Origin: Patescibacteria group bacterium
Lineage (GTDB): Bacteria; Patescibacteriota; Minisyncoccia; Phycocordibacterales; Phycocordibacteraceae
Direction of reading: 5' to 3'
Assembly (NCBI GenBank): GCA_004296925.1
Contig: SCVI01000037.1
Coordinates: 1 to 44,923, forward strand
DNA length: 44,923 nucleotides
Shown: positions 1-44,923 of the stretch, in pieces
How the letters are laid out: every line of letters begins with the position of its first letter
How positions within the stretch are numbered: the first letter of the stretch is position 1
Translations under genes and position numbers: made by a program
Notes under the pieces: generated by a model
Told to the model about the DNA's origin: nothing
Seen by the model: the letters and a program-made list of their open reading frames with translations, nothing else
The model's database searches: none

Positions 1-82
1 ATTTATAATCTCGTTAAAAACCACCGAGTCAATACACAATCAAAAGTGGATATAGAGAGTATAGCTGAAGCTCTATAATAGG

Positions 83-751
83 TCAACCTTCCTTACCGCC
101 TCTTTTCCACTCTTCAATTTTGGCATGGTTTCCTGAAAGGAGTACTTTTGGAACGGAGTGATTCTTCCCTGCCCATTTCAAAACTTCAGGTCTTGTATAC
201 ACCTCGGAGCTTGCTACCCTCTCTTCCTCTATAGACTCAAACGAACCCAAAACCCCCGGGATTTGCCGTGATACTGCATCAATAACAACCATAGCTGGTA
301 ACTCGCCTCCTGTAAGCGTATATGAACCGATGGAGATTGGTTTTGCTTTAAGAATTTTCTGAACCCTCGCATCAATACCTTCATAGTGTCCGCATATCAA
401 CACTATGTTGGACCTCGTAGGTCCAACATTTCTAGCGAGCGCTCTGGCATCTGTGTTGGTAAATTGTTTACCTGAGGCGTCAAAAAAATAAACTACACCT
501 TTTTTTCTTCCAAGTGCTTTTTTAACCGCCTTCAAAAAAGGTTCTGCTTCAAGCACCATACCTGGGCCTCCGCCGTATGGTCTTTGGTCAACTCTATGCC
601 ATTTATTTTTAGTAAAATCGCGTGGATTATAAAATTTAACTTTAATCCACTTATCCTTAATTGCTCGCCCGATAATAGAAGCCTCAAGGTACGAAGTGAG
701 TGCGTCAGGAAAAAGCGTCACTACATGAAATGTAATCGGAGATTTTTTCAT
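83..751 (-). CDS. trmD: tRNA (guanine37-N1)-methyltransferase TrmD
   Basis: 222-aa ORF. It has the N-terminal FHVVTLFPD segment and the RPYGGGPGMV knot/SAM motif typical of TrmD. It lies in the conserved rpsP/KH/trmD neighbourhood and ends on TGA. Confidence 0.95.
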   Translation of the reverse strand: MKKSPITFHVVTLFPDALTSYLEASIIGRAIKDKWIKVKFYNPRDFTKNKWHRVDQRPYGGGPGMVLEAEPFLKAVKKALGRKKGVVYFFDASGKQFTNTDARALARNVGPTRSNIVLICGHYEGIDARVQKILKAKPISIGSYTLTGGELPAMVVIDAVSRQIPGVLGSFESIEEERVASSEVYTRPEVLKWAGKNHSVPKVLLSGNHAKIEEWKRGGKEG

Positions 752-757
752 TGAAAT

Positions 758-934
758 TTATACATCTATATCAAGAATGGTTCCTTTGCCATCCTCCCGG
801 TTTCGTGGTCGAGGTGTTGTAGGAGCTTCTGGTTTTTTATTTCCCACTTTCTTTCCTCCACGTTCTTGATCGCGAGGTCTCTGAAATGGAAATCCTGTTC
901 CTTCTGAAGGGTTGAGTGGACCAATTCGTATCAT
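758..934 (-). CDS. small basic hypothetical protein (58 aa) in the position where rimM normally sits
   Basis: Internal ATG (codon 72) of the 758..1147 ORF, located downstream of the KH-gene terminator and 6 nt upstream of trmD. The product MIRIGPLNPSEGTGFPFQRPRDQERGGKK... is Pro/Arg/Lys-rich. There is no clear RBS and it is too short to be RimM. Confidence 0.25.
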   Translation of the reverse strand: MIRIGPLNPSEGTGFPFQRPRDQERGGKKVGNKKPEAPTTPRPRNREDGKGTILDIDV

Positions 935-964
935 AGTAAAACTATACCTTAGGTTAGAAATATT

Positions 965-990
965 AAAACACCCGCTGTTGCGGGTGTTTT
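965..990 (-). terminator. rho-independent terminator-like hairpin after the KH-domain gene
   Basis: AAAACACCCGC-tgtt-GCGGGTGTTTT is a perfect 11-bp stem. On the minus strand the 3' arm ends in T4 followed by AATATTT. It lies 18 nt past the KH gene stop. Confidence 0.6.
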
Positions 991-1007
991 TGTGAAACCC
1001 AAAAATA

Positions 1008-1418
1008 CTAGAGTCGTAAATCTTCAAGCGCTTCATCAACTGAACGGGACGCAGATCCTTGTGGAGCTTCGCGTTGTACTTCAGGAGTTCTTTCAGAACT
1101 TCCTCCAAATGAACTACCTGATGGAGCGTTTGATGAAAAAGAACCACTACTCATTGGTCGCGAGCTTCCTGCGGGTTCATTAATCTTTAGGTTTACACGT
1201 GCGTTGTTTTTCATACCAACAACACGAAGAAGAATACGGACAGCTTTTGCCGTATTACCAGAGCGACCAATTACCTTACCCATATCTGCCGGATTTACAT
1301 CGAGCGTGAGCAAAACACCCATTTCATCTACCTGACGATTTACTTTTACATCTGACGGGTTGTCGACAAGCATTTTGACGACGTATTCTAGAAACTCCTG
1401 ATCCTGATAATTATCCAT
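1008..1418 (-). CDS. KH-domain RNA-binding protein (YlqC/UPF0109-like) with Ser/Gly-rich C-terminal tail
   Basis: The N-terminal ~80 aa match the small KH protein family: LVDNPSDVKVN...VNPADMGKVIGRSGNTAKAVRILL, which contains a GxxG loop. The position next to trmD is typical. The extra ~55 aa are low complexity. Confidence 0.85.
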   Translation of the reverse strand: MDNYQDQEFLEYVVKMLVDNPSDVKVNRQVDEMGVLLTLDVNPADMGKVIGRSGNTAKAVRILLRVVGMKNNARVNLKINEPAGSSRPMSSGSFSSNAPSGSSFGGSSERTPEVQREAPQGSASRSVDEALEDLRL

Positions 1419-1592
1419 ACGGAATATAGTGACCTGATAAAAAGAGCCAGTAATGACTTACTCTTCCAGTATTATGCGGAACCAGGGTTCGGTCAACCCC
1501 ATAGTAAAGGTGATTTTGACGGAGCACTCCGTCGTCTTTGGTAATAGCTATAGGTACACCTTTTATACTGAGCAATGTATACTCATTTCTAG

Positions 1593-2999
1593 ATGCAGTC
1601 GCCACCCACAACGCTCATAATCTTTGGAGCTACCGGCGACCTCACGGTACGCAAAATCATACCGTCTCTCTATTTCCTTTTTGAAAATTCTCGTCTCCCT
1701 GCGAATTTCAGTGTCATTGGTGTTTCAAGACGCGACATGTCGGGTAACGCATTTCGTGATTTTGTTGCCGGAGTACTTACTAATTCATCACGTGGGAATT
1801 TAGATTACAGAAGTTTGGATCGTTTTCTCGATATTTTTACGTACAGCAAAGTTGAGTTCCAAGAAGAGGCAGGTTACCAAGAACTCGCGCGAACTCTCGA
1901 CATGCGTGATCGTTCTCACGGAAAAACAAACCGACTTCTCTATATGGCAGTTCCTCCCACTATCTTCCCTACCATCTTTGCGCACAGCGGTTTCAAAAAA
2001 ATTATTGAAGGTGGCTCAGTGGGAGGACTCCTCGCAAGAGTCATAGTTGAAAAACCATTTGGTGAAGATGCCGCGTCTGCACAATCGCTCGAGCAATTAC
2101 TCTCCACTTGTTTTACAGAAGATCAAATTTACAGAGTCGATCATTACTTAGCAAAAGATATTCTCCAACAAATTGTTGACTTTCGTTTCGCAAATAATCT
2201 TTTCGAAGAAAGTTGGGACAAAGACGCTATCGAATCTGTTCACATTCGTTTATGGGAAACATTAGGAATTGAAAAACGAGGAAATTTTTACGATAAGATA
2301 GGGACGTTCAAAGACGTAGGTCAGAATCATATGCTGGAAATGCTTGCTCTTGCCACTATGGATGCACCAAAAAGCTTCGATGCTCAAGACTTGAGAGCAG
2401 AAAGAATTAAAGTGCTTCAAAAACTTCGACCTCCTCAGGAAAAAGACATGGCAACTCATGCATTTCGTGCGCAACATGAAGGATATAGATCTATTGAGGG
2501 CGTAGACCCAAACTCAACTACAGAAACATACTTTGCTGTTCGAGCAGAGATTGACTCTCCTCGATGGAGCGGGGTTTCTATTTTTTTAGAATCTGGAAAA
2601 CGTATGCATGAGGCACGGAAAGAAATTATTGTTACGTTTAAAAAACCATTTCAAAACACCATCACCTTTCGCATCGAACCACGCGAAGAAATGATAATTG
2701 AGTTTATGTCAAAGAAGCGAGGAATCTTTGAGGAAGGTAGAAAGAAACGGGAGTTTCGGTTTTCTCTTCACGAAATGGATGCAGGAAAGCAGTACCTAGC
2801 AGAGTACGGAAAAATGATTATTGAGGCAATTGAAGGTGATCAAAAGCTTTTCTTAAATAAAGAAGAAGTAGCTGCCGCGTGGCATTTTACCGACCCTATT
2901 ATAAATGCTTGGAAAAAGAACCTCGTCCCCCTTGCTTCGTACGTTCCCGGAAGTGACGAAGCAATCCATTCTTTTACTCAAAACCCAAATATGCTTTAA
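1593..2999 (+). CDS. zwf: glucose-6-phosphate 1-dehydrogenase
   Basis: 468 aa. It has the N-terminal IFGATGDL dinucleotide-binding motif, EKPFG, and RVDHYLAKD (a variant of the G6PD RIDHYLGKE active-site motif). Confidence 0.95.
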   Translation: MQSPPTTLIIFGATGDLTVRKIIPSLYFLFENSRLPANFSVIGVSRRDMSGNAFRDFVAGVLTNSSRGNLDYRSLDRFLDIFTYSKVEFQEEAGYQELARTLDMRDRSHGKTNRLLYMAVPPTIFPTIFAHSGFKKIIEGGSVGGLLARVIVEKPFGEDAASAQSLEQLLSTCFTEDQIYRVDHYLAKDILQQIVDFRFANNLFEESWDKDAIESVHIRLWETLGIEKRGNFYDKIGTFKDVGQNHMLEMLALATMDAPKSFDAQDLRAERIKVLQKLRPPQEKDMATHAFRAQHEGYRSIEGVDPNSTTETYFAVRAEIDSPRWSGVSIFLESGKRMHEARKEIIVTFKKPFQNTITFRIEPREEMIIEFMSKKRGIFEEGRKKREFRFSLHEMDAGKQYLAEYGKMIIEAIEGDQKLFLNKEEVAAAWHFTDPIINAWKKNLVPLASYVPGSDEAIHSFTQNPNML

Positions 3000-3028
3000 T
3001 CAAATTAATATCCAATTTACATATCGAT

Positions 3029-3949
3029 ATGAATAAAGAACTCGCGATAGTTGGACTTGGGAAAATGGGTTCCAATATGGCACGCCGAATGATGGAAGAA
3101 GGTTGGCATGTTGTTGGTATCGATAAGAATCCAGAAACTGCGAAAGCTCTTGAAGCCGAAGGAATTAAAGCAGTCGATTCATACGCTGAAATGGCAACTG
3201 CTATGAAGCAAAGAAGAATTGCGTGGCTCTTGGTACCTGCAGGCGAAGCAGTGGATGAAGCACTATTTGCTCCAGGAGGTATTGCAGAGTCCTTTTCTGA
3301 AGGAGATGTGGTGATTGATGGTGGAAACTCTTTTTATAAAGACTCTGAACCACGCGCAAAGAAACTTGCAGAGAAAGGTATTCACTTCATAGACGTTGGT
3401 ACATCTGGTGGGCCTGCTGGCGCGCGAAATGGAGCGTGTCTCATGATTGGAGGTTCGCGTAAAGGTTTTGAAAGTATTGAAGAACTCTTCAAAGATTTTG
3501 CAAAAGAAAACGGATACCAATTCTTTGAAGGAGCTGGAGCAGGACATTTTGTAAAAATGGTTCATAACGGTATTGAGTACGGGATGATGCAAGCCTTAGG
3601 TGAAGGATTTGAGATTATGGAAAAATCGGACTACAAACTTAACCTTACGCGAGTAGCAGATATTTATAACAACGGCTCTGTCATTGAATCTCGCCTCGTA
3701 GGATGGCTAAAAAAAGCGTTCGAAGAAAGAGGTGAAAATTTGAACGGAGTATCAAGTACGGTTTCTCACACGGGCGAGGGCGAATGGACGGTTAAAACTG
3801 CGCGGGAAATGGGTGTTAATGTGCCTGTAATCCGCGAGTCGTTTGATTATCGAGTGCAGTCTGCAAACAATCCCAGATACACAGGGAAAGTGGTATCAGC
3901 GCTCCGCGAACAATTTGGAGGACATGATGTTAAAGAAAAATCCGCGTAA
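3029..3949 (+). CDS. gnd: 6-phosphogluconate dehydrogenase (decarboxylating), short ~300-aa form
   Basis: 306 aa with the GLGKMGSNMARR Rossmann motif and the HFVKMVHNGIEYGMMQALGEGF signature of 6PGDH. It starts 29 nt after zwf. Confidence 0.9.
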   Translation: MNKELAIVGLGKMGSNMARRMMEEGWHVVGIDKNPETAKALEAEGIKAVDSYAEMATAMKQRRIAWLLVPAGEAVDEALFAPGGIAESFSEGDVVIDGGNSFYKDSEPRAKKLAEKGIHFIDVGTSGGPAGARNGACLMIGGSRKGFESIEELFKDFAKENGYQFFEGAGAGHFVKMVHNGIEYGMMQALGEGFEIMEKSDYKLNLTRVADIYNNGSVIESRLVGWLKKAFEERGENLNGVSSTVSHTGEGEWTVKTAREMGVNVPVIRESFDYRVQSANNPRYTGKVVSALREQFGGHDVKEKSA

Positions 3950-3960
3950 TGCGGATTTTT
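3936..3960. terminator. bidirectional rho-independent terminator shared by gnd (+) and the rpsP unit (-)
   Basis: AAAAATCCGC-gtaat-GCGGATTTTT is a perfect 10-bp stem with A5/T5 flanks. The gnd TAA stop sits in the loop, and convergent genes lie on both sides. Confidence 0.7.
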
Positions 3961-4127
3961 TATTGCTTTGTTCGTTCGGTTCTAATCTCACCAATAATTA
4001 CTCTTATAAGATCCCTGGCGCTTTCAACTGGACGAGGTTTGCCTTCCAAATGCCTCATAGGAAGCACATCTCTGAGTTCTTGTTCTAAATCTGAAAGAGT
4101 TGGCGTAGGGCGAACCTCAAATGCCAT
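3960..4127 (-). CDS. small hypothetical protein (55 aa), below the ORF-track cutoff
   Basis: Hand translation: MAFEVRPTPTLSDLEQELRDVLPMRHLEGKPRPVESARDLIRVIIGEIRTERTKQ. The ATG is 5 nt after the rpsP TAA. The stop abuts the base of the 3936-3960 terminator, so the ORF exactly fills the gap. Confidence 0.35.
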   Translation of the reverse strand: MAFEVRPTPTLSDLEQELRDVLPMRHLEGKPRPVESARDLIRVIIGEIRTERTKQ

Positions 4128-4132
4128 GTAAG

Positions 4133-4564
4133 TTATGCAGCGGGAGTTTCCTCTGCTGGAGTTTCTTCTGCTGGATTTTCTTCAGCAACTACTGATTCAG
4201 CAGGTGCCGCCTCTTCAACAGGAGTTTCTGCTACTTCAGCGGGTGCTACCGACGCAGCCTTTACTTCTTCAGCTGGAGCTTCTTTTACGATAGGAGTTTT
4301 CTTTCCAAGTACGTTAACCTTCTTACCTTCTATAACTCCCTTCGTGATGAAAAGATTGTTTACAGTTCCTGAAAGCTGAGCGCCTTTTGAAATCCAGTGT
4401 TTTGAGCGTTCCGCATCAATAACAGTGTGTTTAGTTTTTGGATTGTGTGAACCTAAAATCTCAAGCGGATTACCTGCCTTTGGACTTCTCTGTTTCTCAA
4501 GTACAACAATACGGAATGATGGATCATTCTTGCGACCGACGCGCTGAAATCTGATTGTAAGCAT
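4133..4564 (-). CDS. rpsP: 30S ribosomal protein S16 with acidic Ala/Glu/Pro-rich C-terminal extension
   Basis: MLTIRFQRVGRKNDPSFRIVV... is the canonical S16 N-terminus. The start is placed at Met13 of the 4133..4600 ORF. The last ~50 aa are low complexity (PAEE/ETPAEE). Confidence 0.93.
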   Translation of the reverse strand: MLTIRFQRVGRKNDPSFRIVVLEKQRSPKAGNPLEILGSHNPKTKHTVIDAERSKHWISKGAQLSGTVNNLFITKGVIEGKKVNVLGKKTPIVKEAPAEEVKAASVAPAEVAETPVEEAAPAESVVAEENPAEETPAEETPAA

Positions 4565-4605
4565 AGGAGAGACTCTACCAAGAAAGCACCAAAAGGTCAA
4601 AGATA

Positions 4606-4905
4606 TTAGAACCCTGGACCATCACGGCGCCCTATATCTTGCTCCATGTGATACATTTCCATGCCAGTTAAATTGTGCCGTCTTTGAAAGTCTTTCAGCA
4701 ATCGACGACGCGCTGGTATAGTAATCTCCCCTAAATTTTCAAACTTAAAAGGTGAAATAATTGGTAAAAAGAGACCTACTATCACATTACGCTGGGATAG
4801 CCGTTCCCGCTTCTTTTCTATACGCTTATGTGTTGCTTGGCGCAGTCTAAAAATAATAGATCGAACACGTCCTTGATACTGCCAGGTTCGATCTTCATCT
4901 TCCAT
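4606..4905 (-). CDS. hypothetical protein (99 aa)
   Basis: This is the only long ORF in the 4606-4962 gap, 41 nt upstream of rpsP on the same strand. The start is trimmed to MEDEDRTW to avoid overlapping the divergent rnr start. I recognise no family. Confidence 0.4.
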   Translation of the reverse strand: MEDEDRTWQYQGRVRSIIFRLRQATHKRIEKKRERLSQRNVIVGLFLPIISPFKFENLGEITIPARRRLLKDFQRRHNLTGMEMYHMEQDIGRRDGPGF

Positions 4906-4962
4906 ATTTTCAAAGTAAAACAGAACTAACGCTATGTCAATATCTGTGCTATACTGCCACAA

Positions 4963-6900
4963 ATGCCAAAGCATACTAAAAAGACTGCCGCTTCACATAC
5001 AAAAAAGAAGGTAGAACCGAAAAAAACAAACCGAATAGAAACCGTTATTTCCGTTACCAGGAGTGGTAAAGGATTTCTTCTTGTGCCCGATGGCGACGTG
5101 GTGGTATTTCGTGAAAACTTAGGGGGTGCCCTTTCTGGAGACCTAGTGGAAGCATTGATTACTCCTCGCGGAAAAACGAAAATAGGTCGCGTGCTTAAAG
5201 TACTTGAAAGAAAAACAAATTCTTTTGTTGGCGACATTGTTAAAACTCCAAAAGGAATGATGTTACGTCCCGACGATGGTCGTGTATATTTTGACTTTTT
5301 AATTGTAGGGAGCAGTGGTGCTCCAGAAGGACACAAAGCAGTCTTGGACATTTTGGATTGGAACACTCCTACACCACAAGGAAACATCAGAACCGTCATT
5401 GGTCCTGCTGGTAATCATGAGGTGGAAATGCAAGCAATCGTTCTTAGTAAAGGATTCGAAAGCGGCTTTCCTGAAGCAGTCTTAAGAGAGGCGGAATCGT
5501 TGTATGAGCGCGCATGGGATGAAAAAGAAATAAAATCGAGACGCGATTTTAGAGAAACACTGACCTTCACCATAGACCCTGAAACTGCAAAAGATTTTGA
5601 CGATGCAATTTCTTACGCACCACATCCTGATGGAAGTATGGAAATAGGTATTCATATTGCTGACGTTACCTATTTTGTACGACCCGGCACACTCATTGAA
5701 AAAGAATCCTATAAAAGAGCAACTTCTGTCTACTTGGTCGACAGAACCGTACCTATGCTCCCGCCACAACTCTCTGAAGATTTGTGCAGTTTAAAACCAG
5801 ACGTAGACCGACTTGCCTTTTCAGCAATCTTTACAATAAAAAACAATAGAGTTGTTAGTGAGTGGTACGGAAGAACCATCATTCGTTCACAAAAAAGATT
5901 CACCTACGAGCAAGCTGACACTACACTCAAAGATGCATCGCTTCCCCTCCATACTGAATTAAATGCAGTCTGGAAATTTGCATCAAAACTTCGTACCGAT
6001 AGATTTGAACAGGGCGCAATTATGTTTGGCTCTGACGAAATTAAACCTCTCGTTGATGAAAATGGCGTGGTTACGGGATTTAAACGCTCAGAATACACCG
6101 AGTCACACCAACTAATCGAAGAGTTGATGCTCCTTGCAAACCGTTCTGTTGCTACATTTGTATCAAAAAAATTAGGAGCTAAGAGCAGACTGTTTGTATA
6201 TCGTATCCACGATGTACCTAACGCCGAAAAACTAGAAGAGCTTTCAGTATTCCTTAGAGCTATCGGCTACCAGCTTGAAAATCCTAACAAAGCAACAGGA
6301 AGAGATATAAATAAATTGCTCAAAGAAGTATCTGGTAAAACAGAAGAACGACTTATAAAAACAGCCACTATCCGTTCAATGGCAAAAGCCGTTTACACCA
6401 CAAAAAATGTTGGGCATTACGGTCTCGCCTTTGAAAACTATGCTCACTTCACCTCCCCTATTCGTAGATACCCAGACACCATGGTGCATCGCATGCTCGC
6501 TAAAATATTGAATGGTGAGAAAGTGACTGATGACCCAGCTGAGCAAGAGCGAAGAGCTGTCCACGCATCAGAGCGTGAAGTATCAGCAGCTGAGGCCGAA
6601 CGCGCAAGCGTCAAAATGAAGCAAGTCGAATACTTTGCCAACCTTATTGGCAAGGAACGAGAAGGAGTTGTTTCTGGTGTTACGGAATGGGGTATTTATG
6701 TAAGCGACAATGAAACTGCAGCTGATGGCATGGTTCGCCTCACAACACTCACAAACGACACGTATGAATACAACCCAAAAAAATATGCAGCTGTTGGATC
6801 AAATCCTACAAACATCATTCGTCTTGGTGATCCTGTTCGCTTTGTTGTAGAGCGCGCCGACCTAGAACAACACACGCTCGACTTCAGACTATTGATCTAA
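4963..6900 (+). CDS. rnr: ribonuclease R / RNase II-family 3'-5' exoribonuclease
   Basis: 645 aa. RNB-domain motifs are present: DPETAKDFDDAISY, IHIADVTYFV, SVYLVDRTVPMLP and HYGLAFENYAHFTSPIRRYPD. The C-terminus is S1-like. Confidence 0.93.
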   Translation: MPKHTKKTAASHTKKKVEPKKTNRIETVISVTRSGKGFLLVPDGDVVVFRENLGGALSGDLVEALITPRGKTKIGRVLKVLERKTNSFVGDIVKTPKGMMLRPDDGRVYFDFLIVGSSGAPEGHKAVLDILDWNTPTPQGNIRTVIGPAGNHEVEMQAIVLSKGFESGFPEAVLREAESLYERAWDEKEIKSRRDFRETLTFTIDPETAKDFDDAISYAPHPDGSMEIGIHIADVTYFVRPGTLIEKESYKRATSVYLVDRTVPMLPPQLSEDLCSLKPDVDRLAFSAIFTIKNNRVVSEWYGRTIIRSQKRFTYEQADTTLKDASLPLHTELNAVWKFASKLRTDRFEQGAIMFGSDEIKPLVDENGVVTGFKRSEYTESHQLIEELMLLANRSVATFVSKKLGAKSRLFVYRIHDVPNAEKLEELSVFLRAIGYQLENPNKATGRDINKLLKEVSGKTEERLIKTATIRSMAKAVYTTKNVGHYGLAFENYAHFTSPIRRYPDTMVHRMLAKILNGEKVTDDPAEQERRAVHASEREVSAAEAERASVKMKQVEYFANLIGKEREGVVSGVTEWGIYVSDNETAADGMVRLTTLTNDTYEYNPKKYAAVGSNPTNIIRLGDPVRFVVERADLEQHTLDFRLLI

Positions 6901-6940
6901 AAGGGGTCTGCGTTATCGAGAATGATGGTGGCTCTACAAA

Positions 6941-7060
6941 TTAAGTGCCACAAACATCGCATAGTCGTACCTTCTTTCCGTGCGAGCATATAGCATTACA
7001 TTCTTCACAAAACGCATGGTGGCGTAAATGAACACAGTAGACTGGATTTCTTTCTGACAT
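6941..7060 (-). CDS. putative 39-aa Cys/His-rich zinc-ribbon mini-protein
   Basis: Hand translation: MSERNPVYCVHLRHHAFCEECNAICSHGKKVRLCDVCGT. It has two CxxC pairs (C18/C21 and C34/C37) plus extra Cys and His residues. It lies in a 355-bp gap that is otherwise unannotated. No obvious SD. Confidence 0.3.
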   Translation of the reverse strand: MSERNPVYCVHLRHHAFCEECNAICSHGKKVRLCDVCGT

Positions 7061-7109
7061 AGTGAAAAAACATAAAGAGATTTAAATAAAGAGACTATTT
7101 GGGGTTATG

Positions 7110-7138
7110 TAAAAATTTCTGGGCTTATGCCCAGAAAT
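7110..7138 (-). terminator. rho-independent terminator ending the long minus-strand nusB...gdhA transcription unit
   Basis: On the minus strand ATTTCTGGGC-ataa-GCCCAGAAAT forms a 10-bp stem followed by TTTTT. It lies 118 nt downstream of the gdhA stop. Confidence 0.6.
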
Positions 7139-7255
7139 AGAAACCGAAAAAATAGAAAGCAACAGCATTGATGATGCCCATCTGGCGAAGATCAATTGCT
7201 ACTGCTTTGGTCATTAAAATAATGCTAACAAGCAGTTCAATGACTGTCAAAATTT

Positions 7256-8530
7256 TTACAATACACCCCTATCGCGCTTTGCTTGCAAAATTCGGTCTGC
7301 AGCTAAGACAAAAGATGAAAGTCTGTACGGTACGCCGTGCTCTTTTGCTGCCTTTGAAACAGAACTCCACGCAACACTCATAACTTCTTTTAGAAGATCA
7401 TTGGTTTCGGTGCGTTTCATCGCTCTCCCTGTTTTTCCTTGAATCCATTCAAAATAAGACACAGTTACTCCGCCCGCATTTGCCAACACATCAGGTATCA
7501 CTGGTATTCCTCTGTTTTCTAATACTTCATCTCCTTCTGTTGTGGTAGGACCGTTAGCAAGTTCTAGCACCACGCTAGCTTTTATTTTTTCAGCGATTTC
7601 TTTTGTAATAACTCCATCAAGCGCAGCAGGAATCAACACATCACACTCCATTGTCAGGACGTCATCCGCCTCCCCGAGCGTTACCCCTTCGGTCTGCAAT
7701 TTACTTTCATCACACACAGAACCTTGGCAATACATGTCACGTATTGATTGTTTTTGATTTTTTATATGAATAAACACGTTAGGATCAATTCCCTTTTCAC
7801 TCATTACAGACCCTTTTGAATCTGCAATCCCAACAATAATAAATCCTCGTTCATGCAGAAGCTGTGCCGCTGTTGCACCTGCATTTCCAAACCCGTGTAC
7901 CGACACCTTCAATCCTTTCCCTTCAATATTTTTCTCAGCGAGATACGCTTCCAACACAAAAACACCACCCATTGCTGTAGCGGTATCTCTCCCAGGGGTA
8001 CCTCCTAACGATAACGGCTTCCCTGTAAAAGTTGCGGGTGCACTTTTACCAATAATTTTTTCATATTCATCGAGCATGATGCCCATGATTTGTGCGTTCG
8101 TATACACGTCAGGTGCGGGCACGTCTATATCCGGCCCTAGGTGTTCATGCATCTCTCTCACAAACTCACGCGCAACAGTGTAGACTTCATCACTTGAATA
8201 CTCCTTCGGATTAAACGTCACACCTCCTTTCCCTCCACCCATAGGAATATCAACAACCGCACACTTAATTGCCATCATTGCAGCTAACGCCTTTACTTCA
8301 TCCAAATCAGCTTTAGGGTGAAATCTTATACCGCCCTTGTAAGGTCCACGCGCATTCGAAAACTGCACACGATACGCAGACAATTCTTGAGCCTTACCAC
8401 CAAGAGTCACTTTCAATTTTTTCTCAATAATACGGTCAGGAGTTTGAAGTGCGTCTGCTTCCTTTTGAGAGAGGTTCAAGAGGTCACCTACTCTGGCGAC
8501 GTTTCTACGATACTGATCAAATGGATTCAT
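7256..8530 (-). CDS. gdhA: NAD(P)-specific glutamate dehydrogenase
   Basis: 424 aa with the GPYKGGIRFHP catalytic-Lys region, the GFGNAG dinucleotide fold, and the overall Glu/Leu/Phe/Val dehydrogenase layout. Confidence 0.95.
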   Translation of the reverse strand: MNPFDQYRRNVARVGDLLNLSQKEADALQTPDRIIEKKLKVTLGGKAQELSAYRVQFSNARGPYKGGIRFHPKADLDEVKALAAMMAIKCAVVDIPMGGGKGGVTFNPKEYSSDEVYTVAREFVREMHEHLGPDIDVPAPDVYTNAQIMGIMLDEYEKIIGKSAPATFTGKPLSLGGTPGRDTATAMGGVFVLEAYLAEKNIEGKGLKVSVHGFGNAGATAAQLLHERGFIIVGIADSKGSVMSEKGIDPNVFIHIKNQKQSIRDMYCQGSVCDESKLQTEGVTLGEADDVLTMECDVLIPAALDGVITKEIAEKIKASVVLELANGPTTTEGDEVLENRGIPVIPDVLANAGGVTVSYFEWIQGKTGRAMKRTETNDLLKEVMSVAWSSVSKAAKEHGVPYRLSSFVLAADRILQAKRDRGVL

Positions 8531-8548
8531 AATATATCCTCTACTATA

Positions 8549-9697
8549 CTACTCGCGACTCGCGTCACGAACCGCTTTCGCTACTGCCGTCACCACTCCT
8601 TTATCAAAGACATCGGGGATTACAGTATCAACACTCGGTACCGCGACATACTCAGCAAGTGCGATGGTGGCAGCGCGTTTCATATGATCTGTAATTTGAG
8701 GAGCCCTAACATCAAGTACACCTCTAAAAATACCTGGATACGCGAGTACATTGTTTACTTGGTTAGGAAAATCACTCCTGCCTGTTGCTACCACTTTTGC
8801 TCCAGCCTCTTTTGCAACATCTGGCATAATTTCAGGTATTGGGTTTGCGAGCGCAAAAATAATTGGATGAGTTGCCATTTCACGCACCATGTCAGCTGTG
8901 AGCGCTCCACCAACACTCACTCCAATAAACACATCGCGCCCCACAATACCGTCTGCAAGTGAACCAGATACGTTAGTAACGTTGGTTGTTTCAAGTAATT
9001 TTTTCTTGATTGGAGTAAGGTCAGTTCTCTCTTTTGAAATAATTCCTTGACTATCAGCCACGATTATATCTTTTGCACCAAAGTTAAAAAGTGCCTTCAC
9101 TATCGCTACTCCCGCAGCGCCTGCTCCATTCACAAGAATTTTAGCTGTTTCAAACGAACGGCCTGTAATTTTGAAAGCATTAATAATACCCGCCACTACT
9201 ACCACTGCCGTTCCGTGCTGATCATCGTGCATCACTGGAATGTCTAATTCGTTTTTCAGTCGTTCCTCAATTTCAAAACAACGCGGAGCAGAGATGTCTT
9301 CCAAATTGACTGCACCAAATGAGCCGGAAATTTCTTTCACTGTTTGCACAAACACATCAATGTCTCGCGTTTTGAGTGCGAGTGGAAATGCATCAATATT
9401 GGCGAATTTTTTAAAAAGAGCGCATTTTCCTTCCATAACAGGAAGCGAAGCAGATGCGCCAATGTCGCCTAAGCCTAGTACCGCAGAACCATCAGTAATA
9501 ACCGCCACCATGTTTCCTCGAGAGGTCACATCCCATACTGCGTCAGGGTTCCTTACTATTTCTCGACATGCTTCTGCAACGCCGGGGGTGTATGCAAGAG
9601 AAAGGTCGTACCGTGTATCAAGAGGGACCTTGGATGTTACTTCCAACTTACCTTTATGTTTTTTATGAAACTTCAATGATTCTTCATAAATATCCAT
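8549..9697 (-). CDS. NAD(P)-dependent malic enzyme (short, ~380-aa form)
   Basis: LSLAYTPGVAEACREI, DGSAVLGLGDIG, MHDDQHGTAVV and NGAGAAGVAI match the small bacterial malic enzyme family. Confidence 0.93.
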   Translation of the reverse strand: MDIYEESLKFHKKHKGKLEVTSKVPLDTRYDLSLAYTPGVAEACREIVRNPDAVWDVTSRGNMVAVITDGSAVLGLGDIGASASLPVMEGKCALFKKFANIDAFPLALKTRDIDVFVQTVKEISGSFGAVNLEDISAPRCFEIEERLKNELDIPVMHDDQHGTAVVVVAGIINAFKITGRSFETAKILVNGAGAAGVAIVKALFNFGAKDIIVADSQGIISKERTDLTPIKKKLLETTNVTNVSGSLADGIVGRDVFIGVSVGGALTADMVREMATHPIIFALANPIPEIMPDVAKEAGAKVVATGRSDFPNQVNNVLAYPGIFRGVLDVRAPQITDHMKRAATIALAEYVAVPSVDTVIPDVFDKGVVTAVAKAVRDASRE

Positions 9698-9706
9698 ACG
9701 TACATT

Positions 9707-11881
9707 TTACTTCGCGACTTTTACGGCCTCTTCTAATTTCACTGACAATACTTTTGATACTCCGTCATTCCCCATGGTGACACCATAAAGAATTCCAGCG
9801 CGCGACATAGTTTCTCTGTTGTGTGTGATGACGGCAAGTTGAGATTTTTTTGAAAGCGCCTCAACCATGTCACCGTATCTACGACTATTAGACTCATCGA
9901 GCGCGGCGTCGGTTTCATCAAGCACCAAAAATGGAGGAGGGTTAACCGATGACATAGCAAAAATAAGCGCAATTGAGGTAAGGGCTCTTTCTCCACCTGA
10001 AAGCATTACGAGAGATTTTACACGTTTTCGTGGAATTGAAAGTGAAATGTCTATCCCTGGCACGGTCTCTCCTGACTCCTCTTCAGATTCTGATTCTTCT
10101 CCAGGTGTTTCAATACGCCTTCTCACTGGTTCCGCAACGCGCACAAGAGCAGCTGTGCCTCCGTCAAACATCATTGCAAATAGTTTTGTAAACTCTGCAT
10201 TAATTGCATCTATCCCATCTTTAAAACGAACACTAAGTTCTTGTTCAAGGTTTTGAATCAAATCCTTCAAAGACGCAGATGCGCTTTGTAGGTCTGCAAG
10301 CTCATGCTCCAAAAACGCCTCACGCTCAGAAGCGTCTTTGTATTCTTTAAGAGTGTCAGCACCAGCGCCTGTACCTGCTTCTTCAAGTCGAATTTTTGTT
10401 TTTTCCAGTTCGCGTTTCTCTGCTGATTGATGTTCACGTGACGCTTTTTCTTCAATGTGTTCTGCTTGATATCCCAGTATTTCACGACCTATGAGCATTC
10501 CTGCTTCCTCGAGTTCCCTCTCAAATTCCGCTCTTTCAAGCGAGAGTCTTTCTCGCTCAGACTGTTTCATGCTGAGGTTATGACGCACATCGCGTTCAGC
10601 TGAAGCAAGTTCAAAGAGTGCGCGTTCCTTATCGCGTTCGTTGTCTCTTGCGGCATCCAACTCAGCACGAATATTGTCTAACGAAGATGCGAGCTCTGTT
10701 TCTTTAATGGCAAGTGCTTTTTCTGACTCGCGCGCCTCATCACGCTCTGCCTTCAATGCGGTGATGTCTGATGAATCATGCGCGGAATCGGCGCTCAACG
10801 CACGAAAGCGTGCAAAAAATTCTTTTATGTAAGTAATAATTTCAGCAACAGATTTTGATTCCAAGCTTTGCATTGATTGCTCTCCCTCCTCTACGAGCTT
10901 AGTTATTTCCTGTGACGGAACGCTTGCGCTTTTGATGGTGCGTTCCATCCCTTCAATAGTTCCATCGAGACGAGACGCTTTTCGAAGTGCTTCGGCGCGT
11001 TCGCGTCGCACCGTGTCAAGTGCGGAGGAGACTTCAAAAATGACCGTGCCTCGCTTGTCCTCCGCAGAGTCAGCAAGCGAATGTTTCGCTTCTGCTACTT
11101 TTTGAGAAATGGTGTCGAGTTCTTTGTTGAGCGTTGTAAGTGAAGAATCGATTGAGTGTTTAGAAGTTTCCAAATACACCTCCTCTTGTTTAAAGTATGT
11201 ACGAAAACGAATAAGTGCTGATGCGCGGAGCGCTTCAGCTTTTTCCAACTTTTCTACTTGTCGTTTTAAAAATCTCAAATGAGGTGCAATTTCCCTGCGA
11301 AGTGCTTCAACTTGCCGCATATTCTCATCTGTCTTTTCAAGTTTGCGCGTAGATTCCTCAAGTTTATATTGGTACGCTTTAAGACCAAGCGCATCCTCTA
11401 ACATTTCTCTTCGCTCTCTTACCGAGGCCGAAAGAATTTTATCTGCTTCGCCTTGCGAAATAATATGGTGCCCCGTGGCTCCAATATTTGCACCTGCAAG
11501 CAACTCCATAATATCTTTGAGTCGGACCGATGAACCGTTCATTTTGTATTCGTTCACCCCATCGCGGTGAACAACTCGCTCAATTGAAACCTCATCAAAA
11601 TCAATATTAAGAAATCGCGAAGAATTATCGAACACAATCACGACAGAGGCGCGGTTGGCACGAGGAGATGTGGGCGACCCATTCCATATCATGTCTTCAC
11701 CACGTTTACCGCGCATCGATTTCATGGATTGCTCGCCTAAAACAAAACGAATAGCCTCAGCTACGTTTGATTTTCCAGAGCCATTAGGGCCAACAATGGA
11801 AACTATAGGTACGTTAAAATCAAACGAAGTTTTCTTAGCGAATGACTTGAAACCAGTAATATCGAGACGAACCAGATGCAT
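9707..11881 (-). CDS. smc: SMC-family chromosome segregation ATPase, unusually short (724 aa) and without a recognisable hinge
   Basis: N-terminal head: ITGFKSFAKKT...IVGPNGSGKSNVAEAIRFVLGEQS. C-terminal head: LSGGERALTSIAL, FLVLDETDAALD, VITHN. The middle is a continuous charged coiled-coil-like sequence. The gene follows rnc, as in many bacteria. Confidence 0.85.
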   Translation of the reverse strand: MHLVRLDITGFKSFAKKTSFDFNVPIVSIVGPNGSGKSNVAEAIRFVLGEQSMKSMRGKRGEDMIWNGSPTSPRANRASVVIVFDNSSRFLNIDFDEVSIERVVHRDGVNEYKMNGSSVRLKDIMELLAGANIGATGHHIISQGEADKILSASVRERREMLEDALGLKAYQYKLEESTRKLEKTDENMRQVEALRREIAPHLRFLKRQVEKLEKAEALRASALIRFRTYFKQEEVYLETSKHSIDSSLTTLNKELDTISQKVAEAKHSLADSAEDKRGTVIFEVSSALDTVRRERAEALRKASRLDGTIEGMERTIKSASVPSQEITKLVEEGEQSMQSLESKSVAEIITYIKEFFARFRALSADSAHDSSDITALKAERDEARESEKALAIKETELASSLDNIRAELDAARDNERDKERALFELASAERDVRHNLSMKQSERERLSLERAEFERELEEAGMLIGREILGYQAEHIEEKASREHQSAEKRELEKTKIRLEEAGTGAGADTLKEYKDASEREAFLEHELADLQSASASLKDLIQNLEQELSVRFKDGIDAINAEFTKLFAMMFDGGTAALVRVAEPVRRRIETPGEESESEEESGETVPGIDISLSIPRKRVKSLVMLSGGERALTSIALIFAMSSVNPPPFLVLDETDAALDESNSRRYGDMVEALSKKSQLAVITHNRETMSRAGILYGVTMGNDGVSKVLSVKLEEAVKVAK

Positions 11882-11949
11882 GGTGCCTATTGTACTATTA
11901 AAAAAATAAAAGCTTACGCAAGCTCTTTTGATGAGGATATCCTTGGTGT

Positions 11950-12684
11950 CTATTTAGTATCTTTTTCCTTAAGTGCTTTAACTGCGGCCTGCTGTTCGGC
12001 CTCTTGTTTCGACTTTCCTTCTCCTTCAGCAACAAGGATATCGCCTACTGATACTGAAATAACAAAACGCTTATCATGATCTGGTCCGTCAGCTCGTACG
12101 GTTTCATATTTTGGGGTCATTCCATACTTTGCTTGTGCAAATTCTTGAAATGCACTTTTTGCGTCTCTCCATGCGCCTGTCTTTAACACTTCTGTAATAC
12201 GAGGAAAGACGTGAGAAGCAATAAATGCGTCGGCCGCTTTGTATCCTTGATCCATGTAAAGCGCTCCTACAATTGCTTCAAAAGCATTCGCAAGAATAGT
12301 CGAACGGGCACGCCCTACATCTTTTGCTTCACCTCTCGAAAGTAACAAACACTCATTTACGCCAAGCTCTTCAGCGATACCCGCAAGCATCACTGCATTT
12401 ACTAACGCAGCACGATAACTTGTGAGCTCTCCTTCGTTTTCCTCGGGATAAGCGCGATACAAATAATCAGTAACAGAAAGTTCAAGTACCGCATCCCCCA
12501 AAAACTCGAGACGTTCATTGTGCTCAGTTGGCCCGTTTCCGTTTTTTCCTGCTGCAACTCTTGCCTCATTCAAATATGAACGGTGCGTAAATGCAGTTTC
12601 AAGAAAACGAGCGTCCTTAAAAGAAACACCTGCTTTTTTCTCAAACGCTTTTATGGCATCGGTATGTGCAGTATCTACAGACAT
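11950..12684 (-). CDS. rnc: ribonuclease III
   Basis: 244 aa with the RNase III signature NERLEFLGDAVLE and a C-terminal dsRBD (GPDHDKRFVISV...GEGKSKQEAEQQAA). Confidence 0.95.
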   Translation of the reverse strand: MSVDTAHTDAIKAFEKKAGVSFKDARFLETAFTHRSYLNEARVAAGKNGNGPTEHNERLEFLGDAVLELSVTDYLYRAYPEENEGELTSYRAALVNAVMLAGIAEELGVNECLLLSRGEAKDVGRARSTILANAFEAIVGALYMDQGYKAADAFIASHVFPRITEVLKTGAWRDAKSAFQEFAQAKYGMTPKYETVRADGPDHDKRFVISVSVGDILVAEGEGKSKQEAEQQAAVKALKEKDTK

Positions 12685-13562
12685 ATTTTTTTGGCGGTGG
12701 CGACACCAGTTTCAATAACCGGCAGAAGATCATCGTAAAGCGAAATAGTACCCAATTCTTCTTCTGAAAACCAGCGTGCCTCTTCTATACCACCCACTTT
12801 TGTTACTATAAGGTTAGTTGGAGCGGTTGCGCATCCAAGGAAGTAGCCAACGGAACGTATAACTTTTCCTGTAGCCGGGTCGTGCGCAATGTACTCGTGT
12901 TCTCCTATTGGTTCAACCTTTTCTACTGACACACCAAGCTCTTCCTTAAGAGCCCTAAGTGCTGCATGTTCAGATAATTCACCCTCAATACATTTTGATT
13001 TTGGAAGTGTCCATTTTTTGAATGCATCAAGTACAAGTGCAACTTTAATCGCCCCCTCCTCTGGCGCAACAAGTAGAAGTCCTCCTAAATGTTCGTGCTT
13101 TAACGGGACAGTTTCTTTAAGTGCGTCATTTTTACCAGGACTTCCAATGGAACGATACACTGCGCCCAACACTCCGTTTACAAATTTTCCACTTGTGTCA
13201 CCGCCGTATGCCTTTGCAAGTTCAATAGCTTCATTCAGTGCAACCTTAGGAGGGACTGCATTTTTATCTCCAAAAAGAAGCTCGTAAAGCCCTACGCGAA
13301 GCACATTCCTATCAATAGGAGCGATATTTTCAATAGGCCATTGCGGTGCAGAAACAGTTATCATCTGATCAATTTCTTCCTTTTTCGCGATGATTCCTAA
13401 GAGTAACCCTTCTGCGAAAGGTATGTCAGCATCACCATCAAGAAATTCTGAAGTATTTCTTAACAAAATTGCATGAGCTGCATCTCCTGTAAATGTGTTC
13501 GTTGAGTCACACTCGAAGAGTGTCTGAAGTACTTGAGATCGTGATAAATGTCGTGAAGCCAT
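12675..13562 (-). CDS. nusB: NusB antitermination factor fused to a C-terminal Nudix-like domain
   Basis: Residues 1-140 are NusB-like (RNVLRVGLYELLF..., NEAIELAKAYGGDTSGKFVNGVLGAV). Residues ~150-295 carry a Nudix-box-like segment, LPKSKCIEGELSEHAALRALKEELGV. It overlaps the rnc start by 10 nt. Confidence 0.85.
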   Translation of the reverse strand: MASRHLSRSQVLQTLFECDSTNTFTGDAAHAILLRNTSEFLDGDADIPFAEGLLLGIIAKKEEIDQMITVSAPQWPIENIAPIDRNVLRVGLYELLFGDKNAVPPKVALNEAIELAKAYGGDTSGKFVNGVLGAVYRSIGSPGKNDALKETVPLKHEHLGGLLLVAPEEGAIKVALVLDAFKKWTLPKSKCIEGELSEHAALRALKEELGVSVEKVEPIGEHEYIAHDPATGKVIRSVGYFLGCATAPTNLIVTKVGGIEEARWFSEEELGTISLYDDLLPVIETGVATAKKICL

Positions 13563-13635
13563 TATGAGAATAGGTTAGAGGGAATAGATTGTATGGTTGA
13601 GTAGAATAGGAAGCACAGACTACAGGATAGCAAAA

Positions 13636-13660
13636 AATAACCCGCGTGAGCGGGGTTATT
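13636..13660 (-). terminator. rho-independent terminator overlapping the rpmF stop
   Basis: AATAACCCGC-gtga-GCGGGGTTATT forms a hairpin with one bulge. On the minus strand it is followed by TTTTTT. The rpmF TAA lies in the stem. Confidence 0.6.
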
Positions 13661-13973
13661 CTTTTTCTGTTTTTTTCTTAGCAACTTTTTTAGGTTTTGC
13701 TTCAGCTTTTACTACCTTTTTTGGCTCTTCAGCTTTTTCTTTCGTTGGCCCAGAATCCTTTTCGCGTTGTTTTAGTGCTTTTCGTCTGCGTTCCAATCGT
13801 GCCGATACTTTATCCATTACTGAACGACCACGGTATAACGTGCCATCCAAAAGCGCTCGGTGGCGAGGGTGCTTGGTGCCGTCTTTAGACTCTGTTAATT
13901 GAGTCTTTTTGAGGGCGTGATGTGAACGTCGGTTACCCGTATGGGCCCGCGTGTGTCTCATTCGTACTACCAT
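13656..13973 (-). CDS. rpmF: 50S ribosomal protein L32 with Lys-rich C-terminal extension
   Basis: MVVRMRHTRAHTGNRRSHHALK matches the L32 N-terminus. The start is placed at Met13 of the 13656..14009 ORF. It is a Cys-less form with a ~50-aa K/E/A-rich tail. Confidence 0.85.
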   Translation of the reverse strand: MVVRMRHTRAHTGNRRSHHALKKTQLTESKDGTKHPRHRALLDGTLYRGRSVMDKVSARLERRRKALKQREKDSGPTKEKAEEPKKVVKAEAKPKKVAKKKTEKE

Positions 13974-14058
13974 TCGCTCGAAGATACCAGAAAACCCGCA
14001 AAACAGCAAGAATTTTAACTTTCCACACTAAGAGAAAGGTATAAAACCTTTGTACTAC

Positions 14059-14391
14059 CTAATTTGGATAAACAGCTCTTTCTGATTGATTAAAGTTATA
14101 TTCATCCTCTCTATTTACATGACGCTCATGCTCGATACGAGAACTATTGTTTATAAGATAGAAGGTCGTTGCTAAAGCAAGTAATCCTCCAACTGCGGAC
14201 ATACTTTTTGTTATCGCTGCCGATAACCCCACCCCGGAGAGCGCTATTCCACTCACGCTAAAACCTAACGCTGTAAGGATAGCAATAATACCAACGGATG
14301 CTGTTCGTCCCGCTCTTTCTGAAAGCATTACCTTTGTTGCCTCTATCGCACTTCTTGGAGGAATATATTCTCCTTCGTGTGTTTTTGACAT
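14059..14391 (-). CDS. hypothetical membrane protein (110 aa, 2-3 TM helices)
   Basis: Hydrophobic core: ASVGIIAILTALGFSVSGIALSGVGLSAAI...AVGGLLALATTFYLI. No competing ORF. No family recognised. Confidence 0.55.
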   Translation of the reverse strand: MSKTHEGEYIPPRSAIEATKVMLSERAGRTASVGIIAILTALGFSVSGIALSGVGLSAAITKSMSAVGGLLALATTFYLINNSSRIEHERHVNREDEYNFNQSERAVYPN

Positions 14392-14393
14392 AA

Positions 14394-14417
14394 AAATACT
14401 ACCCGCAGGTAGTATTT
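14394..14417 (-). terminator. hairpin + T-run directly abutting the 14391 start codon
   Basis: AAATACTACC-cgca-GGTAGTATTT is a perfect 10-bp stem. On the minus strand the stem/T5 run continues straight into the ATG of the next ORF. Confidence 0.45.
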
Positions 14418-14455
14418 AATAATAACACTTAAGGAGTGTTTTGTCAAGTTCCTCT

Positions 14456-14830
14456 TTATTTCATCGCCTCAGTGAATTCTTTCAAAACACTCTCTGTTGC
14501 CTCAGCAAGAGCGTGCACTAATTCTTCTTGATTAAATTTTGTACGGAAGAATCCTGCAACTGCACTTAAGTCTGGTTCTGTACCAGGGGCAAGTCCTTCA
14601 CCAAACTTTGCAAGCTCTTCTTTATCTTCGTCAGAAAGGCGTTCGCCAAGACTGACCAAAAGGTCTGCTGCGATTGCTTCCATAAGATTTTGTTCTACTT
14701 CTTTTCTTTCTTCGTCAGGAACGCGAAGATCGTTCAATGTTTCATCAACCTGTGCGTAAAGTGCCACTACCCTATCGGCCAACGCTTGGTCGACTGGTAC
14801 ATCAGGAAGCTGGTCATCTTGGTCAGTCAT
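14456..14830 (-). CDS. acidic hypothetical protein (124 aa)
   Basis: Its ATG overlaps the rnhB stop (ATGA), which suggests translational coupling. The sequence is helical and D/E-rich with no competing ORF. No family recognised. Confidence 0.6.
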   Translation of the reverse strand: MTDQDDQLPDVPVDQALADRVVALYAQVDETLNDLRVPDEERKEVEQNLMEAIAADLLVSLGERLSDEDKEELAKFGEGLAPGTEPDLSAVAGFFRTKFNQEELVHALAEATESVLKEFTEAMK

Positions 14831-15429
14831 GAAGAAATAGTACCATCCATGATTCGAGAAAGAAATGTCTTACGGTGGAATGGTGACACCCCATAAGCAT
14901 GAAGAGCTTCTATGTGCGCTTTCGTACCATACCCCTTATGCGTTTCAAAACCATATCGAGGTTCATCTTTTGATAACTGAACCATAAAGCGGTCCCTCGT
15001 TACCTTGGCAGCAATGGACGCGAGCATAATGGCAGGTACTAACGCGTCTCCTCCTATGATGGTTTCTTGTTCATACTCTTCGGGGGCTTTAAGAGATCCA
15101 TCGAGATACACTTTGCCCTCGAAAGGATTTGGCATAAGCTTACGAACGCCTTTAGCGAGCGCGTTAGAAATTGCGAACGAAATACCTTTCTCGTCTATTA
15201 CTTCGGCACTTGAAAGACATACCACTGCGCGAACCGTACCTACCTTCATCTCTTCTTGAAGACGTAGAAAAAGCGCTTCTCTTTTTTTCTCTGAAAGTTT
15301 CTTTGAATCGTTAAGTCCAGGAAATATCGACGCGAAATCAAACGTCTCAGATACCGCAACTACTCCAACCGCCACGGGTCCCGCAAGAGGCCCTCTTCCT
15401 GCTTCATCAATTCCTATAATTGTCTTCAT
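14827..15429 (-). CDS. rnhB: ribonuclease HII
   Basis: IGIDEAGRGPLAGPVAVG at the N-terminus, DSKKLS, and 200 aa overall match RNase HII. Confidence 0.95.
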   Translation of the reverse strand: MKTIIGIDEAGRGPLAGPVAVGVVAVSETFDFASIFPGLNDSKKLSEKKREALFLRLQEEMKVGTVRAVVCLSSAEVIDEKGISFAISNALAKGVRKLMPNPFEGKVYLDGSLKAPEEYEQETIIGGDALVPAIMLASIAAKVTRDRFMVQLSKDEPRYGFETHKGYGTKAHIEALHAYGVSPFHRKTFLSRIMDGTISS

Positions 15430-15480
15430 ATAAAAGGTTCAAAAGTCTATCCTAGCGTTTACCACCCAATCAACATTATA

Positions 15481-18400
15481 ATGTCTTCAATGTCGTCTCA
15501 ATTCTCGCACCTCTCAGCCCACAGTCACTATTCACTCCTTGATGGCATTGTGCAAATAGAAGCACTTGTAAAGCAAGCAATGTTTTACGGCATGCCCGCT
15601 GTGGCACTCACAGACAGAAACCATTTATATGGCGCAATCGATTTTTATAAAGAATGCGCAAAATCTGGAATTAAACCAATAATTGGAGTTGATGCCGACG
15701 TTTCAATTGACGAGGTTAACACGCGACTCGTTTTTTTAGCTGAAAATAATGAGGGCTACCGCAACCTATTAAAACTGGTGTCCCACGCACAAATTGATAC
15801 TCCTCCTAGAGGAGAAGAACGAGGACTGATTAGAAACCTGCATATCGAAAAATATCACGAGGGTGTCATTGTTCTTATTCCAGACACAGCACTTACTCTC
15901 CAAAATGCAGGGAAACTTTCAAAAACACTTCGAAGTGTATTTGGCAACGACAATGTATTTGCACGCCTCGGCTGGAATGGCGGAAGAGAACAACAGATAC
16001 GCATAAAAGGTATTGCGACCGCACTCCAGCTTCCACTTGCAGCGTCGGATGATACCTACTATCTAAAACCAGAGGATAGAGAGATAAGAAATATCGTACG
16101 AAAAATTGCTACACCGGGTGTTGCTCCTCAAGAGGAAGATTATGCATTCATAAGTCGAGATACAGCGTTTGACAGATATCGCGATTTCCCTGACGCTCTT
16201 CAAAATGCGAGCGATATTGTTGATCGAGTGTCAGTCACTCTAGAGCTTGGATCATGGGTATTCCCAAAATTTTCAATTCCTGAAGGTGCCACATACGAAA
16301 GCGAGCTCGACGCAGCAATACTTCGAGGAATTAAAGATCGGGGCATAGAGCACACTGAAGAAGTAAAGAGGCGTATTGCATACGAAATGAGCATCATTAA
16401 TGAGAAAGGTTTTGCCCCATACTTTTTGACCGTTTCAGACCTCCTTGGATACGCGAGAGAAAACGGAATTCTTACCACCACACGAGGTTCTGCTGCTGGC
16501 TCACTTGTCTCATATCTCACCGGTATTACGAACGTAGACCCAATGTTGTATCAGCTTCCGTTTGAGCGCTTCCTTAACCCAGAAAGACCATCTGCTCCCG
16601 ATATCGATATGGACTTCGCCGATACCCGTCGCGATGAAATGATTCGCTATGCACGCGAAAAATACGGAGAATCAACGGTGGCACAAATAGGAACATTCGG
16701 CACCATGATGGCGCGTGCCGCTGTTCGCGACATTGCGCGCGCTATGGGATACCCCTACGGCGTGGGCGATAGAATTGCAAAAATGATTCCGCTTGGTTCG
16801 CAAGGTTTTCCTATGACTATTGAACGAGCTCTTGAGATTGAAGAAGATTTAAAAAAGTTATACCAGTCCGATGAAGATGCGGAAATAATTATTAACGCTG
16901 CAAGAAAAGTCGAAGGTAACGCACGACACATTTCTATTCATGCGGCAGGCATAGTTATTGCACCATCTGCAGCATCTGATTATGTTCCAGTGCAATACGA
17001 CCCATCAGGAACTGCAATCATTACTGAGTACGACATGCATGCCGTTGAAGATGCGGGTCTTCTTAAATTCGACTTCCTCGGACTTAAAAACCTTTCCATT
17101 TTAGGCGACTCAATTCAACGGGTTCAAAAACGAAAGGGAGAAAGTATTGATATTGAAAACATTCCGCTTGATGACACGAAAGTATTCGAGATGCTAGCGC
17201 GAGGCGAAACCGAAGGAGTATTCCAGCTAGGGGGCGCTGGTATGACGCATTATCTAAAAGACCTGCAACCATCGTCTATTCACGATATCAACGCCATGGT
17301 GGCACTCTATCGCCCTGGACCTATGATTTCCATACCTGAATACATCAGACGAAAGCATAACCCTCAGCTGGTCACATACCTCGATCCTCGAATGAAAGAA
17401 ATATTAGAGCGCTCATACGGCATCATTACTTACCAAGATGACGTGCTTTTGATTGCTATCCACCTCGCTGGCTATACATGGCTCGAAGCTGACCAACTCA
17501 GAAAAGCAATGGGTAAAAAAATACCTATTGAAATGGAAGCGCAAAAAGAAAAGTTTATCGCGGGCTGTATTGCAAAAGACGCGATGAAAAAAGAGAAGGC
17601 GGAAGAATTGTGGAAACTCATTGAGCCGTTTGCTGCGTACGGGTTCAACAAGGGTCACGCGGCTTCGTACGGAAAAGTGGCATATCAAACGGCGTACATG
17701 AAGGCACACCATCCTGAGGACTACATGGCGTCTCTTCTAAGTGCCGACTCGGGCGACACCGATAAAATTTCCGAACACGTAGCGGAGTGTGAACGTATCG
17801 GCATTCGCATACTTCCTCCTGACGTCAATGAATCGTTTGAATCATTTACCGTCATCGCTCAAGGGATGATTCGTTTCGGTCTTTCAACTATCAAGAACTT
17901 TGGAGAAGGTGCCGCAGAAGCGGTTATTGAAGAGCGGAATAAAAAAGGAAAATTTGTTTCCATTGGTGATTTTCTTTCGCGAGTATCTGCTCAATACATA
18001 AACAAACGTGCCCTTGAATCGCTTATTCGAAGTGGTGTTTTCGATTCGTTCTCAGACAGAGGTGCATTAGTAGCAAACTTAGAAAGACTCATTGAATTTT
18101 CAAAAGACTTATCAAAAGAATCTGATGGACAAAACTCGCTCTTTGGTATTTCAAAACTCCCTAAAGATATTACTCTAGAACCCGCTCCCCCTTTGCCTGC
18201 AATGGAAATGCTGAAATCTGAAAAAGAGCTTTTGGGTATTTATGTTTCAGGACATCCTATTGATCAATTTAAAAACGAACTAAAAGACTATCCTCGTTCA
18301 GTAAAGAATGCGCTTGCTGAAGAAAGAAATGGTTATCCACTCACTGTAGGTGGCGTTGTTGAAGAAGTTAAAACGATTCTTACTAAAAAAGGCGATAAGA

Positions 18401-18579
18401 TGGCCTTTGTTACCGTTGCAGATAAAGACGGCTCAATTGAGTCGGTAGCCTTCCCTGAGGCCTATAAACTGGCAAAAGATATACTGATTCCAGGTCAATG
18501 TGTCATTCTAAAGGGCAAGCTCTCCAAGAGAAACGGGACACCCTCAATACTCATAGATAAAGTGAAAGCTCTTGGATAG
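15481..18579 (+). CDS. dnaE: DNA polymerase III alpha subunit
   Basis: 1032 aa. It has an N-terminal PHP domain (HLSAHSHYSLLDG), the palm motif PDIDMDF, YGFNKGHAASY, and a C-terminal OB fold. Confidence 0.95.
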   Translation: MSSMSSQFSHLSAHSHYSLLDGIVQIEALVKQAMFYGMPAVALTDRNHLYGAIDFYKECAKSGIKPIIGVDADVSIDEVNTRLVFLAENNEGYRNLLKLVSHAQIDTPPRGEERGLIRNLHIEKYHEGVIVLIPDTALTLQNAGKLSKTLRSVFGNDNVFARLGWNGGREQQIRIKGIATALQLPLAASDDTYYLKPEDREIRNIVRKIATPGVAPQEEDYAFISRDTAFDRYRDFPDALQNASDIVDRVSVTLELGSWVFPKFSIPEGATYESELDAAILRGIKDRGIEHTEEVKRRIAYEMSIINEKGFAPYFLTVSDLLGYARENGILTTTRGSAAGSLVSYLTGITNVDPMLYQLPFERFLNPERPSAPDIDMDFADTRRDEMIRYAREKYGESTVAQIGTFGTMMARAAVRDIARAMGYPYGVGDRIAKMIPLGSQGFPMTIERALEIEEDLKKLYQSDEDAEIIINAARKVEGNARHISIHAAGIVIAPSAASDYVPVQYDPSGTAIITEYDMHAVEDAGLLKFDFLGLKNLSILGDSIQRVQKRKGESIDIENIPLDDTKVFEMLARGETEGVFQLGGAGMTHYLKDLQPSSIHDINAMVALYRPGPMISIPEYIRRKHNPQLVTYLDPRMKEILERSYGIITYQDDVLLIAIHLAGYTWLEADQLRKAMGKKIPIEMEAQKEKFIAGCIAKDAMKKEKAEELWKLIEPFAAYGFNKGHAASYGKVAYQTAYMKAHHPEDYMASLLSADSGDTDKISEHVAECERIGIRILPPDVNESFESFTVIAQGMIRFGLSTIKNFGEGAAEAVIEERNKKGKFVSIGDFLSRVSAQYINKRALESLIRSGVFDSFSDRGALVANLERLIEFSKDLSKESDGQNSLFGISKLPKDITLEPAPPLPAMEMLKSEKELLGIYVSGHPIDQFKNELKDYPRSVKNALAEERNGYPLTVGGVVEEVKTILTKKGDKMAFVTVADKDGSIESVAFPEAYKLAKDILIPGQCVILKGKLSKRNGTPSILIDKVKALG

Positions 18580-18596
18580 AGTGGTAGAATCAAAAA

Positions 18597-20342
18597 ATGT
18601 CTGAAAACGAACTACTAGAACATAAGCGACACACTCTAGCCCATCTTCTTGCGGCGGCAGTTATGAAGTTGTGGCCAGACACTAAGCGAACTATCGGTCC
18701 CGCAATTGACAATGGTTTTTATTTTGACTTTGAATTTACGCATCCACTCTCTGAGAAAGATTTTGGAAAAATTGAAAAAGAAATGCGAAAACTCTTGCCG
18801 ACGTGGACTTCGTTTGAGCGAAGTGAGCTAACTTCTGATGAAGCTAAAAAAGAGTATCCAAATAACCAATACAAACACGAACTCATTGACGAATTTACTG
18901 CTGACGGCTCAAAGGTAAGTTTCTACAAATCAGGAGAATATTCGGACCTTTGCCGTGGTGGACACGTAGAAAATCCTAAAGAAGAAATTGCGTCAGATTC
19001 CTTTAAGCTAGACAGGATCGCAGGAGCTTACTGGAGGGGCGACGAGAAAAACCCAATGCTGACTCGCATTTATGCACTCGCTTTCGATACAAAAGAAGAA
19101 TTGGATCAGTATATTGCAATGCAGGAAGAAGCGCTCAAACGTGATCATAGAAAACTTGGAAAGGAACTTGATCTCTTCACATTCTCAGATCTTGTAGGTT
19201 CTGGACTTCCCTTGTTTACACCCAAAGGAACCGTGCTTCGCGAAGAAATACACACATTCTCACAAGCATTGAGAACTTCGAGAGGATTCCAAAAAGTATG
19301 GATCCCCCACATAACGAAAACCGATCTATATAAACGTTCGGGACATTGGGACAAATTCGGAGATGAATTATTTCTCGTCAAAAGCCAAGAGACGACTGAC
19401 GAGTTTGTATTGAAACCAATGAACTGTCCACATCATACTCAAATATACGCAGGCAAAAATCGCAGCTATCGCGACCTCCCTCTTCGTTTTCTTGAAACTA
19501 CTGCAGTGTATCGTGATGAAAAAAAAGGAGAGCTTTCAGGACTTTCTCGAGTACGATCCATAACGCAGGACGATAGCCATGTGTTTTGTCGACCAGACCA
19601 GATTGAAGTGGAGTATCAAGCAATCATGAATATGGTTGTGGAATTCTATAAAGTTGTGGATATGAAATTCCGAGCTCGCCTTTCTTTCCGCGATTCACAA
19701 ACTCCTGAAAAATATTTTGGAGAGGAATCGCTCTGGGATATGGCTCAAGAAAAACTTGAAACTATCGCAAAAAGTGGCGGATTCGAATATTTTATTGCTA
19801 AAGGTGAAGCCGCATTCTACGGACCAAAAATTGATTTCATGGCAACAGACGCACTTGGACGTGAACACCAACTTGCAACAGCACAGTTAGATTTCGTTCA
19901 GCCTGCGCGTTTTGAACTTACATATACCGATAGTGATGGAACAGAAAAAACTCCCGTCATGATTCACCTTGCTATTGCAGGTTCACTTGAACGATTTCTG
20001 TCGGTGTATATAGAGCATACTGCTGGCGCCTTCCCGCTTTGGGTTGCACCAGTTCAAGTAAAAATACTTCCTGTTTCAGAAAAGCATAATGAATATGGAG
20101 CTTCTGTTTTTGCTACGCTCAAAAATGCTGGTATTCGTGTTGAGATTGATGATGCGAACGAATCCCTCGGAAAGAAAATCAGAAATGCCAAAAAAGAAAA
20201 AATTCCTTACCTCTTTGTAATTGGAGATAAGGAAGTAGAAGCTGGAACTGTATCGGTAGAAAACAGAGATGGTTCAGAAGGAGCGCAGGAACTTTCAGTA
20301 ATTGTAAAATCTCTGCAAGAAAAAATTATTGCCCGTTCCTAA
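18597..20342 (+). CDS. thrS: threonyl-tRNA synthetase lacking the N-terminal TGS domain
   Basis: 581 aa. It begins in the editing/second additional domain (RHTLAHLLAAAV). Class II core motifs are present (FRDE.., RVRSITQDDSHVF, GPKIDF) along with a C-terminal anticodon-binding domain. Confidence 0.95.
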   Translation: MSENELLEHKRHTLAHLLAAAVMKLWPDTKRTIGPAIDNGFYFDFEFTHPLSEKDFGKIEKEMRKLLPTWTSFERSELTSDEAKKEYPNNQYKHELIDEFTADGSKVSFYKSGEYSDLCRGGHVENPKEEIASDSFKLDRIAGAYWRGDEKNPMLTRIYALAFDTKEELDQYIAMQEEALKRDHRKLGKELDLFTFSDLVGSGLPLFTPKGTVLREEIHTFSQALRTSRGFQKVWIPHITKTDLYKRSGHWDKFGDELFLVKSQETTDEFVLKPMNCPHHTQIYAGKNRSYRDLPLRFLETTAVYRDEKKGELSGLSRVRSITQDDSHVFCRPDQIEVEYQAIMNMVVEFYKVVDMKFRARLSFRDSQTPEKYFGEESLWDMAQEKLETIAKSGGFEYFIAKGEAAFYGPKIDFMATDALGREHQLATAQLDFVQPARFELTYTDSDGTEKTPVMIHLAIAGSLERFLSVYIEHTAGAFPLWVAPVQVKILPVSEKHNEYGASVFATLKNAGIRVEIDDANESLGKKIRNAKKEKIPYLFVIGDKEVEAGTVSVENRDGSEGAQELSVIVKSLQEKIIARS

Positions 20343-20547
20343 TCTTTGCTAGGAGAATATCGCCCTCATTTTTAATCTCTTCCCTGTCTTCAATTCTTAA
20401 ATTTGGACTATTAATGAGTCGGCCTGCTGCGTTAATTCTCTCAACAATGTCGGGTGAGCTTGGGTTTTCTATAATACCCAAAAAAGCACGTCTTACTCTT
20501 TCAAGAAAAGTAGGATAATCTTCTTCAAGTAGTGATTCTTTACTCAT
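20326..20547 (-). CDS. hypothetical protein (73 aa)
   Basis: A strong SD (GGAGG) lies 4 nt upstream of the ATG, which is rare in this window. The ORF overlaps the thrS 3' end convergently by 17 nt. No family recognised. Confidence 0.6.
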   Translation of the reverse strand: MSKESLLEEDYPTFLERVRRAFLGIIENPSSPDIVERINAAGRLINSPNLRIEDREEIKNEGDILLAKIRNGQ

Positions 20548-20699
20548 ACAACCTCCGGCACGTCTTGATGCTTTAAAACAATTTCAGTATTTTTGAATAA
20601 TAGCGACACTGCGGAATAACTGCAAATATAGACAATGACACCAAATCACTCTCAATACAGTTCGCGTAACTCTCAAAAACACCAACGATACAGTGCACA

Positions 20700-20745
20700 C
20701 ACGGTCTAGTATAATTATGCTATAGCATAATTATACTAGACCGTG
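20700..20745. repeat. 46-bp perfect palindrome (23-bp arms, no spacer)
   Basis: CACGGTCTAGTATAATTATGCTA|TAGCATAATTATACTAGACCGTG. I checked every one of the 23 base pairs by hand and the symmetry breaks at 20699/20746. It contains TATAAT on both strands. Confidence 0.9.
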
Positions 20746-20791
20746 AAGAAGTATAGTTTATTGAACGCGGCGTTATACAGACACTAGCTAA

Positions 20792-23700
20792 TCAGCCAAC
20801 TACTTCAAATGCTTGAGCAAGAGCGAGCTTTACACCAGTAAATGGTGAGCTATAGACAGCGTCGAGCGAATGAGTGAACACTGTTACCAATCGAGCGAGC
20901 TCGTCGTCAGTTATCTTCTTTGCCGCTTCGGCAAGCTCTAGGTCTGACGGTGTTTTATTATCATGACGTGCTCTGTAAAGAGTATCCAAGACGGTTGCGG
21001 TTGAGGTCATTAATGATGTTGGACGAACGCCATCATGTTCAAGTGAGCGTATTATGCTGAACGCAGATGTTCTGTCGCCCTTAAGTACCGCCTTAGCAAA
21101 CGCGCTTGCTACGGTATCGTCTATCGTAAATTCTTTTACTTGTGGCAATACCTCTGAAATTGAGATTGTATCTTCTTTAGAAGAAGTTACTTTCTTAGGA
21201 TTCTTGTCTACAAGTTGACTAAAGCGCTCTGCAGTAAGCATGATCCAACCGTTTTCACGAGGAATAGTTCTTACCGCTTCGTTCAAAATTTCTCCAAAGA
21301 ATAAGAGGGTCTCTGCTCTGTCTGACGAATATTCAGACGCGAGCAATACAGATTCAGGAGACATTAATACTCCTGATGCGTGAGCACGAGATTCAATTAC
21401 ATCAGCAATCGCTGGAATACCGTCGACAGCTTTCACAGCAGCTACTGAAATATCTGCTTGTCTTGCAATCGGCTCAGTTTTTATAGCCAAAGGAGCTGGA
21501 GTAATAGTAAGTGGTGTAAGAGTTTCGGTTTCGTATCGAGGAGCAACACTTGCATCATTTTGCGAGAAATCATCTCCATGCGACACAGTAGATGGATACG
21601 ATGTACCGTACATGTGTTCGCGTGTTCTTGAGTGATTACCTGAATTGTTATTATTTGCTACAGGGAGGTTGTTGAAACGCGAATATAGATATCGTATTCC
21701 TCCTCTGCCAGCTATAGCGTACGCAATAATTGCAGCAAAAAGTCCTATAGCGAGCCAGAACAAGACCGTAAGAACAGGGCCAGCAGCAAAACCAGTGTAA
21801 GGAATTTGTGCTAACGAGACGAACGCCAATGGTTGGTTGATAGGTTGTTTGTAGAGCACTACATTTGGTGGATTGTATCCCCCACCACAATTACTCGTAC
21901 ATCCAGCAGTACCTACAGTAACCGTTGCAGAACAATTCACCGTCCCCGAAGGACCTGTAAATGTTCCAGTAAACGTAGTGTCTGATGAAGGGAATACTTC
22001 AGCGGATCCAGACGATACTGGTGAAACAGCGCCAACTCCACCAGTAATTGTTCCTGATGTTGCGTTTACTGATGTCCACGACACATTAATACTTTGTCCT
22101 GATGTGATTGATGTTCTTGAAAGCGAGATGGTACATGCAGGTCCTGATGGTGGTACGACTGTAACTATTGTTTGGCATGTTGCAGTATCACCGAAAGAAT
22201 TGGTAACCGTCATCGTGTAAGTGCGTGTACTTGGAACAGATACCGCAGTAGATCCTGATGCAATTGGAGTAATGGCACCAACAGAATGATTGATGGTCGC
22301 AGAAACAGCGTTTGTGGTTGTCCAAGAAAGCGCTGATGCATCTCCAGCTAACACCGATGAAGGATTTGCTGAAAGTACGCATGAAGGAGTTGGGTTTGGA
22401 GTCACCGTAACTGTAGAACCACACAATACGCTACCTCCCGGACCTGTTGCAGTCAGACTGTAGGTATGAGTTCCTACACCCAAGTGTGGTGAAAAATTAT
22501 ATGAACCAGAAAGTGCGAGTGGTGTTGGAATTGCCGGCGACGCAGTAGTAGGTGTGATAGTTATAGAAGTCGCATTGGTGGTAGTCCACGAAATTGAAGA
22601 TTTAGAAAGATCGAGTGAACACACTGGCACAGAGCTTGTGGTTACAGTTATAGTTTTCTCACATGTGACGGTCCCACCTGCGCCGGTGGCGGTGAGTGTA
22701 TATGTTTTAGTAACAGAAGGCGCCACAATAATTGCACCGTTCGCAACCGAAACTGTCCCAACTCCCTGATTTATTGAAATCGTACTAGCATTTGTTGTAG
22801 TCCATGCCAATGTGGATGAACCTCCAGGAGAGATAGTTGAAGGTGTTGCGGTTAACGTACAGCTTGGAGCAGATGGTAGTGGATCAACGTGAATTGTTCC
22901 CTGACAAATAACAGAACCGCCAGCGCCTGTTGCAGTAAGAGTATAGGAATGAGTACCAACACTGAGAACTGGGCTAAACGCGTAACTACCATTCAAACCT
23001 GGAGACGGAACTGTTGGTGAACCCGTGGTTGAAACAATGGTAACTGAAGAAGTGTTTGTAGTAGCCCATGAAATGTTCGTTGCAGAAAAATCAAGGGTAC
23101 ACACTGGCACTGGTGGTGGTGTGACAGTTATACCTTGCGCACAAGTTACGGTGCCGCCAGGACCTGTTGCTGTAAGTGTGTACACTTTCGAACTAGTAGG
23201 AGAAACAGATGTTGAACCGTTTGCGGTTACTCCACCAATGCCTTGGTTAATACTTACCGATGAAGTGTTTGTGGTCGTCCAAGAAAGTGTTGAAGAACCT
23301 CCAGTGGTAATCGCAGTTGGATTAGCTGAGAGCGTACATGTTGGAGCAGGTTGCGGTGTAATTGTTACCGTAACAGCACAAAGCACGCTACCACCAGGAC
23401 CTGTTGCAGTAAGGTTATAGGAATGAGTTCCTGAACCGAGCTGAGGCACGAAATTATATGAACCTGAAAGCGCTTGAGGAGAAGGGATAGCTGGTGAACC
23501 TGTTGGAGAAATAATCGTAACTGACGTTGCGTTTACAGTACTCCAAATCAATGTGTCTTTAGAAAGATCTGCGGAACACACTGGTGTTGGTGGTGGAGTA
23601 ACAACAACTGTTTTCTGACAAACAACACCGCCGTATGCTCCATTTCCAGTAAGTTTATATGTAGTAGTTACTGAAGGTGACACCACCTTGGTACCTATAG

Positions 23701-24076
23701 TTGGAACACTACCAATACCATTATCGATAGATGCGCTAGAAACAAATGCCATACTCCAACTCAGCGTTACCGATTCACCTTGATTGATAGTGCTGCCAGG
23801 TAGAGCCTCTAGAGTACATGAAGGAGTTGGGTCGTAACCGCCGCCACCGCCGCCACCGTCAAGATTTGGGTGGTACAGATCATTATTGAAACCACCGCCA
23901 CCAAACCAAATTGTGACATTGCCACAACCACCGCAACTAGCAGATGCATCCGCAGAAATAGAGGAGTCGTTAAATGAGACCGATGCGACGTCGAGTGTTA
24001 CCCATGCTGCTCCTACAAAAAGAGCGACGAAGGCGATGCTCAAGAATGCTGTTTTTTTAATAGTTTGGAATTTCAT
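20792..24076 (-). CDS. giant surface protein: signal/TM anchor, eight Cys-bracketed Ig-like repeats, IPYTG motif, TM helix, 304-aa cytoplasmic domain
   Basis: 1094 aa. The N-terminal hydrophobic segment is AFLSIAFVALFVGAAWV. Repeat modules span residues ~87-715. VSLAQIPYTG is followed by the helix FAAGPVLTVLFWLAIGLFAAIIAYAIAG and RGG. The C-terminal third is non-repetitive. Confidence 0.85.
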   Translation of the reverse strand: MKFQTIKKTAFLSIAFVALFVGAAWVTLDVASVSFNDSSISADASASCGGCGNVTIWFGGGGFNNDLYHPNLDGGGGGGGYDPTPSCTLEALPGSTINQGESVTLSWSMAFVSSASIDNGIGSVPTIGTKVVSPSVTTTYKLTGNGAYGGVVCQKTVVVTPPPTPVCSADLSKDTLIWSTVNATSVTIISPTGSPAIPSPQALSGSYNFVPQLGSGTHSYNLTATGPGGSVLCAVTVTITPQPAPTCTLSANPTAITTGGSSTLSWTTTNTSSVSINQGIGGVTANGSTSVSPTSSKVYTLTATGPGGTVTCAQGITVTPPPVPVCTLDFSATNISWATTNTSSVTIVSTTGSPTVPSPGLNGSYAFSPVLSVGTHSYTLTATGAGGSVICQGTIHVDPLPSAPSCTLTATPSTISPGGSSTLAWTTTNASTISINQGVGTVSVANGAIIVAPSVTKTYTLTATGAGGTVTCEKTITVTTSSVPVCSLDLSKSSISWTTTNATSITITPTTASPAIPTPLALSGSYNFSPHLGVGTHTYSLTATGPGGSVLCGSTVTVTPNPTPSCVLSANPSSVLAGDASALSWTTTNAVSATINHSVGAITPIASGSTAVSVPSTRTYTMTVTNSFGDTATCQTIVTVVPPSGPACTISLSRTSITSGQSINVSWTSVNATSGTITGGVGAVSPVSSGSAEVFPSSDTTFTGTFTGPSGTVNCSATVTVGTAGCTSNCGGGYNPPNVVLYKQPINQPLAFVSLAQIPYTGFAAGPVLTVLFWLAIGLFAAIIAYAIAGRGGIRYLYSRFNNLPVANNNNSGNHSRTREHMYGTSYPSTVSHGDDFSQNDASVAPRYETETLTPLTITPAPLAIKTEPIARQADISVAAVKAVDGIPAIADVIESRAHASGVLMSPESVLLASEYSSDRAETLLFFGEILNEAVRTIPRENGWIMLTAERFSQLVDKNPKKVTSSKEDTISISEVLPQVKEFTIDDTVASAFAKAVLKGDRTSAFSIIRSLEHDGVRPTSLMTSTATVLDTLYRARHDNKTPSDLELAEAAKKITDDELARLVTVFTHSLDAVYSSPFTGVKLALAQAFEVVG
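21899..23821 (-). repeat. in-frame coding tandem array (alternating A/B modules, ~480-bp super-period)
   Basis: Related DNA strings recur, for example GGACCTGTTGCAGT at 22440 and 23397, with a variant at 22923. The protein modules repeat with conserved Cys pairs. Confidence 0.8.
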
Positions 24077-24083
24077 AAATATA

Positions 24084-24806
24084 TTATTGGGTCAATGGTT
24101 CTTCGTATAAAAATTCTGCATGCACCACATATCGTTTCGTTTTCTCCTTACCGAATGAATCGCAGGTAACAAGAGTAAGTGTTTGCGCGCCACCACCAAT
24201 TTCAATTGATGCGGTATCAACGTCAACGTAATCAATCGACACTGCGCGGTAATGATAACGGATTGTCTGTGAAGAAACGATGATAGCGTCACCAGGACGA
24301 ACATTTTGTAGACCGTTAAAGGCTTTAAATGCCTGATTGCGAACAACCGGCAAATAACTTTGATGACCAAAAATAAACATCCCTGAATTCTCACCTAAGA
24401 GTGCTGAACCAGGGTAACGAACCGCCCCCTTAAGAAGGGCGGTATCGAGAGATGTAATATCTTTTTGAGTTGGATTATTCACCGAAATATCGATACCAAC
24501 TTTTGGAATAACGATTCGTTGCGGCATATTTGCTACTGATTGAGAAGCAGTGTAGGTGGTCTCTGCTCGTGTGAGAGACGTGTTTGTTGTAGGCTCTGAT
24601 GCAAGTGGCGCTGAAGCGCTTAGTGTAACCGTAGATGCATTTGCCACATTTGTATTTTGAGCTGTAGAAGATTCAGGAACAAAATCAATCACAAAAAGAA
24701 CTACCGCGATGACAAAAAATGTAATCAAAAAAACAACCAAGAATGCCCACGGCTTTGTGCTTACTGCGTGATTTTTGAATTGGTGCTTAAGCATGATTCT
24801 TTTCAT
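24084..24806 (-). CDS. sortase-family transpeptidase
   Basis: 240 aa. It has an N-terminal TM anchor (WAFLVVFLITFFVIAVVLFVI), a catalytic His context FIFGH, a Cys context LTLVTC (TLxTC) and a downstream Arg (KRYVVHAEF). It ends 7 nt upstream of the giant protein gene. Confidence 0.85.
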   Translation of the reverse strand: MKRIMLKHQFKNHAVSTKPWAFLVVFLITFFVIAVVLFVIDFVPESSTAQNTNVANASTVTLSASAPLASEPTTNTSLTRAETTYTASQSVANMPQRIVIPKVGIDISVNNPTQKDITSLDTALLKGAVRYPGSALLGENSGMFIFGHQSYLPVVRNQAFKAFNGLQNVRPGDAIIVSSQTIRYHYRAVSIDYVDVDTASIEIGGGAQTLTLVTCDSFGKEKTKRYVVHAEFLYEEPLTQ

Positions 24807-24839
24807 ATTACATCACAAAATATCATTTGTCAAGTGCCC

Positions 24840-26888
24840 TTATTGTCTTGCTGGAACTGCAGAAGGCAGGTCTTCCCTTCTCACTCTTAACACGTCTGGT
24901 ACACCGTTATTGTTGGTATCAACTAGCACAAGCGGGATAGTTGGATCTTCTGGATTTACAACGTTTCCAGGACCATTAATAAGTTCTTGCCACTGAGCCT
25001 CACTTCTTACCTGTATACTTCTACCGCTTGGAGATTCTATATACGGATGTGAGAAATGTCCCGCTCTGTGACCGCCCGGCGTGTTTTCAATACTCATACA
25101 CCAATACGAAGTTCTGCCTGTCACAGGATCTGTGTAGGTCATAAGTACAAAACGAAGTTCTGGTGGAATATTTCCTTGGTAATTTGGAATAAGAATACTT
25201 TCAGTGCCACGGCGGTCTTCACCTAAAATAAGGTCACGCACTCGTTCTTGTGCCTCTGCCAATGACATACCTCGTTCATCAAAAATCAAGTATGCGTTCG
25301 TTGGTACATCGCACGATCCTCCTCCTGGACGAGGGACACAGATAATTGGTTCGCGTCTAAGATACACCTCTGTAGGTGGACGTGGTGGTGGCACTACCTC
25401 AACAGGTGGCGGCACTACGACTACACTTTCTGCTGGAGGCGGAGTAGGTCGTAAAATAATCTCATCGCCCACCTGCATAAAGTTATTACACTCATCAGCT
25501 CGAAGAATTGTGATGCGATGAAGTACGCCCTCTGAGTCTTCAGCAGTAAAATAAAATCGTTCAGCAGGATACGTCACGATCGCAGTACGAGCTCCTGGAA
25601 CCGAAACGCGAGAAGTATCGAGAAGGAAATCTTTTTCACCAACACCAAGAACGCTTCTGTTACCACCTAACATCCATTCACCGCTCTGACGTGGTCCTAT
25701 TTGGATCATCTCAGGATTTGCTATACCTCTTTGTGCATAAAGTGCAGCAATGAATTCGTCTCTAAACTCTGGTCGCATACCACCCCTGACAGCACCGTCA
25801 GCAGCACTTTGAATGTGCGCATCATCAAATGCTTCAATGCGAGAATTTGCGAATGGCTCGCTGCCGAGTCGAGAAACTACATCCGGTTCGCTTTCGATTT
25901 GAGACGCCGCATTTTCAGCAGTATCGGCTGGCGATACAAAGTATCGTCTTCCTTCTATCTCACCTTGCGTGTTAAATCCACGAGAATTAGATCCTGATGA
26001 ATATTCCGATTCAGAAGGAACAATGAATGTGTGCGTACCATCTGACGTTACAGGTAACTCAGCTGCCATAGCATTCTTAACTCCAAAAAATTCTTCAACA
26101 ATTTTACCTCCTGCACCGTCTATAAGAAACGAGTTCCCAACAGCGTTGCGAATACCTAAATCGTTTACAATCTCAGTTGCAACACTGTGCCCGAGTGTGG
26201 CACCAGCACCAATACCAAGCGCACCACTCACTGCAAGTCGCGCATATCTCCCATTTCGTATTTCTACATAGCGCGATTTAAGAAGATTCCAATTGTTCTT
26301 TTCAAACTCTTGAAGTGATTGTCCTTCCTCGCGTGCTTGTGCTTCGAGTACTTTTGAGTCCGCGATTTTTTGGTCTGCTCCGCGATTATTAAAATACCCA
26401 ATTATTTTTCCAAGTTTTCTTGGAGCCTTTTTTCCAAGTGCGAGTTGGACACCGATACCTACTACAGCACCTACCGCAAATTTAACAGGCCCAACAACAG
26501 CAGCTACGGTTGGCACAGCAACCGCATATTTTTGCGCGTGCTCAACCATACCAAGCTTTCCTGACCATGCACCCAAAAGGCCTTCCTCACTAATCTTAAA
26601 CTCTGCTGCTGCATCCCATCCGGCAGTCTCAAAAAGAAAATTTCTATAATTTTGAAAAGCGTCATCGTAACGAGCACGAGAAGCGTCGATGTTTTCGTTA
26701 GCTGAGCGTAACCCTGACCAACCACGAGGGCGAGCATATTCTACCCGCGCATCCCAAAGAAGTTTTCCAAGCGCTTTTCTTCGAGTGTCACGAATGGAAG
26801 CAGACTTGTCACGAAAATCTTTTTTAGGAAGTGTTTCGTCTGAAGACAATGCTCTTTGTATTGGGTTTTCAGCTAAATTTGTTGCCAT
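24840..26888 (-). CDS. orphan 682-aa membrane protein (first gene of the sortase operon)
   Basis: The long ORF has no competing frame. There is no N-terminal signal peptide. Two internal hydrophobic segments are present (AVAVPTVAAVVGPVKFAVGAVVGIGVQLAL and LAVSGALGIGAGATLG), plus a Pro-rich spacer PTPPPAESVVVVPPPVEVVPPPRPP. No family recognised. Confidence 0.75.
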   Translation of the reverse strand: MATNLAENPIQRALSSDETLPKKDFRDKSASIRDTRRKALGKLLWDARVEYARPRGWSGLRSANENIDASRARYDDAFQNYRNFLFETAGWDAAAEFKISEEGLLGAWSGKLGMVEHAQKYAVAVPTVAAVVGPVKFAVGAVVGIGVQLALGKKAPRKLGKIIGYFNNRGADQKIADSKVLEAQAREEGQSLQEFEKNNWNLLKSRYVEIRNGRYARLAVSGALGIGAGATLGHSVATEIVNDLGIRNAVGNSFLIDGAGGKIVEEFFGVKNAMAAELPVTSDGTHTFIVPSESEYSSGSNSRGFNTQGEIEGRRYFVSPADTAENAASQIESEPDVVSRLGSEPFANSRIEAFDDAHIQSAADGAVRGGMRPEFRDEFIAALYAQRGIANPEMIQIGPRQSGEWMLGGNRSVLGVGEKDFLLDTSRVSVPGARTAIVTYPAERFYFTAEDSEGVLHRITILRADECNNFMQVGDEIILRPTPPPAESVVVVPPPVEVVPPPRPPTEVYLRREPIICVPRPGGGSCDVPTNAYLIFDERGMSLAEAQERVRDLILGEDRRGTESILIPNYQGNIPPELRFVLMTYTDPVTGRTSYWCMSIENTPGGHRAGHFSHPYIESPSGRSIQVRSEAQWQELINGPGNVVNPEDPTIPLVLVDTNNNGVPDVLRVRREDLPSAVPARQ

Positions 26889-26942
26889 AATTATTTTATT
26901 TTCTTGAAAAATGTATCAAAATCCCTGTTCTGAATTATTAAG

Positions 26943-26971
26943 ACAATATCACGGTAAAATGGCTTTGTCAA
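26943..26971 (-). promoter_or_regulatory. candidate sigma70-type promoter for the sortase operon
   Basis: On the minus strand: GGCTTGACAAAGCC..., with TTGACA (26966-26971), a 17-nt spacer and TATTGT (26943-26948). It lies ~55 nt upstream of the 26888 ATG. Confidence 0.4.
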
Positions 26972-27036
26972 GCCTTACCCAAACGAGTAAACGTGACACG
27001 CTATATAGAGACGTACATGAGCGGAACTATTACAAC

Positions 27037-27065
27037 TTGACAAGCCTAAAGTAATATGATATAGA
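27037..27065 (+). promoter_or_regulatory. candidate sigma70-type promoter for the CARDB-like gene (near-leaderless)
   Basis: CTTGACAAGCC, with TTGACA (27037-27042), a 17-nt spacer and TATAGA (27060-27065). The ATG at 27073 is only 7 nt past the -10 hexamer. Confidence 0.45.
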
Positions 27066-27072
27066 TACCTAT

Positions 27073-28122
27073 ATGCAAAATGAACAGAACAAGTCCCCTT
27101 TTGGTAATGCTATCGTACGTACGCTCGCAATCTTCGGATTTCTCGCGGTCGTTATCGTTGGTATGTGGGGTAGCGTACAAATCGCACGTGGAATTCCAAA
27201 CGCTTTTTCATCACTTGCCTCTGCAATGGTGAGCTTTACTTCTATCTTTGTCCCAGCAGGAGAGACCATCTCGCTTTCTGCTGCTTCACTCAGCGTTGAA
27301 TCAAATAAGCCAATTACTATCTCTTGGTTCCACGATAAGAAGAGCGTAGAAGGTTCATATGTATTTCGATACAATTGTGTGAATGACGCATACTTTGCAT
27401 CTGCCGTTGCGACCGGAACACCTACTACTGTTTACTGTAACGTGCCGTTCAACTTCATTAATTCAAGCAACTCAATAACGATCACACCAATTTCAACCTC
27501 AAATCGTTTTATTGACGTACAGGTATTCATCGACTTTATTCCAAATGGTGCATCTCAAGCAACGGTCACAGGTCAAACCACTTTCACTATAGTAAATACA
27601 GGAGTAACGGTAAGTCCAGGAACTATTCCTACAACACCAGTACCTACAACACCAACTCCTACAACACCACGTCCTATAACTCAAGGACCTGAAACACGAG
27701 TCACCTACCCTATTGGTGGTGCGCGCGCATCAGATCCAAACGGTTATGTAGACCTTTCTGCACGTGTTATTGAAGTTGGAGTAGTAGATAAAACAACAGG
27801 CGTATTTACAGCAAGTTCTACTCCAAGTAGAGCAAACACACGCATCGCAGTGCGATTCGCAGTTGAAAACCTCGGTACAAAAACATCACCACAGTTTGAT
27901 TTCAACGCGATTCTTCCAACACAACCATCAAACATATTCTCAGCACCTATGCAGCAAGCCCTCAATCCTGGCGACCGTATTGAATTCACCGTTGGTTTTG
28001 ACAGCTTTAATTCAGCTAATCCAGACGGAGTATTCATCATAAATGTTGATCCTTCAAACCGCATCAACGAGAGAAACAAAGACAACAATATTGTGAGATA
28101 CACAATCAATACAAGACCGTAA
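27073..28122 (+). CDS. membrane-anchored secreted protein with C-terminal CARDB-like domain
   Basis: 349 aa. It has an N-terminal TM/signal anchor (LAIFGFLAVVIVGMWG), a PTTPVPTTPTPTTPRP linker, and a C-terminal ~120 aa reading DLSARVIEVG...AVENLG...LNPGD...NVDPSNRINERNKDNN, which matches the CARDB pattern. Confidence 0.75.
   Translation: MQNEQNKSPFGNAIVRTLAIFGFLAVVIVGMWGSVQIARGIPNAFSSLASAMVSFTSIFVPAGETISLSAASLSVESNKPITISWFHDKKSVEGSYVFRYNCVNDAYFASAVATGTPTTVYCNVPFNFINSSNSITITPISTSNRFIDVQVFIDFIPNGASQATVTGQTTFTIVNTGVTVSPGTIPTTPVPTTPTPTTPRPITQGPETRVTYPIGGARASDPNGYVDLSARVIEVGVVDKTTGVFTASSTPSRANTRIAVRFAVENLGTKTSPQFDFNAILPTQPSNIFSAPMQQALNPGDRIEFTVGFDSFNSANPDGVFIINVDPSNRINERNKDNNIVRYTINTRP
27628..27672 (+). 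repeat. 15-bp x3 in-frame tandem repeat (CCTACAACACCA-nnn) encoding (PTTPx)3
   Basis: cct aca aca cca gta / cct aca aca cca act / cct aca aca cca cgt, read directly from the sequence. Confidence 0.7.
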
Positions 28123-28154
28123 ATCGTCCTGCCACACCAAAGAAAAATTCTTTT

Positions 28155-28328
28155 ATGTCAATCAATGATGAAGGTCTGCAACGAGAAATCATGGAACCGT
28201 GCGAAAAATGCCATGGTCAACGTTCAATTCTCCTTCCCCATAACGAAGCACAAAAGAATAGAGACCTAGAGAAATTCGGTGAAGGACTTAAGATGTGTCC
28301 TTCATGTAAAGGAAGTGGTTACAAGTAA
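28155..28328 (+). CDS. 57-aa zinc-finger mini-protein with two DnaJ-type CxxCxGxG motifs
   Basis: Hand translation: MSINDEGLQREIMEPCEKCHGQRSILLPHNEAQKNRDLEKFGEGLKMCPSCKGSGYK. It is below the ORF-track cutoff. It is followed 32 nt later by a terminator hairpin. Confidence 0.5.
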   Translation: MSINDEGLQREIMEPCEKCHGQRSILLPHNEAQKNRDLEKFGEGLKMCPSCKGSGYK

Positions 28329-28360
28329 CATCAAAATCAGGTGCGGGCTCCAAGCAAAAA

Positions 28361-28390
28361 CACAAAACTCCCTACACGGGGAGTTTTGTG
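28361..28390. terminator. terminator hairpin between the convergent mini-ORF (+) and gyrB (-)
   Basis: CACAAAACTCCC-tacac-GGGGAGTTTTGTG. On the minus strand it is followed by TTTTTGCTT, so it is a good gyrB terminator. It is weaker on the plus strand. Confidence 0.6.
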
Positions 28391-28473
28391 TTGACGGGTA
28401 CCCACCAAACACAATACTGATCTAAATTTCAAATACACCTTGAGGAATACAGTGAAAAATTACCTAAAGCTTC

Positions 28474-30540
28474 CTAAACATCCAATCGGGCTTCTTTTGC
28501 ATTACTTTGAATAAAGCTTTTACGTGCCGGTACATCAGTACCCATTAAAATATCGAATACACGATCTGCATCTTGTCCATCTTCAACAGTTACTTGTTTC
28601 AAGGTGCGACGAGTTGGGTCCATAGTGGTTTCCCACAACTCTTCCGGGTTCATTTCTCCCAATCCTTTATATCTTTGTATTGTAGGTTTTGCCTGCTTCT
28701 TTTCTTTTTTCACATCTGCCTCTTCATCGGTTTCTTCATCAGCGTCTTCCACCGTTGTCTCCTCGGTATTAAATTCCTCACTGTTCACTCCCCTGCTTTT
28801 CAAAAGTTGCTCTAATTCAGCTTCGGTTTGTAAAAAGAATACCTCCCTCCCAAACTTCGCTTTAAACAAAGGCGGTTGTGCAATGTACAAATATCCACCA
28901 TCAATAATTCCACGGAAGTACCGATAAAAGAGTGTGAGTAAAAGAGTACGAATGTGCGCACCGTCTACGTCGGCGTCGGTTGCAATGATTATTTTATGAT
29001 AACGAAGTTTTGATATATCAAACAAGTCTCCTATGGCAGTACCCATAGCAATAACAAGATTCTTTATTTCGTTTGATGCGAGCATTTTATCCAAACGCGC
29101 TCTCTCAACGTTCAAAATTTTTCCGCGAAGTGGCAAAATAGCTTGAGTACGTCTATCGCGCCCTTGCTTTGATGAGCCGCCAGCCGAATCTCCCTCTACA
29201 ATAAATATTTCTGATTCCCATGCATTTTTAGTTTGGCAGTCAGCGAGCTTACCAGGGAGTGTCATGCCATCCAAAGCACCCTTACGGAGAACCGAGTCTT
29301 TTGCAGCTTTAGCTGCTTTTCTCGCTTTCAAAGCAAGTATTACCTTTCCTATGATAGAACGCGCTTCATCAGGATTTTCCTCAAGGAACATATTAAATGC
29401 CTCGCTAAATACCGTCTCCACTGCTCCTCGTGCTTCAACTGAACCAAGCTTTCCTTTTGTCTGACCTTCAAATTGAATCTCAGGAAGTTTTACTGAAATA
29501 ATTGCGGTTAATCCTTCCAAAACATCTTCACCTGTAAAGTTCTCTTCAGCATCTTTTACAATGTTATTTTTTCGAGCATAGGTGTTGAGTGTTCTTGTGA
29601 GCGCAGTCTTAAAACCAGTGACATGTGTTCCTCCCTCTGCATTGTACGTATTGTTAGCAAACGCAGTGAGTCGTGCAGAAATATCGTCTACATATTGTAA
29701 CGCTACTTCTACTTGTACGTTTTCTACCTCCTTCTCAACATAAAACACGCTTCCATGAACTGCTTTTTGGAATCGGTTGTTAAACGTTACAAGAGATTTC
29801 AAACCGCCTTCAAAATAAAAACTCATTGAAGGCACGATGAATTCAAGCTCTCTAAAATAACGCACGTCAGCTAAATCAATTTTTCCTGGATACTCGCGTG
29901 CGTCAATTATAGAAATACGAACACCTTTTACTAAGTATGCTTGCTGACGAAGATGCGAAACAATTTTATTAAAATCGTACTCAATTGTGGGAAATATTTG
30001 AGGATCAGCATCAAAGGTAATAATTGTTCCTCTCCAATCCGAAGAGCTAACCTTCTTTACTTTTGTACGAGCTTTACCTCGGTCATATTCTTGCAAATAG
30101 TATCCCCCGTCACGATGAATTTCTGCTTTTGTGTACGTTGAAAGTGCGTTCACTACGGAAACACCAACACCGTGCAAACCTCCTGAAACTTTATATCCAT
30201 CACCCCCAAATTTACCTCCAGCATGGAGCGTTGTCATGATAGTTTCCAGTGCAGAAACTTTTGTTTGTTTATGAATGTCTACTGGTACACCTCGTCCATT
30301 GTCTGCAACACGAATAACATTATTTGGAAGTAGTGTTACTTCAATATCATCTGCGAAACCACCCATGGCTTCATCTCTCGAGTTATCAAAGACTTCCCAA
30401 ATAAGGTGGTGTAACCCATCGAGGCCGGTAGTACCGATGTACATTCCAGGTCGCTTACGGACAGGATCCAACCCCTCAAGAACAGTGATGGATGAAGCGC
30501 TATAATTTGATTCTTTTTTAGTTACGGGCTTTTTTGGCAT
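28474..30540 (-). CDS. gyrB: DNA gyrase subunit B
   Basis: 688 aa. It has the GHKL ATPase N-terminus (LEGLDPVRKRPGMYIGT, HHLIWEVFDNSRDEA), the Toprim motif EIFIVEGDSAGGS, and the C-terminal QRYKGLGEMNPEELWETTMDP. Confidence 0.97.
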   Translation of the reverse strand: MPKKPVTKKESNYSASSITVLEGLDPVRKRPGMYIGTTGLDGLHHLIWEVFDNSRDEAMGGFADDIEVTLLPNNVIRVADNGRGVPVDIHKQTKVSALETIMTTLHAGGKFGGDGYKVSGGLHGVGVSVVNALSTYTKAEIHRDGGYYLQEYDRGKARTKVKKVSSSDWRGTIITFDADPQIFPTIEYDFNKIVSHLRQQAYLVKGVRISIIDAREYPGKIDLADVRYFRELEFIVPSMSFYFEGGLKSLVTFNNRFQKAVHGSVFYVEKEVENVQVEVALQYVDDISARLTAFANNTYNAEGGTHVTGFKTALTRTLNTYARKNNIVKDAEENFTGEDVLEGLTAIISVKLPEIQFEGQTKGKLGSVEARGAVETVFSEAFNMFLEENPDEARSIIGKVILALKARKAAKAAKDSVLRKGALDGMTLPGKLADCQTKNAWESEIFIVEGDSAGGSSKQGRDRRTQAILPLRGKILNVERARLDKMLASNEIKNLVIAMGTAIGDLFDISKLRYHKIIIATDADVDGAHIRTLLLTLFYRYFRGIIDGGYLYIAQPPLFKAKFGREVFFLQTEAELEQLLKSRGVNSEEFNTEETTVEDADEETDEEADVKKEKKQAKPTIQRYKGLGEMNPEELWETTMDPTRRTLKQVTVEDGQDADRVFDILMGTDVPARKSFIQSNAKEARLDV

Positions 30541-30553
30541 TGTATTTTATGAA

Positions 30554-30576
30554 AAAGAGCCCTCATTCGGCTCTTT
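30554..30576 (-). terminator. hairpin + T-run after purD, 13 nt upstream of the gyrB ATG
   Basis: On the minus strand AAAGAGCC-gaatgag-GGCTCTTT is followed by TTCATAAAATACA-ATG(gyrB). Confidence 0.5.
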
Positions 30577-30621
30577 ATATTGTAGCATATTTTGCATCAA
30601 TTTTAGATGCTAATTACTCTC

Positions 30622-31881
30622 CTAAACCCCCCAATCTAGCCCTATATCCTTCCTATAGTACATGGCATCAAATGACACATTTTTCACTGCCGCATATGCA
30701 TTCTTTGTTGCCTCTTCAGAACTCTTTCCTAAGGCGCTTACGCCAAGGACTCGTCCTCCAGCAGTAAGAGTCACATCTCCTGAAAGCGCGGTACCTGCTT
30801 CAAACACCACCGTTTCAGGACCTACCGCATCAAGACCGCTAATAACATACCCGCTGTTATATTTTTCAGGGTACCCACCTGAGGCAAGTATCACTGTACA
30901 TACGTACTCTGGTCGCCATACAATATTGCTCTCAGAAAGTTTTCCCTCTGCGCAGTCAAGCATGACATCTAGAAGGTCAGATGCGAGAAGTCTCATATAG
31001 GATTGTGTTTCTGGGTCACCAAAACGCGCATTAAATTCAAGAACCTTGATACCCTCTTTTGTCACCATAATCCCTGGAAATAACACACCTTTAAAAGGTA
31101 TACCTTCCTCGACCATACCTTTAAGTACCGGCTCAATAACGGTTGTTAAAATTTCTGTCTTTAGAGCTTCAGATATTTCGACCGGAGCGATAGTGCCCAT
31201 ACCACCAGTATTGAGACCAGAATTACCTTCTCCTATTCTTTTGTGATCCCTAGCAATAGGAAACATTCTCGCCACAGCGCCATCACAAAATGCATGCACT
31301 GAAATTTCTTTGCCTTCAAGAAATTCTTCAATAACTACCGATAAACCTGAATCCCCGAACGCTTTATCTACCATGAACGATTTTAGTGTTTTTTCAGCTT
31401 CAGTAATTGATTCTGCAATGACTACACCTTTCCCTAGTGCCAATCCATCAGCCTTTATAACGAGAGGGAGAGAATGTGTTTTTGCATATGCGAGAGCGTC
31501 CTCAAACACATTAAATGTCTCTGAATATGCTGTTGGAATACCGTGTCGCTTCATAAAGTCTTTAGCAAATGCCTTTGAAGACTCAAGTTGTGCTGCTTTT
31601 TTTGATGGACCAAAGGAAAGAATGTGTGCCTCTTTCAGCGAATCAACCAAACCTTCAGCCAGAGAATCGTCAGGACCTACTACAACGAACTCAATAGCAT
31701 TATCCTTTGCAAACTGTACTATCGCTTTATGGTTTTTAATATCAATAGATACATTTTCACCAAGAGTGCCCGTGCCGGCGTTTCCTGGCGCTATAAATAA
31801 TTTCGTGAGACGAGGCGATTGAGCTAGCTTCCAAGCAAGTGCATGCTCTCTTCCTCCTGAGCCGATCAAAAGAACATTCAT
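30622..31881 (-). CDS. purD: phosphoribosylamine--glycine ligase
   Basis: 419 aa with MNVLLIGSGGREHALAWKL at the N-terminus, an ATP-grasp core and EFNARFGDPETQ. Confidence 0.95.
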   Translation of the reverse strand: MNVLLIGSGGREHALAWKLAQSPRLTKLFIAPGNAGTGTLGENVSIDIKNHKAIVQFAKDNAIEFVVVGPDDSLAEGLVDSLKEAHILSFGPSKKAAQLESSKAFAKDFMKRHGIPTAYSETFNVFEDALAYAKTHSLPLVIKADGLALGKGVVIAESITEAEKTLKSFMVDKAFGDSGLSVVIEEFLEGKEISVHAFCDGAVARMFPIARDHKRIGEGNSGLNTGGMGTIAPVEISEALKTEILTTVIEPVLKGMVEEGIPFKGVLFPGIMVTKEGIKVLEFNARFGDPETQSYMRLLASDLLDVMLDCAEGKLSESNIVWRPEYVCTVILASGGYPEKYNSGYVISGLDAVGPETVVFEAGTALSGDVTLTAGGRVLGVSALGKSSEEATKNAYAAVKNVSFDAMYYRKDIGLDWGV

Positions 31882-32336
31882 ACTTTATGAGATAACGGAT
31901 TATAGAGTTCAACAAATTTTTTCGCTTGCTCCTTTAAATTCGGCAACGCCATCATTTCTTCTTTTGAAAAGAATTTCAAATCAAGACACTCATCAGTCGC
32001 GGTGAATGTATCAAATGATGGTATCTCGAAACGATACGCTAGAAGTAAAACACTGAAAGAATCGAAGCCGTAAAAATTCTCACCTTGATACGTCCATACA
32101 TATGAAGGCATATCAGCAATATGCATTATTTCCATACGCGTTTCTTCTCTTACTTCGCGACGCAATCCTTCATCAAAGGATTCTCCAAAATTAAGACCTC
32201 CACCTGGCAAATCCCACACTGTTTTATCCCACCCTATGCCCCCATCAAGGCCTAGTAATACTTTCCCATCTTTTACATGCAAACCTTTTATAGCTACTCG
32301 ATAAAAAGAGTCGTGAGGAACAGACATACTATTCAA
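31878..32336 (-). CDS. Nudix hydrolase
   Basis: 152 aa with the Nudix box LPGGGLNFGESFDEGLRREVREETRM. It overlaps the purD start by 4 nt. Confidence 0.85.
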   Translation of the reverse strand: MNSMSVPHDSFYRVAIKGLHVKDGKVLLGLDGGIGWDKTVWDLPGGGLNFGESFDEGLRREVREETRMEIMHIADMPSYVWTYQGENFYGFDSFSVLLLAYRFEIPSFDTFTATDECLDLKFFSKEEMMALPNLKEQAKKFVELYNPLSHKV

Positions 32337-32348
32337 TGTTTAATCATA

Positions 32349-33179
32349 TTAACGAACCTTCTTTACCACTACATCCATTTGAGGGAACGGGATTTCAATA
32401 TCAGCATCTTGTAGCGCTTGTTTTATTGTCTCTACGACCAAAAACATCGTTGCTCGTTCTTTGTCCGCACTATCAACCCACACACGAGCGAGCATATTAA
32501 TTGATGAGTTACCTAACTCAGCAACCGCCACCGTAGGAGGGGGGTCTTGCTTCACGCCCTTAATTGCACTTAATGCCTTAATAAGTACTTCTCTCACCTC
32601 CGGAATTGATTCTTTATATGCGACACTAAATGGCACCACAATACGAAGCTCTCCGTGAGAGGAATGATTTACTAAAACTTCATTCGCAATCTTTTGATTA
32701 GGAATTACCACAAACGTATTATCGAGAGTCCTGATACGTGTTGTGCGCATCGTTATTTTTTGTACTCTTCCATACATTGCCCCTACGGTAATCCAGTGTC
32801 CAATTTTAAAAGGTTTGTCTACATAAATTAAGATTCCTGAAATAATGTTCGCCACTGTATCCTGAGCAGCAAATCCAATTGCGATACCTATAATTCCAAG
32901 ACCAGCTACCGTTGCAGTTAAATTTATTCCGAGTTGCCCTGCACCAATAACTACAGCGATGATGAAAAGAAACACCCGATACCCTGTATTGACGATAAGT
33001 TCAGCATTTGCCTGCTGTATTCCGCGCCACCGCAACACATACATAAGCGGTCGTTTCGTGAAGCGATATATTCCCCAAAATATGAGGAGCACAAAAAAAA
33101 CCGAGAACAAACTAGGGAGTGAGACAGTCAACGCAGATATCAATCCGTCAACGTTAAAAGAGTTCTTTAAAATATCCAT
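32349..33179 (-). CDS. small-conductance mechanosensitive channel (MscS family)
   Basis: 276 aa with three N-terminal TM helices, the pore-helix region GIIGIAIGFAAQDTVANIISGILI, and a beta-domain PFKIGHWITV. Confidence 0.85.
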   Translation of the reverse strand: MDILKNSFNVDGLISALTVSLPSLFSVFFVLLIFWGIYRFTKRPLMYVLRWRGIQQANAELIVNTGYRVFLFIIAVVIGAGQLGINLTATVAGLGIIGIAIGFAAQDTVANIISGILIYVDKPFKIGHWITVGAMYGRVQKITMRTTRIRTLDNTFVVIPNQKIANEVLVNHSSHGELRIVVPFSVAYKESIPEVREVLIKALSAIKGVKQDPPPTVAVAELGNSSINMLARVWVDSADKERATMFLVVETIKQALQDADIEIPFPQMDVVVKKVR

Positions 33180-33232
33180 AATGAGAGTCTACCAGAATCT
33201 ATATAAATCTGTGTACTAATAAGAAACATACT

Positions 33233-35008
33233 CTAGCGTACCTCCCAACCTTTTTTAGTTAACGCCTCGGTAACAGACGCCATGAACCCTTGCACCTCTT
33301 CGTCGGTGAGTGTTCTTTCGTGTGATTGAAATACAAGTCTAAACGCAAAGGATGTTCTTCCCTCTTTTGAGAAGGTGTCGAACAGCGTGCACCTTACAAG
33401 CATAGGCCCCGCACTCTCTTTTATGTGGGACCTCGTAGGTCCCACATCGGTAGTGTCGGGAGCCCAAAAGGCAACGTCCCGAACAATGAATGGATACAGA
33501 GAAAAAGACTTGTACAGGCTCAAAGCATACCGCTTGGGGACATATTCCGCATCAGGCGCAATCTCCGGAATGTCCGGCACGGGCTCAGAGGTTTGGACAG
33601 CAATGCGTTCGCCCTCTTTTGAAAATACTGTTCCCACCTCAAAGACTTTTGGTTTTACATTCGGAGCCACGGTAATGGGCGCGTAGAGCTTTGCCTTCAC
33701 AAAAGCGTCTGTAAGATTTTCCGCGAGCGTAGTGCGGAGTGCCGGCTTCGTTTTGTCTAGCGGGTTTAGAAGCCACACGTCCCCTTTCTTTGCGAAAGAT
33801 TGTGTAGAAACTTCTGTGAATCCTCGCTCAACCAAAAAATCCTTCACCTTCTCGATACCTTTAAAGCGTGCCTGGTCAATCACTGAAATTTGTTTCAATT
33901 CCTTCGGTAACACCTTATCCAAACCAATAATGCGCCCCACTTCTTCTGCTATATCTTCAGAAATAGTTAAATCTGGCCTCTCAAACGGCGCAGATACAAT
34001 ATAGGTATTCTCCTTGCTCTCAAAAGGAATATCGAGACGAAGGAGAGCATCCTCAATATCGTGAGCATTGAAAGTAGATCCTAGTATTGTATTAATTTGA
34101 TCCACAGTCACTTGCACAGGTTCGCTTGGTGCTTTCTGCACAGGATACACATCTATAACCCCCTCTATTTCTCCACCAGCGAGAAGTGGTATGAGTTTTA
34201 AAATTGCACTCATGCCATATGACGTAAGAACAGGAGAAGGATGATTTTGATATCGCGTTGAGGCATCAGTCAAAATTTTCAATCGCTGGCAAGTCTTTCG
34301 TATTATGGTGCCATTGTAGTTCCCCACTGAGATAAAAAGATCTTTCGTATTTTCCCCTACTCCTGAGTGTAAACCTCCCTTAATACCTGCGATGTCTAAT
34401 GGCATCCCAGAAATTTCGTCTGCTATTACGTGTATGTCATCGCCCAGCTGTATCGTATCCCCAGAAAGTAGTGCTATTTCCTCTCCCGCTTTTGCACTTC
34501 GAATTGAAATACTTGCCACACCATCTTTCTGAATTTTACCAAAATCAAATGCATGGAGCGGTTGCCCTATGTCGAGCATCACATAATTTGTGGCATCAAC
34601 AATATTGTTTATTGATTTCTGACCGACTGATGCAAGTGCATCTTTTAGCCACTTTGGCGACTCTCCCACTGTTACCCCACGCACTACTGCACCAATGTGC
34701 CGATTTACAAATTCAGAATCTACTGAAACTTTAAGTACTTTTGTTTCAAGAAATGACTCTGGTGTAATTCGAAGTGGATCTTCTTTAAGCGGCATCTTTA
34801 ATATGGCAGAGAGTTCTTTTGCAATGCCACGATGTGATAAACAATCTGCAGCTCTGTTAGGGAGCACATTCACATCTATGACTCCTCCGTATCGCTCATC
34901 ACTACTCTCTACCTCAAATGAATGGAACGTAAGCGCATCCACAAGAGTTGCCATATCCGGAAGCGGATCGCTAAAATATTTTTGTAGCCATAGTACAGAG
35001 ACTTTCAT
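33233..35008 (-). CDS. pheT: phenylalanyl-tRNA synthetase beta subunit (shortened form)
   Basis: 591 aa. MKVSVLWLQKYF is B1-like and runs directly into the B3/B4 region. The C-terminus is FDX-ACB-like (FRLVFQSHERTLTDEEV). The start overlaps the pheS stop (ATGA). Confidence 0.93.
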   Translation of the reverse strand: MKVSVLWLQKYFSDPLPDMATLVDALTFHSFEVESSDERYGGVIDVNVLPNRAADCLSHRGIAKELSAILKMPLKEDPLRITPESFLETKVLKVSVDSEFVNRHIGAVVRGVTVGESPKWLKDALASVGQKSINNIVDATNYVMLDIGQPLHAFDFGKIQKDGVASISIRSAKAGEEIALLSGDTIQLGDDIHVIADEISGMPLDIAGIKGGLHSGVGENTKDLFISVGNYNGTIIRKTCQRLKILTDASTRYQNHPSPVLTSYGMSAILKLIPLLAGGEIEGVIDVYPVQKAPSEPVQVTVDQINTILGSTFNAHDIEDALLRLDIPFESKENTYIVSAPFERPDLTISEDIAEEVGRIIGLDKVLPKELKQISVIDQARFKGIEKVKDFLVERGFTEVSTQSFAKKGDVWLLNPLDKTKPALRTTLAENLTDAFVKAKLYAPITVAPNVKPKVFEVGTVFSKEGERIAVQTSEPVPDIPEIAPDAEYVPKRYALSLYKSFSLYPFIVRDVAFWAPDTTDVGPTRSHIKESAGPMLVRCTLFDTFSKEGRTSFAFRLVFQSHERTLTDEEVQGFMASVTEALTKKGWEVR

Positions 35009-35739
35009 AATTTGTTTTGTGTAAATCCATATACAAATCGAACATCGCCAGAATGGAAAAGGCGCACATCAGGGATTCCGTATTTCACCATCAAAAGCCT
35101 CTCGAGTCCGCCACCAAAGGCAAATCCCGCAACCTCGTCTGGATTTAATTTCGCATTTCTTAGTACGGAAGGATGCAACATACCTGCCCCTGCCATTTCA
35201 AGCCAACGACCCTCTTTACCAGGAGCTTCAAACCATACATCAATCTCAACTCCCGGTTCAACAAATGGGAAGTAGCTTGGTCGAAATCGTACCTTTGCGT
35301 CTTCACCTAGGTACTCTTTATAAAATCTATCAAACACTCCTTTCAGATGCGCAAGCGTTACTTCACCTTTTGGACCTACTGCAAAACCATCAAGCTGATA
35401 AAACTGTGCCTCATGAGTCATATCTGTCGCTTCATTTCTAAAAACTTTTCCTGGGTTAATCTTTCGCATTTCCCGTAGTCCACTCTTAGCCATTTCTTCA
35501 AGACATCGCACTGTGACCGATGTGTTATGAGTTCGCATCACAAATCCCGCCCTATCTTTTATCCAAAACGTATCTTGCATATCACGTGCAGGGTGATCCG
35601 CAGGAACATTTAATGCATCAAAATTATGAAATTCGTCTTCTAGTTCAGGGCCATATGCGATACCAAACCCCATACGACCAAAAATTTCCGCAATATCGCG
35701 GAGTGCTATCGAGTGTGGGTGCAAACGTCCTTCTGCCAT
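35005..35739 (-). CDS. pheS: phenylalanyl-tRNA synthetase alpha subunit lacking the N-terminal coiled coil
   Basis: 244 aa with HPHSIALRDI, NFDALNVPADHPARDMQDTFW and class II motifs 2 and 3 (FRNEA..., GFAFGGGLERL). It ends on TGA. Confidence 0.93.
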   Translation of the reverse strand: MAEGRLHPHSIALRDIAEIFGRMGFGIAYGPELEDEFHNFDALNVPADHPARDMQDTFWIKDRAGFVMRTHNTSVTVRCLEEMAKSGLREMRKINPGKVFRNEATDMTHEAQFYQLDGFAVGPKGEVTLAHLKGVFDRFYKEYLGEDAKVRFRPSYFPFVEPGVEIDVWFEAPGKEGRWLEMAGAGMLHPSVLRNAKLNPDEVAGFAFGGGLERLLMVKYGIPDVRLFHSGDVRFVYGFTQNKL

Positions 35740-35785
35740 ATGTTAATGGAGTATACCGCGCCTCATTTATTCTTGCGACACTGGA

Positions 35786-36640
35786 TTAAAGACCTTCAAC
35801 GGTATAGAGTCTCGTACCTTCTTTAATAATGATGGAGCCTCCTACAATACGAAAATCTACCCCTCGTTTCTGATATAAAGGAACAACCAATTGAGGTTGT
35901 CGTACGTCAATCTCTGCAAAAAACAGACCCGAACGCTCTGTTGCATACACGACACCGCGAGCAAAAAAATGCGCGGATATTGCTTTATCCTTACCCGCCT
36001 TCTTTACCACTATCTCTTGTGCACACTCTGACGGAATGAAACAAAATGAACTCGGTGTTGAAGAGGCGTTTTTTTGCCAACGTACAATTACTGAACCGTT
36101 CTCAACAAATAAACCTTTTCCATTTTCAACTTCAAGCGGCTTCTCAACCTCACTTTCGAGCACCGCGAGTGGTTTTTTCTTAAATGCATCAAGTAGTGTA
36201 TTAAACTCAGCACGCGATACTACACGAGTACTGGAAGCGACAGCAGAATCCTTAATTCCAACGAGGATTTCAACAGCAGCAAAATCGGTGGGAATAAGTA
36301 GTGCTCCTGCGTCTGTGACTACCTTTGGTTCTACTACTAAATTTTTATGCCACGTATAATATCCTTCTGCAGTAACATCAACCGCATACTTTCCTGGCGG
36401 TAAATCAGGAATATACACTGAACGAGATAACAAATGAGTAACCTGTTCATCCTGACCATTTATAGACACCACCGCTCCGGAGATTGGAACCGATATATAT
36501 AATCCTCCTGTCTCAACAAACGAAAGATTGCTCAACTTATATCCTGACGCATAAAAAACAGCTGCGGGCGTTATGACCAAAAATAAAAAAACTAGAGACA
36601 AAAAGAGTGCGCGACGAAGAATTGGAGAAAAAGGCTTCAT
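35786..36640 (-). CDS. membrane-anchored PEGA-domain protein
   Basis: 284 aa. It has an N-terminal TM segment (ALFLSLVFLFLVITPAAVFY) followed by ISVPISGAVVSINGQ...LPPGKYAVDVTAEGYYTW, which resembles the PEGA motif. Confidence 0.6.
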   Translation of the reverse strand: MKPFSPILRRALFLSLVFLFLVITPAAVFYASGYKLSNLSFVETGGLYISVPISGAVVSINGQDEQVTHLLSRSVYIPDLPPGKYAVDVTAEGYYTWHKNLVVEPKVVTDAGALLIPTDFAAVEILVGIKDSAVASSTRVVSRAEFNTLLDAFKKKPLAVLESEVEKPLEVENGKGLFVENGSVIVRWQKNASSTPSSFCFIPSECAQEIVVKKAGKDKAISAHFFARGVVYATERSGLFFAEIDVRQPQLVVPLYQKRGVDFRIVGGSIIIKEGTRLYTVEGL

Positions 36641-36693
36641 ATTGTATACAGCTTACCGCAGTCCCTCTCCAACTAAAAATGAGCGCTGTGCAA

Positions 36694-38247
36694 TTACACC
36701 GTTTTAGTTTCTGGAGTTTTTTTGCGACGTAGTTTTGGTGTAACCCAAAATCCGAGATATCGTCCCGTCATCAAACGTGCTTGCGCTTCAAGTCCAGGAA
36801 TCGCACTAAAAAAGACCATGGTAAATGGGACAAGGATCCACTGCGCAAACATCATGACCGCTCGTGAACGCGAACGATTTTCAGGACGACGAGGAACTAA
36901 GTTTGTGCAAAACACCGCGCTCACTATTAAACCGAGCATTGCGATGGCAAGAAACCATCTCGCTACTATTGGAAGGTTGTATGACAACACCGACGTATTA
37001 AAGGTATGCCCCCCAATAAAAAGCGGTAGCCATCCGAACGCAAACAAAATCAATGGATGTGTCGCTAGTGACCAGAATCCTTCAACTTGCACCCATAACG
37101 TGCCTATTTTTTTACTGAGAGAAATTTTACTATTTTTCCAAAAATTAAAAACAATGTATGCAATATTTTCAGCGCCGTATCCCCAACGACGATGCTGTTT
37201 ATAAAGATTTTTCACTGTACCAAAAAAACTTGGAGCTGCGTTAGCATCCATCGATACTGGATACGTTATAGGCACTACCGTGTAATCCCCATCGTAGAAC
37301 ATAAATAAATTCCAGTAGATACGAGAATCTTCTGATACCACATTTGGCTGCCAGTATCCCGCCTCTTCAAGTGTCGCTAAAGAAACCGCATGAGAAGAGA
37401 ACGTGGCAAGACGTTCTGGTCTTTCTTGTAGAATCATTTGCCAGAATGTCGACGAGTACGCGAGTACCCGTGAAAGCATTGGAGCATCCCATATATTGTT
37501 GTTATAAAGAGGAATAGGTTGGAACGAAGAACGAAGTGGCCTTTCTGCAGTCAAGAAATGCCATGTGAGACAAGCAAAATAATCAGGATATACGACAGTA
37601 TCAATATCGAACGCTGAAACTATTACCTTTTCAAGTGGAATGCCTAAACGATCGGCAATATCTTTTTTTGCTGATTTTGCAGCATATGAAATGTTTGATC
37701 CCTTCCCTGGAATTTCTCCCTCTACACCATATGGATGTACTGTCACCAAGAAATCTAAAAAATCTCCACCAAATTCTGCTTTAGCTTTTTCAGCAAGCAG
37801 TCGCGCCTCATCCCCTCTCTCTTCTTCTGCCGCAAGCACAATAGCAATTTGCTTCAGAGGAAATCTGGAGGCCTGCACCGCCTTTATACTTTCTGCAATA
37901 ACTTCATACGGCTCGTTGTAGAAAGGAAATACCACAAAGTGAACGAGATCATCGTATTTCATATGTTCGAGTCGTAGGAGCCAATCGGTTTCCATCGAAC
38001 GACGTAAACGAATATAGTTGTATCGCAAATGAACCGACAGAAAAATAGTTTTAAAAAGCCAATAACTCGAAAATAGTATAGTTATGTACGCAGCAATAGC
38101 TGGGTTCCAAATAGAAAGCGCAACAAAACCAATTAAAGTTCCAAACGAAAGTGCCCCAGGAAGAATCTCCAAAAAACGATATACAGCCCTATTTAGACCG
38201 CTAAGTTCTGTTGCTCTGCCTACGTGTAAATATGGGTGATTATTCAT
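36694..38247 (-). CDS. integral-membrane family-2 glycosyltransferase (processive, QxxRW type)
   Basis: 517 aa. Features: N-terminal TM pair, FVVFPFYNEP, FDIDTV (DxD-like), QHRRWGYG (QxxRW), and 3-4 C-terminal TM helices. Confidence 0.7.
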   Translation of the reverse strand: MNNHPYLHVGRATELSGLNRAVYRFLEILPGALSFGTLIGFVALSIWNPAIAAYITILFSSYWLFKTIFLSVHLRYNYIRLRRSMETDWLLRLEHMKYDDLVHFVVFPFYNEPYEVIAESIKAVQASRFPLKQIAIVLAAEEERGDEARLLAEKAKAEFGGDFLDFLVTVHPYGVEGEIPGKGSNISYAAKSAKKDIADRLGIPLEKVIVSAFDIDTVVYPDYFACLTWHFLTAERPLRSSFQPIPLYNNNIWDAPMLSRVLAYSSTFWQMILQERPERLATFSSHAVSLATLEEAGYWQPNVVSEDSRIYWNLFMFYDGDYTVVPITYPVSMDANAAPSFFGTVKNLYKQHRRWGYGAENIAYIVFNFWKNSKISLSKKIGTLWVQVEGFWSLATHPLILFAFGWLPLFIGGHTFNTSVLSYNLPIVARWFLAIAMLGLIVSAVFCTNLVPRRPENRSRSRAVMMFAQWILVPFTMVFFSAIPGLEAQARLMTGRYLGFWVTPKLRRKKTPETKTV

Positions 38248-38261
38248 GAAATCTTTCTGGC

Positions 38262-39224
38262 TTAATGTCTGAATGCGCGTGTACCCGTGTAGACCATCGC
38301 AACTCCGGCTTCATCACATGCATCTACCGACTCCTGGTCGCGTACCGATCCACCGGGCTGAATTATTGCTCCAACACCAGCTTGAAGTAACACATCGGTT
38401 GCGTCACGGAATGGAAAGAAGGCGTCAGATGCTGCGACAGCATCCTTCATTCTTTCTCCTGCTTTAAGTACACACAGTTCCGCACATCGCTTGCGATCTT
38501 GTTGTCCAACTCCTGAAGCAATCAGTGTTTTATTTTTTACCGCAACTACCGTATTTGATTTCGAACTCCTACATAGTGCCCACGCAAAAAGTAGATCCTC
38601 AATCTCAGCGCTTGTTGGCTCTCGTTTCGTTACTGAGCGAATAGAGTCGCTCGATACTTCTACAATGTCGGGAGTCATGGTGAGTATCCCGCCTCTTATT
38701 TTATGCATGTGAGTCGCTTGCGACAACGATGGATTGCTGAGAGCTGGATTTACCAACACTCGAATATTTGGTTTTTTCGCAAACTCAATCTTCGCTTCCT
38801 TCGTCACTGATGGCGCAAGTAATACTTCAAAAAAATTCTTGGTCATTTGTATTGCGAGAGATCCATCAACTTCTCTGTTCACTGCCATAATGCCTCCGAA
38901 TGCTGCTAAGGGATCGCCTTCATACCATGAAGCCGTATATGCATCTGTAAGAGATTCTCTGAGAGCCGCACCACAAGGATTCGTGTGTTTTACTATCACA
39001 CATCCCGCTTCTTTCCCTCCTAGATGCGAAAGCGCAAATAAGGCACCGTCCATGTCGAGATAATTGTTGTATGAAAGCTCCTTTCCTTGGAGCATTTCAA
39101 AATTTTGTATTGCAAGAGGATCTTGCTCTTCATCCTCTATCTCACTAAACCAACCCTCTTGGTGAGGGTTTTCTCCGTAACGGAGTTTAGTACTTTTTTT
39201 AAATCTGAAAAAATCTGAATTCAT
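38262..39224 (-). CDS. purH: AICAR formyltransferase domain protein (PurH C-terminal half only)
   Basis: 320 aa starting just before the LRYGENPHQ motif. It ends ...GGSVRDQESVDACDEAGVAMVYTGTRAFRH, as full-length PurH does. No MGS-like IMP cyclohydrolase domain lies upstream. Confidence 0.85.
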   Translation of the reverse strand: MNSDFFRFKKSTKLRYGENPHQEGWFSEIEDEEQDPLAIQNFEMLQGKELSYNNYLDMDGALFALSHLGGKEAGCVIVKHTNPCGAALRESLTDAYTASWYEGDPLAAFGGIMAVNREVDGSLAIQMTKNFFEVLLAPSVTKEAKIEFAKKPNIRVLVNPALSNPSLSQATHMHKIRGGILTMTPDIVEVSSDSIRSVTKREPTSAEIEDLLFAWALCRSSKSNTVVAVKNKTLIASGVGQQDRKRCAELCVLKAGERMKDAVAASDAFFPFRDATDVLLQAGVGAIIQPGGSVRDQESVDACDEAGVAMVYTGTRAFRH

Positions 39225-39242
39225 TTAAATAGTATACCTTTC

Positions 39243-39318
39243 TGGAGCCGCCTCTCGGGCTTGAACCGAGGACCTACGGTTTACAAAACCGTTGCTCTAC
39301 CAACTGAGCTAAGGCGGC
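39243..39318 (-). tRNA. tRNA-Thr (anticodon UGU), CCA encoded
   Basis: Folded by hand. Acceptor stem GCCGCCT/AGGCGGC, D stem GCTC/GAGC, anticodon stem ACGGT/ACCGT with loop TTTGTAA, variable region AGGTC, T stem CTCGG/CCGAG with loop TTCAAGC, discriminator T and CCA. Total 76 nt. Confidence 0.95.
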
Positions 39319-39572
39319 AAAATTCCTATAAAACCATTCTGAATGATTTTCTCAATATAATCACGTCTTTTGAGCTTTTTCAAACGTCTTTCAATATATC
39401 GAGCTTCTGCAAGTGTTACATATTTTTGAGAAAATACGAGGGCCCCAAAACCAAGTCTTTTTGTAGTGAGTGTATGACCGCTACGATGATGCTGTAATCT
39501 TGCTTCTAAATTGCCAGTACTGCCAATATAGTACTTGCCAGAGTTCGTTTTTAGAATATAAACGAAAGCCAT
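39309..39572 (-). CDS. GIY-YIG nuclease-family small protein
   Basis: 87 aa. VYILKTNSGKYYIGSTGNLEARLQHH... is the GIY-YIG (URI) motif pattern. The last codons and the stop (ILPP*) lie inside the tRNA-Thr acceptor stem. Confidence 0.85.
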   Translation of the reverse strand: MAFVYILKTNSGKYYIGSTGNLEARLQHHRSGHTLTTKRLGFGALVFSQKYVTLAEARYIERRLKKLKRRDYIEKIIQNGFIGILPP

Positions 39573-39582
39573 AAAGAGACTA

Positions 39583-39626
39583 TTCCGACGCCCTTAAGGG
39601 GTCGGAACCCCGACTTACCGTCGGGG
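39583..39626 (-). promoter_or_regulatory. twin GC-rich hairpins filling the gap between the 139-aa ORF and the GIY-YIG ORF
   Basis: On the minus strand CCCCGAC-ggtaa-GTCGGGG is immediately followed by TTCCGACCCC-ttaa-GGG(C)GTCGGAA. An alternative GGGG...CCCC pairing between the two hairpins is possible. There is no T-run. Confidence 0.35.
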
Positions 39627-40046
39627 CTATACCGATTTTTCTGAAGAGTTGCTATCCCTCGTCAAGACAGGTTCTACTTGCTTCTTTTTGCGCGGCACAA
39701 TCGTGCGCAAAAACGAGGAAACCTCCTTACCTTTTGGTTGCGGTACTGCCATACGCATACGGTAGGACAATCTGGTAAGTGGTCTTTCAATGGAACGCAA
39801 TCCAGCAACCAACAATAACACTACTTCATGAATACCCTTTTGCAAGAACACTATGAAGGCAGTTCTATATCGATACGGCACGTTACCAGTAATAGCGCGA
39901 TGATACATATCGGTAACAACATGATCTGCATGCTCGCGTTTAAGCGCCCACAAGCGGTGACCACGCTTTTCTTCCCAAAGTCTAAACACAATGAACCCAG
40001 TAAGAAGGGTCGAAGAGAGAAGAAATAGTGACACTGAAAATATCAT
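39627..40046 (-). CDS. hypothetical membrane protein (139 aa)
   Basis: It starts on the nucleotide after the tsf stop. It has an N-terminal TM helix (IFSVSLFLLSSTLLTGFIVF) and a second hydrophobic segment. No family recognised. Confidence 0.5.
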   Translation of the reverse strand: MIFSVSLFLLSSTLLTGFIVFRLWEEKRGHRLWALKREHADHVVTDMYHRAITGNVPYRYRTAFIVFLQKGIHEVVLLLVAGLRSIERPLTRLSYRMRMAVPQPKGKEVSSFLRTIVPRKKKQVEPVLTRDSNSSEKSV

Positions 40047-40631
40047 TTACTTTGATGATAGGCGGACAAATCGCTCAACTTCTACACGCTCACCAAACTT
40101 ATGTACCGCTCCGTCTATTAAATCTTGTACTGATTTTTCAGGATCTTTAATGTAATCCTGCTCTAAAAGTACAATACCTTTCAAGTACGCGTCTACCTTT
40201 CCTGAAAGAATTTGTTCCTTAAGATTCTCCGGTTTTCCTTCAACCTCCTTTGCAAACAAACCTTTAATTTCTTCCATCTTTTCTGCTGGAACTTCATCAC
40301 GACGCACGTACAAAGGATTCGATGCTGCTACTTGGAGTGCGATGTCACGTGCAAGTGCTACAAACTCTTCATTCTTTGCAACAAAATCTGTTTCAGATCG
40401 AAGTACCACCATAGAACCAATATCTTGACTCGCGTGAACGTATGACGAAACAACACCAGCACCGAGTTCACGACCTGCTTTTTTAGCCGCCATAGAACCG
40501 CGTTTTTTGGAAAGAATAAGAAGTGCTTTTGCTGTATCCCCATCCGCTTCTTCAAGTGCCATCTTGCATTGCATTACAGAAATGCCTGTTTGCTCACGAA
40601 GGGCCTTCACCATGTCTGCTGTAATATTCAT
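40047..40631 (-). CDS. tsf: elongation factor Ts (short form)
   Basis: 194 aa with an N-terminal UBA-like segment ITADMVKALREQTGISVMQCKMALEEADGD. It follows rpsB. Confidence 0.93.
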   Translation of the reverse strand: MNITADMVKALREQTGISVMQCKMALEEADGDTAKALLILSKKRGSMAAKKAGRELGAGVVSSYVHASQDIGSMVVLRSETDFVAKNEEFVALARDIALQVAASNPLYVRRDEVPAEKMEEIKGLFAKEVEGKPENLKEQILSGKVDAYLKGIVLLEQDYIKDPEKSVQDLIDGAVHKFGERVEVERFVRLSSK

Positions 40632-40690
40632 ATTTTTAGAAAATCAATTACAACTATAAATAATTAACGCACGCTCTTCTTTAAAGAGCG

Positions 40691-41425
40691 TTAGACTTTC
40701 TTCTCTTCAGGTTCAGGAGTTGCTACACGACCTGCTGCTCCTTCGCGATAGGCTTCAACAATTCGATCGAGGAAGAAAGTAACACTTTCCTTTGATGCGT
40801 CATTTCCTACCACTGGATACGAAGCGAGAGAAAGATCGCAATCAGAATTCATTATTCCTACAATAGGAATATTGAGAGTTTTTGCTTCTGCAACCGCGAT
40901 ATCTTCGTGACGAGTGTCAATCACAATTAATGCATCTGGGAGTTTCTCTAAGCTAGAGATACCAAGAAAATTTGTTTCGAGACGTGCAATTTCGCGATCG
41001 AAAAGAACACGTTCTTTTTTTGTATATTTTTTTGCAGAAGCACCAGTGTCTCTCTCTTCAGTAAGCTCTTGCATGCGCTTGACGCGTTTTTTGATTTGAG
41101 AAAAGTTTGTGAGTGTGCCGCCAATCCATCGTCCAATAACATACGGCATATCAATCTCACTTGCTGCATTTTTGAGTAATCCTTCCATTTCTGGCTTACC
41201 TGATACAAAAATGACACGTTTACCTTCAGCACCAAGACCACGCACAAAAAGAAGTGCGCGCTCAAGCATGGGTGCGGTTTGTGTAAGGTCTATGATGTCG
41301 GTTCTGTTTTTAGACCCATATACAAGAGACTTCATAGTCGCATGTCTACGGGAACGAGAAAAACCAAAATGCGCACCTACCTTAAATAGGGCGTCAACGA
41401 GCGTATTTGTTTGATTGTCTGACAT
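40691..41425 (-). CDS. rpsB: 30S ribosomal protein S2
   Basis: LFKVGAHFGFSRSRRHATMKSLVYGSKNRTDIIDL matches the S2 N-terminus. The start is placed at Met13 of the 40691..41461 ORF. Confidence 0.93.
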   Translation of the reverse strand: MSDNQTNTLVDALFKVGAHFGFSRSRRHATMKSLVYGSKNRTDIIDLTQTAPMLERALLFVRGLGAEGKRVIFVSGKPEMEGLLKNAASEIDMPYVIGRWIGGTLTNFSQIKKRVKRMQELTEERDTGASAKKYTKKERVLFDREIARLETNFLGISSLEKLPDALIVIDTRHEDIAVAEAKTLNIPIVGIMNSDCDLSLASYPVVGNDASKESVTFFLDRIVEAYREGAAGRVATPEPEEKKV

Positions 41426-41531
41426 GCTCGCTATCCTAACACACGAAAAACGGCTAAGCAACGAGGGTTAGAGTCTAAAATATGTCTTTTCGGCGAATTT
41501 TAAAATTCTCCACCCATTTCCCTTTTTCCAC

Positions 41532-42479
41532 TTACTCCGCAGCACTTTCAAGTTCCGTAACTTTGACCCGAAGCGTTTCAACAATACCTTCTAAGTTACC
41601 TTCCATAATTGAAGGAATATTGTGCCACGACTCTTTAATTCTATGATCCGAGACTCTGTCTTGCGTAAAATTATATGTACGAATTTTTTCAGATCTATCG
41701 CCTGTCCCAATTTGCGCTTTCCTGTTTGCGGCATGCGCAGCAGCCGCTTTCTCTTCCTCGTACGTTTCAAGTTTTGCAGCAAGAATTTGCATTGCTTTAT
41801 CACGGTTTGCTTTTTGACTCCTCTCAGACTGACAACGAACTTCGAGACCTGTGGGGGTATGAATTAAACGGACCGCGGTTTCAACTTTGTTGACGTTTTG
41901 ACCTCCTGCACCGCCAGATCGAGAAAACTCTATTTCCAAATCTCCAGGATTTAGTTCAAATTTAGGAAATTTTCGAATCGGAAGAATGGCAACTGATGCG
42001 GTAGAGGTATGAATTCTTCCTGACTTTTCAGTAATTGGGATTCTCTGAACTCGATGCACCCCCGTTTCATAACGAAGCGCTTCATAGACGCCCTTTCCTT
42101 TTATTTCAATTGAAGCAAGACCTAAATCAAGTAACTTTACTTCCCATCCTCGTTTTTCAGCATATCGTTGATACATACGTGCAAGCTCTGTTGCAAAAAG
42201 TGCCGACTCATCACCTCCAGCGCCGGCCCTAAACTCCATCACAATAGATACGGGAGACCCTTCTTCTGCCACAGAAGGAGCAAGAATGTCTTGCATTTGA
42301 GTAAGGAGTGTTTCTTGCTGTATTACTAAGCTTTTCAATTCATCTTCAGCAAGCTCCTTCATAGAAGGATCGGCTTCTGCAAGCGCCTTGACACGCTCCA
42401 TGTCTCCTGCGACACGGTCATACTCTGCTGCCATGTATGCAGTTTTTGGATTTGTTCGAAATGCTTGTATGTCATCCAT
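41532..42479 (-). CDS. prfA: peptide chain release factor 1
   Basis: 315 aa with the GGQ motif ([18 protein letters not shown]) and an RF1-type PxT tripeptide context ([16 protein letters not shown]). Confidence 0.93.
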
Positions 42480-42542
42480 ATCGTCCTCAGTGCAACACCA
42501 AGAAAAAGAGGAGGTGTTGTCCTCCCCTATTCTACCGTGTAT

Positions 42543-42800
42543 CTATTTCTTAGAAGCTCGAGCTGCGCTTCGTTTCTTGAATCTATCGACACGTCCTGCA
42601 CGGTCAAGTGTTGTTTGATTGCCTGTGTAGAACGGGTGCGAATCACTTGAAATTTCAACTATATAGAGCGGGTATGTAACACCATCAAGTTCAACGGTCT
42701 GATCAGTCGCTACGGTTGAACCAATGATGAATTGAGCATTGCTACTCGCGTCCTGGAACACAACCGGACGGTAATTTTGTGGGTGTATATCGTTCTTCAT
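42543..42800 (-). CDS. rpmE: 50S ribosomal protein L31 (Cys-less type)
   Basis: [10 protein letters not shown]...[12 protein letters not shown]...GRVDRFKKR is the canonical L31 pattern. Confidence 0.93.
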
Positions 42801-42865
42801 GAGTTAGAGACTATACCATTTAGGCTGTTTTATTGCAAAACAGTACGGTACGAAATAAGAATGCT

Positions 42866-44923
42866 TTAAATTTCTCTGTATCCTGGAAGCACGCGGACTG
42901 TCGTTGAAACAGATGGGTTGAAAGAACCCGCAATACACGAAAATGTGTAGGTGCTCTCGCCGCTCACTGTTACTGATTGAACTCCTGATTTCAGAGATGA
43001 CGAAATACCAGGGCCCGATATGCTGCAGGCATCTACTGCGCCAGCAACCGACCATGTAATTGTGGTTCTGTCGCCCGTACGAACGAGAGCTGGTGTTGCG
43101 CGAAGTGAGAGTGTTGGTGCAACCACAGACACTGTAGCCGAACTGTATGCGTTATTACCGGCCGCGTCACGACACGTTAGGGTGTAGAACGTCGTACTAA
43201 GCGGACTTACAGTAGTAGTGCCTGATGTACGATCACCAGTAGCAAATCCTCCTCCTGTGCATGACGTAGCATTTGCAGAAATCCATGAAAGCGTTGCTGA
43301 AGTACCACGGACAATTGTTGAAGGGAATGCTGTAAGTAATGCTGATACCCCTCCTGAGGTAGGTGGCGTGGGTGGAGTAGGTGGCGTAGGTGGGGTAGGT
43401 GGCGTGGGTGGAGTTACACATGAAGCTCCGGAACAAACATTGGTAGTACATTGAGCAGTTACAGTTGCAGCCGAGGATCCAGTACCAGTCGTGGTAGTAG
43501 TTCCTCCAGGAATCGTTGTAGTAGTTGTAGTGTTAGTTGTATTTGTGTTAGCTGTTCCAAATCCTGCAAAGAAATTGTAGTTCGTTTGATTACTTCCACC
43601 TCCGCCAGAACTATAAGAATCTTTTCTCACAAGCGAAGCTCCGGTATATGCATCGTAGAAGTAGAAAGTGTTTATAGGTTGTCCTGTTGGACTAACTTTT
43701 TCACGGACTTCAACATTACAACAGCCTCCCGCAGGAGTAATTTCATTACATTCTGCAACTAAACCTCCAATTCCTTCAGTAAAACCAACGCCGTCTTGCG
43801 TATCACCGGAACTACCAACTTTAGTACCACCAGAGCACTGCATTGCTCCTTGGAGTGCTACTGATACACCATTAGTAGTGGTGTTCGGAGTGTTGGTAGT
43901 GGTAGTGGTTGGATTACTCGTAGTAGTCGTATTAGATACCGAGGTATCGGTAACCACAACTGAAGCTGTTTTTATACCTTGCGAAGAGTACGACTTCGAT
44001 ACGGAAGCGCTCGTACCTGACAATCCTTCGGTTCCACTCCATGAATAAGTGTAATTTCCTGATCCGCCAGATGGATTCACTGTCCAAGTCACCGAAGAGC
44101 CGGGCGCCGGTGTTAATGATGAAGGCGCACACGATGCTGAAAGAGTTGGCGAAGTAACATACACCGTCGTATACGCAGAAGCAGTAGGCGCTGGTGATGT
44201 TGGTGGAGGTGTTGTTCCGTCGCTGCAGTTATACAGATCGGTTCTAATAGTGCAATCAACAATTTTGTTTACTTTACACACATTGGTGCTGGTGCTACAT
44301 GTCTTGCCTTCTGGATTTACCGGACAGTTTGGTACTGAGGAATATGCTTTATTGGGATCAGTTACAGGACATGCGAAGTCACTAATGTCAGACTCTCTAT
44401 ATTGCCATGTACCCGACGTAGCTGAAGCGACACACTCGTAGTTTGTGACATTTCCATATACGGTCCCTAGTCCGGAACAATCGTTTGGACCTTCAAAAGC
44501 GTGGCTTTTGCAAACAAGCCCTATTTGATTGGAAGTGCAACTGTTTCCTTGTGGAGGACTAATCCCTGCAACATCCTCACAAACAGGTTTTTGTATGTTG
44601 ACGGCATTGCTTCCACCTGTACAAATTTTGGTGTTGTAGGGATCGCCTTTTTGTTGCCACGTGCCAGCGCTGGATGATGTGACGGAAGAATTTGCACCAC
44701 TGCAGGTAATGGAATAGTTGGTAGTGCTGTTTAAGGGTCCCGTAGAAACGGAACCTGACGTACTGCCGGAAGTTTCAAAGCCTGTTCCCTCGCATGAAAC
44801 GGCGTTAGTTGAGGCCCATGTAAGTGTCGATGATTGATTGGACCGTATACTCTCCGGATTTGCGGTCAATGTAACAGTCGGCGCCGGAGGCGGATTCACC
44901 GTGAGCGTTGCCGAAGCTGTCGC
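42866..44923 (-). CDS. second giant secreted repeat protein (5' end outside the window)
   Basis: The frame stays open to the window edge upstream of the listed Met. It contains Ig-like modules related to the 20792-24076 protein (SSTLTWASTNAVSC, TSATLSWISANATSC), a Cys-rich segment, a PKD-like segment (NPSGGSGNYTYSWSG), Thr/Asn low-complexity runs and a (TPP)6 linker. Confidence 0.8.
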   Translation of the reverse strand, partial: ATASATLTVNPPPAPTVTLTANPESIRSNQSSTLTWASTNAVSCEGTGFETSGSTSGSVSTGPLNSTTNYSITCSGANSSVTSSSAGTWQQKGDPYNTKICTGGSNAVNIQKPVCEDVAGISPPQGNSCTSNQIGLVCKSHAFEGPNDCSGLGTVYGNVTNYECVASATSGTWQYRESDISDFACPVTDPNKAYSSVPNCPVNPEGKTCSTSTNVCKVNKIVDCTIRTDLYNCSDGTTPPPTSPAPTASAYTTVYVTSPTLSASCAPSSLTPAPGSSVTWTVNPSGGSGNYTYSWSGTEGLSGTSASVSKSYSSQGIKTASVVVTDTSVSNTTTTSNPTTTTTNTPNTTTNGVSVALQGAMQCSGGTKVGSSGDTQDGVGFTEGIGGLVAECNEITPAGGCCNVEVREKVSPTGQPINTFYFYDAYTGASLVRKDSYSSGGGGSNQTNYNFFAGFGTANTNTTNTTTTTTIPGGTTTTTGTGSSAATVTAQCTTNVCSGASCVTPPTPPTPPTPPTPPTPPTSGGVSALLTAFPSTIVRGTSATLSWISANATSCTGGGFATGDRTSGTTTVSPLSTTFYTLTCRDAAGNNAYSSATVSVVAPTLSLRATPALVRTGDRTTITWSVAGAVDACSISGPGISSSLKSGVQSVTVSGESTYTFSCIAGSFNPSVSTTVRVLPGYREI
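43358..43414 (-). repeat. 9-bp x6 in-frame tandem repeat encoding (TPP)n
   Basis: The plus strand reads AGGTGGCGT GGGTGGAGT AGGTGGCGT AGGTGGGGT AGGTGGCGT GGGTGGAGT, which encodes PPTPPTPPTPPTPPTPPT on the minus strand. Confidence 0.8.

Follow-up and report, generated by a model that had tools for sequence, protein, structure and literature searches.

Housekeeping sortases of the class A/E type are membrane-anchored Cys transpeptidases with a His-Cys-Arg triad, and the LPXTG/LAXTG substrates of monoderm bacteria combine an N-terminal signal peptide and a repetitive Ig-like ectodomain with an [ILV]PxTG motif immediately followed by a hydrophobic helix. The classical sorting signal also includes a short basic C-terminal tail. 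In class C (pilus) loci, which hold two or more pilin genes, the sortase gene adjoins the substrate genes. In clamp loaders, domain I binds the clamp and the collar domain acts as an oligomerisation module. The membrane stub left by sortase can itself function: in streptococci a stub of about 30 residues acts via its TM helix on a histidine kinase (PMC11502775). For a sortase encoded beside a PYTG protein with a clamp-loader-like tail, the arrangement presented here, we found no description in the literature.

The window analysed, a Patescibacteria MAG contig of 44,923 nucleotides (SCVI01000037.1), carries three closely spaced ORFs on the minus strand: an accessory ORF of 682 aa (24840-26888), a sortase ORF of 240 aa (24084-24806) and the ORF of a tailed surface protein of 1094 aa (20792-24076; EPO56_01715, annotated as hypothetical). 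The ORF coordinates confirm the gaps of 33 nt (24807-24839) and 7 nt (24077-24083) reported in an earlier note on this DNA. That note also saw the three genes as one unit bracketed by a promoter and a palindrome, and both elements do exist. The promoter candidate lies on the minus strand 5' of the 682-aa gene (TTGACA-17-TATTGT with a TG extension, 26943-26971) and matches the consensus at 10 of 12 positions. The region shows, however, no enrichment of promoter-like matches over shuffles (19 observed vs 14.7 +/- 3.8), and a second, equally good match lies inside the 33-nt gap, overlapping the ATG of the sortase gene. The candidate at 26943-26971 is statistically indistinguishable from chance, and the bracketing is therefore plausible but statistically unsupported. 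The 46-bp perfect palindrome (20700-20745) separates the 1094-aa gene from the convergent thrS and could form a bidirectional hairpin. It is unique in the window, had no chance match in shuffles and gives an RNA fold of -35.9 kcal/mol (z=-7.4). Since it lacks a T-run it does not qualify as a canonical intrinsic terminator. Its sequence is not conserved in related loci, where other palindromes occupy the same place. On the plus strand, a divergent gene (27073-28122) encodes an N-terminally anchored CARDB-domain protein of 349 aa (Pfam CARDB, E=7.5e-8) that lacks the PYTG motif. Every locus whose upstream sequence reaches far enough has it in this divergent position, and as a constant neighbour it fits the earlier suggestion that it may be part of the same island.

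The middle ORF encodes a predicted membrane-anchored sortase with an N-terminal TM helix and DFVPE. It matches Pfam PF04203 with E=1.3e-18 and 67.4 bits (cut-off 26.6) and TIGR01076 sortase_fam with 40.8 bits (cut-off 39.35), and the triad His148 (FIFGH), Cys215 (LTLVTC) and Arg225 shows conservation of 90% or more across 34 orthologues. With both curated thresholds exceeded, profile searches place the protein in the sortase superfamily, in agreement with the earlier reading of its hallmarks; TAJ14790.1 carries the name 'sortase' at NCBI. All NCBIfam class models (A-F, GN) score far below their cut-offs (at most ~42 vs 140-165 bits), the best being class E with 42.4 bits against 160, and the class C, D, SrtD and GN models fall equally clearly short. 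Judged by these profiles the enzyme is assignable to no defined class (A-F, GN). The best PDB relative by sequence is a class C sortase (E=5.8e-7).

The features of the 1094-aa protein, all on the minus strand, characterise it as a probable type-I membrane surface protein and putative sortase substrate. Its N-terminus (aa 1-33, MKFQTIKKTAFLSIAFVALFVGAAWVTLDVASV, 23978-24076) resembles a signal peptide when read by eye, the basic n-region MKFQTIKK being followed by a hydrophobic h-region. Eight tandem Ig-like repeats of ~80 aa, each bracketed by a Cys pair according to Cys spacing and repeat alignment, occupy aa 84-723 (21908-23827). They match phrog_2155 'virion structural protein' (E=2e-64) and show 39-47% identity over about 100 aa to cyanophage virion proteins; the Cys-bracketed arrangement of this putative ectodomain is consistent with export. 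In the family alignment a sortase-type motif, IPYTG (aa 758-762, 21791-21805), lies in a conserved stalk (...NPPNV.L...P..QPLAFVSLAQIPYTGFAAGP). Every full-length family member examined contains Q[IV]PYTG[FLIV], with the consensus L.Q[iv]PYTGFeaGP among 160 unique sequences, and nowhere in the protein is conservation higher than at the five residues matching [ILV]PxTG (mean 0.77). The motif is located at exactly the canonical distance before a TM helix that was delimited by hydropathy (aa 767-789, PVLTVLFWLAIGLFAAIIAYAIA, 21710-21778). The helix is itself conserved in sequence (..lT..fWla....sa..aY), with a mean top-residue frequency of 0.49 vs 0.16 for the linker after it. Exactly one protein per locus combines [ILV]P[YH]TG with a TM helix in all 40+ loci, and no other motif-bearing protein was found in any locus examined.

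The protein does not end in a short basic tail. GRGGIR follows the helix, but the chain continues for ~304-305 residues and includes two folded domains, so the motif, helix and 304-residue continuation described in the earlier note are all present. No Pfam or NCBIfam family was reached above threshold, and an NCBIfam scan at E<=1 gave only weak holA and dnaX matches and therefore no match to an LPXTG-anchor model. The view that neither partner fits the pattern of a sortase substrate goes too far: the signal-peptide-like N-terminus, the [ILV]PxTG motif and the TM helix make the 1094-aa protein an obvious substrate candidate, in which the long conserved tail is the one aberrant feature.

According to AF2 models and Foldseek searches, the tail contains two folded domains resembling domains II-III (lid and collar) of clamp-loader subunits. 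Domain A (aa 890-958, 21203-21409, minus strand), predicted at a pLDDT of about 90 or higher, is a small alpha/beta-helical domain similar to the AAA+ lid (clamp-loader domain II) and is included in the Foldseek alignments of ~210 columns with clamp-loader subunits. Members of the PYTGF subgroup conserve this domain; those of the PYTGL subgroup have a YS.Y.GF.SF motif in its place. Domain B (aa 987-1093, 20798-21118, minus strand; pLDDT >90) is predicted to consist of six helices with the fold of the clamp-loader collar (domain III of delta/gamma/tau), a likeness also seen with profiles. When the predicted tail model was compared to the PDB, the top 45 Foldseek matches were all clamp-loader subunits, with E down to 2.8e-5 and a probability of 1.0. 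The BFVD viral library returned delta/RFC and a 148-aa gamma/tau fragment (rmsd 2.9 A over 116 columns).

At the sequence level the holA model TIGR01128 matches 13 of the 15 family members tested. Against its curated cut-off of 80 the family consensus scores 33.6 bits (E=2.5e-8) and the window protein 19 bits, with only profile positions ~182-261 of 316 matched; dnaX models, PF12169 (gamma3) and PF21694 (delta_C) are the next matches of the tail. The similarity stays below every curated cut-off, an hhalign comparison with just E. coli HolA gave no significant result, and the more distant subgroup no longer shows the sequence signal. In place of the AAA+-like, clamp-interacting domain I, the AF2 model shows the TM helix and a disordered linker, which is variable in sequence. 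With scores far below the family cut-offs and no domain I, the tail was rejected as a true clamp-loader subunit.

The family of tailed proteins comprises 964 cluster representatives at E<=1e-3, and every member checked is labelled 'hypothetical'. By title, 36 of the 37 recovered genome loci belong to the Patescibacteria group and the remaining one is titled only 'bacterium', in line with the earlier suggestion of a possibly CPR-specific module; the sortase/PYTG-protein system appears specific to Patescibacteria. Wherever upstream DNA exists (36 of 36 loci) the sortase gene is located upstream of the gene for the tailed protein, usually at a distance of 3-50 nt and with one intervening gene in 7 loci. 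Loci with tail identities as low as 22-28% and those of the divergent PYTGL subgroup keep this arrangement. The shared gene order is gyrB / CARDB-like / sortase / PYTG protein / thrS / dnaE, in which the interval from the CARDB-like gene to the substrate gene gains and loses genes across loci and the sortase gene always stays upstream of the substrate gene. The gyrB...thrS-dnaE neighbourhood is ancient and conserved by vertical descent. Since the whole neighbourhood is inherited in this way, adjacency in 36 loci does not amount to 36 independent observations, and linkage alone is weaker functional evidence than the earlier note had assumed.

The 682-aa protein (24840-26888, minus strand) has a cytoplasmic helical N-region, a hydrophobic segment and distal Cys-containing domains that are split by a Pro-rich spacer (aa ~480-506). 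Instead of the internal TM pair proposed before, we found one clear hydrophobic segment at aa 128-146 and a weaker Gly/Ala-rich one at about 218-233. Pfam, NCBIfam, PHROG and PDB gave no match, AF2 yielded no usable model (pLDDT 31.7), and a word search of 5.8 billion proteins returned only one close homologue. In support of the earlier note, neither the 682-aa nor the 1094-aa protein gave a curated-family match. Distant members of the 682-aa family occur in about 13 of roughly 40 related loci; in the others the slot is empty or filled by unrelated secreted ORFs. A survey of gene neighbourhoods, as the earlier note had proposed, thus links the 1094-aa protein to the sortase throughout but the 682-aa family in only about a third of loci. 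Of the three-gene unit the sortase/1094-aa pair is the constant part, and the 682-aa protein lies outside the conserved core as a lineage-specific, membrane-anchored accessory, one of several such membrane-anchored or secreted proteins whose genes occupy a variable slot next to that of the sortase. What is conserved is a cassette of two genes, for a sortase and its putative substrate, fixed in the chromosome of a large clade (Paceibacteria/Kaiserbacteria-type) of the ultra-small Patescibacteria.

On balance we lean towards a reading of this cassette, drawn from sequence comparison, in which the sortase would cut the PYTG protein, anchor its ectodomain to the wall and leave a clamp-loader-like membrane stub. 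The protein would be exported by Sec and its precursor retained in the membrane by the TM helix. Cleavage would occur between Thr761 and Gly762, and transfer of the ectodomain to lipid II / peptidoglycan of the cell wall would produce an Ig-repeat fibre or adhesin anchored there. What remains, from G762 to the end, would be a membrane-tethered stub bearing the clamp-loader-like domains. Since the collar is an oligomerisation module in clamp loaders, the tail may, most economically, act ahead of cleavage by oligomerising the precursor or placing it at the sortase site, or it may serve as a later cytoplasmic readout. Two observations speak against cleavage: conservation of the TM helix roughly equals that of the folded tail domains, which is unusual for a discarded segment, and a folded tail of ~300 aa replaces the short basic one.

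Conservation of the TM helix and juxtamembrane stalk, unlike that of typical sorting signals, would fit a permanent, uncleaved type-I TM adhesin or receptor in which the PYTG-TM region is a structural or oligomerisation element, and a conserved ~300-aa folded tail makes more sense if still joined to its ectodomain. The sortase would then serve proteins encoded elsewhere, its adjacency being inherited synteny: gyrB, thrS and dnaE are syntenic as well, so the sortase-substrate linkage can be passive. We nevertheless regard this as rather unlikely, as the motif residues are the best conserved of the protein and canonically spaced from the helix, the sortase gene keeps its place while other genes in this interval come and go, and no locus encodes a second motif-bearing protein. 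Cleavage at PYT|G could also act as a signalling or release switch, the stub, perhaps after intramembrane proteolysis, binding a cytoplasmic partner such as the replication clamp loader, which would couple surface assembly or host contact to a cytoplasmic process. In its favour, clamp-loader subunits contact one another through the collar and lid domains that the tail resembles, all relatives have the gene between gyrB and thrS-dnaE, and sortase stubs can signal in streptococci (PMC11502775). The replication-gene neighbourhood may, however, be coincidental synteny, the clamp-binding domain is absent, the similarity is sub-threshold and the partner is only hypothetical, and we consider such a switch distinctly improbable. 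Still more speculative, and very improbable, is the idea that this clade has, in its PYTG proteins, a unique kind of transmembrane coupler: sortase cleavage of the surface fibre, upon wall assembly or host contact, would free a membrane-tethered, clamp-loader-derived fragment that docks onto or competes within the DnaX/HolA/HolB collar. Surface status would then be tied directly to DNA replication in organisms without most conventional regulators.

The earlier note's model of an obligate three-gene surface-assembly module with the 682-aa protein as dedicated partner draws on the tight spacing of 33 nt and 7 nt and on the same gene order in the closest relatives (L001, L004-L009, L024, L027). 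It is largely refuted by the distribution of the 682-aa family, which is missing from about two thirds of the loci that keep sortase and substrate, and we give it hardly any credence. In L017 the 682-aa homologue follows the sortase and a cleavable signal peptide replaces its N-terminal region; elsewhere unrelated ORFs fill the slot, and the 682-aa protein has no sorting motif. The resemblance of the tail to a separate known protein could also point to an ordinary sortase substrate joined to a holA-like gene downstream of it by mis-assembly, a frameshift or read-through. This artefact, whose probability we regard as negligible, was rejected by the recurrence of the same continuous ORF in 40+ independent assemblies and the 964 cluster representatives. 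The tail is always C-terminal to motif and TM helix and always in frame with the ectodomain despite the disordered, variable linker, which excludes a fusion artefact.

Compared with described systems, the favoured wall-anchoring cassette shares with the housekeeping type the membrane-anchored transpeptidase fold and triad of its enzyme and the overall build of its putative substrate, whose N-terminus is signal-peptide-like. It differs in that the sortase reaches no class-specific model and forms a fixed adjacent gene pair with its substrate, with one motif-bearing gene per locus. Unlike LPXTG/LAXTG substrates, the PYTG protein carries an extended, near-invariant motif (Q[IV]PYTG[FL][ED]xGP), a sequence-conserved TM helix and a conserved two-domain cytoplasmic region of ~300 aa instead of the short basic tail. 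Class C pilus loci are similar in the adjacency of sortase and substrate genes, and class C enzymes are the best relatives of known structure by sequence; here, however, a single motif-bearing gene replaces the major/minor pilin set, and its product is a multi-repeat protein of 1,000-1,500 aa with a cytoplasmic domain. The predicted tail fold aligns over ~210 columns with domains II-III of clamp-loader subunits (HolA delta, DnaX gamma/tau, delta', RFC), but lacks domain I and is joined to a TM helix via a disordered linker. As in streptococcal C-peptide signalling after sortase A cleavage (PMC11502775), cutting would leave a stub that may itself be functional; unlike the C-peptide, this stub would include folded cytoplasmic domains in its ~300 residues, and there is no kinase gene nearby. 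The Patescibacteria sortase/PYTG cassette appears to be a previously undescribed variant among sortase-substrate systems.

On the contig, which is recorded as a Patescibacteria MAG, three closely spaced minus-strand ORFs were found exactly at the positions named in the earlier note: a 682-aa protein (EPO56_01725, 24840-26888, ORF call) and, by ORF call and NCBI record, a 240-aa protein (TAJ14790.1, 24084-24806) and a 1094-aa protein (EPO56_01715, TAJ14789.1; 20792-24076). According to the ORF coordinates they are separated by 33 nt and 7 nt. The middle ORF had been read as a sortase, and this is borne out: the protein matches Pfam Sortase with E=1.3e-18, clears the generic TIGR01076 cut-off of NCBIfam and keeps His148, Cys215 and Arg225 across 34 orthologues. 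Behind its N-terminal TM helix lies a conserved D[FY]VPE. None of the class-specific sortase models was reached (at most 42 bits against cut-offs of 140-165 bits), and the nearest solved structures belong to class C and class A (E 1e-6 to 1e-2). Judged by its sequence, the 240-aa protein is a bona fide sortase that we could not place in any described class.

The 1094-aa protein, here called the PYTG protein, starts with a signal-peptide-like segment and has an ectodomain of eight repeats of ~80 aa, each bracketed by a Cys pair. These repeats (21908-23827, minus strand) reached no Pfam model. They matched the PHROG family phrog_2155 'virion structural protein' with E=2e-64 and virion proteins of the Synechococcus phages S-PM2 and ACG-2014j with 39-47% identity over ~100 aa; because of these matches we regard them as a generic Ig-like surface repeat of a type also used on phage particles. 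A Cys/Gly knot and a conserved stalk (NPPNV.L...P..QPLAFVSLAQ) precede the motif IPYTG (aa 758-762), which is followed by a TM helix (767-789), GRGGIR and ~300 more residues. The candidate sortase-substrate peptide around the motif is SLAQIPYTGFAAGP. Conservation across 160 unique sequences peaks at the motif positions (mean 0.77); the TM helix is on par with the stalk (0.49) and the next linker is not conserved (0.16). Without its tail the PYTG protein has the predicted architecture of a sortase substrate. The earlier claim that the partners fall outside the substrate pattern is correct for this tail and for nothing else in the 1094-aa protein, given its signal-peptide-like start, IPYTG and TM helix. 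A second large Cys-rich, Thr/Pro-rich protein with the same Ig-like repeats leaves the window end (42866-44923, minus strand); it matched nothing in Pfam, and its C-terminus (...VLPGYREI, stop) bears no PYTG/TM signal.

Using the tail alignment we collected 37 loci from species-representative genomes. Record titles name Patescibacteria, Paceibacterota, Kaiserbacteria, Parcubacteria or 'Saccharibacteria' for 36 of them; the record of locus L039 (SZUA-485) bears just the title 'MAG: bacterium isolate'. tblastn and ORF maps revealed one order throughout, namely gyrB(+), CARDB-like(-), an optional gene, sortase(+), an optional gene, PYTG protein(+) and thrS(-), often with dnaE next. The CARDB-like gene, suspected earlier to be part of the island, keeps its divergent position in all loci with enough upstream sequence. 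The sortase gene lies upstream of the PYTG protein gene in 36/36 loci with upstream sequence, which are non-independent observations since the whole neighbourhood is vertically inherited; seven loci in which the contig stops within the substrate gene are outside this count. One additional gene separates the pair in 7 loci. An exhaustive HMM search returned 964 cluster representatives, 254 of them at E<=1e-30, and in all 964 the tail is C-terminal in a protein of 600-1500 aa. The full-length members among the best 150 of these 964 all carry the motif, which reads Q[IV]PYTGF in most and Q[IV]PYTG[LIV]D/ELGP in a more divergent subgroup; three members of the divergent subgroup showed the same gyrB-...-sortase-...-thrS-dnaE setting. 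All named family members are called 'hypothetical protein', and a literature search on the PYTG sortase motif and on sortases in Patescibacteria yielded no account of the motif or the cassette. Many TPA MAGs with the cassette are titled 'uncultured Candidatus Saccharibacteria' (loci L006, L010, L013-L016, L018, L019, L024-L026, L032, L036 and L038). Their gyrB is 72-88% identical to that of the window and they are syntenic with MAGs titled Paceibacterota or Kaiserbacteria, so the deposited taxonomy labels look inconsistent.

An AlphaFold2 model of the tail, built from 15 homologues, contains two folded domains (pLDDT >90, residues ~890-958 and ~987-1093), with disordered, variable linkers lying between the two and on the membrane side. 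When the tail was compared with the PDB by Foldseek, the top 45 matches were clamp-loader subunits only (best E 2.8e-5, ~210 columns), namely E. coli gamma/tau, delta and delta', B. subtilis delta and RFC. A separate viral structure library gave phage DNA polymerase III delta and RFC proteins, and a 148-aa gamma/tau fragment from it superposes on the tail at 2.9 A over 116 columns. In NCBIfam, holA (TIGR01128) is the top match for 13/15 family members (best E 6.5e-6) and dnaX_nterm is matched by 6/15; the family consensus matches holA with E=2.5e-8, followed by two dnaX models and Pfam DNA_pol3_gamma3 and DNA_pol3_delta_C, all of these profile scores being far under the curated cut-offs. Since hhalign found no significant match between the tail alignment and the E. 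coli HolA sequence taken singly, and a PDB sequence-profile search with the tail returned nothing, the link to clamp loaders stands on the Foldseek and curated-HMM matches. In NCBIfam, holA was matched by none of seven divergent tails, which came from the PYTGL subgroup (named for the motif end) and from distant PYTGF members. In the PYTGL subgroup the collar-like second domain is kept and the first is swapped for a short YS.Y.GF.SF...LSI.DIVKGL element. We read the tail as a predicted clamp-loader-type lid-plus-collar module (domains II-III) without domain I, and not as a clamp-loader subunit.

The distal region of the 682-aa protein had been described as assignable to no family, in agreement with our searches of Pfam, NCBIfam, PDB and PHROG with the protein, all of which remained without match. 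Nothing credible came from Pfam on all 12 members of its family, from a PDB profile search or from PHROGs; weak matches to Protein A and Chloroa_b-bind were judged helical or hydrophobic noise. AlphaFold2 on two sequences gave an unusable model (pLDDT 31.7). Word-indexed searches with the single sequence or the 12-member alignment returned the protein itself and one 73% relative, and distant relatives surfaced solely through tblastn/HMM on the fetched loci. The same kind of search with the tail missed the window's own TAJ14789.1, present in the collection, so such negatives understate family size. About 13 of the roughly 40 loci hold a relative, at 20-30% identity. What these relatives share is the distal region with its invariant Cys, Pro-rich spacer and second Cys-containing domain. 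In locus L017 this region is all that follows a classical signal peptide (…APAFA|QD), and the gene lies between sortase and substrate; the region is for this reason most probably extracytoplasmic. In the window protein, the N-terminal ~125 residues with the hydrophobic segment would act as a membrane anchor.

Elsewhere the positions directly up- and downstream of the sortase gene hold no extra gene or form a hotspot for unrelated, lineage-specific ORFs without family assignment, several of them headed by a Sec- or Tat-like signal peptide. Such ORFs beside the sortase were found in L002/L013 (436/410 aa), L020 (377 aa), L029 (354 aa, Tat-like RRxFLG), L031/L034/L037 (237-272 aa) and L039 (248 aa). 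Those of L031/L034/L037, possibly together with that of L039, form a small family of their own with no obvious signal peptide. The 436-aa ORF of L002, located between sortase and substrate, is unrelated to the 682-aa protein. No sorting motif was present in any slot ORF of the loci examined, the 682-aa protein included. In view of this occupancy and the missing motif, the 682-aa gene is no core partner: it is optional, evolves fast and fills a variable slot in a lineage-specific way. The three-gene unit proposed earlier is therefore reduced to a pair: linkage across related genomes holds for the sortase and the 1094-aa protein and fails for the 682-aa protein. Overall, the observations of the earlier note stand, and its interpretation stands in part.

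The 46-bp perfect palindrome reported at 20700-20745 is real and occurs once in the window; folded as a hairpin it reaches -35.9 kcal/mol (z = -7.4) and lacks a T-run. In related loci a 28-bp palindrome, TTTGTGC(T/A)ACACCC/GGGTGT(A/T)GCACAAA, recurs at the same place between the PYTG gene and thrS (L004 11106-11133, L006 11629-11656, L008 10991-11018; also L005 7796-7839 and L008 11205-11248), unrelated in sequence to that of the window. These palindromes may represent a lineage-wide terminator or protein-binding site of shifting sequence. At 26971-26943 a consensus scan retrieved the proposed promoter, TTGACA-17-TATTGT with a TG extension. Such matches are no more frequent than in shuffles (19 vs 14.7 +/- 3.8), and an equally good one in the 33-nt gap was dismissed as a functional promoter because it overlaps the sortase start codon; for both reasons the promoter, confirmed as a match but not as standing above chance, stays a mere candidate. 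A strong intrinsic-terminator-like hairpin (28359-28392, minus strand; 14-bp stem, then a T-run) sits ~80 nt downstream of gyrB, between it and the convergent CARDB-like gene. The annotated 73-aa ORF EPO56_01710 (20326-20547, minus strand) overlaps the thrS 3' end by 17 nt; its relatives are all at 90% identity or more, no homologue was found across ~40 related loci, and we hold the ORF doubtful and probably not conserved as a gene. Otherwise the neighbours in the window are housekeeping genes (tRNA methyltransferase, G6PD, RNase R, SMC, RNase III, NusB-NUDIX, RNase HII, dnaE, thrS, gyrB, purD, pheST, purH, tsf, rpsB and the gene of a peptide chain release factor with PCRF/RF-1 domains). NusB and NUDIX hydrolase domains share a single 295-aa ORF (12675-13562, minus strand), a fusion also called in distant clade relatives (L041 18864-19784, L042 18602-19537). 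Rfam matched tRNA-Thr only.

We regard the gene pair, its motif, topology elements, tail fold and distribution as established. On this background the PYTG protein would be exported by Sec and held in the membrane by its TM helix, the sortase would attack between Thr761 and Gly762, and the Ig-repeat ectodomain would be moved to the wall, leaving a membrane-tethered stub with the clamp-loader-like domains. In the chief alternative, the protein would escape cleavage altogether and serve as a permanent transmembrane link, a reading favoured by the conserved TM helix and the large tail. Against it speak the perfectly conserved [ILV]PxTG positions and a sortase that stays adjacent despite gene turnover around it, and we favour cleavage. 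In clamp loaders the collar domain is the oligomerisation element; the tail may accordingly cluster or position the precursor, or the stub may act after cleavage.

The signal that defines sortase substrates is tripartite and closes the protein. As far as sequence and models indicate, the present system is a Patescibacteria-specific sortase-substrate pair with a previously undescribed sorting-signal architecture of motif, conserved TM helix and clamp-loader-like cytoplasmic domain. A family of 964 representatives, syntenic in all loci examined, challenges the view of the post-cleavage stub as disposable, and a clamp-loader collar-type domain appears to have been taken up outside replication. 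The cassette also marks what is probably the principal surface fibre linked to the wall in a large group of bacteria that are uncultivated, ultra-small and likely host-attached, and that have, to our knowledge, an essentially unknown envelope biology. Its chief interest lies in the unexplained, widely conserved tail and in direct testability, motif, enzyme and tail being defined sharply enough for direct biochemistry. Functional sortase stubs have a precedent in streptococci, as summarised in PMC11502775, and the likeness lies in a membrane remnant with a function of its own after sortase action. With classical sortase substrates the PYTG protein shares motif and helix, but it differs from them by an added conserved, folded cytoplasmic region.

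Follow-up and report, generated by a model that had tools for sequence, protein, structure and literature searches.

A sortase gene and the gene directly after it, which encodes a 1,094-residue membrane protein, probably form a dedicated, operon-encoded sortase/substrate pair of Paceibacteria-type Patescibacteria, in which a mid-protein sorting signal joins two modules. Cleavage of the substrate by the sortase is inferred, with no experimental or proteomic datum behind it. The window, meaning the whole stretch of DNA analyzed, comprises 44,923 nt from a Patescibacteria group bacterium (GCA_004296925.1, contig SCVI01000037.1, positions 1 to 44,923). A mid-protein sortase signal followed by a conserved cytoplasmic domain is an arrangement not described for sortase substrates, and literature searches covering sortases in CPR/Patescibacteria, PYTG, and site-2 proteases found no description of such a signal with a long cytoplasmic tail.

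Organization of the sortase and putative substrate genes

The features of the two genes are as follows.

24084..24806, minus strand: sortase gene, 240 aa (PF04203, TIGR01076)
24363-24365, minus strand: sortase catalytic His148
24162-24164, minus strand: sortase catalytic Cys215, in TLVTC
24132-24134, minus strand: sortase catalytic Arg225
20792..24076, minus strand: substrate gene, encoding a 1,094-aa type I membrane protein (GenBank TAJ14789.1, "hypothetical protein")
23978..24076, minus strand: N-terminal signal peptide or signal anchor, residues 1-33, MKFQTIKKTAFLSIAFVALFVGAAW..., read from the sequence
21932..23818, minus strand: ectodomain, eight Ig-like repeats of ~80 aa, from the Cys spacing and the repeat motif positions
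21821..21931, minus strand: Cys-x3-Cys/GGG knot and spacer, residues 716-752, ...GCTSNCGGGYNPPNVVLYKQPINQPLAF, from close homologues
21776..21820, minus strand: putative extended sorting motif VSLAQ-IPYTG-FAAGP (VSLAQIPYTGFAAGP), residues 753-767, from the family consensus
21791-21805, minus strand: core pentapeptide IPYTG, residues 758-762
21707..21775, minus strand: single transmembrane helix VLTVLFWLAIGLFAAIIAYAIAG, residues 768-790, from hydropathy, followed by R791
20795-21706, minus strand: post-helix tail of 304 residues (791-1094; RGG and 301 more)
21410..21706, minus strand: basic cluster and cytoplasmic linker, residues 791-889, with low conservation and many indels in the alignment
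21203..21409, minus strand: subdomain 1, residues 890-958, a small alpha/beta module matched by AF2 and Foldseek to the AAA+ lid (clamp-loader domain II)
21119..21202, minus strand: disordered insert between the subdomains, residues 959-986 (pLDDT <50)
20798..21118, minus strand: subdomain 2, residues 987-1093, a bundle of six helices matched to the collar of clamp loaders (domain III)

The preliminary description had reported IPYTG directly before a hydrophobic helix and an arginine, in a reading frame that continues for a further 304 residues, and all of these elements and their coordinates were confirmed from the sequence. The spacing of 7 nt that it gave between the two genes is also correct, as the stop codon of the sortase ends 7 nt before the ATG of the substrate.

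The predicted order of parts in the substrate is a Sec-type signal, eight repeats, the motif, one transmembrane helix, basic residues, a linker, and a two-part domain. Residues 1-33 consist of a basic n-region and then a hydrophobic stretch, and the same was seen by eye in homologues with a complete 5' end. The ectodomain repeats follow the pattern LSWTTTNA.S...TYTLTATG.GG...C and contain one Cys pair each, 65 to 68 residues apart, with linkers of 14 to 15 residues; on the basis of sequence alone, the ectodomain is presumed to be a disulfide-bonded Ig-like stalk. Repeat number is highly variable among homologues, with total lengths of ~600 to 1,630 aa, and the knot and spacer are kept in the close homologues as GC..NCGGG.N.PNV. 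Five residues separate the TG of IPYTG from the 23-residue helix, and the arginine stands directly after it. No Pfam or NCBIfam family reached its cut-off when the whole protein was scanned; a match to ComP_DUS was below the cut-off and was dismissed as noise.

The sortase was recognized by PF04203 (E = 1.3e-18; 67.4 bits, cut-off 26.6) and by TIGR01076 (40.8 bits, cut-off 39.35). Its N terminus forms a membrane anchor, and a conserved D41-F-x-P44-E45 lies immediately outside the helix. H148, C215, and R225 are kept in 32 to 34 of the 34 sortase orthologues, and the enzyme is judged from these residues to be catalytically intact, its activity on the substrate being inferred. It remained below every class-specific NCBIfam cut-off tested (A to F and GN): the class models gave 42.4 (E), 39.9 (C), 33.6 (D), and 31.5 (GN) bits against cut-offs of 158 to 165, and the SrtD model gave 39.5 bits against a cut-off of 140. 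The best solved relative was the class C sortase 8t28, a weak match (E = 6e-7). By these profile scores, the sortase appears to fit none of classes A to F, which leaves its specificity and nucleophile without a class-based assignment.

As for the surroundings of the substrate gene, a 73-aa ORF at 20326-20547, in the 450-nt gap downstream, is not conserved, no tRNA or Rfam element was found near the gene, and a promoter/terminator scan there gave nothing above the shuffled expectation.

Conservation of the motif and its linkage to a sortase

The presence of xPxTG alone is not significant: because the ectodomain has a high content of T, G, and P, a protein with this composition should contain ~1.8 such pentapeptides by chance. 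A second one, SPFTG (residues 1077-1081), lies inside the cytoplasmic domain. No other xPxTG in the 45 kb of the window immediately precedes a hydrophobic helix in a long ORF, and the position, conservation, and sortase linkage of IPYTG, as far as sequence comparison can establish them, greatly exceed what chance would produce.

The motif L-x-Q-[VI]-P-Y-T-G-F-x-A-G and the helix were found in every full-length relative (147 distinct sequences). The consensus was L (99%), Q (90%), [VI], P, Y (98%), T, and G, with F (99%), A (94%), G (90%), and P (80%) among the residues after PYTG. Within the helix, the columns of T770 (89%), F773 (95%), W774 (92%), A785 (74%), and Y786 (92%) were conserved in the same set, while family position +23 is S in 75% and is A781 in the protein of the window. 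Retrieval via the C-terminal domain alone yielded 39 genome-derived ORFs, all of which carry the motif and helix. The pentapeptide variants in 126 database proteins were VPYTG (69), IPYTG (52), LPYTG (2), IPHTG (2), and IPETG (1); only position 1 (V, I, or L) and position 3 (nearly always Y, with few cases of H or E) vary, and these are the positions at which LPXTG tolerates substitutions. The joint conservation of motif, helix, and C-terminal domain, for which a comparison of homologues had been proposed as the test, was thus found.

A sortase gene lies directly upstream and on the same strand in all 34 genome loci that include upstream DNA. Independent metagenome loci were found by scanning for the motif with a back-translated DNA pattern, not via the tail, and in this set the sortase was upstream in 56 of 65 loci; at most of the misses, the upstream sequence is shorter than 1.7 kb. 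At one locus with the motif, L118, the 3.6 kb upstream contain no sortase. No other candidate sortase substrate was found within the retrieved loci, which are 10- to 20-kb neighborhoods and not whole genomes. One sortase next to one substrate, with no other nearby, is what a dedicated one-to-one system would be expected to show, and it is for these 10- to 20-kb neighborhoods only that one substrate per sortase is established.

Topology and predicted structure of the tail

Three lines of evidence place the 304-residue tail in the cytoplasm. Across the family, the mean number of K/R is 0.24 before the helix versus 2.5 in the 23 residues that follow; the 20 Cys of the substrate are confined to the ectodomain, leaving the tail without Cys; and orthologues without an ectodomain form an N-in hairpin. 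A topology check had been suggested with an extracellular tail as the refuting outcome, and the tail was placed inside the cell.

Subdomain 1 is the most conserved part of the tail (E..AH..G.L.SPE...PREDGW..L...R) and was modeled by AF2 with a pLDDT of ~94-98, compared to 92-98 for subdomain 2 and 89.7 for the two-part module as a whole. The linker of ~100 residues, taken to be disordered, is variable in length, contains no Cys, and was left out of the structure models, and the insert between the subdomains ranges from ~15 to >150 residues among relatives. The tail had been characterized as apparently helical and non-repetitive, and this holds for the folded part, which is mostly helical, but not for the ~100 residues of poorly conserved linker; the folded part comprises two subdomains.

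The best 40 Foldseek matches of the module in the PDB were all bacterial clamp-loader subunits (best E = 3e-5). The TM-scores to the query were 0.37-0.48, limited by the flexible insert, and the alignments spanned only ~210 columns of targets of 330-375 residues. The matching regions are domains II and III of DnaX (gamma/tau), HolA (delta), and HolB (delta'), in the same order of lid and then collar. AAA+ domain I is absent, as nothing upstream of the lid aligns and there is no room for it beside the transmembrane helix, linker, and tail. The module further differs from clamp-loader subunits in being tethered to the membrane through the linker, in the lid/collar insert of 15 to >150 residues, and in the existence of lid-only versions. 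Support from sequence profiles was weak: TIGR01128 (holA) matched the substrate of the window below threshold (E = 0.006), PF12169 (DNA_pol3_gamma3) matched 4/28 members (best E = 9e-4) and PF21694 matched 2/28, both below the curated cut-offs, and PDB sequence searches with tail profiles returned noise only (patatin, sorting nexin, and proteasome, with E at least 0.09). None of the retrieved loci encodes a P-loop/SRC clamp-loader gene that could serve for a profile-profile comparison. The tail is predicted, from the modeled structure together with these sub-threshold matches, to have a lid and collar fold without the ATPase domain.

No replication link is shown for the tail. A functional link to dnaE/thrS was considered and rejected: these genes are convergent, on the opposite strand, and gyrB ... 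thrS-dnaE is general backbone synteny in all variants.

Architectural variants at the locus

The locus presents a natural series of architectures. Among 112 informative motif-bearing loci, 91 encode a tail of roughly 260-390 residues with both subdomains in frame, and 13 have lid-only tails with the same extended signal. The same signal is followed by a 62-residue tail without the domain in four loci and, in three loci and in frame 0, by the canonical ending ...VIKKK(R/V)S-stop. Three metagenome contigs encode the two parts in separate frames, with the break at an A9 run. Finally, ten orthologues carry a transmembrane hairpin in place of the ectodomain and sit at the same gyrB ... thrS-dnaE position. 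These keep the flanking L, Q, and G and the W/S/Y register of the helix and have lost P, T, and G. No sortase was detected at the hairpin orthologues (four distinct members, six loci; best sortase HMM E = 0.08), giving a sortase adjacency of 34/34 for motif-bearing genes versus 0/4 for distinct hairpin proteins.

These data bear on the most serious alternative, that the substrate is a permanent, uncleaved bitopic protein in which PYTG and the helix are structural and the surface stalk is mechanically or allosterically coupled to the cytoplasmic module. The sortase would then act on substrates elsewhere or only dock. This is considered unlikely, though several features speak for it. The usual position of a sorting signal at or near the C terminus is not met, with 304 residues following the helix. 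Conservation also exceeds what a sortase would need (L-3, Q-1, F+5, A+7, G+8, and T/F/W/S/A/Y in the helix) and goes far beyond that of ordinary sorting signals. Since the hairpin orthologues, which have no sortase, still show a large part of it, the extra conservation was inferred to serve the membrane and cytoplasmic module rather than sorting. Moreover, the conserved SPFTG of the cytoplasmic domain demonstrates that a P-x-T-G can be conserved for structural reasons. Against an uncleaved protein, it is exactly P, T, and G that are lost where the sortase is absent, while their flanks persist; adjacency to the sortase follows the motif; the same signal also occurs with canonical short basic tails; and there is no alternative substrate nearby.

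The preliminary description had itself left a choice between a sorting signal and a juxtamembrane element unrelated to sorting. The former is favored because of the sortase adjacency, the joint loss of P, T, and G with the sortase, and the short-tailed relatives, and the intact triad of the adjacent enzyme adds to its support. The latter retains some validity in that the unusually strong conservation within the helix indicates that the helix serves the cytoplasmic module as well.

Proposed processing and further alternatives

For the dedicated pair, the following processing is proposed. After export, the membrane-anchored sortase would cut at the predicted scissile bond T761|G762 within IPYTG, the candidate cleavage peptide being SLAQIPYTGFAAGP, and the ectodomain would pass to a nucleophile of the wall, which is presumed to be lipid II or peptidoglycan. 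A remnant of 333 residues, consisting of GFAAGP, the helix, the linker, and the lid-collar module, would stay in the membrane. Since this remnant shares its architecture with the free-standing orthologue of sortase-less relatives, it is inferred to have a cytoplasmic function of its own, as had been suggested from the sequence alone; this would most plausibly be protein-protein interaction or oligomerization at the membrane. A single precursor would ensure 1:1 production and would place the surface stalk where the cytoplasmic module sits.

It is also conceivable, though rather improbable, that cleavage between T and G is carried out by a polymerizing, class C-like sortase, so that ectodomains are joined into a fiber instead of being attached as monomers to peptidoglycan. 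The partners would be other ectodomains or the 682-aa protein encoded upstream, and an uncleaved tailed copy would form the membrane base. The best solved relative of the sortase is indeed of class C, weakly, the ectodomain resembles pilins in being built of successive Ig-like repeats, and the closer relatives have a conserved protein of 600-870 aa just upstream of the sortase. Against this, the class C model gave 39.9 bits where 160 are required, and inspection by eye revealed no pilin motif of the YPKN type. The ectodomain contains just 11 K+R, each locus has one sortase and one substrate, and the more distant loci in which the pair is retained lack the upstream protein.

A more speculative extension of the dedicated pair, which is held to be improbable as a whole, is that cleavage acts as an ectodomain-shedding switch. 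Anchoring of the stalk, or its failure, would change the state of the membrane-tethered lid/collar module, which would be freed to oligomerize, to bind replication or cell cycle partners, or to be released by a further protease, and in one subclade slippage at the A9 run would set the ratio of a plain wall-anchored form to a switch-bearing form. Such slippage would echo the recoding of dnaX into gamma and tau. If true, the switch would couple envelope or host-contact status to the interior of ultra-small episymbiotic bacteria.

That the long ORF is an artefact, in which a sequencing or assembly frameshift fused a normal substrate to a cytoplasmic protein, gains some color from the three contigs with the parts in different frames at the A9 run, but it is effectively refuted by independent assemblies, the fusion being in frame in the window (with no homopolymer at the junction), in 39/39 genome-derived ORFs, in 126 database proteins, and in 91+13 of the 112 informative loci found independently of the tail.

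Comparison with known sorting systems

Sorting signals of the LPXTG type, and analogous ones, are by definition small C-terminal tripartite domains that are discarded after cleavage. The IPYTG region matches the tripartite geometry that has been described for them (PMC12445088; 10.1101/2023.06.07.544157). With canonical LPXTG substrates of sortase A, such as protein A of S. aureus, the system shares a signal peptide, an [LIV]PxTG ~5 residues before a helix, basic residues after the helix, and a membrane-anchored sortase with a His/Cys(TLxTC)/Arg triad. It differs in the 304 residues with a conserved folded domain that follow the helix, in an extended motif with almost no variation (LxQ[VI]PYTGFxAGP), in the conserved residues of the helix, and in a sortase that belongs to no described class.

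Examples of one-to-one systems are SrtB-IsdC and the class GN "marine" sortase with its single target. Dedicated one-to-one sorting systems were described by Haft as operonic enzyme-target pairs (10.1101/2023.06.07.544157). The present pair resembles them in having consecutive genes, co-occurrence across lineages, and a variant, highly conserved signature motif. To our knowledge, the targets of described dedicated systems end shortly after the basic cluster, and none has been reported with a cytoplasmic domain.

A membrane remnant of sortase cleavage is sensed by the SGO_1180 two-component system in the case of the S. gordonii C-peptide (cited in PMC11326707). The two systems would have in common that the remnant is active and not waste, which is inferred here; the S. 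gordonii remnant is a peptide of ~30 residues with a separate kinase as sensor, while here it would be a protein of 333 residues with its own folded module. An extracytoplasmic cut that leaves ~6 external residues on the stub also recalls ectodomain shedding and regulated intramembrane proteolysis (RsiW/RseA, Notch). Unlike those systems, this one has no linked second protease, and the substrate is oriented as a type I protein (N-out), an orientation that is unusual for site-2 proteases. A PrsW protease was considered as a conserved partner and rejected, as it is next to one locus only.

If the proposed processing is correct, this would be the first family whose "discarded" part is a cytoplasmic protein that is both conserved and folded, and the sortase would split one protein into two functional products, one on each side of the membrane. 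In the tail module, the predicted lid/collar fold of clamp loaders also appears in a new setting, tethered to the membrane and lacking the ATPase. We know of no Patescibacteria sortase substrate that has been characterized. More than half of Patescibacteria encode sortases (PMC6744442). The family described here supplies a concrete substrate motif for an unclassified sortase clade, and the full-tail, lid-only, domain-free, frameshift-split, and ectodomain-free forms at one locus make up a ready-made domain deletion set. It is widespread in Patescibacteria and comprises 551 cluster representatives at 50% identity, all of them unannotated.

The substrate gene and its sorting motif

The features assigned to the substrate gene and the adjacent sortase gene were as follows.

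20792..24076, minus strand: substrate ORF, 1094 aa, deposited as a hypothetical protein (TAJ14789.1)
21791-21805, minus strand: IPYTG, within the extended motif VSLAQIPYTGFAAGP (residues 753-767)
21707-21775, minus strand: sole internal hydrophobic helix (residues 768-790)
20846-20860, minus strand: second P-x-T-G, SPFTG (residues 1077-1081), at the start of the last helix of the collar-like region
24084..24806, minus strand: sortase ORF, ending 7 nt upstream of the substrate gene (PF04203, E 1.3e-18; TIGR01076 above cut-off)
24672-24686, minus strand: D-F-x-P-E, juxtamembrane in the sortase (residues 41-45), kept in 31-34 of 34 orthologues

The helix is followed directly by R791-G-G and the frame stays open to residue 1094, leaving 304 post-helix residues. 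The preliminary description of an IPYTG motif, a helix and a 304-residue continuation in this ORF was found to read as claimed, and the sortase it placed 7 nt upstream is borne out by the PF04203 and TIGR01076 matches. Residues 1-33 resemble a Sec signal. The ectodomain consists of eight repeats of ~80 residues, each with a Cys pair 65-68 residues apart, preceded by a CxxC and followed by a CxxxC-GGG knot; the 20 Cys of the substrate all lie outside the cytoplasm, with none in the tail.

The xPxTG pentapeptide alone proves nothing, since ~1.8 such motifs are expected by composition in this T/G/P-rich protein and a second one, SPFTG, is present in the tail. The latter is kept as PFTG[VL]K in closer relatives, not in distant ones, and is a reminder that the pentapeptide by itself is not diagnostic. 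IPYTG is the only xPxTG in the window just ahead of a helix in a long ORF.

Thirteen homologues were retrieved by a word-indexed search using residues 740-1094, with motif, helix and tail kept in all that reach that far. An exhaustive profile search with the conserved 212-residue domain of the tail gave 551 cluster representatives at E <= 1e-3 (342 at <= 1e-10), the domain being C-terminal in every case. An xPxTG with a helix was present in 126 of the 156 sequences examined (VPYTG 69, IPYTG 52, LPYTG 2, IPHTG 2, IPETG 1). The other 30 were short (<= 367 aa), and the ten that were read were N-terminally truncated fragments, except for two proteins of other architecture. The consensus of 147 distinct sequences was L(99%)-x-Q(90%)-[VI]-P-Y(98%)-T-G-F(99%)-x-A-G-P, with conserved T, F-W, S and A-Y in the helix and K/R after it. 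The invariance of P, T and G in this table is by construction of the regex; no full-length member without them was found among those retrieved via the tail. K/R averaged 0.24 ahead of the helix versus 2.5 after it, obeying the positive-inside rule. Alignment of homologues, the check suggested in the preliminary description, thus found motif, helix and C-terminal domain all conserved.

Predicted fold of the cytoplasmic tail

The tail comprises a poorly conserved, indel-rich linker of ~100 residues in the alignment and a conserved region of 212 residues. The latter was modelled twice, from 12 aligned sequences (mean pLDDT 80.5) and from 28 more diverse ones (89.7; > 92 in both subdomains). The models place a disordered insert between two subdomains:

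residues 890-958: subdomain 1, a small alpha/beta module
residues 987-1093: subdomain 2, a six-helix bundle

For both models, the best 40 Foldseek matches in the PDB were all bacterial clamp-loader subunits (gamma, delta and delta' of E. coli; delta of B. subtilis, 3zh9). RFC subunits of eukaryotes ranked next, and E. coli MgsA appeared lower down for the first model. The best E-value was 3e-5, and the alignments, of ~210 columns, covered domain II (AAA+ lid) and domain III (collar). In independent agreement with the fold matches, sub-threshold profile matches were seen to TIGR01128 holA (E 0.006, residues 972-1050) and, in 28 family members scanned singly, to PF12169 (gamma/tau domain III; four members, best E 9e-4) and PF21694 (delta C-terminal domain; two members). 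PDB sequence searches with tail profiles were negative, and the substrate family is not represented by any model in Pfam or NCBIfam. As modelled, the tail module is clamp-loader-like at the fold level; homology with the clamp-loader domains is probable but unproven. The module itself is not a clamp-loader subunit, since it lacks domain I, is membrane-tethered and carries a variable disordered insert between lid and collar.

Linkage to the sortase

Scanning a genome collection with the tail alignment yielded 36 loci, all in MAGs of Patescibacteria (under the labels Paceibacterota, Kaiserbacteria, Parcubacteria or 'Saccharibacteria'), which with L001 (a duplicate of L014), L002 and the window made 39. 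An upstream same-strand sortase ORF, usually directly adjacent, was present in 34/34 loci reaching beyond the upstream end of the gene; in the five without a match, the sequence ends within the substrate gene. The loci are phylogenetically related, so these counts are not independent events. His148, Cys215 (TLVTC) and Arg225 were kept in 32-34 of the 34 sortases. None of the class-specific sortase models was fitted by the window enzyme, whose nearest solved relative is a class C sortase (E 6e-7). The D-F-x-P-E motif lies at the end of the sortase membrane anchor and, with the conserved substrate-helix residues, hints at enzyme-substrate recognition through helix-helix or juxtamembrane contacts. 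No other protein with an xPxTG-type motif and helix near the C terminus was found in these neighbourhoods, a result that covers the loci rather than whole genomes.

Natural deletion variants

Ten proteins of 339-394 aa (P0153, P0144 and P0157-P0164; loci L039-L044) have the same linker and lid-collar tail without ectodomain, signal peptide or PYTG. Their N terminus is short and basic with an extra helix, giving an N-in hairpin, and the family helix keeps its register (W, S seven residues later, Y five further). In the alignment of the motif region, the flanking L, Q and G are retained, but P and T have been replaced and the motif's own G has been deleted. No sortase was found in these loci (four distinct members, six loci; best sortase-HMM E 0.08). 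Those checked sit where the window gene does on the chromosome: gyrB is followed by a small CARDB-like gene in divergent orientation, by the family gene and by thrS and dnaE, which are convergent to it.

When metagenomes were scanned with a back-translation of Q[VIM]PYTGFEAGP, independently of the tail, 120 loci were recovered, 112 of them informative, as tabulated.

Tail variants among the 112 informative loci
Full lid and collar in frame: 91
Ending after the lid, 139-184 residues after the motif: 13 (L051, L056, L082, L085, L102, L107, L114, L118, L129, L131, L148, L149, L158)
62-residue tail, no domain anywhere in the locus: 4 (L053, L070, L104, L120)
Domain in another frame: 4

Variants that were checked are also flanked by thrS/dnaE, with thrS directly after the gene where inspected, and the inspected examples have a sortase upstream. 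Since lid-only and domain-less variants occur and retain the sortase where checked, the cytoplasmic tail is evolutionarily modular. A sortase was present upstream in 56 of the 65 motif-scan loci whose upstream sequence spans 900 nt or more. The nine misses comprised one threshold artefact, seven loci with < 1.7 kb upstream and one true absence, L118, with no sortase within 3.6 kb upstream. In this locus (contig Ga0209475_10000026), a gene for an intramembrane metalloprotease of the PrsW family (PF13367, E 3e-24; nt 1824-2537, minus strand) lies ~1.1 kb upstream on the opposite strand; no PrsW was found in the other loci examined.

Three out-of-frame metagenome loci from three different projects, all outside the window, have a run of nine A directly after the helix: L064 (Ga0163144_10036240, nt ~4115-4123), L077 (Ga0164241_10009721) and L106 (JACCDV010381369.1). 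Frame 0 ends ...VIKKK(R/V)S-stop, a textbook sorting signal, and the -1 frame, which one additional A would give, runs on as KKKAFLGF... through the linker to the lid/collar domain. The shift is identical in three different species-level sequences and could reflect transcriptional slippage or -1 frameshifting yielding two isoforms, or a homopolymer assembly error. In L082, the run is present in frame.

Proposed processing and function

The deletion series is the most informative result. The ectodomain with PYTG is present or absent in step with the sortase; the helix and cytoplasmic module can occur without all three, and the signal can likewise occur where the module is missing. Such a distribution is consistent with a real sortase signal joining two separable functional units. 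On the basis of that co-occurrence and of the separable modules, cleavage of the substrate by the sortase at T761|G762 is inferred and is somewhat favoured. The ectodomain would then be transferred to the wall, a destination inferred by analogy; its polymerisation instead cannot be excluded. The preliminary description's alternative of a juxtamembrane element unrelated to sorting is, for the motif, hard to reconcile with this distribution, and holds for the helix, whose strong conservation is common to the sortase-less clade and belongs to the cytoplasmic module rather than to sorting.

If sortase cleavage occurs, a 333-residue remnant would persist, and its architecture is that of the free-standing orthologues lacking the ectodomain. 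In clamp loaders, the collar forms the oligomerisation ring and the lid makes partner contacts. By analogy with this fold, the likeliest role of the module, assigned with low confidence, would be a cytoplasmic interaction or oligomerisation scaffold. Cleavage, acceptor and function of the system are all inference.

Sorting signals are defined by a motif, a helix and a basic cluster at or near the C terminus (PMC12445088; 10.1101/2023.06.07.544157), and the window system meets every tested feature except C-terminal location. Dedicated one-to-one sorting systems have been recognised by consecutive genes in Haft's survey (10.1101/2023.06.07.544157). In the literature searched, neither this family nor any sortase substrate bearing a cytoplasmic domain was described. 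The only precedent found for a functional post-cleavage remnant is the ~30-residue C-peptide of S. gordonii, sensed by a two-component kinase (cited in PMC11326707).

Neighbouring genes

The substrate gene and the convergent thrS are separated by 450 nt (20343-20791), a gap unusually long for this compact genome; the only ORF there, of 73 aa, is not conserved, and the gap has no tRNA or Rfam match. At 24840-26888 (minus strand), 33 nt upstream of the sortase, a gene encodes a 682-aa protein without a family match, which is hydrophobic around residues 120-160 and includes a Pro-rich segment. Its homologues were found upstream of the sortase only in closer relatives (L003-L008, L015, L023, L025), so the sortase/substrate pair does not always include it. 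The divergent gene at 27073-28122 (plus strand) encodes a membrane-anchored protein of 349 aa that contains a CARDB domain (E 7.5e-8). Even the sortase-less hairpin loci have a shorter homologue at this position (E 4e-9), and the CARDB protein is therefore a stable neighbour of the family gene.
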